NCBI GenBank assembly: GCA_963756875.1
Contig: CAVWPA010000001.1
Location: 160,001-224,000, forward strand
Direction: 5' to 3'
Length of the DNA: 64,000 nucleotides
Source: an uncultured Verrucomicrobiae bacterium
Lineage (GTDB): Bacteria > Verrucomicrobiota > Verrucomicrobiia > Chthoniobacterales > UBA10450
Part shown: piece after piece, positions 1 through 64,000 of the stretch
Position numbering within the stretch: the stretch's first letter is position 1
How the letters are laid out: each line of letters begins with the position of its first letter
Notes under the pieces: generated by a model
The model's input: the letters and a program-made list of their open reading frames with translations, nothing else
What the model was told of the DNA's origin: nothing
Databases searched by the model: none
Translations under genes and position numbers: made by a program

Positions 1-3
1 GTC

Positions 4-264
4 ATGGATTTTCAATCCAAATTGAAGGCACTCACTGACACGGATCATTTCGTGCGGGGATTGATGGTTTTTCCCAACGCGTACGTGGAAGCAAACTTCG
101 GCTCCACCAGAGAAATCCATTGTCTTCGCTCCGAGCGGCTGATCGATTATCTTAGCAATGAAAAGTTCCGGCAGAAACTCTCATCTGGCGAAGTAGAGCG
201 AATCCGGAGAGCGACGCTGCAGTTGGCCGGGATGGACGAGCGCTTCATGGCCTCGCAAAGCTGA
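4..264 (+). CDS. hypothetical protein, probably the C-terminal part of a gene entering from the left (possibly NERD-domain)
   Basis: ORF at the window edge with protein-like composition; family assignment weak. Confidence 0.4.
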   Translation: MDFQSKLKALTDTDHFVRGLMVFPNAYVEANFGSTREIHCLRSERLIDYLSNEKFRQKLSSGEVERIRRATLQLAGMDERFMASQS

Positions 265-514
265 AAGCTGCCCCGGCGCTCAAGACTAGGCCTTTTCCGC
301 GTCGCGAGCGCCTCGGCTGGGTCTCGACCTGGCCTAATCAGCTGATGGAAAGGCACCTCTCCGGCGGCCGGATCTGATGAAGTTTTTAATGTCAATTACC
401 TCCCGCACCCGATCCAGAACCGCCGAAAAGGTGATTCATAAATAGCGTATCAGTTCAAACTCGTTAGGCCACTCGCTCTGGTAGATCCTCGATTTACAAG
501 TGTGATCGGATTCT

Positions 515-548
515 TTGACACGCACCGAGAATACGCTACTTAGCGTAT
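515..548 (+). promoter_or_regulatory. sigma70-type promoter overlapped by a palindromic operator, likely leaderless transcript
   Basis: TTGACA at 515-520; inverted repeat ATACGCTA-CT-TAGCGTAT at 531-548 abuts ATG 549; no Shine-Dalgarno. Confidence 0.6.
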
Positions 549-881
549 ATGCCAGATGACGTTCTCAGCTTTGGTCGGCGGATCGCAAATCAGCGAAAGG
601 AATTAGGACTTAGTCTGCAAGAAGTCGCAGACCAAGTTAAAAAAGAAGATGGGGAGACGATATCTCCGCAATACCTTAACGATATTGAACATGACCGGCG
701 ACAGCCTGATTCGAATCACTTGATCCAACAGTTGGCGTCGGCGCTCAAGCTCCCGCCGGAAGTGCTTTATTACGAAGCAGGAAAACTCGGGGACTCCACA
801 CGGGTTCGGAGAGTAAGCGAAGAGAAAATCGTTGCGGCATACAAGGCATTCCGCCGCGAATTGAAAGGTCTAGGCAAATGA
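549..881 (+). CDS. XRE-family helix-turn-helix transcriptional regulator
   Basis: FGRRIANQRKELGLSLQEVA...ISPQYLNDIEHDRRQP HTH_3 pattern. Confidence 0.9.
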   Translation: MPDDVLSFGRRIANQRKELGLSLQEVADQVKKEDGETISPQYLNDIEHDRRQPDSNHLIQQLASALKLPPEVLYYEAGKLGDSTRVRRVSEEKIVAAYKAFRRELKGLGK

Positions 882-1590
882 AGTACGTGCCCGATCGCAC
901 TGGCCGATTCCCCAAGCGCCCGCACTACGAACCAGCTGAACTAGACCAAGAATGTGAGCACATCATCACTGATTTCCTGCGCGATCGTTGCGGTGGTTTT
1001 CGGTTGCCGATACCGACCGAAGCGTTGACAAAGCTCATCGAGAAAGATGCCGAAGACCTTGATCTATTCGCAGACCTATCTGGAGAAGGTAGCGATGTCG
1101 AGGGGGTGACGGACTTCGTCGCTAAATGCAAACCGCGTGTGCGGATTTCCGGCACTCTGTCAGCCCAGCGTAGTGAGAACCGTCTCCGGACCACTCTGGC
1201 GCACGAGTGCCAGGTCACGTGAAGTTCCACGATTTTCTGTGGCAGGTTGAGGTAACAAATCAAAGACTTCATCCGCAGTTCGCACGCGGGACTTCGCCTA
1301 AGTGTCACCGGGGGCGAATCCTTGATGCGCCGTACTCCGATTGGATGGAGTGGCAGGCGGGATACATATCAGGGGGCTTGCTGATGCCGGCCACTGCGAT
1401 TCGGGAAATTACCGGGACGTTCTTGGAAACTCATAAACTTTTCGTTCCCGTGCCGTCGACGGCGAATGAAGCTGGGCAGCTTGTAAATTTGATTCATACC
1501 GCTTTTGCTGTTTCCCTCGAGGCTGCCCGTGTTCGTTTGTTGAAGCTCAAACTGTTAAGCTCCGTCGATCTGGGACCGCAACTGTTCTGA
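878..1590 (+). CDS. ImmA/IrrE-family zinc metallopeptidase (frameshift near 1210)
   Basis: ORFs 878-1222 and 1207-1590 join to give RLRTTLAHEC/GHVKFH (HExxH) and MEWQAGYISGGLLMP; start overlaps the XRE stop. Confidence 0.85.
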
Positions 1591-1601
1591 TTTTATTTTT
1601 C

Positions 1602-1630
1602 TTGCGTTTACGTCAATCCGCGGATACGCT
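1602..1630 (+). promoter_or_regulatory. putative sigma70 promoter for the DUF3892-DUF2235 genes
   Basis: TTGCGT-N17-TACGCT; the -10 coincides with an ATACGCT operator half-site. Confidence 0.45.
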
Positions 1631-1687
1631 TAATGACGGATGCGGATGAACCGCGTTCAATCAATAAAATACGTGAGCAAACAGTAT

Positions 1688-1990
1688 ATGAAAGAATACC
1701 AAGTAACGTGCGTAACGAAGCCGGATCGCTTTAGCAGGCACGAGCATATCACGCATATCGGCAATGTCGCCGATAAGTGGAAGATCACACGCGAGCTGAC
1801 CGTCGAGAAAATCGAATCCAAGCAGGAGGCCTTTTTCACCGTAGATCGCACTACGGGGCGAAAGATGTACGTGGGCGTCGTCCGCGAAGCAGGCCGACTG
1901 CCTTATCTCCGCACACACGCTGACGGAAAATGGAACGATAACTTGCTGGCCCAAGCAGAATGCAACGGGTCGTGCAAATTGATTGGCTAA
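1688..1990 (+). CDS. DUF3892 domain protein
   Basis: QVTCVTKPDRFSRHEHITHIG...YLRTHADGKWNDNLL resembles DUF3892. Confidence 0.8.
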   Translation: MKEYQVTCVTKPDRFSRHEHITHIGNVADKWKITRELTVEKIESKQEAFFTVDRTTGRKMYVGVVREAGRLPYLRTHADGKWNDNLLAQAECNGSCKLIG

Positions 1991-2049
1991 TTAGGATTGG
2001 GGTGGCGAACAAATAATTGCCGCCCCAAATTCCCTGACACGAGGAACGT

Positions 2050-3446
2050 ATGAATATCATAATTTATTCGGACGGCACTGGTCAGCGGGGAGGGCTATTG
2101 TTCGACGAGCGACGCAGCAACATCTACAAGCTGTTTCGGGCAACACGTTGTGGCCCGGATTCGTCTATCAATCCTGCCGAACAATTAACCTTTTACGATC
2201 CTGGCCTAGGCACCGTGCCGCCAGGCCACGGCGGCTCTGGCATCATTGCAGCCCTGTGGCGTTCATTCTACAATCGCGTTAGTCAAGCCACGGGCCTCGG
2301 CATCACGCGCAACATCGTCGACTGCTATGCGGCCACTGTCCAACTTTGGCATCCCGGCGACCGTATCTTTTTGTTCGGCTTCAGTCGAGGTGCTTACACG
2401 GTGCGGCGCTTAAGTGCGGTACTGGCGATGTGCGGCGTTCCCACTCAAGATAAAGGAGCCAGGTCGCTTCGCCGCGATGAAAATACGGCAAAGCGAATCG
2501 CGGTGGAGGGCGTCAAAAAGGTCTATCAACACACTGAGTCAAGAAAGACGTTTGCCACGACTCGGCAAAAAGAGCTGCACGCGCAGCGCGAAGAATTGGC
2601 CCGGCGTTTTCGCGGACGGTACGCGTCAGCTGATCCGACCGACGCAAGCAAAGCGAACGTCTACCCGTATTTCATCGGCGTTTTCGACACCGTGGCTTCG
2701 TTGGCGAACCCGGTTGTAGCAACGTCGACGTTTCTTGTGGCAGTCTTGGCTCTCGCACTTCTTAGCTGCATCCTCGGCTGGTTTGTTTTCCACTTCGGCT
2801 TCTGGTTGTCGTTCGGCGCTGTCACGGCCATTGCTATTTTGATCGCGGCTCTGGCTTTAGTGAAAAGCTTGGTACGGTTCGAATTCGGTCTGCCGATAAA
2901 CAAGAATTGGCGTCCCTTCCATTTCACGGAGGTGCATATCGAGCAATACGAGACGGACCTCAGCACCGAGGTAACATATGCAAGGCATGCGATGTCGATC
3001 GACGAGCGTCGGAAATCGTTTTCGAGGGTGGGATGGGGCGGCTCCGATTCTGACAAGAAGACGCAGGAGGGATGGTTTGAACAACTATGGTTTGCGGGTA
3101 ACCATTCCGATGTTGGCGGTAGCTATTCGGAAAACGAATCCCGGCTATCGGATATCTCTCTCCAGTGGATGCTGGAAGCAGCTGTCAAAGCCGGCCTGAA
3201 ATACGATCCTTCCGTTCTCAAGCTGTTTCCAGACCCGTTTGGTCCTCAGCACGATGAAACCGAAGTAGTTTGTTTCGCTTGGCCCCGAAGTTAACGAGGG
3301 CGATTCCGCACGATGCACCGCTTCACCCTTCCGTCCTTGAGCGTTTCCAGGCCGCCGAAGTACTCGATTACGATACCGTTAGGCGGTACCGACCCGAGAA
3401 TCTTCGCAACCACGATGCGGTAAAGCAGTATTTTGTCGCTGAGTAG
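2050..3446 (+). CDS. DUF2235 (Tle1-like alpha/beta-hydrolase/phospholipase) with internal transmembrane hairpin; frameshifts near 3260-3350
   Basis: IIYSDGTGQ, SNIYKLF, YDPGLGT, GFSRGA nucleophile elbow, GVFDTV, HAMSIDERR, WFAGNHSDVGG; the C-terminus (LHPSVLERF...YRPENLRNH) continues in shifted frames to TAG 3446. Confidence 0.85.
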
Positions 3447-3552
3447 CTGAGTCGCGGCACCGATGTGTTTCGCGCCGTTAGAGCGCGATGATTCTTCTTG
3501 GTAAGAACGCGGCAATCACATAAACAAGGGCGGAGACGAAACCGTCACTTTT

Positions 3553-5170
3553 ATGCGGAACTGTTTGAAACGAGTCAGACTTGGGGCTGTCTATCCCATA
3601 TTCCTTTTGCTGGGTGGCTGTGGAAATGACACAGCCAGCACCGGGTCAACGCATTATCCTGATCAAAAACTAAAGGCACCGAACCATCTTGACCAAGGAG
3701 TGGTCTTGGCCTGGAATCGTGAATCACCGCCAGCCGACGATAAAGTCAATACAGTTTCCGTTGGTCAGACGTTAGTTGTTCGTGTCCGGAACTTGGATGG
3801 CTGGCTGGTCGATAAACTCAAGGATGGCCGATTGACAGGCGAGCCGGCTATGACACCGGAAGAACGATTTAATTACTTCGTTCTGCAAAAGTTGCGTGGC
3901 AGCGAGAAGGTTGATGATTTTCTCACAAGATATGAAGCGGCTGAGGCATTAGAAACACGACCGTCTTCGACCGTCTCGCCGCTCCCCTCGAATACGAACC
4001 CGGCGCCTAGCAAAATCCCTTCACCACTTCCGCCACTGCCCCCAGGTGTGACGGTAAAACAGCTGCGTGATGCGAGGATTCTTCGAAGCCCTACTTAGCC
4101 ACGTGAAGCGCCAGTTATTTTTGATAATCAACAACAGCCATTCATCAGATCAAAGCTGAAAATCCTGACGCCGGCGTAGTGACGGCAGAGTGAAGGCGAA
4201 GCCAGGCGATACCGTCCAGGAGTTTGATTTTCGGATACGACGTAGGCCAGGCGACGAAGATGCCTGGAACAATCTCTATGATGGAACGCGGGCGATTCAT
4301 GATGTGCGGGTAAGTCTTGGCATTGAACTGGACCAAAGAACATTCGTGCTCGATACGGCTGTGTACCTCAGGCCGACGCCAAGGTTCAACGAATGAAGCT
4401 TGAGCTTTTCAGTATGCATGGCTCTGGGGAACTCTCGCTGTCCTTGCGATTCTGCTCGTCGGCGGTTTTTGGCTTGCTTTGCGCACACCTTTGCTGCGCG
4501 ACATGGATATGCCAATGCGCGCTGATGGGTGGCCCCAATTCAGTCTTTCGCGGGCTCAACTCGCCTTTTGGACTGTACCTCGTGGTTGGAGCTTTTCTCA
4601 TAATCTGGCTTGTCACTGATCGTCAGACACCTTAAACCCCACTGTTCTCGCACTCCTGGGAATTAGCTGTGCGACCACGCTGGCTTCAAAGATGGCAAAC
4701 TTCACACTGGACGGGGGAACGACCGTGTCCGAACTGGCGAGAGCGGCCAGGCGTACTAAGCCGGTAAGCCAAGTACGGCAGGAACTTGCAACGGAGTTGA
4801 CGAACCTTGAACAGCTGGCCGCAACCCCTGCAAGCGAGGATGCCCAAAACAAACCAAATGTCCTCGCCGCCAAGATTCAGCAACTGCGGGATGATCTGGA
4901 CTACTTGAAGCACAGCCGGGTGACTAGATTTTTCATCGATCTCCTGGGAGAAACGGGACGGTAACATTGCACCGACTCCAGATTGTCGTGTGGACACTCG
5001 TTCTAGGGTTCGTATTTATTTCGAGGGTGTTGCGAGACCTGTCGATGCCGGTATTCAGCGATACTCTTCTCGGTCTTATGGGTCTAAGTTCGGCGACCTA
5101 CGTAGCACTCAAAGTTCCGGAATTGAAGAAGACGCAAGGACGGATTGATTCCATAGCCAAGGCTTCCTAG
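3553..5170 (+). pseudogene. membrane (lipo)protein of unknown function, broken by several frameshifts (or assembly errors)
   Basis: Lipobox-like LLLGGC; fragments 3553-4098, 4190-4396, 4393-4635, 4692-4964 and 4967-5170 (HRLQIVVWTLVLGFVF...LLGLMGLSSATY) read as one protein. Confidence 0.6.
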
Positions 5171-5211
5171 TAACGGGGGACCATAGCAGAGGGCGCGATC
5201 TGACTTCGAAC

Positions 5212-5241
5212 GTCCACCCGTTGCCCCCCTGGCGCTGGAAA
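5212..5241 (+). repeat. cassette-boundary repeat R1 (left half)
   Basis: GTCCACCCGTTGCCCCCCTGGCGCTGGAAA, near-identical to 6351-6382. Confidence 0.85.
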
Positions 5242-5312
5242 ATCACCTAGTCCCCCAGGTCGTGCAGAGGGGCGCTATTGACGGGTTAATGGATCGGGCG
5301 ACGAATACATCC

Positions 5313-6336
5313 ATGACAACTGCAACTCCTTGGCCTATTTGCTTCATTGCTAGCGCACTGGGCAAAAGAGAAGTCGATCAGATTTACGATAAGGGAATTC
5401 GCCCCGTGCTACGAAAGCTTCGCATCAGACCGGTGCGAGTCGACCGCATCGAGCACAACGATGACATCGACGACAAAATTCTGGCCCTGAATACAACGCT
5501 GCGAACTCTGTATCGCTGACCTCACCTTCGCACGCCCATCGGTTTATTATGAAGCCGGCATGGTTCACGGCCTTAGCAGGCCTGTTGTTTTCATCGCTCG
5601 GTCCGATCACTTCCGAGACAAGGACATCGATCCGCACGGGAACTTGCGGGTTCACTTTGATTTGCAGATGAAGAATGTCATTTCTTGGACCGGACCTAAT
5701 GCGGCATTTCGTAGCCGACTTCAGGGGCGGCTGAGAAAAGTGATTCAGCCTGTCCTGTTAAACCGAAGAAGGGAAGACGCTCTTTTGGAGCAGCGCGCTG
5801 CTTTTAAAACAATGCCCGTATTTCACCAGCTAGCGCTGATTCGCAGAATGACCGTGCAACTGCTACCAAGTCGAGGTTTCGGGGCCCTACGCCAGCGCGT
5901 CCATCGCGAGATGTCGAGCGTGTCCGAAACTGCACTGCGATGCATGAAAAGGAGTGCGACGGCCTCCGAAGATACAATCGAAATGTACGCTTTCGATCGT
6001 CTTACCAGCTCGCATTTAAACGAATGGTGGCGCTGGTCAATTCTGGGACGGTCGACAGATGATCCGACAAAGCACCATTACATCGTTTACCTAGCCATCA
6101 GTCTGAGGCGGGTCTCCGAAGCGACGTTTCGTTCCGCGCTTCCGCTCTTCAGACCGGTTGCCCCGTATCTTTTAACGCGCACCGAGCCGTCTGACCTTAC
6201 TGGCGGGGTGCCGCACACGATCTTTTTCTCATTGATTCAAAACGTTATGTCGATAGAAGAGCTCAGACAAAATCTTCGAGACCTTCTGGGGTGGCTTGAT
6301 AAGAATAAGTTGAGCTATCGCCCTCAAAGTGCCTAA
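5313..6336 (+). CDS. nucleoside 2-deoxyribosyltransferase-like N-terminal domain plus unknown C-terminal domain (frameshift near 5490)
   Basis: CFIASALGKREVDQIY...RVDRIEHNDDIDDKI joined to IADLTFARPSVYYEAG..HGLSRPVVFIAR. Confidence 0.75.
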
Positions 6337-6350
6337 GTTTCAAGGATAGG

Positions 6351-6404
6351 GTCCACCCGTTTTGCCCCCCTGGCGCTGGAAATTCGGTCTACTCCTGTCC
6401 AGAA
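6351..6404 (+). repeat. cassette-boundary repeat R2
   Basis: GTCCACCCGTTTTGCCCCCCTGGCGCTGGAAATTCGGTCTACTCCTGTCCAGAA, 15 bp after stop 6336. Confidence 0.85.
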
Positions 6405-6513
6405 CTGTCCACACGACTGTGCGGAGTTAATTCAATCGGAATTCTTTTAGCGTCCGTACCTGTCCTGATCTGTCCACCACGGGCCTAACGAGTCACAAAA
6501 TCGCCAAAAATCT

Positions 6514-6551
6514 TTGCGAACGAGACGCTCTACCAGCTGAGCTATACCCCC
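6514..6551 (-). tRNA. tRNA-Ala(CGC) 5' half only (positions 1-38), truncated at the end of the anticodon loop
   Basis: GGGGGTATAGCTCAGCTGGTAGAGCGTCTCGTTCGCAA followed by non-tRNA sequence; intact D-arm, G3, anticodon CGC at 6518-6516; no T-arm follows. Confidence 0.9.
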
Positions 6552-6570
6552 GAAATCTTTCAACTGCCGA

Positions 6571-6599
6571 GACTTAACGCGTGAAATCAGCTTGGTCAA
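6571..6599 (-). promoter_or_regulatory. possible promoter for the tRNA half
   Basis: TTGACC-N17-TAAGTC about 20 nt upstream of tRNA G1; -10 imperfect. Confidence 0.35.
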
Positions 6600-6611
6600 A
6601 AACCTGCCACC

Positions 6612-6664
6612 CCACCCGTTTTGCCCCCCCCGATGATTTTCCGTCAGTCCACTCCTGTCCAGAA
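6612..6664 (+). repeat. cassette-boundary repeat R3
   Basis: CCACCCGTTTTG(C)8GATGATTTTCCGTCAGTCCACTCCTGTCCAGAA. Confidence 0.85.
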
Positions 6665-6950
6665 AGTCAGGGTCGAACGTTGTGAGAATCGGTTCATTCT
6701 TCAACTCAAAACGCCCAACTGCGAGGGAAAAGTATCAAGGTAGAGCGGGATTTTTCAAGCGAGAAGGTCTGGGTCACTCGGGTTCGGATTAGGGCCGATT
6801 GTTTTGGCTTTCCGACCGAGGCTGAATAAAGTCCCTGCAGCAGGTAGAATCCATATGAAACCAAGTATTAGGTTAACCCAACTGTTCGCGGTAGTTTTTG
6901 CGCTCTGCACGATGACAGCGAGCGTCAGCTCGGCCAGGCAAAAGCCACCA
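6642..6950 (+). repeat. ~310 bp direct duplication (leader plus signal peptide), second copy ~7592-7903
   Basis: Near-identical sequence from CGTCAGTCCACTCC through ...GGCCAGGCAAAAGCC in both copies. Confidence 0.9.
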
Positions 6951-7589
6951 CCTGCTGGTCCAACCGGCGCGACCGGGGCGACTGGCCTAACTGGAGCCAC
7001 AGGCGCGACAGGTCCGACCGGCGCAACCGGCGTTGGTGTAGCTGGAACGACTGGCGCGACTGGGGTGATCGGCGCTACTGGCGCTACTGGCGCTACTGGC
7101 GCTACTGGCGCAACGGGAGCAATATCACAATTTGCTATGTTCTTTGGCTTAACATCTGGAACAGGAAATGCCGGACCAACAGATTACGCTGCAACCATTG
7201 CAGTTAAAAGTGCTGCTGGTACTGGACGAGTTCCTTTTCCACAGGATGGTCCAACAGCAGGAGGTATCATTCGTGTTGACGCTTCCAGCTTTATATTGCC
7301 CGACATTGGAACGTATGAAATTACTTTTAGGGTTCACACCACAGAGCCGGGTCAACTACAGCTTGAGCTTAATGGTGTTGATTTACCTGAGACTGTTGCC
7401 GTTAACGCGAATCCAACTTCGGGCGGACACCCTATTATTGGTAACTTCTTTATTACAACAACTTCTATTAATTCGGTATTGGCTGTAGTTAACCCTAGCG
7501 GTAACGCTACGGCGCTTACCATTACTCCTGCCGATGGAGCGGATACCCATGCAAACTCTCAGAGCTTAGCGATTAAAAGGATTGAATAA
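6855..7589 (+). CDS. secreted collagen-like protein 1 (signal peptide, GXT repeats, globular C-terminal domain)
   Basis: [18 protein letters not shown] signal; about 18 G-X-Y triplets; beta-rich C-domain reminiscent of BclA-type heads. Confidence 0.85.
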
Positions 7590-7591
7590 TG

Positions 7592-7614
7592 CGTCAGTCC
7601 ACTCCTGTCCAGAA
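7592..7614 (+). repeat. cassette-boundary repeat R4 (right half)
   Basis: CGTCAGTCCACTCCTGTCCAGAA, 2 bp after stop 7589. Confidence 0.85.
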
Positions 7615-7806
7615 AAGTCAGGGTCGAACGCTGTAAGAATCGGCTCGCGCCTCAACTCAAAACGCCCAACTGCGAGGGAAAAGTATCAAGGTAGAGCGGG
7701 AATTTTCAAGCGAGAAGGTCTGGGTCACTCGGGTTCGGATTAGGGCCGATTGTTTTGGCTTTCCGGCGGAGGCTGAAATAAGGTCCCTGTATCCGGTAGA
7801 ATCGAT

Positions 7807-8565
7807 ATGAAACCAAGTATTAGGTTCACCCAACTGTTCGCGGTAGTTTTTGCGCTCTGCACGATGATGGCAAGCGTCAGCTTGGCCAGGCAAAAGCCTC
7901 CCCCAGTAGGCCCCACGGGTCCAACCGGCGCGACCGGCGCTACAGGCGCAACTGGCCCACAAGGCTCACCGGGAACGCAAGGTTCACCCGGGCCGCAGGG
8001 CTCACCGGGGCCCCAGGGCGTAACGGGCTCTACCGGAGCAACCGGAGCAACCGGAGCAACCGGAGCAACTGGCGCAACTGGCGCAACTGGGGCAACAGGT
8101 GTTGGTGCTACAGGAGCAACGGGAGCAACGGGAATTGTCGGCGCAGCAGAATTTGTAAGAACCATTCAGGTGCCAAATGATTCTGTGCCCCCAGGTACTG
8201 CGTTCACAATCGATACAGAAGTGTTCAATAATATTCCCGCAGAAATTGTTGCTTCAGCCGGAAGTGGCGGAACTGTTTTCACACTCACAGCGGGCACATA
8301 CGTCATAGACTATGAAATGAGTTTGACGTCAGCAGGTTCTATTGGCATTTACTCCGGACCTGACAGTGGATCTTTGGCTCTAGATACAAATACTGTTTCA
8401 GGGTCTACTACCGCCACAACATGGATTCATGGACGAGCTATTATTGTAGCGGTGGATTCGCTGACTTTCGGAATTAGTTCTGTTGTTGGTACTGCTTCAA
8501 TTGGACCTGCTGGAATTGATCCCGGTTCTTACATGATCCGACTCACCATTTTGAAAATAGAGTAA
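7807..8565 (+). CDS. secreted collagen-like protein 2 (same N-terminus, different C-terminal domain)
   Basis: [18 protein letters not shown]; about 25 G-X-Y triplets (GAT/GSP/GPQ); divergent C-domain. Confidence 0.85.
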
Positions 8566-8636
8566 ATTAATCGCTCCCAGTTTTCGAACTCAACGCCGGT
8601 AGTGGTGCCTCACGGCGGTACAAGAATGATGTAAGG

Positions 8637-8687
8637 CCACCCGTTTTGCCCCCCTGATGATTTTCCGTCAGTCCACTCCTGTCCAGA
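8637..8687 (+). repeat. cassette-boundary repeat R5
   Basis: CCACCCGTTTTG(C)6TGATGATTTTCCGTCAGTCCACTCCTGTCCAGA, near-identical to R3. Confidence 0.85.
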
Positions 8688-8740
8688 CTCTGGTAGCAAA
8701 ATTGTCGCATCGCTGCTTGCCTGCCATAGATTCGGTAATC

Positions 8741-8833
8741 ATGTCCCTCTTGTACAAATACTTCGATCCATGCGGCATCAAAGTGCTGCAAACCGGAAGG
8801 CTTCGAACATTAGATCCATCGACCTTCAACGAT
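8741..8833 (+). pseudogene. truncated N-terminus of a DUF2971-like protein
   Basis: MSLLYKYFDPCGIKVLQTGRLRTLDPSTFND resembles the LYKY...L...P..FNDP start of DUF2971 proteins; similarity stops abruptly. Confidence 0.5.
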
Positions 8834-9137
8834 GAACATCGGGATTTACTTCTTCTATCCGGCCTCCGCCGGTGGTCCCGGTCCGCGCTATCTTGAACGG
8901 ACGGTGCAACAAGCCGGAGACGAGAAGAAGATTGTTTTGCTCAAAACCGGGACTTATCCTGCGGAAAATGCCGGCGACCTGACTCGAAATCCGCCCGTGC
9001 TGTCGTCGGCAAACACGTTGTATTTTATTTTGTGCGACCAGCCGGAACGCGATGCGGTTTTGAAACGATTTCCGGGACGCAAAATCTTTGTTTACCAATA
9101 CCCAGGTGATCTACGCAGAACAGCCGACAGCCAATAA
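8832..9137 (+). pseudogene. probable C-terminal remnant of a membrane/glycosylation-related protein
   Basis: Protein-like ORF starting at the junction with the truncated gene, directly upstream of the GT2. Confidence 0.35.
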
Positions 9138-9193
9138 GTCCGGTCTAGCCGCATGAGAGAAAGCCTTAATCGCCGGATCGTACGGGAGCCCTC

Positions 9194-9883
9194 ATGAAAC
9201 TTTCTGTGGTCATTCCCTGCTTTGACGAACGAGGAACAATCGAAAAGATTGTCGCGGCGGTGCGCGCGGCGCCTCTGGAGGATCTTGAGATTATCGTCGT
9301 CGATGACGGCTCGACGGACGGGACGACCGCTTTGTTAAAGGAAAAAGTTTCTTCAATCGCGGATCGAATTATTTATCAGCCACGTAACATGGGGAAGGGC
9401 GCGGCACTGCGTGCCGGTTTTGCGGCCGCTACCGGCGACATCATCCTCGTGCAGGATGCAGATCTTGAATACAATCCGGCGGATTACCCGGTTTTGCTCG
9501 AGCCAATTTTATCGGGGAAAGCCGATGCGGTTTTCGGTTCGCGGTTTATGGGTGGACGCCCGCATCGGGTCCTTTACTTCTGGCACATGGTCGGGAACAA
9601 ATTTCTAACGCTCCTTTCGAACATGTTTACGAATCTCAACCTGACCGATCTGGAGACGTGTTACAAAGCGTTTCGCGCGGAGCTGCTGAAGAGTCTCGAT
9701 CTTCGGGAAAATCGTTTTGGATTCGAACCGGAGGTGACTGCGAAATTGGCAAAAACAAAATGCCGTATTTACGAAGTAGGCATTTCCTACAATGGTCGGA
9801 CTTATAACGAAGGAAAAAAGATCGGTTGGAAGGATGGTTTCCAGGCGATCTACGCGATCTTGCGCTACAATCTTTTTTCGTAG
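9194..9883 (+). CDS. glycosyltransferase family 2 (DPM1-like)
   Basis: [46 protein letters not shown]. Confidence 0.95.
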
Positions 9884-9925
9884 AAGCCAGTTCAACCTGG
9901 CCGTTCACGTTTTGCGTTTGCGGCC

Positions 9926-11437
9926 TCACGCTGCCAGGTGCGACTCTGATACTCCGGCCATCAACCGGAGTACCGCCTCCTGAGAGGCTTCCGCGCGGGA
10001 CAGTTCCCCGACAATCTTACCCTCGCGCATCACGATGATTCGCGTGGACAGATTGAGCACCTCGGGAAGTTCGGAAGAAATGAGCATCACGGCCAGGCCA
10101 TTTTGCGCGAGGTTGTCGATCAGTGCGTGAAGTGAGGCCTTTGCGCCAACATCGACGCCGCGCGTGGGTTCGTCGACGATCAGCAGCTTGCCACCGTGGG
10201 CGAGCCATTTGGCCAGAACAATTTTTTGCTGGTTGCCGCCGCTGAGCGAGTTGACCGGCGCTTCGAGTGAAGCGGCTTTGACGTGCAAGCGCTGGAAATA
10301 CTCCGCGGCCATCTGTTTTTCTTTTGTTCGATCGAGGACGCCCAGTTTTCGCAACCGATCCAGCGACGCCAGGCTGACGTTCGCCCGGCACGGCATTCCA
10401 AGTATGCAGCCCTGCCGTTTGCGATCTTCCGGAACGAGGGCAATTCCCGCGCGCATGGCAGCCCGGATGGAACCTGGCGGAAGTACGCTTCCATCGAGCA
10501 CAACTTCGCCGGTCGCCTGCGGGTCCAGACCGAAAACGGCTTTCGCGAGTTCACTGCGCCCGGCGCCGACGAGACCGGCAAACCCGACAATCTCTCCGGC
10601 GCGGATTTCAAAGGAAACGTTATGGAAACGTCCGGGCGAACTCAGGTTTTGAACGCGTAATATTACGTTGCGGGCTTTCGCGGAAAGATATTGCGGGAAG
10701 TACTCTTCCACGGAACGACCGATCATCATGCGGACCATAGCGTCCTGCGTCATTTCCGCGCGACCGAGCGTTCCTACGTACTGGCCGTCGCGCAAAACGC
10801 TGATCCTGTCGCACAACCGGAAGAGTTCAGGCATCCGGTGCGAGATATAGATCATCGTGATTCCACGGCTCTTGAGATCTTCGATTAATTTGAACAGCGA
10901 TTGCGCCTCCGGATCGGAGAGTGAACTGGTGGGCTCGTCAAAGATCAAAATTCGCGGATTGGCGCCGACGGCGGCGGCTATTTGAACCTGCTGTTCCTGT
11001 GCGGTCGAAAGATCGCGCATGTTTTGCCGTACATTCAGATGGACGCCGATCGCGCCAAGCAATTGTTCCGCGCGACGGGTCATCTCAGTGCGGTCGAGCA
11101 GGACCCGAAGCTTTCTAGGGTATCGCCCCATACAAAGATTTTCCGCAACACTTAGGTCCGGGCAGAAGGCGAGCTCCTGATGGACCATCGCGATTCCGGC
11201 ATCCATCGCGTCGCGCGGCGAGTTAAAGAGGTGACGCAGTCCGTCGATCAGTATCTCGCCGCCGTCGGGCTTGTGAATGCCGGCGAGGATTCTTCCGAGG
11301 GTCGATTTTCCAGCGCCGTTTTCGCCTATGAGGCCATGACATTCACCCGCCTCAATCCCCAGTGTGACATTCCGTAGCGCTGTGACGCCGCCGAATACCT
11401 TGGTGATGGAGCGAAACTGGATGAACGATTTCGCCAT
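9926..11437 (-). CDS. monosaccharide ABC transporter ATP-binding protein (RbsA/MglA type)
   Basis: GENGAGKST, two ABC domains, LSGGNQQK, DEPTRGVDVGAK. Confidence 0.95.
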   Translation of the reverse strand: MAKSFIQFRSITKVFGGVTALRNVTLGIEAGECHGLIGENGAGKSTLGRILAGIHKPDGGEILIDGLRHLFNSPRDAMDAGIAMVHQELAFCPDLSVAENLCMGRYPRKLRVLLDRTEMTRRAEQLLGAIGVHLNVRQNMRDLSTAQEQQVQIAAAVGANPRILIFDEPTSSLSDPEAQSLFKLIEDLKSRGITMIYISHRMPELFRLCDRISVLRDGQYVGTLGRAEMTQDAMVRMMIGRSVEEYFPQYLSAKARNVILRVQNLSSPGRFHNVSFEIRAGEIVGFAGLVGAGRSELAKAVFGLDPQATGEVVLDGSVLPPGSIRAAMRAGIALVPEDRKRQGCILGMPCRANVSLASLDRLRKLGVLDRTKEKQMAAEYFQRLHVKAASLEAPVNSLSGGNQQKIVLAKWLAHGGKLLIVDEPTRGVDVGAKASLHALIDNLAQNGLAVMLISSELPEVLNLSTRIIVMREGKIVGELSRAEASQEAVLRLMAGVSESHLAA

Positions 11438-11440
11438 GCC

Positions 11441-12448
11441 TTATTTTTTACCGAGCCATTTCTCCCAATTTTTTCCGAACCCATCGACGTTTTCTTTCGT
11501 TACCCGGGTTAACGGATCGATGATGGTTGAACTGGGCGGGTTCTCTTTATTGACGATCTTGTCGAGTAAAACTTGGACCGATTTGGTGCCCCAACCGTAG
11601 CAATCCTGAGCGAACAGCGCTTCCACGTAGCCGCTCTTGACGTAATTCAACTCCGCCGGCAACGCGTCGGCTGCTACCACCTTGATTGAGCCGGGCGGCC
11701 ACTTGAGCGCGTCGGCGGTGAAGAGCGGCCAGCCGCCGATCATGGCCCAACCTTGAATTCCGGGATTGGCGTTCTGGGCGGTTTGCACGGCTTCGGCGCC
11801 TTTCTCCGGAGTCTCGGCGTGATAAAACACACCGGGATCGTTCAACTTCATGTTTGGAAATTTGGCGAGCTCTTCCTTGGCGCCGGCGACGCGCTTTTGT
11901 AAATTCGGGGCGCTCTGGTTGCCTCCGAGAATCGCGACGGTACCTTTCTCATTCATCGCCTTGGCCAGCTCTTCCATGATTCGCGCGCCGCAGGCGTGCG
12001 CATCGCTTCCATAAAAGGCGAAGCGTTTGCTATTGGGCGCGTCGGAATCGAAGCACATGACCGGAACACCTTTTTCAACGGCCTTGTCGATGGAAGGTGT
12101 GACAGTGTTTGCTTCCGAACAGGAAATAGCGATCCCGTCAACGCCTCGGCGGGCGAGGGCCTCGATCGCCTCGGCTTGTTTGGTGGCGTCCTCGTCGTTC
12201 GGAGTTCGAATCTCGATTTCGACATCGGCGTTGTACTTCGGGCCAAGTTCTTTGGCCGCGTCGCGCGCGCCGGATTGCGCCGCCTGGAAGACATCGTTTG
12301 TCAGGCTTTTGCCAAGAAACCCGATTACAATTTTGCGTTTGCCGCCCTCTGCGGACGTCGGCGCTTTCTTGGTGCAGGCGGTCAGAGCGATCGCAGCGCA
12401 AGCAAAGGCCGTGGCCAGTTGGTGAAACTGAACGTGATGTCTATTCAT
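11441..12448 (-). CDS. sugar ABC transporter substrate-binding lipoprotein
   Basis: Lipobox ALTAC; RbsB-like motifs (GVPVMCFDSDAP). Confidence 0.92.
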   Translation of the reverse strand: MNRHHVQFHQLATAFACAAIALTACTKKAPTSAEGGKRKIVIGFLGKSLTNDVFQAAQSGARDAAKELGPKYNADVEIEIRTPNDEDATKQAEAIEALARRGVDGIAISCSEANTVTPSIDKAVEKGVPVMCFDSDAPNSKRFAFYGSDAHACGARIMEELAKAMNEKGTVAILGGNQSAPNLQKRVAGAKEELAKFPNMKLNDPGVFYHAETPEKGAEAVQTAQNANPGIQGWAMIGGWPLFTADALKWPPGSIKVVAADALPAELNYVKSGYVEALFAQDCYGWGTKSVQVLLDKIVNKENPPSSTIIDPLTRVTKENVDGFGKNWEKWLGKK

Positions 12449-13551
12449 GGGATGACGGTTTCTGTTTTTGCTTCCTTTAAATGGTGACGACGGGTTCGGA
12501 GATAGCTGCTTACCCGATCAAGCGATACCGCAACGATGATCGCCAGGCCGATGATCACAAGGCGGTATTCCTGAGCGAGCCGTAGAATAATGATACCATT
12601 TTCGATCAGCGCGATCACGAGCGTGCCCAAAAGCGCGCCGAGAGCGGTGCCGCGACCACCGACCAGACTTGCGCCGCCGACCACTGCCGCAGCGATCACG
12701 GTAAGCTCGTAACCCGAGCCGGTGCTGGTGGAAGCGGTTCCGAATCTTCCCAGTGAGACCATTCCAGCTACGCCCGCCGCCAGGCCGGCCAGCGCGTACG
12801 TGCGCAGTTTGATCCAGCCCACGCGTAGTCCGCTAAAGCGTGCCGCTTCCTCGTTGCCGCCAATCGCGTACGTTTCCCGGCCGGCAACCATCATTCGCAA
12901 ATAGAACCATCCCAGCGCGACGCAGATGAGCATGATAATAAGAGGCATCGGCTCCAGACCGAACAACTCCAGTCGCATAAATCCCGTGGTAAAAGCAGGC
13001 GGCAGAGTTTTTCCAGCGGCGGGCAATGTTTTTTCCGGGGGCAAAACATTCGCCAGACCGCGGAAGATACTCATCGTGCCGAGCGTTACGATAAATGGAT
13101 GCAATGAAAGTCCTGTAACGAGTGCGCCATTAATGGCGCCACAGAGCAGGCCGATACCGAGTGGCACGAGAATCGCGACAGGCAACGTCTGCAGCGCCGG
13201 CGCATTGGCCGGCAACGCCTGCAGAGCGGAAGCCCCGCCGAGTGCGGACAACGCCATGATCGATCCAACGGAAATATCGATCCCGCCAGTGATGATCACA
13301 ATCGTCATGCCGATGGCCATGATTGCGTAGTACGACATTGGCGTGGCGATGCCGTCGATGAAGTTATCGAAATTTAAGAACGTGTTCGGTTTGCCCGGCG
13401 CGGCATCATACCAGCCGTAGATGCTCAAAATCGTTGCAAGCAGCAGGACCACGAGCGCCAGACCAATTTCCTGCGCGACAGAAAGACGCGGTCGAGAAGG
13501 AAGCTGCTCGACCGTGGCAGGCGGCGTTTCGCCAGAACGCGATTCTTTCAC
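12445..13551 (-). CDS. sugar ABC transporter permease (RbsC type)
   Basis: GMTIVIITGGIDISVGS, YAIGGNEEAARFSG, GYELTVIAAAVVGGASL. Confidence 0.95.
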   Translation of the reverse strand: MKESRSGETPPATVEQLPSRPRLSVAQEIGLALVVLLLATILSIYGWYDAAPGKPNTFLNFDNFIDGIATPMSYYAIMAIGMTIVIITGGIDISVGSIMALSALGGASALQALPANAPALQTLPVAILVPLGIGLLCGAINGALVTGLSLHPFIVTLGTMSIFRGLANVLPPEKTLPAAGKTLPPAFTTGFMRLELFGLEPMPLIIMLICVALGWFYLRMMVAGRETYAIGGNEEAARFSGLRVGWIKLRTYALAGLAAGVAGMVSLGRFGTASTSTGSGYELTVIAAAVVGGASLVGGRGTALGALLGTLVIALIENGIIILRLAQEYRLVIIGLAIIVAVSLDRVSSYLRTRRHHLKEAKTETVIP

Positions 13552-15770
13552 GGCTTCACGGTTGGAGACGGCTGCGCAGTTGGAGAAGGCAGCCCGGCCA
13601 CAACGATTCCCTTTGTTTCGGTTCCGCGCCCCTCTAAAACTCCATTCTCCGTTATCAACCGGACCTCGACTGGTCGATCGGGAATTTGCATGCGGCCCTG
13701 GCGTTTTTCGACGCCCACGACAACGGATTCGCCTTCACGCCGTGCTCGATAGGTCGTTAACGCAAAATTTCCTCGCATATAATCGAAACCATCTCCGGCA
13801 TCTTCGTAAAGATTTCCTCGTGCCTGCCCACTTTGGTCAAGGCAAACAAGCAATGTAAGCGGATCGAGCGATGCCTCATTCGTGTTTTGCACCACCCGAC
13901 CGAGAGGAACGATCGCGCCGCCGTGAATCTTCACTTCCGGTTGATAGCCATCTTTTTCCCGGTCGCCATCGAGCAGCGAAACATCGCGCCAGATGCCTTT
14001 TGGAAGCTTGGGATCTGATGCCCATGGCGGGACGACAAGGAGATCGGGGCCGAAGAGAAAGGCGCTTTCTTCGGCGCGCAGCTCCGGATCTTTTGGATCG
14101 GCAAAGAAGACGGGTTGCATGATCGGTTCGCCGGTTATCGAAGCGTTGAATGCGAGCGTGTAAAGGTAGGGCAACAGCCGATAGCGCCGTTCCAAGGCGG
14201 TGCGAGCCACATTTTCGAATTTGGCACCGAACCTCCATGGCTCCTGGAATTGGCTGTCGACTGAGGCGTGCGCGCGACAGAAAGGATAAAACACACCGGT
14301 TGCGATCCATTTTCCGAAAAGGTCCGGTGTTGCATTGCCTTCGTATCCACCAATATCTGCGCCGCTGAGCGGCTGGCCGGAAAGGCTGAGATTCAGCGAC
14401 ATCGGCACTGACGTTTTCAAATATTCCATTCGCGCCATGTTATCGCCGGTCCAGGTAGCCGCGTAACGCTGACCGCCGAGATGCGTGGAACGGGTCAGCA
14501 CAAATGGCCGTTTATCGGGGCGAACTTTTAAAATTCCCTCGCGCGTGGCTGCTGTCTCCAACATTCCATAGACGTTGTGGTACATGCGGTGCGGGCCAGG
14601 CGGCAGATTCCCTCCTCCGCGATGAACGATGTCCTCAGGCATTGTCCAGTCAGGCGCGTTGAATACAGCGGGTTCGTTCATGTCGTTCCACACGCCATCG
14701 ACACCTTTTGCGATGAAATTCCTGTACAAATCTCCCCACCAATGTCGGGCATCCGGCATCGTGAAATCGGGAAAAACGCACATGCCCGGCCAGACTTCGC
14801 CTTCGTAATCCTTGCCATGCGGTTTCTGCACCCACAAACGGCGTGCGCTGCCGGAGTCGTAAACAAAGTAACCTCGCTCAGCCTTGACTCCGGGATCAAT
14901 CATCCAGACCGAGTGAAAGCCATTGTCATGCAGGTAGTCGTTCGTCGCCTTTGGATCGGGAAACCGTTTCGGATCGAAAGTAAAAATCCGGTAACCGTTC
15001 ATGTAATGGATATCGAGCCAGATGACATCGCACGGCAGATGACGTTTGCGGAATTCGCTCGCGATTTCGCGCACCTGGGCATCGGGATAGTAAGAGTAGC
15101 GACACTGATGAAATCCTAGCGCCCATCGCGGAGGAAGCGGCATTGCGCCAATCAATTCGGCGAGGCCGCGCATGACGGCTTGCGGCGAGCTGCGGTCGAT
15201 GACAATCACACGAAATGCCGGACCCTCACTTTTAAAAACGATTTCGTCGGATCCGGTTTGCAGTTCGGACTTCCACGTCGTGTCAAAGAGCACGCCGAAA
15301 GCGGTTCCATCCGGTCGAACACCGAGTACCCAGGGATGGGATTGATACAGCCGGCGGCCGTTATCTTTTTTGTAGGCGAAGTTGTCGGTGTTCCAGATCT
15401 CGATCGATTTGTCGTTGCGCAACAGCGGACCGCTTACTTCGCCGGTGCCGTACAAGCTCGCGTCCTTTGGCACTACGAGCGATGCGCTCGCTTTGCCATT
15501 CCCGGCGCTGAACTCTGGAACAAGCGTCCAGCCCCGGGGCATCGGACCTGATTCTCGCGGCGGAGCGACCAGCGCCAGCGAAGGCGTTTTAAGGGAATTG
15601 TATCCTTCTGGAACAAAGAGAACGATTCCGCGACCAATTTGTGCGGCGCGCTCGATCTTTATTCTCTGGGTTCCGGCAGAAAGAACGGGATCAGCCAGCG
15701 CAAGAACGAGCCAAGGAACCGCGAGAAAACGCGTTGTGTTCGAGAGTTGTCTGGCGTGCGAATGCTTCAT
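13548..15770 (-). CDS. glycoside hydrolase family 31 alpha-glucosidase with signal peptide
   Basis: DVIWLDIHYM, catalytic WNDMNEP, WTGDN, GADIGG; start chosen at MKHSH. Confidence 0.95.
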   Translation of the reverse strand: MKHSHARQLSNTTRFLAVPWLVLALADPVLSAGTQRIKIERAAQIGRGIVLFVPEGYNSLKTPSLALVAPPRESGPMPRGWTLVPEFSAGNGKASASLVVPKDASLYGTGEVSGPLLRNDKSIEIWNTDNFAYKKDNGRRLYQSHPWVLGVRPDGTAFGVLFDTTWKSELQTGSDEIVFKSEGPAFRVIVIDRSSPQAVMRGLAELIGAMPLPPRWALGFHQCRYSYYPDAQVREIASEFRKRHLPCDVIWLDIHYMNGYRIFTFDPKRFPDPKATNDYLHDNGFHSVWMIDPGVKAERGYFVYDSGSARRLWVQKPHGKDYEGEVWPGMCVFPDFTMPDARHWWGDLYRNFIAKGVDGVWNDMNEPAVFNAPDWTMPEDIVHRGGGNLPPGPHRMYHNVYGMLETAATREGILKVRPDKRPFVLTRSTHLGGQRYAATWTGDNMARMEYLKTSVPMSLNLSLSGQPLSGADIGGYEGNATPDLFGKWIATGVFYPFCRAHASVDSQFQEPWRFGAKFENVARTALERRYRLLPYLYTLAFNASITGEPIMQPVFFADPKDPELRAEESAFLFGPDLLVVPPWASDPKLPKGIWRDVSLLDGDREKDGYQPEVKIHGGAIVPLGRVVQNTNEASLDPLTLLVCLDQSGQARGNLYEDAGDGFDYMRGNFALTTYRARREGESVVVGVEKRQGRMQIPDRPVEVRLITENGVLEGRGTETKGIVVAGLPSPTAQPSPTVKP

Positions 15771-16037
15771 TGATTGCGACACCCGCGAGCGGCGACCATT
15801 GTTATCACTATGATCGGCTGCGACCAAGCGAGGCAAGCCCGCTTCCGCGCAAGGAATCCTTCATTGCGCCCGCAATCGAGCCGCGATCGTGCCCAAGGCG
15901 CTTTAGAGATGACCGCGTTTCGCCCTCTTCACCAGAATGAATGGAAGCCTGGAGAGCAGCTAAAAAACGGGTGATAATCTCGACACAGGAGACTCAGGTC
16001 GAGCTGTTATTCAGCTCTTTGTTCATGGCGTGATAGC

Positions 16038-19000
16038 CTAGTTTCCTCCACCGGCTGCGACTAGATTACCACCACCGGCGGAGATGATGTTGCCGCTCGC
16101 TGTCACGATGCTTGCGGTGGAATCAGGAGTGGAAGCAAGGATGTTGCCGCCGCCGGCCGAGACGACTCCGCCTGAATTCGAGCTAATGATATTTCCGCCA
16201 CCCGCGGCGATGAGGTTCCCACCGCCTGCGGCCACCAGATTTCCTCCACCGGCCGAAACCACATTGCCGCCGCCGGCCGAGACGACACCGGCTGAATTCG
16301 AGCCGATGATATTGCCGCCGCCGGCCGAAACGACACCGGCTGAATTCGAGCCGATGATATTGCCGCCGCCCGCGGCGATGAGATTTCCTCCACCCGCGGA
16401 GACGACGCCGTTACCGACGAGCTGACCTGCGCCCGGTCCGACAAGGCCACCTGGAAGGGCGTTGCCGCCGCCGGCTGCGACAAGGTTACCGCCTCCTGCG
16501 GCGATGATGTTCCCGCCCCCTGCGGAGACAATGCTGGCGGCATTATCGAGCAACGCGGCGGCTGTCGTGACGCCGGTTGAAATCGCGTTGCCACCGCCTG
16601 CGGCGACGAGATTGCCACCGCCAGCAGCGATGATGTTCCCGCCACCGGCGGCCACCAGGTTGCCTCCGCCTGCGGCCACCAGGTTGTTTCCGCCAATGTC
16701 GATGATTGTCACATCGCCACCGTTGAAGATGAAGTGGTTCAACGGAGGGCCGCCGTTGTTTGTAATATGAGTGGTCGGACCATCTGAAAACAGCGGGTTC
16801 CCGCCACTGACGATCGAGATGGATGCTGGATCAGTATCGATAACTCCCAGAAAGCTGGCGTTGATGTGAGCATGGCCAGGCCCGTCGCCGCCGAATGTGA
16901 TTGTGCTGAATAGCGCGCCGCTGGCCTGGAAGGTAAACGTGACCGCGCCAGCAGTGTGAGGATCGAGGAAATCTAGATTGACGTCCACAGTAGTTCCCTC
17001 CTGAATGAAATTTGGATTCTGGTGACCAGCACCGGGTATCGTCGCGGCCACGCTAACGTAGTTGGCGCCGGTCGGTAACAGGAATACCAAACCCGGGTTT
17101 CTTACCTCGTTGTCACCGTAATTGTAGATCACGAATGTGACTGTAAAGGTGCTTCCGGCGACAACGGTGTCCCTTCCATTCCCATTGGTTGCAATAATTC
17201 TCTGAACTCCGAGCTTGGGCACATGCTGCGCGTCGGCGACGGGCTCGGCCTTAAGCGTCGCCGTTGCCTGGTGCGGCTTCATGAAGTCGAGGAAGCCGAA
17301 GGGGTTGAAGATGTCTCTTTTAGGCGAATCTCCGACTATTTGCGCAAGGTTCGTTAAGGGCGCGCTCGATATCGTCTGCGCCGCGCCCGCCAGGGCAAGG
17401 CTCGCCGCTTGAACAGTATTATCGTAAATGGTCAGGGCGGGCGCGATGTTGTCGCCGACAAGCGAGCCGGTTTGCTGGATTGCATCTTGTGTGACGATCA
17501 CTTCCACCATCACGTCGCCTTCGCCTGGCGGCAGCTGATTGAACGTGAATCGAACAATCCCCGGGTGCGATGGATCGGTGGGCGGCTCAACTCCGAAACC
17601 AGCTGGCGTGAGACTCAGCGGAAGTATTGAGCCGGGTATCGCTCGGTTGGTCAAACCTGCAAACCCCGCGCGGTAGAAAACGGTGTGTGCCGGAAGAGTC
17701 ACATCCAAATTGACGCCAGTTGCTGTAGTCGTGCCGATGTTTTTGTAGTGAATGTAGTAGCGTTCCTCCCCGGGAAGGTAGGAGGTTGGATCGCTGGGAT
17801 TGGGGGGAACCGCGCTTATGTAGGCTGCGAAGCTGCTGTTATAAAGCGCGTCCAGCGCGGCCTTCGTCGCGTTGACATCGGTGCTGACCGTGGCCGGGCG
17901 CACAAGCATGCCCTCGAGCAACGGCCGCGCAAACTGCACGTCACCGATTACCTCGATCGCGGCGTTGCCGTGCCCGCCGCCGCCGGCCATACCAAAATAT
18001 CCCACCGGCGTGTGCGGCGTGCTCGTTGAGCCAATGGAGGACGCTGACTCCGGCTGGTTATTGGGATCGTCTGCATTGATGAATGTGCCAGAAACTGGAG
18101 CATTTGCGCCACTGTCAACCTGGACGGTATACACGATGGCAATCGATGCCTTCGAGGCCAGAGTAAATCCCTCGAATCGCAGGTGGTGGCCGTCCGGGTC
18201 GAGAACCGGTTGAAGCGGAATCGGCACTGGCGCGGGTGCTGGAGGCGGACTTTTCTTTTTCTTATGTTTGCCTCCATGTCCGGTACTTGGCGCCGGCGTT
18301 GGAAGCGGGTAGAGCAGTTGCGCTGAAACGAACGTCGCGTGGTCGGGCATGCGGTCCTGAATATAAACAGCGTCGGCTTCGGACTTGCCGTTGTTTGTGG
18401 CCGTGAGGATGAAGCTAATCTGATCGCCCGGCTTAACGATATTCACGCTCTGGCCGGAACCGTCCGCGACCGTTTGTGTTGGTAGATTGCTGATGACCTT
18501 AGCCAGGGCAAGAACCGGCTGGTTATCGAGACTTCCCTGCAATGTGATGTCGATTACTCCGGAATCGTTTGTGCTCAGCGCGATGTCATTGCTGGCGTTG
18601 CGGATGAACATCATGAAATCCATCGACGATATCGGTATGCCCGCGGCGAACGCGCTACTGAATTGGGCGTAGGCAGTGTTAGTGAGAAATGCCGCGCCAT
18701 AATCGATCGTGCTGATTTTGGGCACGTCCGCCGGGTCCGCCCATTGCGCCTGGAAGGTGACCGAAAAAGTCATCGAACCATGAGCAACCAGCGCCGGGTT
18801 TTGGATGGTTTTCTTTTTCTTTTTAACAACGGTCCCCTCAATATCGATTACAATTTCAGGCGGGAGATTGCCGGTAGAGTAAATCTGTTTCCCCTGAATA
18901 GCGGCGGTGCCACCGTTGTTATAGGAAAGTCCCGAGAAACTTCCGCCATTGATCGAATAACTTGGAGCCCAGCGGGCGAATTCCGGTACTGTGACGACAG

Positions 19001-21476
19001 CGACAGCGTGCTGAATGTCCGTTGGGCCAAGGTTGGCCAGCGTGAACGTGTAGGTAAACAGTCCGCCCGGCGCCACGCTCGCTGGCGCGGAGGTGACTGT
19101 GAACGAAATCGGTCCTTCGATGTTCGTTCCGTTGGAGGGCGAACCCGACACGGTTCCGAACGGCTGCGGCGGGTTACTGGCACTGGAAATCGAATAGGCG
19201 TTTAGGCGCAGGCTCTGATTGATGCGGACGTTGCTGGACAAATGTACCTTAAAAGAAACGGTGTTGAAGAGGCATTGACCCGAAGGCGGTGTTGCAAGGT
19301 CGCCCACGGTCCAGACAATCTTTGTGCCGTCTGGGCTGAGAGTGCCGAATGGGCTGATGAAAGTGGGAACGTACAGGTGGTGAGAGTTGTTAGCATCCAG
19401 ATAATCGGGGATCAGCGCAGTGATCTGAAGGTTCCTGGCCGGCGCCGAGCCGCAATTGGCGAATGTGATTGTAAACGTCACGTCGTCGCCGATGTGGGTA
19501 ACGTTGCCGTTGATGGGATCGCTGGTCGATGTCAGCTTGGCCGAGATGGCGAGCGAAGCTTGTTGCAAAGACAACGGTCCGAGCGGCGTGGAGACGATGT
19601 CGCTCTCGTTGGTTTTCGATGCGATGGCGCGGAAATAAATCGCGCTACCTGCCGGATACGCGGCGGTATCCAGAACGTAGCCGCCGGAGTTCGCCGGCGT
19701 CTCGGTCATGTGGCCGCTGTTGCCGTCTACTAAATCCGTCCAGCTCGCTTCCGTGTCCGGCGTTGTGGTCGATTGCACCCGAACCGTCCGCCCACTCTCT
19801 GTTGTCGCTGTGAAATGAATGCTTCCTCCGGGCGTTGCGGGCCCTGTTTCGGAGAACGTGATACCCGGCGTCGGGGTGGGTGTCGGCGTCGGCGTCGGCG
19901 TCGCGGTGGGCGTGGGTGTCGGCGTCGGCGTGGGAGTTGTGGCCTGCACCAGAACGGTTGGGATATTCCAGCTTGGGCTCTTTACGGCTAGATCCTCCAC
20001 GATGAATTGCGGATCGCCGGTGACTGTCAATTGGCCCGGCGAGACGCGGACAAAATCGGTGATCGGCGTCGGCGCTCGCGTCGTATCTGTAACGGTGAAA
20101 ACATCGATCGGCAGCTCAGCCATCACGTCGTTAAAGGTCGCAACCTGTCGAGCCGCATCCGTTTTCACAATCCACCAATCGGCCTTGCCGTGATTGTCTG
20201 AAGGCTCGCCCATGTAGCTGTAGGTATTGGTGGTGAAAGCATAGCCGCCGTCATTCATTGCAACGGCTGCGCCGGTGCTGCTCGCAAGCACTGCGCCGTT
20301 CTGCGCACTGGGGCCTTCGTCTCGTTCGCCGCCCAGAACGCTAACGAATTGCAACGCGCCGGTCGAATCCAGTTTCATCAGTGCCGCCTTGAACGGGCGA
20401 TAACTCACCGGCGAGCTGCCGAAAATCAAGAAGCCGCCATCACCAGTGAGCGCGATGCTCGACGGGTTGAACAATCCTTCGCCGCCGCCCCCAGCGGTGG
20501 TCCCGCGCCGAATCACTTTCTCAAACTGCTCGCTGAGGTCGGCGTTGAGCTTGCGCACAATCAACCCGCCACGAAGATACCCTACGCTGTCCCCGAGTTG
20601 GCTCAGTGTCGCGTAGCCGCCGTCGGGTGTAGCGATAACTTGGATCGGTAATTCGTATGTCCCGTCAGTCCACGGATAAGTTATCTGCGAAACGATGTCG
20701 CCATTGGAATCGAGCAGCACCGCAGCCATGCCGTTTTTGCCGTAGGCAAGTTGTTTGATGGCCAGGTACTGTGAGCCATCATGGGATTGGCAAATCGCTT
20801 GCGTGGAATTGTATTGGTCCGGATATTCCAGCTCTGAAAAAAGCCCGAGCGAGCCGTCGCCATTAAACTTCGCCACAATCGGCACGCTGTGATAGCCGGT
20901 TGGATTGATCGATGAGCCGACAACTACGCCGCCATCGGCGGTCAGTCCCATCGTGTGAAACGATGTCAGGCCCGCAATTCCGTTTTGCCAGATCAGCGTG
21001 CCAGCCGAATTAAACTTCGCGACTATGGGCAGGATGAATTGTTCGGTCGCGATGAAAATGTTGCCTTGCGAGTCTGTGGCCACCTGATAGACGCGGCTTG
21101 GCGGGTTGGCGCCGTGATTGGTGTCAGGTCGCAATAATTTTTCCCAAATGATGTCGCCATTCGGCCCGTAACGGACCAGAGCTGCACCGGTTCCCCCAAG
21201 ATTTTCCAGCTCCGGTAAACCGAGCTGACCCGCAACAACCACACCGCCGTCGGGCATTCTGGCGATGCCGATCGCTGTGTCGTAGCCACCAGGCCGGTCG
21301 TAACCCGCAGGTGTGCCGTCATTATTGACGCTCAATGTACCGAAGCTCTGAGCCCAGGTATCGCCAGAACCGGCAGGGGCGTTCTTCTGGACGTAGGCGC
21401 TCACGCCGCCCACGAACATCGACAGTAGAATTGCTAGCGGGACAATTGATCTTGTTTTCATAATCATGCCTTTCAC
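16038..21476 (-). CDS. giant secreted/surface protein: beta-propeller-like N-terminus, PT linker, DUF11-like Ig domains, C-terminal AGGGN repeats
   Basis: Signal peptide; (TP)n linker; GDxxTFTITxxNxG DUF11-like motifs; 17 xxxAGGGN octapeptides. Confidence 0.85.
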   Translation of the reverse strand: MKGMIMKTRSIVPLAILLSMFVGGVSAYVQKNAPAGSGDTWAQSFGTLSVNNDGTPAGYDRPGGYDTAIGIARMPDGGVVVAGQLGLPELENLGGTGAALVRYGPNGDIIWEKLLRPDTNHGANPPSRVYQVATDSQGNIFIATEQFILPIVAKFNSAGTLIWQNGIAGLTSFHTMGLTADGGVVVGSSINPTGYHSVPIVAKFNGDGSLGLFSELEYPDQYNSTQAICQSHDGSQYLAIKQLAYGKNGMAAVLLDSNGDIVSQITYPWTDGTYELPIQVIATPDGGYATLSQLGDSVGYLRGGLIVRKLNADLSEQFEKVIRRGTTAGGGGEGLFNPSSIALTGDGGFLIFGSSPVSYRPFKAALMKLDSTGALQFVSVLGGERDEGPSAQNGAVLASSTGAAVAMNDGGYAFTTNTYSYMGEPSDNHGKADWWIVKTDAARQVATFNDVMAELPIDVFTVTDTTRAPTPITDFVRVSPGQLTVTGDPQFIVEDLAVKSPSWNIPTVLVQATTPTPTPTPTPTATPTPTPTPTPTPGITFSETGPATPGGSIHFTATTESGRTVRVQSTTTPDTEASWTDLVDGNSGHMTETPANSGGYVLDTAAYPAGSAIYFRAIASKTNESDIVSTPLGPLSLQQASLAISAKLTSTSDPINGNVTHIGDDVTFTITFANCGSAPARNLQITALIPDYLDANNSHHLYVPTFISPFGTLSPDGTKIVWTVGDLATPPSGQCLFNTVSFKVHLSSNVRINQSLRLNAYSISSASNPPQPFGTVSGSPSNGTNIEGPISFTVTSAPASVAPGGLFTYTFTLANLGPTDIQHAVAVVTVPEFARWAPSYSINGGSFSGLSYNNGGTAAIQGKQIYSTGNLPPEIVIDIEGTVVKKKKKTIQNPALVAHGSMTFSVTFQAQWADPADVPKISTIDYGAAFLTNTAYAQFSSAFAAGIPISSMDFMMFIRNASNDIALSTNDSGVIDITLQGSLDNQPVLALAKVISNLPTQTVADGSGQSVNIVKPGDQISFILTATNNGKSEADAVYIQDRMPDHATFVSAQLLYPLPTPAPSTGHGGKHKKKKSPPPAPAPVPIPLQPVLDPDGHHLRFEGFTLASKASIAIVYTVQVDSGANAPVSGTFINADDPNNQPESASSIGSTSTPHTPVGYFGMAGGGGHGNAAIEVIGDVQFARPLLEGMLVRPATVSTDVNATKAALDALYNSSFAAYISAVPPNPSDPTSYLPGEERYYIHYKNIGTTTATGVNLDVTLPAHTVFYRAGFAGLTNRAIPGSILPLSLTPAGFGVEPPTDPSHPGIVRFTFNQLPPGEGDVMVEVIVTQDAIQQTGSLVGDNIAPALTIYDNTVQAASLALAGAAQTISSAPLTNLAQIVGDSPKRDIFNPFGFLDFMKPHQATATLKAEPVADAQHVPKLGVQRIIATNGNGRDTVVAGSTFTVTFVIYNYGDNEVRNPGLVFLLPTGANYVSVAATIPGAGHQNPNFIQEGTTVDVNLDFLDPHTAGAVTFTFQASGALFSTITFGGDGPGHAHINASFLGVIDTDPASISIVSGGNPLFSDGPTTHITNNGGPPLNHFIFNGGDVTIIDIGGNNLVAAGGGNLVAAGGGNIIAAGGGNLVAAGGGNAISTGVTTAAALLDNAASIVSAGGGNIIAAGGGNLVAAGGGNALPGGLVGPGAGQLVGNGVVSAGGGNLIAAGGGNIIGSNSAGVVSAGGGNIIGSNSAGVVSAGGGNVVSAGGGNLVAAGGGNLIAAGGGNIISSNSGGVVSAGGGNILASTPDSTASIVTASGNIISAGGGNLVAAGGGN
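16041..16690 (-). repeat. coding 24-bp/8-aa tandem repeats (L/I/V)(V/I)(A/S)AGGGN
   Basis: Counted directly in the translation; the repeats run to the stop codon. Confidence 0.95.
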
Positions 21477-21570
21477 CTGCTAACGCGGCGAATTCGGCTG
21501 CAACGGACCAGAAAAGTTGGAAATAAATGCAAGCTCGACGGTTCTACGGAAAATTGGTAAGATCCTGGCA

Positions 21571-22176
21571 ATGCAAAGGACGGTAATCTCCTCCGGTAGT
21601 TCACCGGCGTTTCAGCCGGCACTAATCGACGATCTGACGTCGACCGTTTCAACGGCGGACGCCGCCACGATTCGTGGGATGTTACCGGCCGTTTACGATG
21701 AACTGCGCCGCGTCGCGGCTGGATTTATGCGCGATGAACAGCCTAACCACACACTTCAGCCGACTGCCCTGGTGCATGAGGCGTATCTTCGCATGGCCGA
21801 TCAGCGGCAATCAACCTGGCAGAATCGCGCGCAATTACTCGGCATCTTCGCACGGATGATGCGCCGTATTTTGATCGATCATGCCAACGCCCGTTTCGCC
21901 GCGAAGCGCGGTGGCAGGGAGGCGGTGCGGATCGCTCTCGACGACGATCTTGAAATCTACAGTCGCCAGGAAATTGATCTGCTCGAGGTGGATGAGGCGT
22001 TGCGCAATCTCGAGCATCTCGATCCGCCCCAGGCCAAGGTCGTGGAGATGCGATTTTTTGGCGGATTAACCATCGATGAGATTGCCAAGGCGCTCGATAT
22101 TTCGCCGACAACCGTGAAACGCGAATGGGCGGTCGCAAAACGCTGGCTTCAGCGCGAACTGTCGCGCCCCGTGTAG
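21571..22176 (+). CDS. ECF sigma factor, kinase-associated (TIGR02999/ECF43-like)
   Basis: VYDELRRVA, HTLQPTALVHEAYLR, MMRRILIDHA, VVEMRFFGGLT, TVKREW. Confidence 0.92.
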   Translation: MQRTVISSGSSPAFQPALIDDLTSTVSTADAATIRGMLPAVYDELRRVAAGFMRDEQPNHTLQPTALVHEAYLRMADQRQSTWQNRAQLLGIFARMMRRILIDHANARFAAKRGGREAVRIALDDDLEIYSRQEIDLLEVDEALRNLEHLDPPQAKVVEMRFFGGLTIDEIAKALDISPTTVKREWAVAKRWLQRELSRPV

Positions 22177-22179
22177 AGA

Positions 22180-24936
22180 TTGAAGCCGCCGAACAGAGCA
22201 GAGCTGACTGCGGAACGGTGGCAACGCGTTAAAGTCATCGTTGCCGAAGCACTTGAAGAAAAATCGTTGCCGGCGCGCATCGTGTTGGTCAAAGAACGCT
22301 GCGGGGACGATGTTGATCTCTTAAGGGAAGTAGAATCTCTTCTCGAACAAACAACGGAGTCGCTGGAAGACTTTGCCGAAAGCGCCACCGAGTCGTTTCG
22401 ACGGGAAATGTCGATCCTGTCTCCGGGAAACCGGGTAGGAGCCTACGCGGTTGTGGGCGAGTTGGGCCGCGGAGGAATGGGTGCGGTTTTTCTGGCGGAG
22501 AGAGCGGACGGAGCGTTCAAAAAGCAAGTCGCGATTAAAATTTTAAAGCGCGGCACCGATACCGATGAAGTCCTTCGGCGATTTCGCGCCGAGCGCGAAA
22601 TTCTGGCGAGACTGGATCATCCGAACATTGCTCGATTGATTGATGCCGGAACGACCGACGACGGCCTGCCCTACCTGGTCATGGACTATGTCGATGGCAA
22701 GCCGATTACCAAATACGCGGACGAACATGAGTTGTCTGTCACCGAACGGCTTAAGCTGTTTCGAGTCGTTTGTTCGGCTGTAAGTTATGCGCACCAGAAT
22801 CTGGTCATTCATCGCGACATCAAGCCGAGCAACGTGTTTGTGACCAAAATGGGCGAAATCAAGCTGCTCGACTTCGGCATTGCCAAACTCTTGCAGGAGG
22901 CCGGCGTAGAACAGGCAGATGTCACTCTGACCGTGCACCGGGTGATGACCCCGGAGTACGCCAGCCCCGAGCAAGTAAAGGGCGAGCCGGTCACAACGGT
23001 CAGCGATGTCTATTCGTTAGGCGTCTTTCTTTATGAGTTACTTACCGGCCAACGGCCGTACAAGCTCAAACAAAGAACGCCGGACGAGATCACGAAAGCC
23101 ATCTGCGATCAGGAGCCCGAACGGCCCAGCACGGCCATCGCCAAAGGCGTCGGAAATGCCAAGGTCCAAATCCCGAATTCCAAATTATTGCGCGGCGACC
23201 TGGATAACATTGTCTTGAAAGCGCTTCGAAAGGAGCCCCAGCGGCGTTACGCTTCGGTCGATTTACTCTCCGAAGATATCCGGCGCCATCTGGAAGGCCT
23301 GCCGGTGCGCGCGCGCAAAGACACTCCCGCGTACCGCGCGTCAAAATTCGTTCGACGCCATAAGCTGAGTGTTGCCGCCACGGTCCTTGTCGCATTGGCA
23401 TTGGTCGCAGGAACCATTACCACGGCATGGCAAGCGCATAAGGCGAACATTGAAAGGGCAAGAGCCGAAAAGCGTTTTAGCCAGGTCCGTAAGCTAGCCC
23501 ACTCGATGTTATTCGATTATCACGATCAAATCGCGGCCCTTCCCGGATCGACAAAGGTGCGCGAACAACTTGTTAGGAATTCGCTGGAGTATCTCGACAG
23601 TCTGTCAAAGGAGGCGGGTACAGATCTGGGTCTGTTGCGAGAGTTGGCCGCAGCTTATGAGAAGGTGGCAATGGTGCAGGGTGGCGTAAGTGTATCGCGT
23701 CGCGGGACTGCCCTCACAGCATCGAACCTGGGAGATACCCAGGGGGCAATCGAGAGTCTGCGCAAGGCCCTGACTATACGCGAGAAGGTATCATCCTTGG
23801 ACAAAAACAACAAGGATACTCAGCAAGAGTTGGCCTTTTGCTATGAGAGAATAGGGGTGCTTTACGTCTACAGGGGCCCGCCAGGCAAGGCTATTGAGAA
23901 CCTGCGTAAAGCAACGCCGATTCTAGAGGGCCTGCTGGCGAGCGATCCTGCGAACGAAGATCTTCAATATGCTCTGGTTGATAATTATCAGGGCATATCC
24001 AAATCGTTAGGCAACCCGAGTGTGCCGAATCTGGGAGATACCAAGGGCGCATTGGAATACATACGTAAAGCTCAGCCAATCGCAGAAAAACTGGTCCTCG
24101 ATCATCCTGCAAATCCTGCTTATCAACTCTATCTCGCCGGTATTCATAACGCATTTTCGTGGGTGCTGAGCGTAAGCGGCGAGCTGCCCGATGCGCTGGA
24201 CCATGCGCGGAAAGCCGTAACAATTAGCCGAGAACTGGTTAAGAGAGAGCCGGGCAATACGTTGTACCGGACCCAGCTCGCTAACGAGCTCGCGCTCTCC
24301 GGCCGAACGATGCTAAAGACGGGCGATAACGTTGGGGCGCTGGAAAGCTTCAAAGAGGGGACCTCGATTTACGAGACTGTCTCGACAGCCGATCGCGGCG
24401 ACAACTATGCCTTGAAGGGTGTCGCCATCGGCTATCGCAACATGGGCGTCGCGCTAAACGCGATAGGCGAGCACGAGCGTGCGTTAAGTCAGTTCCGTAA
24501 GGCGCGGAAAATATTCGCGCAAACCGTAGCGAAAGATCCCACAAATGCAGACTCTCGGGGCAAATTGGCGAGTGTTTATCTCGATATGAGCCGAGCCCAG
24601 CTGCCCGAGGGCGATTTAAACGGCGCAGTCGAAAGCACTCTCCAGGGGATCAAAATTGATGAAGGGTTGGTGGCTGCCGCTCCGAGGAACGCGATCGCGC
24701 GCAACGCTCTGGCCTCGCTTTATTCGCAATTGGGCGCGGCCCATGCCGCGCTGGGCCAAAAAGCGAGTCCGAGCGAAAGCGGCAAGCATTGGCGAGCGGC
24801 AAGAGATGCCTACCGCAAGAGCCTTAATGCCTATCTCGACATGAAAGCAAAAGGTACGCTGAGCGTGGCGGATGGCGCAAAACCAACCGAAATGCTTCAG
24901 AAGATTGCGGATTGTGAAACAGCTTTGAATCGATAG
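22180..24936 (+). CDS. membrane Ser/Thr protein kinase with C-terminal TPR-like region
   Basis: GRGGMGAV, VAIK, HRDIKPSN, DFG, TPEYASPEQ; one TM helix; helical repeats. Confidence 0.95.
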   Translation: MKPPNRAELTAERWQRVKVIVAEALEEKSLPARIVLVKERCGDDVDLLREVESLLEQTTESLEDFAESATESFRREMSILSPGNRVGAYAVVGELGRGGMGAVFLAERADGAFKKQVAIKILKRGTDTDEVLRRFRAEREILARLDHPNIARLIDAGTTDDGLPYLVMDYVDGKPITKYADEHELSVTERLKLFRVVCSAVSYAHQNLVIHRDIKPSNVFVTKMGEIKLLDFGIAKLLQEAGVEQADVTLTVHRVMTPEYASPEQVKGEPVTTVSDVYSLGVFLYELLTGQRPYKLKQRTPDEITKAICDQEPERPSTAIAKGVGNAKVQIPNSKLLRGDLDNIVLKALRKEPQRRYASVDLLSEDIRRHLEGLPVRARKDTPAYRASKFVRRHKLSVAATVLVALALVAGTITTAWQAHKANIERARAEKRFSQVRKLAHSMLFDYHDQIAALPGSTKVREQLVRNSLEYLDSLSKEAGTDLGLLRELAAAYEKVAMVQGGVSVSRRGTALTASNLGDTQGAIESLRKALTIREKVSSLDKNNKDTQQELAFCYERIGVLYVYRGPPGKAIENLRKATPILEGLLASDPANEDLQYALVDNYQGISKSLGNPSVPNLGDTKGALEYIRKAQPIAEKLVLDHPANPAYQLYLAGIHNAFSWVLSVSGELPDALDHARKAVTISRELVKREPGNTLYRTQLANELALSGRTMLKTGDNVGALESFKEGTSIYETVSTADRGDNYALKGVAIGYRNMGVALNAIGEHERALSQFRKARKIFAQTVAKDPTNADSRGKLASVYLDMSRAQLPEGDLNGAVESTLQGIKIDEGLVAAAPRNAIARNALASLYSQLGAAHAALGQKASPSESGKHWRAARDAYRKSLNAYLDMKAKGTLSVADGAKPTEMLQKIADCETALNR

Positions 24937-24996
24937 TGAGTCGCTGTCGGCGCGGCCCCTCGCGCATCTTGCCGGCAGGCGGAAATAGCCGTTTCG

Positions 24997-26163
24997 TTAC
25001 GAAATCGCGCCGAATGCGAGTCCGAGACTGTAAGTCACTCCGGCTTCGATCACGCCGACCAGCGTCATTTCGAACCCCGACGCCCACCAGGAGCGAATGG
25101 TGATGAGCGATTTGGCGGCGCCCACTATGAAATGGGCGACGATGCTGATCACGAATGCTGCTGCCACCGCCGCGAAGCCGCTCATGAAAAAGAACGGGAT
25201 GATCGGAATGAACGCGCCAATCGCGGTGGAGATTGCGGCCGAGGCGGACGATTTCCATGGATTGGGAAAACGATGCTCGGATAGGCCAAGTTCGCTCTGC
25301 GCCATTGCCTGCACCAGTTGTTCCGGTTGTTCCGCGAGGCGCTCCGCCATTTTTTGCGATTCTTCGGGGGTAAATCCCTGCAACTGGTAGAAGAGCGACA
25401 TCTCTTCGATTTCTTCCTCGGGATTTTCTTCCACTTCCGCTTTTTCGCGCGCGATCTCCGCTTCGTAAACTTCGCCTTCGCTTTTCACGGCCAGGTACGC
25501 GCCGGCGCCCATCGATAGGGACGAAGCAATCATTCCCGCCAGGCCGGAGATCAGAATGTAGTGTTGCGCGTTGTCCGTCGCACCGGCCACCCCGGAAACA
25601 ATTCCAAACACCGCGCCCAGGCCGTCGTTCACTCCATAAATCGCATCCGCGACCCAGCTACCGCCGCGCCCGTGCCACCGCTCACGTTTTAGGATGGTAT
25701 CCAGCACCGTGCGGGGGCTGGGCGGCGGCGCCATTGTTTGCAACGCGCGCGCGTGCGCTTTTTCTTCCAGCGCGCTTTCCCGCAGGAAATCCTTCACGTC
25801 GTGTTCGCCGGCCAGCGCGCGATCGCGCTGGTCGCGGAATTCCGCCTCGTGTTTTTCCTCGGCCGCTTCCATCCGGCGAATCGCAATGTCGGTGCCGAGC
25901 CCGCGATTCAGCCATCGCTTAAACCGGCGCCCAAGCGTGTCGGGCAAAGTGGGAGCGGGTTCCCCAAGGTCGGTGAGTTTCTTTTCCCAGCGTTGCGCGT
26001 GGCGCTCTTCGGCCTCCGCCATACGCGTCAAGATTCCCTTCCGCTTTTCGTCTTTTTCCCGCGCCGCCAGTTCCCGATATGCCTCCGCTGTCTCGACTTC
26101 AGCGCGCCAATTACGTCTGACTACCTCGACGGTTTCTTTCCGGTCTGGCGGATCGTTGGGCAT
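24997..26163 (-). CDS. VIT1/CCC1 transporter with N-terminal ferritin/rubrerythrin-like domain
   Basis: EAEERHA and EEKAHA ExxH motifs; DAIYGVNDGL, SLSMGAGAYL. Confidence 0.9.
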   Translation of the reverse strand: MPNDPPDRKETVEVVRRNWRAEVETAEAYRELAAREKDEKRKGILTRMAEAEERHAQRWEKKLTDLGEPAPTLPDTLGRRFKRWLNRGLGTDIAIRRMEAAEEKHEAEFRDQRDRALAGEHDVKDFLRESALEEKAHARALQTMAPPPSPRTVLDTILKRERWHGRGGSWVADAIYGVNDGLGAVFGIVSGVAGATDNAQHYILISGLAGMIASSLSMGAGAYLAVKSEGEVYEAEIAREKAEVEENPEEEIEEMSLFYQLQGFTPEESQKMAERLAEQPEQLVQAMAQSELGLSEHRFPNPWKSSASAAISTAIGAFIPIIPFFFMSGFAAVAAAFVISIVAHFIVGAAKSLITIRSWWASGFEMTLVGVIEAGVTYSLGLAFGAIS

Positions 26164-26275
26164 GGCAGATTAAAGCCGTGGCATTGGCGTCCTGCCAACA
26201 ATTATTCGGAACGTCTGCCAGCCTCCTGCTCGTAGAGCCATACGGCTCGGAGAGAAACCGATGCCACATCGGACT

Positions 26276-27241
26276 TCATCTTGCACAATCAACCGGGTCT
26301 ACCGCGGCTGAGATCGGCGGCGCAGCTTGTGGTTTCAACTGTTGAGCTGTTATCACGAGCGCGACGGAGCCGACAATCAAACCTGCGGCAAACAGAGTGC
26401 GTAAAGACAGAGTTTCGTGTGCAAACAACGTTCCGAGAAAAACGGCCACGATCGGATTGACGTAAGCATAGGTTGCCACCTTCGAGGGATGGCAGTTGCG
26501 CAGAAGAAAAATGTAAGCTGGAAATCCAACCAGCGCGCCAATCGCAACCAGATAAATAAAGGCGCCCGATGAAAGCCAGGTGATGCGGTGGAAATCGAAC
26601 CCGCGGTATTCACCCAGCGTCACGCCGAAGAGAAAGAGCAATGCACCGCCACACAGCATTTGCTGACCGGCTGCGAGAAACGGCGACCGCGAGTTCTGCG
26701 CCGTGCGCGAATATAACGAGCCTGCCGACCAAAAAAGCGAGCCGACAAGCAGAATCGACATGCCCAAGGCAAGATGATCAGGCGAAGAGCGCGCGAACGA
26801 ACCGGCGAATGCGGGTCCAACCAGCACGGCCACGCCGGCAAACCCGCCGATCAGCCCGAGCCAGACAATCCGGGTCGGTGGCGCCGTCGTTCCGGTGATC
26901 CAGCCGAGCAATGTGATGTAAATTGGAACGGTTGCGACGAGCAGGGCGGCGAGTCCCGAAGGCACCCATTGCTCGGAAATGCACACCCCTCCGTTTCCGC
27001 CAAGCAACAAACATGCGCCGACGATGAGTGCGCTTCGCCAGGTTCGACGTTCAGGCTTCGGAGCGCCTTGGATACGGGCGATGGCGTACATGATTACGCC
27101 GGCCAGAAAATATCGTGTGCCCGCCATTAAAAGCGGCGGAATCGAACGAATAGCAAAGAGGATCCCAAGGTAGGTCGAACCCCAAATGAGGTAGAGAGCG
27201 GCAAATGCGAGAACGATCCAAATTCGTTTTGGTGCTGCCAC
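26276..27241 (-). CDS. EamA/DMT family transporter (YedA-like)
   Basis: LYLIWGSTYL, VPSGLAALLVATVP, TYAYVNPIVAV. Confidence 0.92.
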   Translation of the reverse strand: MAAPKRIWIVLAFAALYLIWGSTYLGILFAIRSIPPLLMAGTRYFLAGVIMYAIARIQGAPKPERRTWRSALIVGACLLLGGNGGVCISEQWVPSGLAALLVATVPIYITLLGWITGTTAPPTRIVWLGLIGGFAGVAVLVGPAFAGSFARSSPDHLALGMSILLVGSLFWSAGSLYSRTAQNSRSPFLAAGQQMLCGGALLFLFGVTLGEYRGFDFHRITWLSSGAFIYLVAIGALVGFPAYIFLLRNCHPSKVATYAYVNPIVAVFLGTLFAHETLSLRTLFAAGLIVGSVALVITAQQLKPQAAPPISAAVDPVDCAR

Positions 27242-27356
27242 AATGAAAGCACGAACGTAGCAGGAGTTTATCTTTCACCAAAAAGCGAATCGCCATGGCA
27301 GCGAACTGCGGTCCGGCCGACGGCAGAATAGGGAGGTTGGAAACAGCTCCTCTATT

Positions 27357-27614
27357 TCAGGAACGGCGGAAGATCAATCGATAGAGCAGGAGCAGGATCA
27401 TCGCTCCGACCACCGACATGATCCAGCCGGCAATATAATTGTCGCCCACAAAGAGGCGTCCAATCCATGTGCCAACAAATGCGCCCGCAATGCCCAGCAA
27501 CATCGTAACGATGCAGCCGCCGGGATCTTTTCCCGGCATCAACAGCTTAGCGATCGCTCCAATAACGAGACCGATGAGCAAAATCCAGATGATAGAATGA
27601 GCGGCAAAATCCAT
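27357..27614 (-). CDS. GlsB/YeaQ/YmgE transglycosylase-associated membrane protein
   Basis: GLVIGAIAKLLMPGKDPGG...GIAGAFVG. Confidence 0.92.
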   Translation of the reverse strand: MDFAAHSIIWILLIGLVIGAIAKLLMPGKDPGGCIVTMLLGIAGAFVGTWIGRLFVGDNYIAGWIMSVVGAMILLLLYRLIFRRS

Positions 27615-27723
27615 AGATGGGCGATTTTGAAGAGAGAATCAGAGCAGGTCAATCATGCAGTGTTGCGGCATGGTGTGCCCGGGGGATTACCACTCCGGGG
27701 AATCGGCAGGATGCCGATGCCAC

Positions 27724-29316
27724 TTACAATTCAATCACCTGTGCGGAGCGGATGTCGTCGCTGGCGCGAATTTCAGCAAGCAACAATTCGGTCGGCGCGG
27801 TATCGAGATTCAAAACAGTGAGCGCAGTCCCGCCCTCCTGGTTTCGGCTCAGGGACATGGTTGCGATATTCACGCCATGATTTCCGAGCAATGTGCCGAT
27901 TCGGCCGACAATTCCTGGGCGGTCCGTGTTTTCCAGAACGAGCACGACGCCATGCGGACGCGCTTCCACGGGGCGGTTGTTCACGCTTACGATCCGTGGT
28001 GTGGCGCCAAAAAATGCGCCGCCTACTGAAACGGTTTTCCCCTCGGCGGTGGCGGCGAGCTCCAGCAAATCCGTATAATCGCCGGGCGCGCTGAGTCGCG
28101 TCTCGGTCACTTTCAGTCCCAGGCTCTCTGCAAAAGCGGGAGCATTTACTTCGTTGACGTCCGCGCCGCCGGCGGATTGCAGAAAGCCTTTCAGGATCGC
28201 GCGCGTAATTGCCGTCGTGTCCACTTCGTTGACTTTGCCACTGTAATTAATGTTCAACTGCTCGACACGGCGCGGCGCAACCTGCGACAAAAATCTTCCG
28301 AGCTTTTCGCCGAAGCGCAGATGGGGACCGATGACCGACAACGTTCGGGCGTCAAGATTCGGCATGTTCACCGCGTTGCGGATTGTGCCTTCGAGCAGAG
28401 CGGCGCGAATTGATTGTGCGATCTCAATTCCGACACTCTCCTGCGCTTCCGCCGTAGATGCGCCCAGATGCGGAGTCAGAATCAGATTCGGTGCGGCACG
28501 AAGCGGCGAATCATCGGGCAAAGGTTCGATTTCAAAAACATCCAGCGCGGCAGCCGCGACATGCCCGTCCCGAAGCGCGCCAGCCAGCGCAGTCTCGTCG
28601 ATCAATCCACCGCGAGCGCAATTGATGATGCGCACACCGCGCCTGGTTTTTTGCAATCGCGGCGCATCGAGAATATGTCGCGTCTCATTTGTAAGCGGCG
28701 TGTGCAACGAGATGAAATCGGCGCCGGCAAGAAGATCGTCCAGTTCTTCCACCAGCTCCACCTGCAGGCTTCGCGCGCGCGCGGCGGCCAGATACGGGTC
28801 GTAAGCCATCACCCGCATTCCAAACGCAATGGCGCGCCGGCTCAATTCACTGCCAATGCGGCCCATTCCGATCACCCCGAGCGTCTTGTTATAAAGCTCG
28901 ACGCCTTCAAAACTTTTCCTGCTCCAGTTCTTGCCGCGCACGCTGGCGTCGGCTTGCGGGATCTTGCGCGCGACGCAGAGCAAGAGAGAAAACGCATGCT
29001 CGGCGGTGGAAATCGTGTTGCCGCCGGGTGCATTTAACACAATCACGCCTCGACGGGTGGCCGTTTCCACATCGACGTTGTCCACCCCCACACCGGCGCG
29101 CCCGATCACACGCAACTGTGTGCCGGCGTTTAGAACGTCCGCCGTGACTTTCGTTTCGCTGCGCACAACCAGCGCGCTGAATTGCGGAATCACTTCGACG
29201 AGCTTTGCCGCGCCGAGTTTGGTTTGCACCGACACATCCAGCGCGCCGTCACGTGAAAGTTCTTCGACTCCGCGTTGCGAGATTGCATCGGCGACCAGAA
29301 CTTTAGGCGGAGTCAT
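27724..29316 (-). CDS. serA: D-3-phosphoglycerate dehydrogenase
   Basis: GRAGVGVDNVD, GMGRIG, INCARGG, TPHLGAST, C-terminal ASB and ACT domains. Confidence 0.96.
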   Translation of the reverse strand: MTPPKVLVADAISQRGVEELSRDGALDVSVQTKLGAAKLVEVIPQFSALVVRSETKVTADVLNAGTQLRVIGRAGVGVDNVDVETATRRGVIVLNAPGGNTISTAEHAFSLLLCVARKIPQADASVRGKNWSRKSFEGVELYNKTLGVIGMGRIGSELSRRAIAFGMRVMAYDPYLAAARARSLQVELVEELDDLLAGADFISLHTPLTNETRHILDAPRLQKTRRGVRIINCARGGLIDETALAGALRDGHVAAAALDVFEIEPLPDDSPLRAAPNLILTPHLGASTAEAQESVGIEIAQSIRAALLEGTIRNAVNMPNLDARTLSVIGPHLRFGEKLGRFLSQVAPRRVEQLNINYSGKVNEVDTTAITRAILKGFLQSAGGADVNEVNAPAFAESLGLKVTETRLSAPGDYTDLLELAATAEGKTVSVGGAFFGATPRIVSVNNRPVEARPHGVVLVLENTDRPGIVGRIGTLLGNHGVNIATMSLSRNQEGGTALTVLNLDTAPTELLLAEIRASDDIRSAQVIEL

Positions 29317-29400
29317 AGCGGCAAGCGAGAGTTAACGTCTAACGCGCAACGCCCAACGTCCCAACGCCGAATGCAGAAATGTTTTGAACCCAGATGGGTT

Positions 29401-31305
29401 CTATCCGAAAATAATCAGCCGAATCGATTCGGGCAGTTGCTGGGCGACATTGGTGGCGACGCTGCCCCGAAGTAATTTGGTCATCGCGCTGCGTTGCGAT
29501 GCGCCGATGATGAGGTAGTCGACGCCCATGGTCGCGGCGAGATCGAGAATCAGTGGAGGCAGCGTCTTCGCTGACAGCATAGAGCGGCAGACACGCACGA
29601 TCGCGCTCCTCACCCAGCTTGAGCATCAATGTTCATGATGGCAGTTGGCTTCGGGGTTCGTCCTGCCAGCTGGTACGTCGGGTAATGGTCGGCCCCCCTC
29701 CGTAGAAAACAGCAATTTCCTTCACGTAAAGCACACACAGAGTGGCCTTGCGTAGTTGCGCCTCCTCCAGCGCGAAGCCGAGCACTGGCGTGATCCCCCG
29801 GGCGGCTACCATGATCTTTTGGCCTTCCTGGAGCTGCGGTTGAATGGGGCGTTCCTTCAGATCCGGCGAAACCATCTCCGCCACCGACTGCTGTACGGTG
29901 AGCGTTGTCAGCCCCGCGCTTTTGTGCGAAGGCAGCGCAAGCCAAGTCCGACTGACGAAAACACAGATCACGAAGAAGAGTGCATCGGGCTTGGTTTGGC
30001 AATGGTGAGTTCGACCGCCGCGAGAACCACAAACGTAATGCCGAACAGAACCCGATCCCACGACCGCAGACCGAGATCTGATTAAATGTGCACGAACCGA
30101 CGATTAACCGTGATCGCTCCAACAACACCAATGGCATAAAGCCCGGCCAGAGCATCGAAATTGCTTTGTGCTCACGAGAACAGACGATGGGAAGGCCGAC
30201 AGCGATGAGCAGCGGAACCATGGGCACGCCATGACGATTCAGCCGCAGGAACTGCGTGGCATCTCGCCGTCGCTGCGTCATCATATAAGTCAGTCCGATC
30301 AGTGCGACTATCGCTGTATTGAACGCGCTAAGCAGAAGAAGCGAAGACAATAGCACCGACAAACCAACCGAAAACGATGTCCAAATCCAGGCGAAATTGT
30401 CACCGCGTCTCGAATTGCTTCGCCGACAAAGCGCAGCATGTCTTCTTTGCGCTGCGCAGCACAGTGGAAATCTCGCCCATGCTGGTCAGATGAAGCGTTT
30501 TTTTGAAAGCTTGGCAGGGAGAGCATCGCCCAGCCGAGCAGTGCCGTGCCGGCAACCACTTCGACTGCGACAGGCACAATGGCTTTGATCGACTGTTTGC
30601 TAACCTCGGGGCTCCGGAGTCGAGCCGGGATCGAGCTTCATGACACCGGTGAGATTGGCGATCGATTCCACCCCGTGAGAGGGCAAGGATAACTCCCACG
30701 AATGGCACCCATACGCGGCCGACAGTCTCGATGGCGCGGCTCGAGAAACGGCGTGTGTAAGATGCGGCACGCTAACGCCGATGAAAACCAGCGACGACAG
30801 ACCACCGTTGGCAAAGCCAGAGCGATTGCCAGACTGCCGCTGTGTTTCGGCCCGAAATAGTTGATGACCCCCAAAACCAGGAGGACCATGTCGATGGTCA
30901 GAGCAATGTGGTCGCGAAGGAGCTTGATCCACGCGACGTGTTCGGCTCCCGAAGTGATGTAGCCAATGCCGACCAGCCGCTCAGCGCGGCCGTAACGGTT
31001 AAAGTCCGCGACCAGCAGCAGCGCTCCGACCACGGCGAGAAGGCGGCCTTGCGATGCGCGCTGCAGAGTAGACTCCGCCGCCATCAGGGAAATGGCGGCA
31101 AAAACGACATAATTAATTCCAACAAGATGGCGGTTAAGCCACAGACTGCCAGAATGATTGGAAAAGAGGAAAAGCCCGCAGCCACAAAGCCAGGCCGATG
31201 ACGTAAGCCTTGCTTGTGCCCCAGTCACCGTAGAGCAGCGCCGCGGCGCGTTTCCAATCGACGTTTCGCGGCCGATGTACGCGTGCAGGAATAGATTTCG
31301 GCCAT
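29401..31305 (-). pseudogene. APC amino-acid permease fused to a universal stress domain; many indels (pseudogene or low-quality consensus)
   Basis: Fragments HRPRNVDWKRAAALLYGDWGTSKAY, LLLSAFNTAIVAL, LRLNRHGVP, KIMVAARGITPVL, ILDLAATMGVDYLIIGAS...LLRGSV across frames. Confidence 0.75.
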
Positions 31306-31359
31306 TGCTATTCGATGTGAATCTCCATTGTTGCCTCGCTCGCTCGCAGATTTCTGCAA

Positions 31360-32523
31360 CTAATTAGCAATGGCGGTAACGCGCAAGTGCGCTACGACTT
31401 CAATCTCGGCGGTTTGGGGAAACATGTCGAGAGGTGTGACCGATTCGATCGCAAACCGGCCGCGCAAGTCGGCCAGGTCGCGCGCCAGTGTGGAAGGGTT
31501 GCAAGAAACGTAGATCAATGTTGCCGGCGCAAGTTCCGCGATGATTCGCCGGCCACTGGCGGTTAAGCCCGTCGCCGGCGGATCGACGATCATTACAAGG
31601 GACCGGCGATCTTCAGAATGGCATCGGCTCCCAGTCGGCGCTTTTGATGAGATTGGCCCCGCCGAGACGGGGTCAATGCCACTCTGGTCGGCGGCTGGGA
31701 AGCCGCTCCTTGATGCTTTGCCTAGCTCTTCATCCACGTCGCCGGCAATGTACGTTTCCTTCGGCGTCGCAGTCTCCTGCGCAAGGGCGATTGCAAACTT
31801 GTCCCAATCGATCCCGATTACGTGTTGAAATCTTGCGAGCAATGCCCTGGCAAAAAACCCCGCGCCACAGTAGGCGTCGATCAGCAGCGCCTGGCCCTGA
31901 TCCGCCGGAATGAGTCGCGTAACCAGATCGCGGAGGGCCATCGCCAGCGCGTCGTTGGTTTGCGAAAAGACGCGCGGTCCGGATTGCGCGCGCAACGTGT
32001 AATGACCGTCGCGAACCTGGCCGGCGCGCAGCCTCGTCAGCTCACGATTCACCTCGTCCGTGGCGATCGGGCAATGCTCGACATCGATGAGATCGTGAGA
32101 GTCGCGGCGAAAATAGCCGATCATGCCGTCCTGCGCGTGAACGGTAATGCGATTGCGATAGGCATACGAAACCGGCGAGGGAATGATTGGCCGCATTGGA
32201 ACGTCTTTCAGTTTGCCTATTCGTTGCAAGACGTCTCGAACCTGTCGCCATTTGATGGCGAGCTGGTGTTCGTAGGCAATGTGTTGATACGCGCAGCCGC
32301 CGCATCGGCCGAAATAGGGACACGGAGCCTCGACGCGGTCCGGCGATGGTTCGTGAACATCGGCGAGCTCGGCTTCGGCGAACTGTTTTTTTTCGCGAAC
32401 GATCCGCGCGGCGACCAGCTCGCCGTCAATGGTGAACGGAACGAAAACGGCCTTGCCGCTTTGCCGGCCGACTCCTTTTCCGCCAAACGCAACGTCCTCG
32501 ATTTTCAAATCGACAGTCCGCAT
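31360..32523 (-). CDS. TRAM-domain RNA m5U methyltransferase (RlmD/TrmA family)
   Basis: IEDVAFGGKGV, CPYFGRCGGC, IDAYCGAG, IVDPP, YVSCNPSTLARD, DMFPQT. Confidence 0.9.
   Translation of the reverse strand: MRTVDLKIEDVAFGGKGVGRQSGKAVFVPFTIDGELVAARIVREKKQFAEAELADVHEPSPDRVEAPCPYFGRCGGCAYQHIAYEHQLAIKWRQVRDVLQRIGKLKDVPMRPIIPSPVSYAYRNRITVHAQDGMIGYFRRDSHDLIDVEHCPIATDEVNRELTRLRAGQVRDGHYTLRAQSGPRVFSQTNDALAMALRDLVTRLIPADQGQALLIDAYCGAGFFARALLARFQHVIGIDWDKFAIALAQETATPKETYIAGDVDEELGKASRSGFPAADQSGIDPVSAGPISSKAPTGSRCHSEDRRSLVMIVDPPATGLTASGRRIIAELAPATLIYVSCNPSTLARDLADLRGRFAIESVTPLDMFPQTAEIEVVAHLRVTAIAN
31619..31709. repeat. palindromic repeat sequence inserted in frame in the methyltransferase
   Basis: TGGCATCGGCTCCCAGTCGG...GCGGCTGGGAAGCCGC resembles intergenic repeats at 61356-61411 and 27702-27723. 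Confidence 0.65.
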
Positions 32524-32629
32524 GTTAAGCGATCGGCTTTTGGCGAGAGGCCGCGAGTTGATTTGAGGCAGATTGCACCGAGCAAAAATGTTACTCGCTT
32601 TGGTGCGGATTCCGACATTATTTGAATCG

Positions 32630-33835
32630 ATGGCCTGGCGCATTCATGAACACATCCTTCGTGGTGAGATCGACAATCGCACGCGGGGTTGCGTGACCGG
32701 GCGGATCTGGCTTGCGGGTGTGGAACAACCGCTTTTGCTCGAGCTCAATGGCGATTGCCTGCCCGATCTCGCCGGTTGCGAACTCAGCTTCGAAAATCCC
32801 GACCCCGTTTCCATGAGTACGAAACCGCCGGCGTTGCGCCAACGCGGTCCGGTCGGGGAAATCACCGCGGCTCGGAAAGTGCGTGTTTTTGACGTGCCGA
32901 TCTCGGACGCCATGTCGATGATCAAACGGGGAGAGACGCCGCCTGAACATACGGCGAACGGCGTTTATCTGGAATGGTTCAGTGAATCGAGCGGACACGT
33001 TGTCATCGAAAGTGCGGACTATCGGCTGAAGATTTCCACGCCCACGTGGCGTTTTACCCGTGAGGAGATCGCCGAGCGCGAGCGCCGTGCCGCCGAAGGC
33101 GAGACGCCTTTCGCCATTGCCATCAATAAAAACGGCGAGACGCAACCGTGGGACGAGGCCCGCTACGAACAGTTTCTTCGCGAGAGCGATGCGCTCACTG
33201 AGAAATATGGACGATTGCTGGACAAATACGGAGACGATCCGGAGAGCGAACGGATTATCGCGCGCGAAATGGGATGGAAATGGCTGGAAGAGGCGCTTGC
33301 GGACGATGAAGCGCGCGAGGCTTCGGATGAAAAGATCGATGAATCGGATGATGGAGATGAGGAAGACGACGAAGAAATTGTCGACGAGATCGAAAGTTAC
33401 GAACTGCCACCGCCCGATCCATTGAGAGAAGGAATCGATTGGGTGCGCGATCAACGCGGCCACGTTTGCCATCCAATCAAAAAGCGCGCCGATGTCGCGT
33501 TGCATGCGCTTCTCGATGAGCTTCGAGCGGCAGGACATTTCCCCGATTGTGACGACGAGGAGCTTGGGCAATTTGTGGGCGATTTTATGACCGTCACGGC
33601 CAAGCTGGCGGGCGCATTGGGTGGAGTTGCGCGCGGAGACGAATTCCTGGAGCCCGGGCTGGTAATCGCCTGGCTTAAGCGCATTCTCGAGATTTTGAAT
33701 CGAACTCTTGCCACCAGCGAGGGCCTTGCCGGCAAGCCATTTCTTTCCGCCGAGTCGCTCGAGCGCTATCGATCCGAGCTGTTCGGCATTCGCGAGAATA
33801 TTTTGGAATTAATCGCGCGATTGCGTGCATGCTAG
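32630..33835 (+). CDS. conserved hypothetical protein
   Basis: Long ORF MAWRIHEHILRGEIDNR... with acidic linker; no recognised function. Confidence 0.75.
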   Translation: MAWRIHEHILRGEIDNRTRGCVTGRIWLAGVEQPLLLELNGDCLPDLAGCELSFENPDPVSMSTKPPALRQRGPVGEITAARKVRVFDVPISDAMSMIKRGETPPEHTANGVYLEWFSESSGHVVIESADYRLKISTPTWRFTREEIAERERRAAEGETPFAIAINKNGETQPWDEARYEQFLRESDALTEKYGRLLDKYGDDPESERIIAREMGWKWLEEALADDEAREASDEKIDESDDGDEEDDEEIVDEIESYELPPPDPLREGIDWVRDQRGHVCHPIKKRADVALHALLDELRAAGHFPDCDDEELGQFVGDFMTVTAKLAGALGGVARGDEFLEPGLVIAWLKRILEILNRTLATSEGLAGKPFLSAESLERYRSELFGIRENILELIARLRAC

Positions 33836-34007
33836 ACCGCGGGTATGCCGCCTTACGTGCCCGTCACTCGCTGGATTGCGTCCGGTCGTGCGCAAACTTG
33901 CTTTTGTTTGACCGCGAGACTGGCAAAGGATCAAATGCGAAACCGAACGACGAAACGGTCCGCGAACTAACGAATTCCTTCAGCGGCATTAACTGGCCCA
34001 CCCAACC

Positions 34008-34415
34008 TCAATAATCCCGCACGTACGGATATTTCGATTCGTTGCCGAGTTCGGGCGGAAATTCCGAATAACCTGCGTGGATCCATGGAATGTCGCTCGG
34101 CAAAATCGGATAGTAACTTTGTCGCCACGCCGGGATGGGCCAGAGCGCAATCTCCAGGAAACCGGCGACATGCCGTGTGGCGGCGCGCCCTAAACCGCGC
34201 ACCACGCCGTAACCTGCGGCAGCAGCGTTCCCTTCGTCCGTGTTGATTTTCGCAATCGTGACCGGAATTTCCGCCGGTGCGAGGAAGAAATTTGCCAGTC
34301 CCCGACCAAGTTTGCGCGTTGGGCCGTAGTCGTTCGAAGGAGGATCTTGAATGTCGCCCAGCATCCTGCCGGCAAAACTGAAGGCAATCAGCGCGACGAC
34401 CATTATCTTTTTCAT
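34008..34415 (-). CDS. exosortase system-associated protein (TIGR04073-like)
   Basis: Signal peptide; TRKLGRGLANFFLAPAEIP motif. Confidence 0.75.
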   Translation of the reverse strand: MKKIMVVALIAFSFAGRMLGDIQDPPSNDYGPTRKLGRGLANFFLAPAEIPVTIAKINTDEGNAAAAGYGVVRGLGRAATRHVAGFLEIALWPIPAWRQSYYPILPSDIPWIHAGYSEFPPELGNESKYPYVRDY

Positions 34416-34462
34416 AAGCAGTCAAACAAACTAAACAAAATGTCGGAGATAAAAGCAACACT

Positions 34463-35404
34463 TCATTTAGCACTTAACCCGCCTGCCTTCTCTTGTTTTC
34501 GGCTCGCCATCATCGAAACAATAATTGTTATCGCCAGGATCACGACAATCACGGCCAGCGAGATCAGCGTCGGAATTTGAAATTTGTCGGCGACGATCAT
34601 TTTTATACCCACGAACCCGAGCACAAAGGCGAGCCCGTTCTTGAGGTAGATAAAACGGTCCATCAGTTTTGCGACCAGGAAATAGAGCGAGCGCAATCCG
34701 AGAATGGCGCAGATATTCGAGGTGTACACGATGAAGACGTCCCGGGTAATCGCGAAGACGGCGGGAATGGAATCAACTGCGAAGACCAGGTCCATGACAT
34801 CGATAACGATCAAAACCAGCGCCAGCGGAGTGAGCATCCAGCGGCTATCGATCTTGGCGGTAAAATCTTCGTCGTGAAAATCACCCGTCACGCGCACGAG
34901 CCTCCGGCAAAACCGCATTACGAGCGTGTTTCCAAAATCGCGCTGGCCTTTTTCCCCAAAATACATCCGCCACGCGCTGACCAGCAGAAAAGCGCCGAAA
35001 AAGTACAGAATAAAATCGAACCGCTCGACCAATGCGATCCCCAGCCAAATCATGATGCCGCGCATGAGAAGCGCGCCCAGGATTCCCCAAACCAGGACGC
35101 GATGCTGGGCGATGGGCGGCACGCGAAAATAGGCAAAGATCAAAACAAAGACGAAAATGTTGTCGATACTCAGGGAGTATTCGATGACGTAGCCGGTGAG
35201 GAATTCGAGGCCCTTATCCGGTCCGCGTAATTTCCACACAACCAGATTAAAGAGCAGCGAAAGGAGGACCCAGATGACTGTACGGAATGCCGCTGCGCGC
35301 ATACTCAGGGCGCGGCCGCGCCTCTTAAAGCTGACCAGATCGATCGTAATCGCGATGAAAACGCCCAGGTGAAAGGCGATCCAAAACCAAAGACTCGTCG
35401 TCAC
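34463..35404 (-). CDS. TerC/Alx family membrane protein
   Basis: GYVIEYSLSIDNIFVF, QHRVLVWGILGA, DLVFAVDSIPA, SNICAILGLRSLYF; GTG start. Confidence 0.93.
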   Translation of the reverse strand: MTTSLWFWIAFHLGVFIAITIDLVSFKRRGRALSMRAAAFRTVIWVLLSLLFNLVVWKLRGPDKGLEFLTGYVIEYSLSIDNIFVFVLIFAYFRVPPIAQHRVLVWGILGALLMRGIMIWLGIALVERFDFILYFFGAFLLVSAWRMYFGEKGQRDFGNTLVMRFCRRLVRVTGDFHDEDFTAKIDSRWMLTPLALVLIVIDVMDLVFAVDSIPAVFAITRDVFIVYTSNICAILGLRSLYFLVAKLMDRFIYLKNGLAFVLGFVGIKMIVADKFQIPTLISLAVIVVILAITIIVSMMASRKQEKAGGLSAK

Positions 35405-35469
35405 CGCGCGTAGAGTTTCATGCGAGCCGTCGAACGGCAAGCACCAACCCTTCCCGTCGAACGGGACGG

Positions 35470-35607
35470 GAAGCACCAAGCACCAAACCGCAAGCTCCAG
35501 AGAATAACCAAATTCCAATCTTCAATACTCGAACACTTACGCTGGATAATTTGGCGCCTGGATATCGGAGCTTCCCTGGAACCTGCAGGTTGGTGCTTGG
35601 TGCTTTC
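35470..35607. repeat. heptamer-based imperfect palindromic element (family H)
   Basis: AAGCACCAAGCACCAAAC...GTTGGTGCTTGGTGCTT; related copies at 53879-54027 and 43223-43339. Confidence 0.8.
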
Positions 35608-35666
35608 TTTGCCCACTTTTTCTCTCGCTAATTCGAGGGTTCATCGTAACTTATTCGAACTCTTTA

Positions 35667-37547
35667 ATGGATCCCGAACTGGAGAAACTCGTCGAAGCCG
35701 GCAAGCTAACTTCGAGCGCCGCCGAAAGACTGAACCAGTTGAAGCCGGGTGCATTTTGCCTGCACAAAAGCTGGGGATTCGGCCGTGTGGCGGAATGGAA
35801 TCTCCTGCTTAACCAAATCGTCATCGATTTTGCAGCAAAGAAAGCCCATTCGATGCAGCTGCAATACGCGGCAGATAGTCTGACTCTGATTCCGCCGGAA
35901 CATTTTCTCGCTCGCAAAGCAACTGACTTGGCGGGCATTAAAAAACGCATGCAGGAAACTCCAGCGGCCGTGGCCCGGAACATTCTCGAAAGCCTCGGCG
36001 GAAAAGCAACCGTCCAGCAAATTAGCGAATGGCTCGTTGGCGATATTTTTTCCGAAGCCGAGTGGAAACGATGGTGGGAATCGACCAAAAAGCTGCTCAA
36101 GAAAGAAGGAACAGTCTTTATTCCTGCGAAAAAGAACGAACTGCTCCAACTTCGCAGCGAGCCGGTTTCCAACGCGGATGAGCTGATCGGATCCTTCCAT
36201 CGTGCCCGGCAGCCCAAGGAACAGACGGAAATTCTCGATCAGATCATCAAGTTGCACGGTGAGTTCAAGGAGCCGGAAAAACAACTGCAGCCGATCGTGG
36301 CCGCGATCGAAACGACGGCGATGCGCAATCAAAAGATACATCCGCAGATTGCCTTCACACTCGTGATCGCTCGCGATGAACTCTTCGAACGCCTCCCTCA
36401 GCTGAGATCGACGATCGTCGGGTTCACGCTCTCGAAACTGATTGCCGAAGAAGAAGGGCGGCTGATGTCGATCCTGCCCAAGCTGTCGGCGGCAAAAGAA
36501 AAGAAAGTTTTACAGGCTCTGCCTGCCGCCCTTGGCGAACTCTGGACAGCATGCGCCTTGAAATTAATGAAGGGAAGTCATGGCCGGATGGTCGCGCAAA
36601 TCCCGCGCATTTTGAGCGAGGCTGGCCAGCACGCGCAACTGCGCACCGTGCTTGAGCGAAGCATCCGCGAACATTCCGCCACGAGCGAGATGCTGACTTG
36701 GTTGTGCAACGAGCGCGACGCGTGGCCTGAATTGATCAATTCAGAACTCCTTGCGGCTATTTTGTCGGCTGTGGAACGGGAGCAACACCAGTCACCCAGT
36801 CGCGCAAGCAAGGCGCAGCGGTTGCTGGTGGAAGATCGGCAATTGATCGCCGACATGTTTGCAAACGAAGACGCAAGCGTGGCCCGCGACGCCGTGCGAA
36901 GGCTTCAACTCAGTCCGTTGTTTGATGAGCTGACGAAACGATCCTTGCTAGCACGGATCGTCAAGCTTTATCCGGAACTCGGATCAATGATCAGCGGCGC
37001 GCAGCGGGAAGAAGGGGCCGCACCATTGGTCGTTTCATGGAGCAGCCTGGACAGGCGCAAGGCCGAATACGAAGAATTGGTGCAAAAGAAAATCCCCGAG
37101 AACACCAAGGAAATTGCGGTCGCGCGTTCTTACGGCGACTTGAGTGAAAATTTCGAGTTCAAGGCCGCGAAACAGATGCAGGCGGTGCTTATGCGGCAAA
37201 AATCCGAACTCGAACAGATGCTGCATCGCGCCCGCGGAACTTCGTTCGAGAATTCGGACACCTCGCGTGTCTCCATCGGAACCGTTGTCACATTGCGCGA
37301 CGTCGATTCGAAAAAAGAAGAGACGTATACCATTCTCGGTGCGTGGGATGGCGATCCCGAGCGTCACGTTATTTCGTATCAAACCGCGATCGCACAGGCA
37401 TTGCTTGGCCATCAGGCCGGCGAAGAGGTGCCTCTCAACACCGATCACGGCAATCGCCGTTGCAAAATTATTTCCGTCGAGGCGGCGCCGGTCGATACGG
37501 CGATATTGGGCGCGGAATTGGTGGGCAGCGCGGTCTCGACGGAGTGA
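35667..37547 (+). CDS. greA: large PVC-type transcription elongation factor GreA
   Basis: C-terminal IAVARSYGDLSENFEFKAAK and YTILGAWDGDP; long N-terminal extension. Confidence 0.9.
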   Translation: MDPELEKLVEAGKLTSSAAERLNQLKPGAFCLHKSWGFGRVAEWNLLLNQIVIDFAAKKAHSMQLQYAADSLTLIPPEHFLARKATDLAGIKKRMQETPAAVARNILESLGGKATVQQISEWLVGDIFSEAEWKRWWESTKKLLKKEGTVFIPAKKNELLQLRSEPVSNADELIGSFHRARQPKEQTEILDQIIKLHGEFKEPEKQLQPIVAAIETTAMRNQKIHPQIAFTLVIARDELFERLPQLRSTIVGFTLSKLIAEEEGRLMSILPKLSAAKEKKVLQALPAALGELWTACALKLMKGSHGRMVAQIPRILSEAGQHAQLRTVLERSIREHSATSEMLTWLCNERDAWPELINSELLAAILSAVEREQHQSPSRASKAQRLLVEDRQLIADMFANEDASVARDAVRRLQLSPLFDELTKRSLLARIVKLYPELGSMISGAQREEGAAPLVVSWSSLDRRKAEYEELVQKKIPENTKEIAVARSYGDLSENFEFKAAKQMQAVLMRQKSELEQMLHRARGTSFENSDTSRVSIGTVVTLRDVDSKKEETYTILGAWDGDPERHVISYQTAIAQALLGHQAGEEVPLNTDHGNRRCKIISVEAAPVDTAILGAELVGSAVSTE

Positions 37548-37750
37548 TCCGGTAACGCTTGCTCGTGTTTCTCGCGCGGCCGGGACAAAACCGCGAGTAG
37601 CAGCCAGATCAACACCAGTGCGACCAAGCTCAGGAGCGCGATAAGGAAAATGCGCTTTGGCGGCAGATGACGATGCTGGATTTTCTTTGCGCTCAGGATG
37701 CACGCTGCGAAAATCAGGACCGCGGCGATGCCGAAATAGATCGCGCTCAC
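37445..37750 (-). CDS. small two-TM hypothetical membrane protein
   Basis: Two clear hydrophobic segments; tail overlaps the end of greA. Confidence 0.4.
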   Translation of the reverse strand: MSAIYFGIAAVLIFAACILSAKKIQHRHLPPKRIFLIALLSLVALVLIWLLLAVLSRPREKHEQALPDHSVETALPTNSAPNIAVSTGAASTEIILQRRLP

Positions 37751-38001
37751 TGTTAGGCCGATATCGAACCTGTCGGCGAACCAATTTTCAATCCAAATTA
37801 TCGCGGCGTCGGAGTTGCAGCCACGGTCCCGCGGGCCGTTTCGCCAGACTCTATCTGATTTCTGTCGCCGATTGCCTCGTCCGGCTGTTCGGCGTCAACG
37901 CTTCAAGGATTTGCCGGGTCAACGCGCTAGCGTCGCTAGTGTTCATTGATTGTCGGTCTCATACAGAACGCGAGGAACAAATCTCACTCGACGCGTCGCG
38001 T

Positions 38002-38038
38002 CCTCCTCTCTCTCAGGGAGAGGATTGAGGTGAGGGCG
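38002..38038. repeat. CCTCTCTC..GGGAGAGG..GGTGAGGG intergenic repeat
   Basis: Short palindromic intergenic repeat of a widespread type. Confidence 0.55.
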
Positions 38039-38147
38039 AGCCCACTGGGCTTCCTAACTGATAATGCCCAACACTACTTTTAGCTTCGGCCTTCGCCAAA
38101 ATCCGCTTGCCATGCAAATCGCAAAGGCCGGATAATCAAGTAACCGC

Positions 38148-38570
38148 ATGAACCACAAGATCCACCATCTCGCTGTTTGGGTGCTCGTCGTTATCCATTT
38201 CTTTATCGGACTGGGATGGTATGCGCTGTTCGGCGAGCAGTGGCTGAATTACAACGCGCGCACCATGACCGATATCGAACAGCCGCATAGCGCGATTCCG
38301 TACCTGATCGCAATCGTGGCGGCGATCTTCGTCAATTATGCGTTCGCCTGGCTCTTCGCAAAATTGCATGTCGCCCATGCCGTCACGGGGCTGAAAATCG
38401 CGCTGATCTGTTGGTTCGCATTTCTCTTTGTGCCATACGCAACCATCTCGGCGTTCTCGGCGTTCGAAACGAATCCGTGGCCACTTGTGCTAATTAATAT
38501 GGGCCGGCCGTTCATCGCTTTCGCCATCAGCGGCATCGTCCTCGGCGCCTGGAGAAGGCGCGAACCGTAA
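38148..38570 (+). CDS. DUF1761 membrane protein
   Basis: [15 protein letters not shown], four TM segments, LINMG. Confidence 0.8.
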
Positions 38571-38596
38571 AGAAATCCAAGTCGAAAGCAAAATTT

Positions 38597-40114
38597 ATGG
38601 AAGATCCGATCCTGGTCGCCCAATCCGACCAGCCGCTTTATCTGCTGCCGAAGATGGCCAACAGGCACGGTCTCATTGCGGGCGCGACCGGCACCGGGAA
38701 AACAGTTACCCTTCAGGCCCTGGCCGAAAATTTCAGCGCGAGAGGCGTGCCGGTGTTCATGGCGGATGTGAAAGGCGATCTCGCCGGGTTGAGTCAGCCG
38801 GGCGGCAACAACCCGAAGATTGTTCAGCGGGCAAAGGAACTCCACATTGCCGATTTCAAGGGCGAAGCCTGTCCGGTTGTTTTTTGGGACGTCTTTGGCG
38901 AGCAGGGCCACCCGGTGCGCGCGACGGTGTCGGAGATGGGGCCCCTTCTTCTCGGGCGGCTTCTTGAGCTGAACGAAACGCAGGAAGGCGTCCTCAATAT
39001 GGTATTCAAGATCGCCGATGAAGGCGGTCTGTTGCTTCTCGATCTCAAAGATCTGCGCTCAATGTTGCAATACGTCGCGGACAATGCCGAACAATTCCAG
39101 ACACAATATGGCAACATCTCTGCCGCCAGCGCGGGCGCGATCCAACGAGGCCTGCTTGCTCTCGAATCGCAGGGCGCGGACAAATTTTTCGGCGAACCGG
39201 CGCTCAACCTGGACGATCTGATTCAGACGCAGAGCGGCAAAGGCACCGTTAATATCCTGGCCGCGGACAAACTGATGCAGCAATCGCCCAAGGTTTACGC
39301 CACGTTTCTGCTCTGGATGCTTTCGGAGTTATTCGAGCGCCTTCCCGAAATCGGCGATCCGGAAAAGCCGAAGCTGGTTTTCTTTTTCGATGAAGCGCAC
39401 CTGCTCTTCGCCGACATCGCGCCCGCTGTCGAACAAAAGATCGAGCAGATGGTCAGATTGATTCGGTCAAAAGGCGTCGGGGTATATTTTTGCAGCCAGA
39501 ATCCGCTCGATATTCCTGACGTGGTGCTCGGACAGCTCGGCAATCGCGTGCAACACGCCTTGCGCGCGTTCACACCGCGCGACCAGAAAGCGGTGCAGGC
39601 CGCGGCGCAAACGTTTCGGCAAAATCCAAAATTGAACGTCGAAACAGTGCTGACCCAGCTCGCAGTAGGCGAGGCCTTGGTCTCGATGCTGGATGAAACC
39701 GGCGCGCCGACGATCGTGGAGCGAGCGAAGATCGTTCCACCGCGCAGTCAGGTCGGCGCAATTACGCCCGAACAACGCAATCAAATCATCAGTTCGTCGA
39801 TATTGGCTGGGCACTACGAAAAGGCCATCGACCGCGAATCCGCTTACGAAAAACTGCAGGCCAGAGCGGGCGAGAAAGCGCAGGTCGCAGGCGCGCCGGC
39901 GGCAACGCCCGGGGCGTCAGTTCCCGAGCCCGCCAAGTCTTCGTTCTTTGAAACGATCGCGTCGGCCTTTCAACCGACAGTCGGCCCGCGGGGCGGCGCG
40001 CACGATTCCGTCGCAGCGTCGATGGCAAAAAGCGCCATGCGCGCCGCCAGCACTCAGATCGGGAGACAAGTCGTGCGCGGACTCCTTGGCGGAATCCTCG
40101 GCGGCCGGCGATAA
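38597..40114 (+). CDS. DUF853/YjgR HerA-like ATPase
   Basis: [45 protein letters not shown]. Confidence 0.93.
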
Positions 40115-40202
40115 CAAACAAACCAGCCAGCCAGGTAGTCCTGCGGCACTCGCCATCGTCCGATTTAACGCTGTAACGGTTTAACCGTTCAACGTTCCCC
40201 AA

Positions 40203-40496
40203 TCACTGCCCCGCCGGTGTGGGTGTGCCAGCGTTGGGTAATTCCTTTTTCTGCGCGTCCGGCGAATCGCATTGGATCGTCACTGTCGATGCCGGCTTAA
40301 GCGTGCCACTGGTCACTGTCGTCGTAGCCGTGCGATTGATCGTCCACATGTCACTCCCAGCTTGCAACGTAATCTGAGTTTTCGTCACGGTGATCACTTT
40401 TCCCGTGATGTGAATCGTTTGCCCAAATGCCACGCCGCAGAAAATGCATCCGGCAGCAATTATACCTATCAAGCTTTTTAGTTTCATGCCTGCCAT
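40203..40496 (-). CDS. small secreted hypothetical protein (OB-fold-like)
   Basis: Signal peptide; ITGKVITVTKTQITL beta pattern. Confidence 0.6.
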   Translation of the reverse strand: MAGMKLKSLIGIIAAGCIFCGVAFGQTIHITGKVITVTKTQITLQAGSDMWTINRTATTTVTSGTLKPASTVTIQCDSPDAQKKELPNAGTPTPAGQ

Positions 40497-40757
40497 TAAA
40501 CTCCCGCAATACCGCCAGGTGCAAGCCTTTATCTTCCCGCCACTCGTTAGCCCGGCCCTGTAGCGGCGGTCTATGACCGTCGTATTATTGATTTTGGGAC
40601 GACACTACCCTTCGACGAGGCTACGCTTCGGCAGACGGAGGTCGTCATTCCAAACTCTACGCTGTCTGCGGTGGCGGCATTGCATTGATCCCAACTCGCG
40701 CCAGATATTGACGGCTGCTGTTCTCAGCCGCGGAATGATGGACGCAACGTCACGTTG

Positions 40758-41270
40758 CTACGCCGCCGGCGGCTCGGCCATTGTCTTGATCCCGACGCGC
40801 GCCAGATATTCGTCCGCTTGGAGAAGATCGTTGCCCGCGCGCTCCACGATTTTCAGCAGGTTATCCATCGACGAAACTTCCTCGAGTTGTTCGGTCAGGA
40901 ACCATTGCAAAAAATTGATCGTGATGTGGTCGTTCTGTTTGCAAGCCAATTCGACCAATCCGTTGATTTGCTTGGTGACATGAATTTCCTGGTCGAGCGA
41001 CAGCTTCACTGCGTCTTTGGGGGTCTTGAATTTCGCTTTCGGCGCGTCAATTGCCGGGATCGCCACGCGCCCGCCCGCATCGACCACATATTTCATAAAC
41101 CGTAGCGCGTGCCCTTTTTCTTCCTCGGCCTGCTGAAAGAAATGCCGTGACAATTGCGGCAGCGCCTCGGCCGCGAAATGCGCGGCGATCGCGTAATATT
41201 GCAACTCGGCGCTGAATTCGTACCCGATTTGCTCGTTGATGGCATCGATGACTTTTTGACTGGTTAGCAT
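40758..41270 (-). CDS. ftnA: non-heme ferritin
   Basis: AINEQIGYE, QAEEEKGHA, FLQWFLTEQLEE. Confidence 0.92.
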   Translation of the reverse strand: MLTSQKVIDAINEQIGYEFSAELQYYAIAAHFAAEALPQLSRHFFQQAEEEKGHALRFMKYVVDAGGRVAIPAIDAPKAKFKTPKDAVKLSLDQEIHVTKQINGLVELACKQNDHITINFLQWFLTEQLEEVSSMDNLLKIVERAGNDLLQADEYLARVGIKTMAEPPAA

Positions 41271-41553
41271 AGGGAAAACCTACCGCGGTTTACGCGGATG
41301 CAAAACGGATGAATTCCAGTCGACCCGATGCTCGTACGGCATGCGGCGTTCCGCCGCGCCGTGCTCGAGTAGGCGACGCCAGAAAGCGAAATGCCCGATG
41401 AGATAAACTCACCGGGCATTTTGTTCTGGCGACGTCCTATTGACTCCTTCGCCTCCCGGCTCAGTCGCCGGCTACCTGCGCCGGCTGGACCGTCTATGTC
41501 GCACGATCCCATCGCGCTCCATTCTCTGCTCGAGTAGGCGATGTCCAGAAACG

Positions 41554-41586
41554 AAAATGCCCGATGGATGAACCACCGGGCATTTT
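41554..41586 (-). terminator. intrinsic terminator after 5S (second copy at ~41387-41422)
   Basis: AAAATGCCCG...CGGGCATTTT hairpin. Confidence 0.7.
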
Positions 41587-41588
41587 AT

Positions 41589-41704
41589 TCTGGCGACGTC
41601 CTACTCTCGCACGGCCTGTCGCCGTACTACCATCGGGGCTGCAGCGTTTCACTTCCGTGTTCGGAATGGGAACGGGTGGTGCCACTGCGCTAGAGTCACC
41701 AGAG
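41589..41704 (-). rRNA. rrf: 5S rRNA
   Basis: CCACCCGTTCCCATTCCGAACACGGAAGTGAA...GAGAGTAGGACGTCGCCAG. Confidence 0.96.
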
Positions 41705-42042
41705 TCCGATGCCGGGACGGGCGGTTTCGCCGCTGTCGCGCGAGGCAAGCCGATATCGAACTCTGGGGACTGGCGTGATTCGTGATTGGTTATCCGCCTA
41801 CGCCACTACGGCGCGGCAGGTGTCGTTACAACGGATGGTCACTTTCCCTTGTAACCTTTGTAACGGTTTTAACCCTCTTAACGTTTCAACGGTCAATTTT
41901 TCAAAGAACACGCTAGTTCGCTGACAACTACATACAGGGAGGGAAAGTAAACGTTTAAGGCTTCGTTTTGTTTTGAGATCTTTTGATCTTCTCTGTGTGC
42001 CGTTGCCTTCTTGCGAAGGCAACGGGTTAACAGAAAAGTAAA

Positions 42043-45087
<3,045 letters not shown>

Positions 45088-45145
45088 ATCTGTTTGATCC
45101 CGCTCGCGCGGGACCAAGATTCTTTGATAACTGAAACTCTCCTAT

Positions 45146-45173
45146 AGACCGGCGGTCATAGACCGCCGCTACA
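45146..45173. repeat. REP-like palindrome GTAGCGGCGGTCTATGACCG(C/T)CG; another copy at 40560-40583
   Basis: GTAG foot plus hairpin, two copies in the window. Confidence 0.75.
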
Positions 45174-45214
45174 GATATTTCAGACTCAGCTCTTAAAGTT
45201 GTACTTTCTTACTA

Positions 45215-45238
45215 CCCTGTATGTAGATGTCAAAGAAC
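45215..45238 (-). other. boxA-like sequence and 5' strand of the 23S processing stem (pairs with ~41916-41939)
   Basis: GTTCTTTGACATCTACATACAGGG is complementary to CCCTGTATGTAGTTGTCAGCGAAC downstream of 23S. Confidence 0.75.
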
Positions 45239-45465
45239 CAGCCCCCGAACCTTTCCGGGGTCCACTCTTCCCGCACATTCGGGCGACAAAAAACTCAATC
45301 TCGACGCCGACAAAAAATCACGTGCCGCGCCTCAGCCGGCGGCTGCCGGACGAAGGCGGATCTCCGCTTTCTATTGCCGGGACAAAATTGAGTTCCAATT
45401 TGCAGTCCCTAAATGTACAAGAACGTCCCCGAAATAATCGGGGCCCCGCTTCCGGCGGGATAAAC

Positions 45466-45494
45466 AAACTAGCGGCAGATCAACGGGGCGTCAA
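45466..45494 (-). promoter_or_regulatory. sigma70 promoter of the 23S-5S operon
   Basis: TTGACG-N17-TAGTTT about 380 nt upstream of 23S. Confidence 0.7.
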
Positions 45495-45691
45495 CTCCGT
45501 TCGTGAGATTTTCGGGTTGGAAATTTGACTCTCTATCCCGCTATGTTTGAACCGCTTACACCGACGCTTCGGCTCCGGAGACAGCTAATGGGAGCCCCGA
45601 GCGAAAAAATTCTTCGAATGCCCACGGAAAAGTGCCCGGGTGGCTCGGCCTCAACCCGATCGGAGAGCCCGACGCGAATGCGATAGCGGAT

Positions 45692-45718
45692 TGGAGGGAC
45701 ACGTGCTGTCGTGTCCCA
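45692..45718. repeat. TGGAGGGACACG..TGTCGTGTCCCA repeat; copies at 47737-47763 (inverted) and 51557-51583
   Basis: Three near-identical intergenic palindromic copies. Confidence 0.8.
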
Positions 45719-45793
45719 AAAATCGGGTGCCGGCGGCGTGGACGCTGTCCAGCTTTTTGTTGGCATGCGGAACGCCTGCCCTACAGTTGCCGA

Positions 45794-46540
45794 ATGCAAC
45801 GCAACGACGGGCGCGCGCCCGATCAGATCCGGGCTGTCAGTTTCGAGCTCAACATCGCCCCGCATGCGAGTGGTTCGGTCCTAGTCGGCATGGGAAACAC
45901 GCGCGTGATTTGCGGTGTGACCATCGAAGAAACCGTGCCGCGCTGGATGAAGGAACAAAACGTGAGCGGCGGCTGGCTGACAGCCGAGTATTCGATGTTG
46001 CCTTACTCGACCACGACCAGGAAACCGCGAGATATCACAAAAGGGCGGCTCGATGGCCGCAGCACGGAAATTCAGCGACTTATCGGGCGCTCATTGCGTG
46101 CAGTTGTCGATCTTGAAAAGCTGGGGCCGCGCACGATGTGGGTCGATTGCGACGTGCTTCAAGCGGACGGCGGGACCCGGACGGCGGCGATTACCGGCTC
46201 GAGTCTGGCAGTGGCGATCGCCTGCCGGAGACTTGCCAGAGACAAGAAGGTGGAAACGCCGCCGATCAAAAAGCTGGTCGCGGCGGTCAGCGCGGGCGTG
46301 CTGGAGGGGCAAGCGATCGTGGACCTCAATTACGAGGAGGACAAGGCCGTTACGGTCGATTTCAATCTGGTGGCGACCGAGGACGGTGAGTTTGTTGAAG
46401 TGCAGGGGTCGGGGGAAGAAGCAAGCTTTGCTCAATCGCAACTCGACGAATTGGTCGTGCTTGCACGCCAGGGGGCTGCGGAGTTGATTGCAGCGCAGCG
46501 TGCTGTCCTGGCGCGAATCATGGTTTCGGAGCCGGACTAG
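45794..46540 (+). CDS. rph: ribonuclease PH
   Basis: [45 protein letters not shown]. Confidence 0.97.
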
Positions 46541-46570
46541 CTAATCGTCATGCTGGCGACATCTATCAAT

Positions 46571-46640
46571 TGTGGGGCGTCCGCCGCGGCGGACGCCGTT
46601 ATTATTTCGGTGGCGTCCGCTGCGGCGGACGCCCTACAAT
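46571..46640. repeat. inverted REP pair (GGCGTCCGC-C/T-GCGGCGGACGCC)
   Basis: Two palindromes with GTGG/GTAG feet in inverted orientation. Confidence 0.75.
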
Positions 46641-46650
46641 AACGCCGACA

Positions 46651-47664
46651 ATGAAGAAGGCGCTCATCACCGGAATTACCGGACAGGATGGAAGTTATCT
46701 CGCGGATCTTTTGCTGGAGAAAGGGTACGAGGTGCACGGCATCATCCGTCGGGCGAGTACATTCAACACTTCGCGCATCGATCATCTTTACGCCGACCCG
46801 CACATCAACGGGGTACGGATGTTTCTGCATTATGGCGACCTGAGCGACGCGGTTAGCCTGGTCAAACTGCTCTATCATCTGAAGCCCGACGAGATTTATC
46901 ATCTGGGGGCGCAGAGCCACGTGCGCGTCAGTTTCGATATTCCGGAGTACACGTCGGACGTCACCGGCGTCGGCACGATCCGCATTCTGGAAGCGATGCG
47001 CGAGACGGGATTGCGTTCGCGCTTTTACCAGGCCTCGAGCAGCGAGATGTTCGGAAAAGCGCAGGCGGTTCCACAAAATGAAAAGACGCCATTCTGGCCG
47101 CGCAGCCCGTACGGCGTGGCCAAGGTTTTTTCGTATTGGGCGACGGTCAATTACCGCGAGAGCTATGGCTTGCACGCGAGCAACGGAATTCTTTTCAATC
47201 ACGAGAGCCCGCGTCGTGGTGAGACGTTCGTGACGCGCAAAATTTCGCGTGCTGTTGCCGCGATCAAGCACGGGCTGCAACACGAGCTCTTTCTCGGCAA
47301 CCTCGATGCGAAACGCGATTGGGGTTACGCGCCGGAGTACGTTGAAGCGATGTGGCGCATCCTGCAGCAAGACAAAGGCGACGATTTTGTGATCGCCACG
47401 GGCGAGACGCACACCGTGCGCGAATTGGCGGAGGCCGCGTTCGCACGCGTCGATCTCGATTGGAAAGAGTATGTGAAACATGACCCGCGTTACGAGCGGC
47501 CGGCGGAAGTGGATTTACTCATCGGCGATGCGACGAAAGCGAAGAAGGTTCTCGGCTGGGAGCCCAAAGTACAATTTAACGAACTCGTCCGCATCATGGT
47601 GGATGCGGACATGGACCTGTTATCCCGGGAAGCGCCGCGGAAACGTCTCGGCAAGTTGCCGTAG
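46651..47664 (+). CDS. gmd: GDP-mannose 4,6-dehydratase
   Basis: [53 protein letters not shown]. Confidence 0.97.
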
Positions 47665-47802
47665 CTGTAGTAACGGCGCTCCGTCGCCGTGCCGAGCGGC
47701 CCCGGCAGAGCGGGGCGGCTACAGCGCCCAAACAAATGGGACACGACAGCGCGTCTCCCTCCACAATTCGTCGGATCCCGCTTTCGCGGGAGAGAAACGT
47801 CC

Positions 47803-48453
47803 CTACCTGATCACGTTCTTGATTTGATTCGCCGCCGCCATTTGCATGGGCGAGCAGGCGGGAACCACGGTCGCGAGCGGCAAATCGACGATCGAAACCC
47901 GGGTGCCGCATCCGACGATCTTGTAAAGATTAATGACGTCCGAAGAGCGCATGCGGATGCAACCGTAGCTTACCGGCTGCCCGAGGTTTCTTTCTTCCGG
48001 CGTGCCATGGATATAAATGTCGCGCGCGAACGCATGCTCATTCCCTGCCTGAAGCCCCCGTAACCACAGAATGCGTGTCACGATGGGATCGCGTCCGGGT
48101 GAATTCGGCGCGACGATCTCACCCGTCCGGTGGCGATCTTTGAACACGGCTCCCAGCGGGGCGCCGTCGCCGATTTTGGCGGCAATCTGTAATTGTCCCA
48201 GCGGTGTGCCGTAACTCCCGGGCCGGTCGCTGAGACCAAATTTGGAAGTCGAAACAGGATATGTGGCGATCAGCTTGCCTTTTTCGAGCAAGGCCATCTT
48301 TTGATCGTGCACGCTTATAACGATGCGATGATCCAGATCGGGCGGCGCGGCGCAGGACGCGAGAAAAAGTGCCGCAAGGAAACAGGCGAGCCAGATCGAG
48401 CGTTTGGAGCTCGACGCTGAAATCAGAGGTTGAACCAGCGAATTAACCGACAT
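47803..48453 (-). CDS. L,D-transpeptidase (YkuD) lipoprotein
   Basis: Lipobox LASC; IYIHGT...SYGCIRM. Confidence 0.9.
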   Translation of the reverse strand: MSVNSLVQPLISASSSKRSIWLACFLAALFLASCAAPPDLDHRIVISVHDQKMALLEKGKLIATYPVSTSKFGLSDRPGSYGTPLGQLQIAAKIGDGAPLGAVFKDRHRTGEIVAPNSPGRDPIVTRILWLRGLQAGNEHAFARDIYIHGTPEERNLGQPVSYGCIRMRSSDVINLYKIVGCGTRVSIVDLPLATVVPACSPMQMAAANQIKNVIR

Positions 48454-48518
48454 TGCGCCGGCCTTCGGCTCCAGAGATGCTACGGCTCGGAGAGGAGGCC
48501 GCGATCCACATTTGTTCC

Positions 48519-49418
48519 TCATGCCCGGTTGAATCGGAAGAATTGTCCCGCAGTTGCCGTCGTAGCGCCAGCGATTTTTTCCAAAGCAACCCCGCGCGCG
48601 TTGGCGATCGTTTCAGCCACGATTCGAGTATGTGCGGGTTCGCAGCGTTTTCCGCGGAATGGAACAGGAGCCAGATAGGGACAATCGGTTTCCACCATGA
48701 ACTTGTCGAGTGGAACTCGCGTCGCCACATCACGCACGCTTCTGCCGTTTTTGAAAGTCACAATCCCGGTAAACGAGACGAGATGGTCCAACGCGATGAC
48801 ATCGTTGGCCTGCTCCAGCGTGCCGCCGAAACAATGAAAGACACCGCGCAACTTTCCTGAATACGGCTGCATGATCTGGAGCGTCTCGTCCCAGGCGTCG
48901 CGTTGATGAATCACCACGTTGAGACCAAGCTCGACCGCGAGATCGAGCTGTTGCTGGAACAGGCTCGCCTGCTTCGACTTGTAAGCGCCGTCGCGCAGGT
49001 TCGCATCGATGTCTTCTTCTGTTTCGCTTTGCAACGCGTGCATCACTTGCGCCGGCCTTTCTTTTGCAGCCCCAACGCTGGGCAAATGATGATAATCAAG
49101 GCCGGTTTCGCCGATCGCCACCACGCGCGGATTGCCAGCCAGTTTGCGCAACGGGGTTATCACATCTTCCCCTGCCTCTTTGGCGTAAGTGGGGTGAACG
49201 CCAATGGCGGCAAAGACGTTCGGATATTTCCCGGCGAGATCGACTGCGCGCTGACTGCTCTCAACGGATGTGCCAATGGTGATAATGCGCGTGACGCCGG
49301 CTTCGGTTGCGCGCCGCAGCACATCGTCGAGGTCGTTGGCGAAATCGGGGTAATCCAGGTGGGCGTGGGTTTCGACCAAGGAGAGTTGAGAGTTGATTGT
49401 TGATTGTTGAGAGTCCAT
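48519..49418 (-). CDS. tatD: TatD family deoxyribonuclease
   Basis: ETHAHLD, GVHP, AIGETGLDY, VFHCF, VETDCPYLAP. Confidence 0.95.
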   Translation of the reverse strand: MDSQQSTINSQLSLVETHAHLDYPDFANDLDDVLRRATEAGVTRIITIGTSVESSQRAVDLAGKYPNVFAAIGVHPTYAKEAGEDVITPLRKLAGNPRVVAIGETGLDYHHLPSVGAAKERPAQVMHALQSETEEDIDANLRDGAYKSKQASLFQQQLDLAVELGLNVVIHQRDAWDETLQIMQPYSGKLRGVFHCFGGTLEQANDVIALDHLVSFTGIVTFKNGRSVRDVATRVPLDKFMVETDCPYLAPVPFRGKRCEPAHTRIVAETIANARGVALEKIAGATTATAGQFFRFNRA

Positions 49419-49490
49419 GAGAACAGGTCCTTTCCCTGCGTCCTGCAGCCCTTCTATCGACTATCAACTAGCGACTATCAACCTTCTGCA

Positions 49491-50513
49491 TCACCACTCA
49501 ATCACCGTGCTCGCCCAGGTAAGTCCGCCGCCGAAGACGACCATCAGAATGTAATCGCCCGGTTTGATCCGGCCGGTGCGATTCGCTTCATCGAGCGCGA
49601 TGGCCACCGCTGCGGCCGATGTATTGCCGTAACGGTCGAGATTCACGAACATTTTCTCTCGCGGCACGTGGAGCCGCTCGGCGATAGCCTCGATGATGCG
49701 CAAATTCGCCTGATGCGGAATCACGCAGGAAATGTCTTCGATGCTCAGTCCTGCTTGTTCGAGCGCTTTTCGCGCGGCGCTCAACATGGCGATGATGGCC
49801 TGCTTATAAACGTCCTTCCCGGTCATATGGATGGTGTTCAGGTGCAGGTGAGCGTTCTCGGCGGTGATCGGGCACCGTGAACCGCCACCCGGCATGAACA
49901 GGATATCGCTGTACTGCCCGTCGCTGCCGATGTGCGTGCTGATGATGCCATGCGTGCCGCCCCGGTGCCGTAGAATTGCCGCGCCCGCGCCATCGCCAAA
50001 AAGCACGCACGTGTTGCGATCGGTCCAATTCGTGATCGAAGTCAGCTTTTCCGCTCCGATCACCAACACGGTGTCGTAGGTGTGCGAAGTGATGAATTGC
50101 TGGCCGATCTCGAGTCCAAAAACGAAACCGGCGCAGGCGGCGGAGATATCGAGACATGCCGCCTTGGTCGCGCCGATTTTTTTTTGCACGAAACAGGCGG
50201 TTGCCGGAAAAAGCATGTCCGGTGTGGCGGTGGCGACGAGAATGAGGTCGATCTCCTTGGGCGAGATTTGCGCCTGCTCGATCGCCTTCAATGCGGCCTT
50301 GGCGGCCATGTCGCTGGTGTTTTCATCTTTGGCTGCGACGCGGCGTTCCTTAATGCCGGTGCGCGTGGTGATCCATTCGTCGTTCGTGTCGACGATTCGC
50401 GACAAGTCGCTGTTCGTTAGGCGTTTTTCCGGCGTGTAACTACCGGTGCCAATGATCGATACGGTGCGAGTGGATTTAGCCGAGCGCGGGCTCGAGCGGG
50501 GCTGTCGTTTCAT
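49491..50513 (-). CDS. fabH: 3-oxoacyl-ACP synthase III
   Basis: DISAACAGF, LFGDGAGA, PHQANLRI, YGNTSAA. Confidence 0.97.
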   Translation of the reverse strand: MKRQPRSSPRSAKSTRTVSIIGTGSYTPEKRLTNSDLSRIVDTNDEWITTRTGIKERRVAAKDENTSDMAAKAALKAIEQAQISPKEIDLILVATATPDMLFPATACFVQKKIGATKAACLDISAACAGFVFGLEIGQQFITSHTYDTVLVIGAEKLTSITNWTDRNTCVLFGDGAGAAILRHRGGTHGIISTHIGSDGQYSDILFMPGGGSRCPITAENAHLHLNTIHMTGKDVYKQAIIAMLSAARKALEQAGLSIEDISCVIPHQANLRIIEAIAERLHVPREKMFVNLDRYGNTSAAAVAIALDEANRTGRIKPGDYILMVVFGGGLTWASTVIEW

Positions 50514-51507
50514 GATAACGGCGAACTTCCTCGATGATATGCGGGTTCACCTGTTGTTCAATTGATTCGGCCGCGACACGCAGCGCGTTTTTGATGGCAA
50601 GCGGAGTGCTGGCCCCGTGCGCAATGATGCATATCCCATCCACACCGAGAAGCGGGCTACCGCCGTACTCCTCGTAATTTGTCTTGGCTTTGATGGTGTC
50701 AAACGCGTTGCGCGCGAGATAAGCGCCGGCCATCCGGATCTTTGTGCGCTTCAGTTCGTGCTTAAGCCACTTAAAAATCGCCACTGAGATCGATTCGCAC
50801 GTTTTCAAAATCACATTGCCGACAAAACCGTCGCACACCACCACCTCGACTGGATCCTCAAAAAGATGACGGCCTTCTATGTTGCCGACAAAATTTAGCG
50901 AGCTTAGCTTCAGCATTTTGAAAACTTCCTTGGTCAATTCAGTGCCCTTTACGTCCTCATCGCCTAACGATACGAGTCCCACCGTTGGATTCTCGTAGCC
51001 AAGAACGTGTCGCGAGTAAACCGAGCCCATGATTGTGTACTGCAGGAGATGCTCGGGACGCGCATCGATGTTTGCGCCGGCGTCGATCAAAACAAAAACG
51101 TTGTATTGGGTGGGAAGCACGGCCGCGATGCCGGGGCGGGCAATTCCAGTTAAAGTGCGAAGTTTGATCATGCTGGCCGCAACCGCCGCACCGGTGTGAC
51201 CCGCGCTGACAATCGCGTCGGCCTGGCCGAATTTCACCAGATCGACGGCGCGGCTCACGGACGAATCTTTTTTGCGCCGAACGGCCGACCAGGCGCGATC
51301 ACTCATGTCCACCACTTGGGTGGCATGGACGATTTCGATTCGACCGTCGTTACAGTTGTGCTTTTTCAGTTCCGCTTCGACGGCGTCGGAATCGCCCACC
51401 AGAAATAATTTCCGGATGTGCGGGTATTCGGCCAGGGCCATCACCGCGCCACCTACCAGATTTGGCGGGCCGAAATCACCGCCCATCGCATCCAAGGCGA
51501 TCTTCAC
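50476..51507 (-). CDS. plsX: phosphate acyltransferase
   Basis: IALDAMGGDFGP, VSAGHTGA, DAGAN, CDGFVGN. Confidence 0.97.
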   Translation of the reverse strand: MKIALDAMGGDFGPPNLVGGAVMALAEYPHIRKLFLVGDSDAVEAELKKHNCNDGRIEIVHATQVVDMSDRAWSAVRRKKDSSVSRAVDLVKFGQADAIVSAGHTGAAVAASMIKLRTLTGIARPGIAAVLPTQYNVFVLIDAGANIDARPEHLLQYTIMGSVYSRHVLGYENPTVGLVSLGDEDVKGTELTKEVFKMLKLSSLNFVGNIEGRHLFEDPVEVVVCDGFVGNVILKTCESISVAIFKWLKHELKRTKIRMAGAYLARNAFDTIKAKTNYEEYGGSPLLGVDGICIIAHGASTPLAIKNALRVAAESIEQQVNPHIIEEVRRYHETTAPLEPALG

Positions 51508-51618
51508 GAAGGAATTTTGCGGATTTTACCCACTTATTGCAAAACGAAAATGTAATTGGAGGGACACGCGATGTCGTGTCCCAGATTTGGGCGCTGACGA
51601 GGCGGCGCCCTTCCGCAT

Positions 51619-51801
51619 CTATTTGCCTTCCACAGTTAGCACCTGGCGGCCCTTGTAATATCCACAGGCGGAGCAGGCTGTATGCGCCGCGACGGCGCTG
51701 CCGCACTGCGGGCATTTGGCCAGCTGCGGCGCATGCCAGCGGTTGGCCGCCTTGCGCGTGCGTAGCCGCATTTTGGATGTTTTACGTTTTGGAACTCCCA
51801 T
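51619..51801 (-). CDS. rpmF: 50S ribosomal protein L32
   Basis: MGVPKRKTSK...CPQCG...HTACSACGYYKGRQV. Confidence 0.96.
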   Translation of the reverse strand: MGVPKRKTSKMRLRTRKAANRWHAPQLAKCPQCGSAVAAHTACSACGYYKGRQVLTVEGK

Positions 51802-51934
51802 GGCGGCCACCACAGAAGCACATGAGCGAGAAAAAGACAAATGGCCGCCGGTGGTTTGTTAAAAAGTTACAAGGTTAAAAGAGTTGCAAGACCGAGGTGC
51901 CGCCCTTTGTAACTTTGTAACGCTTTTAACTTTT

Positions 51935-52381
51935 TTAGCGATTCAACTTCAATTTATCCAGCGCGCTCCAGTCGGCCTTTCGTCGCGCTTCGCGTTCGGC
52001 AGTCCGGGGATGGGAAGCGCGGCAAACACGTCCGCCGTCGCGGTCGCAGTGCGGATGGGCGGGGAGGTTCAGCAAAATATCTTCCCGCAGAAAAGGGGTG
52101 AGATCGATCTTCTCCGGCCCCGGCAATTGGACGTGCAAAGTAAATGCCGGCACCTGGATTTCGTAATCAAATTTTTCCAGACAGGCAACGCAGCGCAATT
52201 CGACCGCTTGCGCGAGGGAGCCATTCGCCCAAAGAGCGCCGTCTGAAACGCCGAGATCGAGCCGGTAACGCAGGGGCCCGGCGCAGCGAATCCCTTCCGC
52301 CTCGATTTCTCGAATCGGGCATTCCTCTTCGCCTTCGAGGTGCAATCCCGCCGCCGGAATTTGCTTGAGATGGATCTTCAT
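51935..52381 (-). CDS. yceD: YceD/DUF177 family protein
   Basis: CVACL, IDLTPFLREDILLNLP, WSALDKL; upstream of rpmF. Confidence 0.9.
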   Translation of the reverse strand: MKIHLKQIPAAGLHLEGEEECPIREIEAEGIRCAGPLRYRLDLGVSDGALWANGSLAQAVELRCVACLEKFDYEIQVPAFTLHVQLPGPEKIDLTPFLREDILLNLPAHPHCDRDGGRVCRASHPRTAEREARRKADWSALDKLKLNR

Positions 52382-52400
52382 GGCCGAAACTCTCCGAAGT

Positions 52401-52880
52401 TCATTGTGAAAATCTTTTTACGAGCGCCGAGGCGACGACGGGTGGGACGAACGTCGTCACGTCGCCTCGAAGCCGCGCGATTTCCTTGATGATCCGCGAA
52501 CTGAGGTATGTGTACTCTTCCTTGGGCATTAGAAAAATCGTCTCCACTTCCCCTTTCAATTTCCGGTTCATCAGGGCCATTTGGAATTCAAATTCGAAAT
52601 CGGACACGGCTCGCAGGCCACGGATGACAGCACTCGCTTTTTGCGCTGAGGCAAATTCGACGAGCAGACCGTCAAATTGCGCGATCTTCACGTTATCGAA
52701 TTTACCGACGGTTTCGTGTAGAAATCCCAGACGCTCCTCCAATGTGAAGAGCGCCTGTTTTTCGTCGTTGTGCGCGACTGCCACGACGACCTCATCGAAA
52801 AGTCTTCGGGCACGTTCCACCACATCGAGGTGGCCGTTGGTAATGGGATCGAAGCTGCCTGGGTAAATCGCGCGACGCAT
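52401..52880 (-). CDS. coaD: phosphopantetheine adenylyltransferase
   Basis: YPGSFDPITNGHLD, RGLRAVSDFEFE. Confidence 0.97.
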   Translation of the reverse strand: MRRAIYPGSFDPITNGHLDVVERARRLFDEVVVAVAHNDEKQALFTLEERLGFLHETVGKFDNVKIAQFDGLLVEFASAQKASAVIRGLRAVSDFEFEFQMALMNRKLKGEVETIFLMPKEEYTYLSSRIIKEIARLRGDVTTFVPPVVASALVKRFSQ

Positions 52881-53055
52881 TTGCGGGAAATTCGCTCAGG
52901 AAAGTGCAAATGAAAAGTCTGATGGTAGAGCGGGTTCGCTGAGCGCGCCGCGGACGGTCCGTCAAAGGCCGGATTCGCCGTGGCGAACCGGGCGGTTCGT
53001 TCTCACCTTGCGGTTGCCGAAACCCCTGTCGCGCCGGAGATTATGCGTCTTGGCC

Positions 53056-53877
53056 ATGATCAGTCCGTCGCCTTATAAAACGCTCGCGGTCGCCAGCACA
53101 TTTTCTCCCCGCTTTGCTCAGGTTTTGTCGGAAGCGAAGCGGATTCGCGACCGGTTCGATTGCGAATTAAGGGTCATTTACGTAGGCCGGCCGAGCGAGG
53201 AAACGAGCGCAAAATTCCGCGAGGTCTTTGCGCGATTGGCGCTCCCCCGGGAACCGATCATTCATTATGAGGAGGGCGCCCCGGCCGATGGAATCCTGCG
53301 CGCTCTTAACAAAAACAAAATAGACATGATTGTGGCCGGCGCGCTTGAAAAGGAAGTGGTACTTCATCCCTTTCTCGGCATCGTTGCGCGCCGTCTGGTC
53401 CGCGAAGCGACCTGTTCTGTGATGCTTTTCACAAAGCCGGAGAGTGAACCGAAGCCATTGCACAAGATCGTTTTTGTCGCCGAATACTCGGAGCATGCGC
53501 GCTCTGCCTTGAAAAAAACCATCGACCTCGCGTCGGCAGAATCGTGTCAGCGTCTGTACGTCGCTCGAATCATTACGCCGTTTGATGAGGCGCGTGCCGC
53601 GCTTCCGGGGTCGAACAAGAAGAAGACGAAGAGGCCCATCGATGAAGAGGCTGAGCTTGAGGAATTCGTCTTGTCCGCCGGTGATACGGAGGTGCCGATC
53701 GAGACGCGTTGTATTCGTGGGAATACCGGATTTGCTGCTGCCGACTTTGTTCGCTCGGTCCACGCGGATTTACTCGTTGTACCCATTTTGCCATCGAAAA
53801 GCGGAGGCGAATCGTTTCCGAGCAACATGGCCTGGATCAAGGACGTTATTCCGTGCAACCTCTGGATAATCCGGTAG
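53056..53877 (+). CDS. tandem universal stress protein
   Basis: EEGAPADGIL...IDMIVAG...VARRLVREATCSV; two USP domains. Confidence 0.8.
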   Translation: MISPSPYKTLAVASTFSPRFAQVLSEAKRIRDRFDCELRVIYVGRPSEETSAKFREVFARLALPREPIIHYEEGAPADGILRALNKNKIDMIVAGALEKEVVLHPFLGIVARRLVREATCSVMLFTKPESEPKPLHKIVFVAEYSEHARSALKKTIDLASAESCQRLYVARIITPFDEARAALPGSNKKKTKRPIDEEAELEEFVLSAGDTEVPIETRCIRGNTGFAAADFVRSVHADLLVVPILPSKSGGESFPSNMAWIKDVIPCNLWIIR

Positions 53878-53878
53878 G

Positions 53879-54027
53879 GAAAGCTCCAAATCCCAAGCAC
53901 CAGGTTCCAGGGAAGCTCCAATCATCAAACTTCAGGAAATCATTAAAGCTCTAAATGTTTGGCGCGAACTTTGAATATTGGAGCTTGGAATTTCCCTGGA
54001 GGTTGGGGTTTGGTGCTTGGTGCTTCC
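53879..54027. repeat. heptamer-based palindromic element (family H)
   Basis: AAGCTCCAAATCCCAAGCACC...TTTGGTGCTTGGTGCTT. Confidence 0.8.
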
Positions 54028-54037
54028 GATCGCTTTG

Positions 54038-54760
54038 ATGAACGCCCCGCAATTTCACGCCTACGGTCCCGCGCATCTCATCGTCATCTTCGTGACGATC
54101 GCGCTCCCGTTTTTGCTGGCGGCGATTGTTCATCGCAGCAAATCCAATCGGGCCCTTATCGAGCGCATCATGGTCGCAATATTGTGCGTGCTGCTCGTAT
54201 TAAACTACGCGGCGTATTTGATTTTTGTGCGCCTTCGCGGCGGGCCCATGAGCTGGGAACAGATGCTGCCGTTGCAACTGTGCGACTGGGGCATGGTCGT
54301 CATCATAGTCGCCTTGTTATCCGGAAATCAACGCTGGTTCGAGGTTGCCTATTTTTGGGGAATTGGCGGAACGCTCCAGGCCGTGCTGACCCCAAACCTT
54401 CGCTTCGGTTTTCCCGATGTGCGCTTCTTTAGTTTTTTTGTCTCGCACTCGGGAATCATTGTCGGTGTGGTTTTTTTGATGCTGGTGCACAGATTCCGGC
54501 CTTACCCGATGTCGATCGTTCGCGTGTTCGCGTGGTCGGAACTTTATTTCGTCATTACCATGGTGGCCGATGCCTGGACGGGGTTTAACTACGGATTTCT
54601 GCTGCATAAGCCGGAGGCGTTTTCGATTTTAAGTTTTCTTTCCGATTCGCGGCCCCTCTATTTGCTCGAGATGCAGGGATTAGCGCTGGTTTTTTTCCTC
54701 GTTTTATACGCGCCGTTTGCCGTGTTCGATCTTGTGCGGGGAAGATCAATCATCCACTAG
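54038..54760 (+). CDS. TIGR02206/YwaF (TMEM164-like) membrane protein
   Basis: LPLQLCD, YFWGIGGTLQAVLTP, FFVSHSG, NYGFL..KP. Confidence 0.88.
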   Translation: MNAPQFHAYGPAHLIVIFVTIALPFLLAAIVHRSKSNRALIERIMVAILCVLLVLNYAAYLIFVRLRGGPMSWEQMLPLQLCDWGMVVIIVALLSGNQRWFEVAYFWGIGGTLQAVLTPNLRFGFPDVRFFSFFVSHSGIIVGVVFLMLVHRFRPYPMSIVRVFAWSELYFVITMVADAWTGFNYGFLLHKPEAFSILSFLSDSRPLYLLEMQGLALVFFLVLYAPFAVFDLVRGRSIIH

Positions 54761-54772
54761 TGCCGTTCACGC

Positions 54773-54888
54773 GGTTATTCCGAACGAAGCGAGGAACCTC
54801 GCATTTGGTGATTCGTCACGCCGGTTAATTTGTGTAATGTTCCGCGCGAACGTGAGGTCCCTCGCCGTCTCCGCGACTCGGGATGACA
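54773..54888. repeat. GTCATCCCGAG..GAGG-type inverted repeat pair
   Basis: GTTATTCCGAACGAAGCGAGGAACCTC...GAGGTCCCTCG...CTCGGGATGAC. Confidence 0.7.
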
Positions 54889-54901
54889 CGTTAATCAAAT
54901 T

Positions 54902-55726
54902 ATGACCGTGAGAGCGAGGCCATTGCGCGTTGGCAAAGTGATCATTGGCGGGAAACGCCCGGCATTCATCCTCGGGCCGTGCGTGATCGAGTCGGAAAAG
55001 TTTGTCTGGCGGATGGCGCAAAAAATCGCGCAAATTTGCGCGGCGGAGGACGTCGATTTTATTTTCAAGGCGTCTTACGATAAGGCGAACCGGACGTCGG
55101 TGCGCTCATTCCGAGGCATTGGTCTTCGCGAAGGTTGCGAGGTGTTGGCGGCCATTGGCCGGAAATTGAAGATTCCGGTCACGACGGACGTGCACTCGCC
55201 AGGTGAAGCGGAAATCGCCGGCGATCAGATCGATCTGTTGCAAATTCCGGCCTTTTTGTGCCGGCAAACGGACCTGCTGCGCGCCGCCGCGGCGACCGGT
55301 CGGGCGATCAATGTAAAGAAAGGCCAGTTTCTGGCGCCGTGGGACGTCAAGAACATCGCCGAAAAACTTACTGCATTTGGCAATGCCAAATTCTGTTTTA
55401 CCGAGCGCGGGACTACCTTTGGGTACAATAATCTCGTGGCGGACATGCGCTCGCTTTATTGGATACGAGAAGCTGGCTATCACGTTCTCTTCGACGCCAC
55501 CCATTCCGTGCAGCGGCCCAGTGGAGCGGGGGATGTGACTTCGGGTGACGGCGTGCTTGCGCCCGTGCTGGCACGCGCAGCGATGGCGGCTGGCTGTGAC
55601 GGAATTTTTATGGAAGTGCATGAGAATCCTGAGCGCGCGCTTTCCGATGCGGCCAACCAGGTCCGGCTAAAGGATTTGCCGAAGCAGTTGCGCATGTTAA
55701 AAGCTATTCATGCTGCCGTTTCGTAG
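54902..55726 (+). CDS. kdsA: KDO8P synthase
   Basis: GPCVIES, KASYDKANRTS, QIPAFLCRQTDL, ERGTTFGY, DATHSVQ. Confidence 0.97.
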   Translation: MTVRARPLRVGKVIIGGKRPAFILGPCVIESEKFVWRMAQKIAQICAAEDVDFIFKASYDKANRTSVRSFRGIGLREGCEVLAAIGRKLKIPVTTDVHSPGEAEIAGDQIDLLQIPAFLCRQTDLLRAAAATGRAINVKKGQFLAPWDVKNIAEKLTAFGNAKFCFTERGTTFGYNNLVADMRSLYWIREAGYHVLFDATHSVQRPSGAGDVTSGDGVLAPVLARAAMAAGCDGIFMEVHENPERALSDAANQVRLKDLPKQLRMLKAIHAAVS

Positions 55727-56351
55727 CGATTGCTGCGATCGGGTGGGAGCGATTGATTTCGATTGCCCTGAAGTTGGAGGCGACGACGAACCAACCCGGG
55801 GCGGTTTGCTAAACCGCTTCTGCCTGCGCACCGTTGTCTGGTCGCTCTCCATCGTGTTCACGTTGAACATGCTCTCCGGAGAGAATGCGCTTGCCGACAA
55901 AAAGAAGGGCAGAGGCGGAAGGAAAAAGCGATCCGGGGCTGTCGCGTCACCAGGCGAACAAAGCCTGGCGAACATTCCGCTGCCGGTCGGCCAGGAAGCA
56001 AAAGGCCTGGTGCTCCCCGATTTCGATCTGCAGGGACGCTTGCGAGGGAAATTCGAGGCCGGCGAAGCGAGGCGCATCGACGAGGAACACGTCGGATTTC
56101 ACGGATTGAAAATCACAACCTACACGCCCGACAACAAGCTCGACCTGGTCATCGAAATGAACGATTCGGTCCTGGATTTGAAAACGCACGTCCTCATCTC
56201 GAAGGAACGGACGACAATCCGCCGCGCCGATTTTAACATTACGGGAGATTCTGTACAGTTCGATGCAAACACGCACACGGGGAAACTAGTGGGAAACGTT
56301 AAAATGGTGATCACCGATCAATCGCATTTCAAGCCGCAGACAAACGAATGA
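55710..56351 (+). CDS. lptC: LptC-like LPS export protein (start uncertain)
   Basis: Position between kdsA and lptA; beta-jellyroll pattern ending GKLVGNVKMVI. Confidence 0.7.
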   Translation: MLPFRSDCCDRVGAIDFDCPEVGGDDEPTRGGLLNRFCLRTVVWSLSIVFTLNMLSGENALADKKKGRGGRKKRSGAVASPGEQSLANIPLPVGQEAKGLVLPDFDLQGRLRGKFEAGEARRIDEEHVGFHGLKITTYTPDNKLDLVIEMNDSVLDLKTHVLISKERTTIRRADFNITGDSVQFDANTHTGKLVGNVKMVITDQSHFKPQTNE

Positions 56352-57022
56352 AAAACGGGGCGGCCTTTAGTTTGCTTTTGGTAATGATGACGGCCGGCCG
56401 CTTGTTCGGGCAGGCATCGGCTTCTCCGGCGGAATCGGCGACAGCCATTGCGAACAAGCAACCCTCGGCAGACCAGCAAAAAGAAAGGAAAAAAGACCGG
56501 GACAAATTCTTCGGAAGTGCCGGATCTCAAACAAACGGACCGGTGACCACTGAGATCTATGCCGACGAAGCGTTTTTTGATTCAAACAAAAACGTGGGAA
56601 CTTTCACAGGCCATGTGAAGATCACCGACCCGCGTTTTACCCTGCAATCGGACAGGCTGACAGTTTTGATTGCGAAAGGTCAAAACCAGGCGCTGGAAAG
56701 AGCGGTCGCAGAGGGAAATGTGGCGGTGGTGCGCGACCGGCCCGCCCCGAATGGCGGCGCGCCCAGTCGCGCCGTCGGTCGCGCGGACAAGGCGACTTAC
56801 ACGGCGTCTAACGGCAATATGGAACTGAGTGGAATGCCGCGAGTGCAGGAAGGACTGAATATTCACGTGGCAACGAGTCCCGACACGGTAATGGTCATCA
56901 ATCAGAATGGACAGTTGACTACGCACGGACCAAGCCGGACAGAGATTCGGCAGGAACCAAAAAAGGAAGAGGGCGAAAAGAAAGCGCAGACTTCACCAGC
57001 TTCAGCTTCACCAACGCCATGA
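56348..57022 (+). CDS. lptA: LptA/OstA family protein
   Basis: Signal peptide; [10 protein letters not shown]...FTGHVKITD...AVAEGNV...ADKATY. Confidence 0.85.
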
Positions 57023-57805
57023 CCAGTCGCCCCGCATCCGTTGCCAGCCCGGGCGTGTCTGGGTCGACTCCGAAGAGAGCGCCTGATGTGCTTTCCACGG
57101 ATCAATTGGTAAAGATCTACGGCGGACGCGCGGTGGTCGATGGAGTGAATATTACGGCCAAGGCCGGGGAGATCGTTGGCCTGCTTGGACCGAACGGTGC
57201 CGGTAAAACGACCAGTTTTTACATGATTGTCGGACTCGTTAGGCCAAACAGCGGGCGCGTCATATTCAGCGGAAAGGATGTGACCAACTATCCAATGTAC
57301 AAGCGCGCACGGCTTGGCATGGGCTATCTGCCACAGGAAGAATCGATCTTTCGCAAGATGACAGTGGAACAAAACATCATGGCCATCCTCCAGACGATGC
57401 CTATGATCGAAGCACGAGCGGCGACAGCGCTGCGAACAATTGCTGCATCAATTCGGAATCGAGCGGATTGCGAAAAACCAGGCGCTCACTTTGAGCGGCG
57501 GCGAGAAGCGCCGGCTCACGATTGCGCGCTCGCTGGTGACCCATCCGAAATTGCTCATGCTCGATGAGCCGTTCAGTGGTGTCGATCCAATTGCGGTCTA
57601 CGATGTGCAGCAGATCATTGTAAATCTGCGCAAGTCCGGGCTGGCCATCCTGATCACCGATCACAACGTGCGCGAGACACTGTCGATCGTAGATCGCGCG
57701 TATCTCATCTACGAAGGCCGCGTCGAGAGCGAAGGCACAAAAGATTTCCTCATCAACGATCCGATCAGCCGCCAGCTTTATCTTGGCGAACGATTCAAGA
57801 TGTGA
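57019..57805 (+). CDS. lptB: LPS export ABC ATPase (frameshift near 57405, probably an assembly error)
   Basis: [18 protein letters not shown]; second frame [28 protein letters not shown]. Confidence 0.93.
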
Positions 57806-57943
57806 GGGGAATGCCAAATGACGGAAGGAGCCCGACCGCGCATTGTGCAGCTTCCGGGGAGCTGCACGCGCCTCGCGTGCCCGTTTTGGCGCCCCGCCAA
57901 AACAGTCTTTGATAACGTAAGAGCCCGCGACGACGTGCACGCG

Positions 57944-58003
57944 TTATAGGGCAAGCGCTCCGCTTGCCAGCTGGTGAACGGCAACCGGTGCGGTTGCCCT
58001 ACA
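57944..58003. repeat. inverted GTAG-type REP pair
   Basis: TAGGGCAAGCGCTCCGCTTGCC...GGCAACCGGTGCGGTTGCCCTACA. Confidence 0.7.
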
Positions 58004-58028
58004 ACTATTTCAGTGAGGCGATGATCGC

Positions 58029-61000
58029 CTAGAAGCTCCAGGTAAAGCCGCCGCTTGCGCCGTTGTTGTCTGTAGTTGCCGCGGCCGAGCAGCCCGTCGT
58101 AGTAAACGTAGATGGCGAAGGCGGGGTTAAGTTGCGCACTGGCGCCGGCTCTCACCTGCGCGCCGTCGCGACCAACGTTCGGTCCGTAGACGGTGAAACC
58201 GCCCGGGCAACCAAGAAAGCCCGCATCGATGGGATAGGCCCGATCGTTGTATTCATGCAGCCAGGCGACATTCAATTCGGGGCGGATGATGACGGTTTTG
58301 GATGGGTGCAGATCGTAACTGGCTCTTACCCCCACCGTGCTTTGCAGTGAATCTTCGTTCTGATCCGGGAAATTCAGGGGAGCCAGGGAACCTCTCTCCC
58401 TGAACTGATCGATGGTGACGTCGGTGTATTGGAAGGTGGCCCTGGGCCCGATGTTCCAGCAACCAAAGCGCCAGTCGTAACCGAGCGCGCCCAGCACATT
58501 GTATTGACTGCCTTTGGTGCTGCCGACGGCGTCACCCAAAAGAGCGGCCCGCCGAGTCTTGTAATTGTTCCAGGTACCGCCCCCGCTGACATCGACATAA
58601 AACCTGTCCCAGGACCAGGTGGCAAAGCCGCCCACGTTGCCGCCATTGGTGGTAATGCGGCCGTCGTTCACCAGGTTGGCTACGCCGGCATCGTAGCCGC
58701 CGTAAATGCCAAAAGCCAGGTTGTGCAACAAGCGGTAATCGATGCCCACGGTGAAGTTGCCGTTGGAAAGATCGTAGCCGGTGGCGTTGTCATCGTCGCC
58801 TCCGACATTGACGAACTGGCCCGAGCCGGTGGCCCAGATACCCCAGCGATTTTCAGGGGTGGGGACGAAGGCCGGAACGGGGTTCTTGTTAAGGACCTCT
58901 TTGCCATCGGACTCCTTGCTATAACTTGGGGCGGGCATTTCCATGGCAACGCTCGAGCAAAACCCAGTGGACCCGGCGCGGATATCATCCATGCGCTGCA
59001 TGAGGTTGACCCCTTGCATGTTGGCCTGGGTGAAACCCATCTCGTAGATGGAAGCCAGTTCTTCGGGCGCGATCAGGTCGTAATCGTACGGGAGATTAAC
59101 CAGCGGCTCGTTGCCAACAAAGCTAATCACCCGGGGCACGCAATTATCCAGGAACGCGTTGTCCAGGGCCGCGCCCACTGCCCTTTGGTTACGCGTGATG
59201 CCCTGGGATTCGAATGTGTTGGAAAGGAAAAAGCCGATGTCCACCGTGAAAGGATCGTCATAGAGATCCAGCGGCTGAATCAGGCCGAGCCAGTTGATCG
59301 GAATCAAAGTGTCGAACGATCCGCTTCTCCCCAAATTGGTTTCGATTACGGTGACTCGGTCACCGGGCAGCGGCATGAAATTGTTGATCCGCGGGACCAC
59401 GATGGTGCCGCCCTGAATGTCGGCCGCGCGATATACGTACAACAGATCGCTGCCATTTCCTTCGGTAAGGCTGCCCACTTCGGTGATGACCGCACCATCA
59501 ACCAAGTTGTGGAAATCCTTTTGCACAAAGAACACCTCCGGGTCGCCCGGAAAATCTCCCGGACTAACAATGCCGCGGCTGATCAGATTGCCGCCTACAT
59601 TGGCAGGTCCTCCGCTGTAAGTGCCCCCGAGGAAAGCGTTGAAATTCACGCGAGTATCGCCCGCGACCGAGCCATCAATGAACAAATTGGCGCTGTCGGT
59701 GACAGTGGTATCGCCTGTGTAACCGTTGAAGTTGGTCAGGAAGAGAGTGCCGCTGTCCCGCACGGTCAGGCCTCCGGGACCGCTCAAAAAGCTGCTGATG
59801 GTGGAAGTGGTGCCGTTGGTATCAACAAAGACGCCGACCGGACCGGTGTTATTCAGCGAGGCGCTGTCAGTAAAATCGGTGTCGTCCAGAAAGCGCAGGA
59901 TGCCGCCATCGAAGGTGAGCGCGCCACTAATGATATTGTAGGTCGAATCAACCGCCAAAACGCCCGGACCACCGCTGCCCGCGCCCCAGACTGTGAGGGC
60001 ACCCGCGCTAACGCTTCCTCCGTTGGTAATGCGAAGCTCGCCATCGCCGCCGGGTCCGCCGGCATCGCCGCCGACGAAGATAGTCCCCACATTCAACAGC
60101 ATCGAACCTGCGCCATCAACCAGCACTCTGCCCATGGAACCGGCGTTCCGGCCAATCCACGTGGTGACAGGATCAACCAAACCTCCATCGAGAATCTGCA
60201 GTGCGCCGTTGCCATTATGTCCGACGGTCAGATCGTTATCAATATACCATTCCGAAGGAAACGCATTAAAACCGCTGACCACGACTGTTCCGGTGCTTGA
60301 GCCGCCATCGGCGATGATGCCTTCGCCATTCGTTCGTACCAAGCCGCCGTTGAGAATTCGCATCGCTCCGTTACCGGATATTCCGATGACGGTATCCCTG
60401 ACGGAGTCCAAATTAGGAGCAGTGATGTCCGGGCCGATGACTTCAATCATTCCGGTGGAGGTGGAAGCGTTTCCGACGTAGACGTACATCGCCGAAACCT
60501 TGGCCGTGTCCCGTATTCGCAACTAACCATCGCCGGTGAGACCCACCACGACATTGTTGGTAATTGTCCAGCTTGCACTGTCCCGCAGACTTACCTGGCC
60601 CATCGATCCGGCTGCGTTGCCGATGACGCCATTTCCGCCGGTCGTGACGGACGCGGTGTCTTGGAAAACTGCCGCGCTTAATGTCGAACTGGAGGCATTG
60701 CCGATAACAAGGTTGTTTCCGACAGAAAGCGTGCCGGAGCTAAAAATGTTCAGATTGCCCCATTGAGTGGCGCTCTGTCCAAGCGCCAGATTTAACGCGG
60801 TAGCGCCCGCACTGCCTATCCTCGCCGTGCCACCGTTACTGATGTGTGCGCTTTGGCCCGCAGTCGGCGGGCTGGCAAACGACCAGTTGGTTCCCGTAAA
60901 CCAGTTCCCGGTGCTTCCGATCCAGACGTCCTGCGCGCGCAGTGACGGCACGACGGAAAGCAGTCCGCAAAAGACTGCAGTGGACAAAAGGGCCACGGAG

Positions 61001-61032
61001 GCTCGTGACGAAAAAGTGGATGGGCATTTCAT
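58029..61032 (-). CDS. autotransporter with beta-helical passenger; in-frame TAG at 60523-60525 and +1 indel near 58070
   Basis: Signal peptide; G.G.L.I..GG.V repeats; GTLFLT.FN.YTGDTTV; beta-barrel (WGIWATG...GIDYR) ending GGFTWSF* after indel correction. Confidence 0.88.
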
Positions 61033-61355
61033 AAAATTAGTCTTCCGGTTAGTAAGTTCCAGACGGTTAGGCAACCTGATTGATAAGAAAACGGGCGAGA
61101 GGGTTCAACCAAATAAAGGAGGGGCGGGTAAATAATTTTCAGAGTTACTAGAAACCCATGCTCTGCGTCTCCGCCTCGCGGTTTCAAGATGCGAGAACGA
61201 GGTAAAAAATCCCGAGTGACCCGCCTTCGCACCAGGCTTCGGCGCGGCAGGCGAATACCGAGGGAATGGACAGTCGATCCACTCTCGTTCCACTACGGCG
61301 CGGCAAGGTGGTTGCCTTACAGTTGTCGTCGCCTAACTAATTTGGTCAGACGACG

Positions 61356-61411
61356 TGGCATCGGCTTCCATCCGATGTCTGAACAATCTCATCGGCAGGA
61401 TGCCGATGCCA
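61356..61411. repeat. GTGGCATCGGCTTCCA..CGATG / CATCGGCAGGATGCCGATGCCA palindromic pair
   Basis: Inverted pair; half copy at 27702-27723. Confidence 0.75.
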
Positions 61412-61479
61412 GGGCTCTTTCTGCCTGCGATGCGTATTGGAAATGGCGCCGCTTCCGCGTTACAGGTTAGGCCGTCCCA

Positions 61480-62475
61480 ATGAGCGATCCGACAGGCACA
61501 CAAGCGATTACATCGAGGAGCGACCGGCGCAAAAGCGTGCCGGTCGTCACGGTGGAGAGCTTTTACAACACGCACGCCGAAAAGTTGCTGATGAAACTGG
61601 AAGGGGCGCGCGTGGGATTCCATCGCAAGATTCGCGAGCCCACCATCAATCGACCCGGCCTGGCGCTTTCCGGTTTCTACACCTACTTCGCGGAGAAACG
61701 GGTGCAGGTGCTGGGCGCCGCGGAGCATTCGTATCTGAAGAATTTGCCGGAAAAGGTGCGGGTCACCCGTTTTCGCGAACTCTGCGAGCAAAAAATCCCG
61801 TGTCTGGTTCTCTCACGCTCGTTCCACCTCGACCCGGTGCTGGCTCCTGTCGCCGCCGAGGAGGAAATCGCCGTGTTCCGGACGCCGATGATTACGATGA
61901 AATTCATTAACGCGGCAACCATCGCTCTGGAGATGGATTTTTCGCCAAGGGTGACGGAGTTCGGCAGCATGGTCGATATCCTCGGGGTGGGCGTTTTTAT
62001 TCGCGGCAAGAGCGGCATCGGGAAAAGCGAATGCGTGCTGGGATTGATCGAGCGCGGTCACAGTCTGGTGTCGGACGACGTGACACGGGTTACGTCGCTC
62101 GAAGGCCGCGAATTGGTGGCGACAGCGCCGCAACTCACTCGCAATCACATGGAAGTGCGCGGCATCGGCATCATCAACGTGGCAAATATTTTCGGTATAG
62201 GCAGCATTCGAATCGAAAAGCGGCTGGATCTGGTGGTGACGCTGAAAGATTGGCACGAGCTGGAAGAAGTGGAACGGATCGGGCTGGACCAGGAATTCTA
62301 CGAGATTATGGGCATGCCTGTGCCGCACGTGACGATTCCGGTGAAACCGGGGAGGGACATTGCGCGCTTGATCGAAGTGGCGGCGTTGGACCAAAAATTG
62401 AAGGGACTCGGCCTGAACAGCGCGATCGAGTTCGACACCAAGCTGCGCAATTTAATGAAGCCGAAATCGAGCTAA
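61480..62475 (+). CDS. hprK: HPr kinase/phosphorylase
   Basis: INRPGLALSG, GKSGIGKSE, LVSDD, MEVRGIGII, PVKPGRD. Confidence 0.97.
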   Translation: MSDPTGTQAITSRSDRRKSVPVVTVESFYNTHAEKLLMKLEGARVGFHRKIREPTINRPGLALSGFYTYFAEKRVQVLGAAEHSYLKNLPEKVRVTRFRELCEQKIPCLVLSRSFHLDPVLAPVAAEEEIAVFRTPMITMKFINAATIALEMDFSPRVTEFGSMVDILGVGVFIRGKSGIGKSECVLGLIERGHSLVSDDVTRVTSLEGRELVATAPQLTRNHMEVRGIGIINVANIFGIGSIRIEKRLDLVVTLKDWHELEEVERIGLDQEFYEIMGMPVPHVTIPVKPGRDIARLIEVAALDQKLKGLGLNSAIEFDTKLRNLMKPKSS

Positions 62476-62789
62476 TGGGCCTGGTAAACCGGAAAACAGA
62501 CGGTGGCGCGGCGGGCGACCCAAAGATTGAGAAAGACATTCCAATCATCAATCGACTGGGCATGCACGCTCGTCCCGCCGCCATGTTCGTTCGGGCGGCG
62601 ACGCGGTATCGGGCGGAAATCTGGGTGGCGAAGGAGGGGGAAGAAGTGAACGGCAAGAGCATCATGGGGTTGATGATGCTGGCGGCCGGGCAGGGATCGA
62701 AGTTGCGCATTCGCTGCGAAGGGCCTGATGCCGAGCAGGCCATGGCGGAGCTCGAGGAATTAATTAATGCGCGCTTCCACGAAGATTAA
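62475..62789 (+). CDS. ptsH: phosphocarrier protein HPr
   Basis: NRLGMHARPAA, VNGKSIMGLMMLAA. Confidence 0.96.
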   Translation: MGLVNRKTDGGAAGDPKIEKDIPIINRLGMHARPAAMFVRAATRYRAEIWVAKEGEEVNGKSIMGLMMLAAGQGSKLRIRCEGPDAEQAMAELEELINARFHED

Positions 62790-62813
62790 GTTCCGGTTAC
62801 TCTCCCGCTGTGG

Positions 62814-64000
62814 ATGAGTAACGATAAAGCGCCTCAGGAAATTCGGCTCCAGGGAGCGGGCGTGTCTCCAGGCATCGCCCACGGCAGCCTGCACGTCGTG
62901 CGCGAGGATTTCGACGACGTGGCGCGTTATCAAATCGAGCCGTCCCAGATAGGGGATGAAATCGCACGCTTCGAAACGGCGCTGGTGCAAACGCGTGTGC
63001 AAATCCTGGAGATGCAGCAGAAGATCGCTGAGGCGATCGGGATGAAAGACGCGGCGATTTTCGATGCGCATCTGCTGGTGGTGGAGGACCGCACTCTCAT
63101 CGACGAGGTGTTGCGCAAACTGGAGACCGATCTTTGCAATGTGGAATGGGTTTTTCAGGAGGTCGCCACCAGTTACGCCGAGACGCTCGCCAAGATGGAC
63201 GATCCGTACCTGCGGGAGCGCGCACTCGACATTCAGGATGTGACGCAGCGGATCATTCGAAATCTTCAGGGCAAAGCGCCACAGCCGTTTCTGGCTGTCG
63301 AGGAGCCGCACATCTTGGTTGCGCACAATCTTACGCCCTCGGACACGGCTTCGATGAACACAGATCTCGTTCTGGGCATCGCCACCGATCTTGGGAGCCG
63401 CACTTCGCACACCGCCATCATGGCGCGCTCACTGAGTATTCCTGCCGTGGTAGGCTTGCACCATGCAACCGAAAAACTGGAGAACGGCCAGCGCGTCCTG
63501 CTTGATGGATACAGCGGTTTGCTGATTGTTGATCCAACCCCGGAAACGCTTTCCTACTACGGCGAGATCGAGCTGAGGAAAGGCCTGGTAAAGGAGCAGC
63601 TGCGCGAACTTCGCGAAACAAAATCGACAACGCGCGACGGACGCCATGTTGTTCTTTCGGCCAACATCGAATTGCCCGGCGACGTCGATGCGGTTCTCGC
63701 AAACGGCGCCGAAGGGATCGGGCTTTACCGGACGGAATTTCTTTTTGTGAATCGGGACACCCTGCCAAGCGAAGAGGAACAGTACGCAACGTATCGGAAA
63801 GTGGCCGAACGCGTGTTTCCCCAGCCCCTCATCGTTCGAACGTTTGATCTTGGCGGCGACAAACTCGCTACCGGCACCGTCGACGTGGGCGATGAGATGA
63901 ATCCCTTTCTGGGGTGGCGCGCCATTCGTCTCTGCCTGGAAAACCTTGATCTGTTCAAGACACAGCTGCGCGCCATTCTTCGCGCCAGTGCCGTCGGCAA
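62814..64000 (+). CDS. ptsI: PEP-protein phosphotransferase (Enzyme I), runs off the window end
   Basis: Translated by hand: MSNDKAPQEIRLQGAGVSPGIAHG; GSRTSHTAIMARSL, GIGLYRTEF, NPFLGWRAIR. Confidence 0.95.
   Translation, partial: MSNDKAPQEIRLQGAGVSPGIAHGSLHVVREDFDDVARYQIEPSQIGDEIARFETALVQTRVQILEMQQKIAEAIGMKDAAIFDAHLLVVEDRTLIDEVLRKLETDLCNVEWVFQEVATSYAETLAKMDDPYLRERALDIQDVTQRIIRNLQGKAPQPFLAVEEPHILVAHNLTPSDTASMNTDLVLGIATDLGSRTSHTAIMARSLSIPAVVGLHHATEKLENGQRVLLDGYSGLLIVDPTPETLSYYGEIELRKGLVKEQLRELRETKSTTRDGRHVVLSANIELPGDVDAVLANGAEGIGLYRTEFLFVNRDTLPSEEEQYATYRKVAERVFPQPLIVRTFDLGGDKLATGTVDVGDEMNPFLGWRAIRLCLENLDLFKTQLRAILRASAVG

Follow-up and report, generated by a model that had tools for sequence, protein, structure and literature searches.

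A probable decayed tandem array of attachment-site arm modules, with a displaced tRNA-Ala half, in an uncultured Chthoniobacterales bacterium

Introduction

Islands that build up at tRNA genes have been catalogued in the Islander survey, which counts 159 5′-fragment islands among 3919, and 125 tandems (PMC4383910). These islands encode a tyrosine integrase and carry a fragment of the target tRNA in attP, the gene being regenerated on integration; an intact tDNA marks one end and a displaced fragment, oriented alike, the other, and both anticodon-centred crossover and tandem arrays occur (PMC4383910). The CIMEs of ICESt1-type elements are integrase-less derivatives with att sites on both sides, stacked by serial integration at one target (PMC5704250). 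The tycheposons of Prochlorococcus, an abundant free-living bacterium, are cargo elements with tyrosine recombinases found at a few tRNA genes; newcomers push older elements inward, leaving partial tRNAs and degenerate remnants through the island (10.1101/2020.12.28.424599). In Dehalococcoides, repeated site-specific integration at one small-RNA gene, ssrA, has created a region of high plasticity (PMC3146451).

Integrons are one-orientation arrays of variable, mostly recombinase-less units at a fixed anchor, with a tyrosine-family recombinase. A preliminary description of a 64,000-nucleotide stretch of DNA from an uncultured Chthoniobacterales bacterium (the window) saw in it an integron-like array of single-gene cassettes, delimited by a direct repeat and anchored on a split tRNA-Ala, and could not name the architecture. 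We propose that the repeats are probably attachment-site arm modules of integrative elements that inserted repeatedly into a tRNA-Ala gene, and that the window contains a decayed tandem array of such elements.

Results

Repeat copies in the window

Five same-orientation copies of a bipartite site (R1 to R5) had been reported, and these were borne out by direct matches, by shuffled sequences and, for R1, by a profile search. The left part, CCACCCGTTTTGCCCCCC, has perfect matches on the + strand at 6353, 6612 and 8637 and no further match in the 64 kb, even with 3 mismatches tolerated (0.04 expected by chance; at least 3 matches in 0 of 100 shuffles). The right part, GTCCACTCCTGTCCAGA, occurs at 6387 (1 mismatch), 6647, 7597 and 8671, again always on the + strand (0.08 expected; at least 4 matches in 0 of 100 shuffles). 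R1 is a left part that has degenerated and lost 2 nt; only a profile search with filters off detects it (nhmmer --max, E = 1.2e-4). The five copies and the tRNA-Ala(CGC) 5′ half among them are confirmed as real, far beyond chance, and pattern and profile searches found no copy elsewhere in the window. R1, R2, R4 and R5 follow the previous stop codon by 41, 16, 2 and 71 bp, in agreement with the 2-71 bp given before; for R4 this is the stop codon of collagen gene 1.

Each full module consists of an 18-mer followed by three GTCC-type units about 10 bp apart. DNA folding of five strands revealed no hairpin (z-scores -0.60 to +0.44), which upholds the earlier judgement that these are not attC sites, dif sites or CRISPR repeats. 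No terminal inverted repeats were found at the copies. CTGTCCWGAWCTGTCCAC is present at 6395 and again at 6460, within arm A (Table 1). R3 and R4 head a duplicated upstream block (D3, 6663-6831 vs. 7614-7782, 93% identical), and a direct repeat (D8) pairs 5221-5244 with 6362-6385 (96%). A promoter-like TGGACA-17-AATCAT lies on the minus strand within R3 and R5.

Table 1. Array features in the window, with the evidence for each.
Feature	Position	Strand	Evidence
Short ORFs in differing frames (4190-4396, 4393-4635, 4692-4964, 4967-5170)	4190..5170	+	ORF list
R1, alpha-type (distal, A-arm) module remnant	5212..5245	+	blastn A[12-46] 91%; nhmmer profile positions 3-38
Cargo gene in two frames (5262-5519, 5560-6336), earlier labelled 'NDT-like'	5262..6336	+	ORF list
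Arm A (distal element arm)	6340..6514	+	70-86% conservation across ~165 nt in many genomes, next to a tRNA 5′ half in every case
Displaced tRNA-Ala(CGC) 5′ half	6514..6551	-	37/38 identical to positions 1-38 of the intact L062 tRNA; Rfam tRNA 19.7 bits
Element-type upstream (putative promoter) region of the displaced half	6552..6611	-	Conserved block; same layout upstream of intact tRNAs
Arm B (tRNA-side arm)	6611..6771	+	Positions 1-156 conserved 79-87% in >20 loci, before unrelated genes
Collagen-like secreted protein 1 (cargo)	6855..7589	+	Pfam Collagen 2.5e-6, BclA_C 1.5e-9
R4, arm-B remnant without 18-mer and spacer (B positions 31-192)	7592..7754	+	blastn B[31-192] 94%; nhmmer positions 34-65
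Collagen-like secreted protein 2 (cargo)	7807..8565	+	Pfam Collagen 2e-13
R5, beta-type module (B positions 1-52)	8634..8687	+	Exact 18-mer and right part; blastn B[1-52] 96%
Short N-terminal gene fragment, earlier labelled 'DUF2971-like'	8741..8830	+	Sequence and ORF list

A composite junction, its remnants and cargo

The window contains one complete junction, spanning 6340-6771. Its arm A holds the R2 module (6349-6412: 18-mer, alpha spacer and three phased GTCC-type units); more GTCC units are clustered at about 6450-6480, and the arm terminates at the crossover junction. The adjoining tRNA piece covers the acceptor 5′ strand, D arm, anticodon stem 5′ strand and anticodon loop, and breaks off directly after TTCGCAA. 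Its Rfam score is under the gathering score of 29 bits, ARAGORN calls no tRNA in the window, and the tRNA-Ala(CGC) 3′ half has no match anywhere in the 64 kb. The split tRNA-Ala of the preliminary description is therefore genuine as to its 5′ half, but this is a lone half and not a gene in two halves. The 60-nt block upstream of it, which has TTGACC and TTAAGT separated by about 16-17 nt, with TTAAGT about 20 nt from the tRNA 5′ end, is a putative promoter, left unflagged by a consensus promoter scanner. Half and promoter together form a 97-nt block that is 88-91% identical in L044/45, L052/53, L034 and L063/64/68. In arm B, the R3 module (6611-6672: 18-mer, beta spacer and GTCC units) is accompanied by a conserved leader about 100 nt long. 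The two direct modules of this junction lie 259 bp apart. As the preliminary description had stated, no integrase was found in the window; nor was an intact tRNA-Ala or a second crossover junction.

The remaining copies are trimmed. R1 retains the 18-mer and alpha spacer, the remaining arm A, tRNA half and promoter being absent, while R5 is neither preceded by a tRNA half or promoter nor followed by the B leader (class 'none/beta/other' in our cross-tabulation).

The short ORFs in the unit ending at R1 have no family match in Pfam, NCBIfam or PADLOC and look like one fragmented gene; the gene between R1 and R2 is probably frameshifted. The labels 'NDT-like' for the latter and 'DUF2971-like' for the fragment after R5 found no backing, as neither has a Pfam match at E <= 10, and a protein atlas yielded weak leads only (scores 0.76-0.80; for the former, Nuc_deoxyrib_tr on 22% of one cluster). 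The fragment runs into the start of ORF 8832-9137, the right limit of recognizable array material. Both collagen genes were correctly recognized. Their products align by BLASTP over the first 33 aa only (91%), gene 2 having a leader and signal peptide as in gene 1 and a different C-terminal domain.

Distribution and linkage to tRNA genes

The exact 18-mer was searched in 185,579 species genomes and found at 108 loci, of which 85 are on 66 contigs grouped as Chthoniobacterales-type MAGs (two of these contigs carry labels of other phyla). The other 23 are single matches in unrelated taxa; by simple arithmetic, about 17 chance matches would be expected. It should be noted that the loci were gathered by the exact 18-mer, and its apparent invariance is thus partly built in. 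Genomes have it at no more than one or two sites each, including those represented by chromosomes or contigs of 1.7-4.5 Mb (OY969764.1, OZ244652.1, CAVULI010000003.1, CAWFGO010000001.1).

In the Chthoniobacterales-type loci, modules without exception accompany tRNA-Ala, tRNA-Val or fragments of these. The search in relatives that had been suggested, made here with the 18-mer, gave matches flanking variable genes and clustering at tRNA-Ala(CGC), as anticipated, and also at tRNA-Ala(GGC) and tRNA-Val(TAC). In 38 cases an intact tRNA (29 Ala-CGC, 5 Ala-GGC, 4 Val-TAC) has the module upstream of it at 30-90 bp (about 60 bp), the two being divergent. The distance between the tRNA 5′ end and the edge of the 18-mer farther from it is fixed at 76-80 nt. 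Chromosomal sequence on the tRNA 3′ side is syntenic across genomes and the 5′ side is variable; where a contig has at least two modules, they share a single orientation throughout in 19 of 21. A query with the tRNA half gave 61 matches, of which 35 are in intact tRNAs; the 26 others, from 19 genomes, were scored as displaced 5′ halves, although one of these (L019) reads as a full-length tRNA uncalled by ARAGORN. Fifteen of the 26 adjoin a complete arm A. In eleven of 27 displaced halves the upstream sequence lacks the 18-mer and has a different, sigma-70-like promoter; this would fit the original chromosomal site and suggests that the module arrives with the element.

Arms and crossover point

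Modules belong to longer conserved arms of two kinds, A (about 166 nt) and B (about 157 nt), and whether the spacer is alpha or beta depends on position: a tRNA 5′ half lies upstream of 38 of 54 beta modules vs. 1 of 25 alpha modules. The sole feature conserved between arrays of different genomes is a recurrent junction of about 420 bp, in which arm A is followed by a displaced tRNA 5′ half broken exactly at the anticodon loop, the promoter block and arm B (window 6350-6767 vs. L044, 420 bp, 84.5%; vs. L005, 422 bp, 81.8%). For all three tRNAs it falls at the anticodon stem-loop (Ala-CGC ...TTCGCAA|AGATTTTTTGCGG; Val-TAC ...TTTACACCGAG|TTTTTGCG; Ala-GGC likewise). That homologous copies of arm A are joined to different tRNAs at one place argues for independent site-specific events. 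We infer that the 18-mer and GTCC units are protein-binding arm sites.

Orphan modules are common, as 16 of 54 beta modules adjoin no tRNA half and 11 of 25 alpha modules lack the remaining arm A. We propose that these may result from deletion between the two direct modules 259 bp apart; recombination at the module itself would fit them equally. In L006 and L073, an intact tRNA with a distal arm-A/half junction has no tRNA-side module, indicating that the module is not indispensable there.

Integrase, complete element and cargo in relatives

The tyrosine integrase with anticodon-loop crossover that had been envisaged was found in relatives. L062:10321-11415 matches Pfam Phage_integrase (1.1e-12), and in six genomes (L062, L004, L028, L072, L002, L025) a co-oriented homologue begins 240-430 bp past the tRNA-side module; in L025 the adjoining tRNA is a displaced half. 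In a seventh (L076/L097) the integrase is present only as a pseudogene, at a deeper position in the unit. The L062 copy alone is clearly intact: the N-terminal part of the L004 copy is interrupted by an in-frame stop, and the others are truncated or frameshifted, some of them in long-read MAGs where indel errors are possible. The family comprises 1759 database clusters at E <= 1e-10, named as tyrosine recombinases or integrases of Chthoniobacterales, Luteolibacter or Verrucomicrobia. The integrase scores 24.1 bits against the NCBIfam XerA/integron-integrase model (cut-off 220 bits).

L004 contains a complete 7.3-kb element made up of displaced half, cargo, int, module, promoter and intact tRNA. 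On either side lies a copy of a 229-bp direct repeat (193/229 identical) with its end exactly at TTCGCAA; the 18-mer has degenerated in the displaced copy and is intact beside the active tRNA. Units range from 0.7 to 11 kb, with highly variable gene content between sites, and the majority are without integrase, including two with intact ends (L006, 3.3 kb; L031, 6.7 kb). A Pfam scan of 110 ORFs inside arrays returned one Phage_integrase and one IS110 transposase, to which tblastn adds integrase fragments in the L019 and L076 arrays. We saw no conjugation or mobilization genes among the array ORFs, and no replication or packaging modules in the arrays. A homologous cargo gene lies beside arm A at different array positions in L006 and L044 (965 bp, 76%).

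Discussion

We read the architecture as the tandem accretion of islands that integrate at a tRNA gene, together with derivatives of them that lack an integrase (CIMEs), in the rarer 5′-fragment class; a name for it exists, where the preliminary description recognized none. This route of island building is known, while the element family in soil Verrucomicrobia is undescribed: a literature search found no description of it in Chthoniobacterales. In the model we favor, the elements would encode a tyrosine integrase of about 365 aa and an attP of about 330-420 bp, composed of arm A with an alpha-type module at its outer end, an anticodon-loop crossover core, the tRNA 5′ half, its promoter and arm B, which a beta-type module opens just upstream of int. 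Crossover in the anticodon loop of tRNA-Ala(CGC), or in sister lineages of tRNA-Ala(GGC) or tRNA-Val(TAC), would bring in a new 5′ half and promoter, re-forming an intact tRNA at one end, and would displace the old half, with its own promoter and the older arm B, to the far end beside the new element's arm A. Successive insertions would give a one-orientation stack with the youngest unit beside the tRNA.

The anatomy, its recurrence, the place of the junction and the link to an integrase are observed; from this layout we infer the order of insertion events. The window, with its one complete junction, three trimmed arm remnants (R1, R4, R5) and pseudogenes, and with neither an integrase nor an intact tRNA, would be the old end of a stack: the body of a younger element would enter from the left and end in arm A (R2), followed by the displaced half and promoter and then by older units starting with arm B (R3). 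R1, R4 and R5 would be modules that survived deletions of the rest of their junctions. Integrase-less units could possibly be mobilized in trans.

Were the module itself the recombination site of an integron-like capture platform, its integrase-less cassettes moved by an integrase encoded elsewhere, one could readily account for the small and diverse units, most without a recombinase, for the int-less units with intact ends, for the cargo gene shared by L006 and L044, for the abundance of the integrase family and for the roughly 27 of 79 modules that have no tRNA half. We nevertheless think this unlikely. The sharply bounded conserved junction is at the anticodon loop, outside the module, and the position-specific alpha and beta forms within arms of about 160 nt are expected of arm sites and not of interchangeable crossover sites. 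The integrase, where present, is inside the tRNA-proximal unit as in ordinary islands and far below the integron-integrase cut-off, and there is no hairpin. Integrase remnants and pseudogenes point to decay; in the window R1, R4 and R5 are truncated at differing points and two cargo genes, each previously counted as a cassette, are broken. Anchoring on a tRNA and variable gene content stand from the original proposal; on our reading the repeat is neither cassette boundary nor crossover site, and the single-gene units, among which there is only one crossover-type junction, are not individually bounded by recombination cores.

It is less probable still that the 18-mer and GTCC units are mainly regulatory, acting as activator or operator for the tRNA and divergent int or cargo promoters and copied passively by segmental duplication, with no role in recombination. 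The constant spacing to the tRNA, the position of the module between tRNA and int, the promoter-like sequence in R3 and R5 and the decay of the displaced 18-mer in L004 are consistent with such a function. However, the alpha-type module is at the far end of the element, about 165 nt away from the crossover and with no tRNA or int near, native tRNA-Ala upstream regions lack the module (the 11 of 27 displaced halves above), and it occurs at only three tRNA species. The two roles can also coexist, as arm sites of known integrases may overlap the int promoter. Least credible, by a wide margin, is a REP- or MITE-like dispersed or chance repeat with no link to site-specific recombination. The copies are short, non-coding and intergenic, several within 3.5 kb, but this reading is already contradicted by their distribution: they are absent from the rest of the window, confined to one or two places per genome and constantly linked to tRNA-Ala, tRNA-Val or fragments of these, and they have neither terminal inverted repeats nor hairpins. 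Nor is the cargo between copies invariant, and recombinase sequences accompany them in seven genomes.

Integrative elements at a tRNA gene, the reading we favor, resemble the 5′-fragment islands of Islander in integrase type, attP organization, end structure, crossover position and tandem arrangement. The Chthoniobacterales element must in addition supply a promoter, the conserved 60-nt block moving with the half, and its arms have a duplicated module whose 18-mer is common to three tRNA targets; most units are without int and would be rejected by Islander's integrase filter (PMC4383910). Stacked integrase-less units recall the CIMEs, although ICESt1-type elements target gene 3′ ends and ride on conjugative elements, whereas no conjugation genes were seen here (PMC5704250). 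The Dehalococcoides arrays are alike in their repeated use of one small-RNA gene and differ in that this is the tmRNA gene (PMC3146451). Unlike integrons, these arrays lack attC hairpins, their junction is a tRNA anticodon loop between arms, the integrase is not IntI-like and is inside the first unit, and units are often multi-gene with their own leaders. With tycheposons they share cargo elements at a few tRNA genes, inward displacement, partial tRNAs and degenerate remnants, but no replication or packaging modules were seen here; this likeness is drawn from layout and not from integrase kinship (10.1101/2020.12.28.424599).

Five direct repeat copies in the window

Exact matches to the left part of the repeat, CCACCCGTTTTGCCCCCC (the 18-mer), occur three times in the 64-kb window, all within 2.3 kb, and the right part, GTCCACTCCTGTCCAGA, occurs four times, once with a mismatch (Table). 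No further copy of either part was seen in the 64 kb with three mismatches allowed, and 0 of 100 shuffles equalled the observed count of either one. R1, a degenerate left part with a 2-nt deletion, was detected only when a profile built from relatives was run without speed filters (E = 1.2e-4). The five same-orientation copies reported in the preliminary description are real by these shuffle and profile tests.

The preliminary description had also set the sites apart from attC and CRISPR repeats, and our data agree on both points. Five strands of R2, R3 and R5, folded as DNA, formed no hairpin (z-scores -0.60 to +0.44) and no inverted repeats were present within the sites. A CRISPR array is rejected by the irregular spacings of the left part (1141, 259 and 2025 bp), with genes between the copies. 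Transposon ends, Tn7-like or other, were considered because of the phased TGTCC units, and rejected since all modules (the 18-mer plus three GTCC-type units) are direct and the sole inverted pair, TGTCCACACGAC at 4985 and 6406, is weak, its two matches being reached in 3 of 100 shuffles.

Distribution in other genomes

A scan of 185,579 species-representative genomes for the 18-mer gave 108 loci (designated by L numbers); the source genome was not among them, and no locus had the 259- and 2025-bp spacing of the window. We grouped 85 of the 108, on 66 contigs, as Chthoniobacterales-type. The record labels of these contigs are mostly Chthoniobacterales, Spartobacteria, Udaeobacter, Verrucomicrobiae or Verrucomicrobiota, with a few labelled only 'uncultured bacterium' and two binned elsewhere. 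The other 23 loci are single matches in unrelated phyla, where about 17 would be expected by chance by our own arithmetic. A verrucomicrobial-type site and tRNA half were seen in MAGs labelled Solirubrobacterales and Acidobacteriaceae (L005, whole locus, and L035:10001-10240), which points to mis-binning or transfer.

On contigs or chromosomes 1.7-4.5 Mb long, the 18-mer is confined to one or two neighbouring sites. Together with the three exact copies clustered in the window and their absence from the rest of the 64 kb, this leads us to reject a REP or MITE, and the sites do not show REP-like scatter. In 38 cases an intact tRNA (Ala-CGC in 29, Ala-GGC in 5 and Val-TAC in 4) has a module 30-90 bp upstream of it, on the opposite strand.

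The module is part of a composite junction

When window segments were compared with the fetched loci by blastn, two longer conserved arms could be defined, arm A (containing R2) and arm B (containing R3), on either side of a displaced tRNA 5' half. In an alignment of ten sequences, both arms have the 18-mer with three GTCC-type units, spaced about 10 bp in arm A; to these, arm A adds 4-5 further units clustered nearer the junction, and arm B a leader of about 100 nt. The spacing of 259 bp across the block from arm A through the half to arm B is constant in several genomes, and this junction of about 420 bp is nearly the sole similarity between genomes inside the arrays (420 bp at 84.5% between the window and L044; 422 bp at 81.8% between the window and L005). 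The repeat module, previously taken as the cassette boundary, is thus only a part of these two arms. The first ORFs past arm B are unrelated across 25 distinct loci; the leader therefore belongs to the site rather than to the gene, and we rejected arm B as the 5' leader of a single gene family. The 18-mer, arm A joined to the tRNA 5' half, and arm B are a concrete signature that can be searched for.

Two further motifs, both of them consensus matches only, were noted in this region: a promoter-like TGGACA-17-AATCAT inside R3 and R5, facing the tRNA half, and a terminator-like hairpin (GGTTCGGATTAGGGCC plus a T-run) directly past arm B, present in both collagen upstream blocks.

The break lies at the anticodon loop of tRNA-Ala and tRNA-Val genes

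ARAGORN found no tRNA in the 64-kb window. The displaced half matches positions 1-38 of the intact tRNA-Ala(CGC) of a relative (37/38), breaks directly after the anticodon loop TTCGCAA and has no 3' half anywhere in the window, so that the 'split tRNA-Ala' of the earlier account reduces to a 5' half. A group I intron or a split tRNA was rejected on this absence and on the lack of any intron family in Rfam, which gave no intron or other RNA family over 4000-9500 (E <= 10) except a weak tRNA match. For such a lone half, the annotation as a tRNA of unknown origin that is split or pseudogenised should be avoided.

Used as a query, the half gave 61 matches. Intact tRNAs account for 35 of these, and the remaining 26, from 19 genomes, were scored as displaced 5' halves; one of the 26, in L019, reads as a full-length tRNA uncalled by ARAGORN. 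Full arm A directly adjoins 15 of the displaced halves. The break in relatives is always at the anticodon stem-loop, be it in Ala-CGC (...TTCGCAA / AGATTTTTTGCGG...), Val-TAC (...TTTACACCGAG / TTTTTGCG...) or, likewise, Ala-GGC. Homologous arm A sequences at the same position on three different tRNAs are the trace that site-specific recombination in the anticodon loop would be expected to leave. Since the displaced piece is a 5' half, both the 5' half and the promoter of the regenerated gene have to come from the incoming DNA. Upstream of 11 of 27 displaced halves there is no 18-mer and other, sigma-70-like sequences are found, as expected for the original chromosomal site and consistent with the element supplying the promoter; the remaining 16 have the element-type block, with the 18-mer at 76-80 nt. 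The chromosome on the 3' side of the tRNA is syntenic between genomes, and that on the 5' side is not.

Some loci are arranged differently. In L071 (925-4899), a displaced 5' half of tRNA-Val is found 3' of the intact tRNA-Val, an arrangement not expected under a simple stacking model; the response-regulator gene next to this half shares 89% identity over 488 bp with a unit of 0.66 kb lying between two modules of L080. Both L006 (6663-10201) and L073 (1707-10374) have an intact tRNA with no module upstream, yet the unit is closed by a typical arm A and half. The tRNA-side module is therefore not universal.

A tyrosine integrase accompanies the sites in relatives

Clustering of the ORFs of the loci and scanning of representatives revealed one recombinase family, exemplified by a 364-aa protein in L062 (10321-11415; Pfam Phage_integrase, 1.1e-12). 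Homologues were located by tblastn in six genomes (L062, L004, L028, L072, L002 and L025), where they have the orientation of the tRNA-side module and start 240-430 bp beyond it, the tRNA adjacent to the integrase in L025 being a displaced half. A seventh genome (L076/L097) has an integrase pseudogene deeper in the unit, and L019, a second contig of the L002 genome, has an inverted copy. Only the L062 gene is clearly intact; that of L004 has one in-frame stop. The family numbers 1759 clusters at E <= 1e-10, its full-length members being 58-83% identical. Judged by sequence, it appears distant from Xer and integron integrases (24.1 bits for the relatives' integrase against the 220-bit cut-off of NCBIfam NF040815), and its only match among solved structures, to Tn1549 Int (6emz, E = 0.0097), is marginal. 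The association of a tyrosine integrase with the copies is thus borne out in relatives from seven genomes. In the window, two family integrases had no match (tblastn, E <= 1e-4), and no Phage_integrase was present among the 20 ORFs of positions 1-13.5 kb.

The element in L004 could be read from end to end over 7.3 kb, in the order displaced half, cargo (a sugar ABC transporter and an SDR), integrase, module, promoter and intact tRNA. Its flanking direct repeat of 229 bp (193/229 identical) stops exactly at TTCGCAA.

Arrays, cargo and orphan modules

Two or more modules were present on 21 contigs, all in the same direction in 19 of them, with units of 0.7-11 kb. We scanned 110 array ORFs, 24 from 4 loci and 86 (at least 150 aa) from 30 loci examined, of which 16 contributed. 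Pfam identified only two recombinases among them, the L004 integrase and an IS110 transposase; the integrase fragments of L019 and L076 were seen by tblastn only. The cargo is diverse, with glycosyltransferases, ECF sigma/anti-sigma pairs, Nramp, a lanthipeptide cluster (LanB/LanC, in the L073 unit), an RHS toxin, Ser/Thr kinases and collagen-like proteins.

Alpha and beta spacers of the module differ in context, a tRNA 5' half lying upstream of 38/54 beta modules vs. 1/25 alpha modules. Orphans are common to both types: an upstream half is missing from 16 beta modules, and the remainder of arm A from 11 alpha modules. In L032, arm A is directly beside an intact tRNA, and L013 has what we read as a hybrid of alpha spacer and B leader. 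The simplest account of the orphans is deletion between two direct modules, either those 259 bp apart or more distant ones; alternatively, they may arise through recombinase action at the module itself.

Two larger rearrangements were also seen. In L019 (8135-16163), two arrays face each other, with arm A and the half on one strand and an inverted integrase pseudogene and modules on the other. A flank common to two species (L029:10550-16686 and L075:10219-16419, 87-91% identity) adjoins the 3' end of the intact tRNA in one and the 5' side of the displaced half in the other; the whole tRNA-plus-array block therefore appears inverted between them.

The window as a probable decayed array

Features of the window, from left to right
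Feature	Position	Strand	Remarks
Island-like stretch left of R1			HTH, M78-like, DUF3892, Tle1-like and broken ORFs; GC 0.50-0.55; R1 (arm-A stump) at its end
HTH_XRE, weak M78/ImmA-like ORF, DUF3892, Tle1-like (DUF2235) phospholipase-family gene	549-3294	+	
R1	5212-5245	+	
Probably frameshifted gene after R1			Ends in complete arm A (R2)
Arm A	6340-6514		~166 nt; conserved in many genomes
Left part, exact	6353, 6612, 8637	+	
Right part	6387 (one mismatch), 6647, 7597, 8671	+	
Displaced tRNA 5' half	6551-6514	-	Follows R2, with putative element-type promoter
tRNA half + 60 nt	6515-6611		Conserved in many genomes
Arm B (R3)	6612-6771		~157 nt; conserved in many genomes; heads collagen gene 1
Promoter-like motif	6661-6633, 8685-8657	-	
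Terminator-like hairpin	6781-6796, 7732-7747	+	
Collagen-like gene 1	6855-7589	+	BclA_C
R4			Arm-B stump without 18-mer; heads collagen gene 2
Collagen-like gene 2	7807-8565	+	Without BclA_C
R5			Beta module without leader; precedes truncated ORF abutting ordinary genes at ~8830
5S rRNA	41588-41703	-	
LSU rRNA	42042-45086	-	

Read in this way, the window is a decayed array. The GC content of the cluster left of the array, 0.50-0.55, compares with 0.56-0.60 right of ~9900. The window has one crossover-type junction only, and the single-gene intervals are therefore not individually bounded by recombination cores; the repeat-delimited cassettes of the preliminary description are not borne out here. 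The youngest material and the intact tRNA would lie beyond the left window edge.

The two collagen-like genes reported earlier are real. Their upstream blocks are 93% identical and their signal peptides 91% (30/33 aa), and both have Gly-X-Y repeats; no further similarity was detectable by BLASTP, and the C-terminal domains differ. The pair resembles a family of surface proteins with swapped heads. No confirmation was obtained for the labels 'NDT-like' and 'DUF2971-like', nor did scans with PADLOC and NCBIfam yield anything useful for the unnamed ORFs of the window. No syntenic relative was found by tblastn of 22 window ORFs against the fetched loci, the only matches being to collagen repeats and to GT2 and ABC-transporter families. 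The 64 kb contain LSU and 5S rRNA genes and no 16S rRNA or tRNA gene, and the rRNA genes may therefore be unlinked here.

Alternative readings and significance

We file the window mainly as a decayed array of tRNA islands. The integron-like reading, a platform that captures genes, keeps a minority probability because orphan modules and intact-ended units without an integrase are common. A more far-reaching reading, which we consider unlikely, is a tRNA-anchored system of gene capture operating in Chthoniobacterales, the very abundant soil genus Udaeobacter among them. Small integrase-less units, bounded by the composite junction or even by the module alone, would be excised and re-inserted in trans by a dedicated integrase family of about 365 aa, and each insertion would give tRNA-Ala or tRNA-Val a fresh 5' half and promoter. 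If so, the array would work like an integron on a tRNA gene instead of attI/attC.

As a decayed island array, the window is a clear example of the rare islands whose insertion exchanges the 5' half of a tRNA gene, which implies that the element must carry a working tRNA promoter. Its signature helps to trace the gain and loss of accessory genes in abundant, barely cultivated soil bacteria, with a cargo spectrum of lanthipeptide clusters, RHS toxins, transporters, sigma factors and collagen-like surface proteins. Most units would escape island finders that rely on integrases.

Comparison with known systems

The sites differ from integrons in lacking attC hairpins (folds of R2, R3 and R5, both strands) and an IntI-type integrase, of which there is none in the window and which the NF040815 score does not support in relatives. 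The relatives' integrase gene also lies in the first unit, co-oriented with the modules and not divergent from cassettes.

In the Islander survey (PMC4383910), 159 of the 3919 islands have a 5' fragment, and the tandem arrays number 125. Exactly the present signature is defined there, the element being bracketed by an intact tDNA and a displaced fragment of that tDNA, both in one orientation. This bracket is present in L004, L006, L031, L053, L076/97, L018/98, L073 and L075+L082, and the break in the window and in relatives corresponds to the anticodon-loop sublocation, one of the known crossover points besides the T loop and the 3' end. The window has the displaced half only, with no intact tRNA in 64 kb. 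An integrase gene is present in relatives from seven genomes and absent from the window, which therefore holds remnants rather than a complete member of this type.

The CIME and accretion concept, as set out in PMC5704250, describes units that lack an integrase and keep their att sites. The relatives L006 (3.3 kb) and L031 (6.7 kb) show an intact tRNA at one end, arm A and the half at the other, and no integrase; no unit of the window is bounded by two crossover-type junctions. Tycheposons (10.1101/2020.12.28.424599), compared by architecture only, likewise have older elements pushed inward at tRNA genes. Full-text searches gave no paper that links Udaeobacter or Chthoniobacter with these sites. 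We therefore regard the elements as a new family within a known kind, the uncommon island class that replaces the 5' half.
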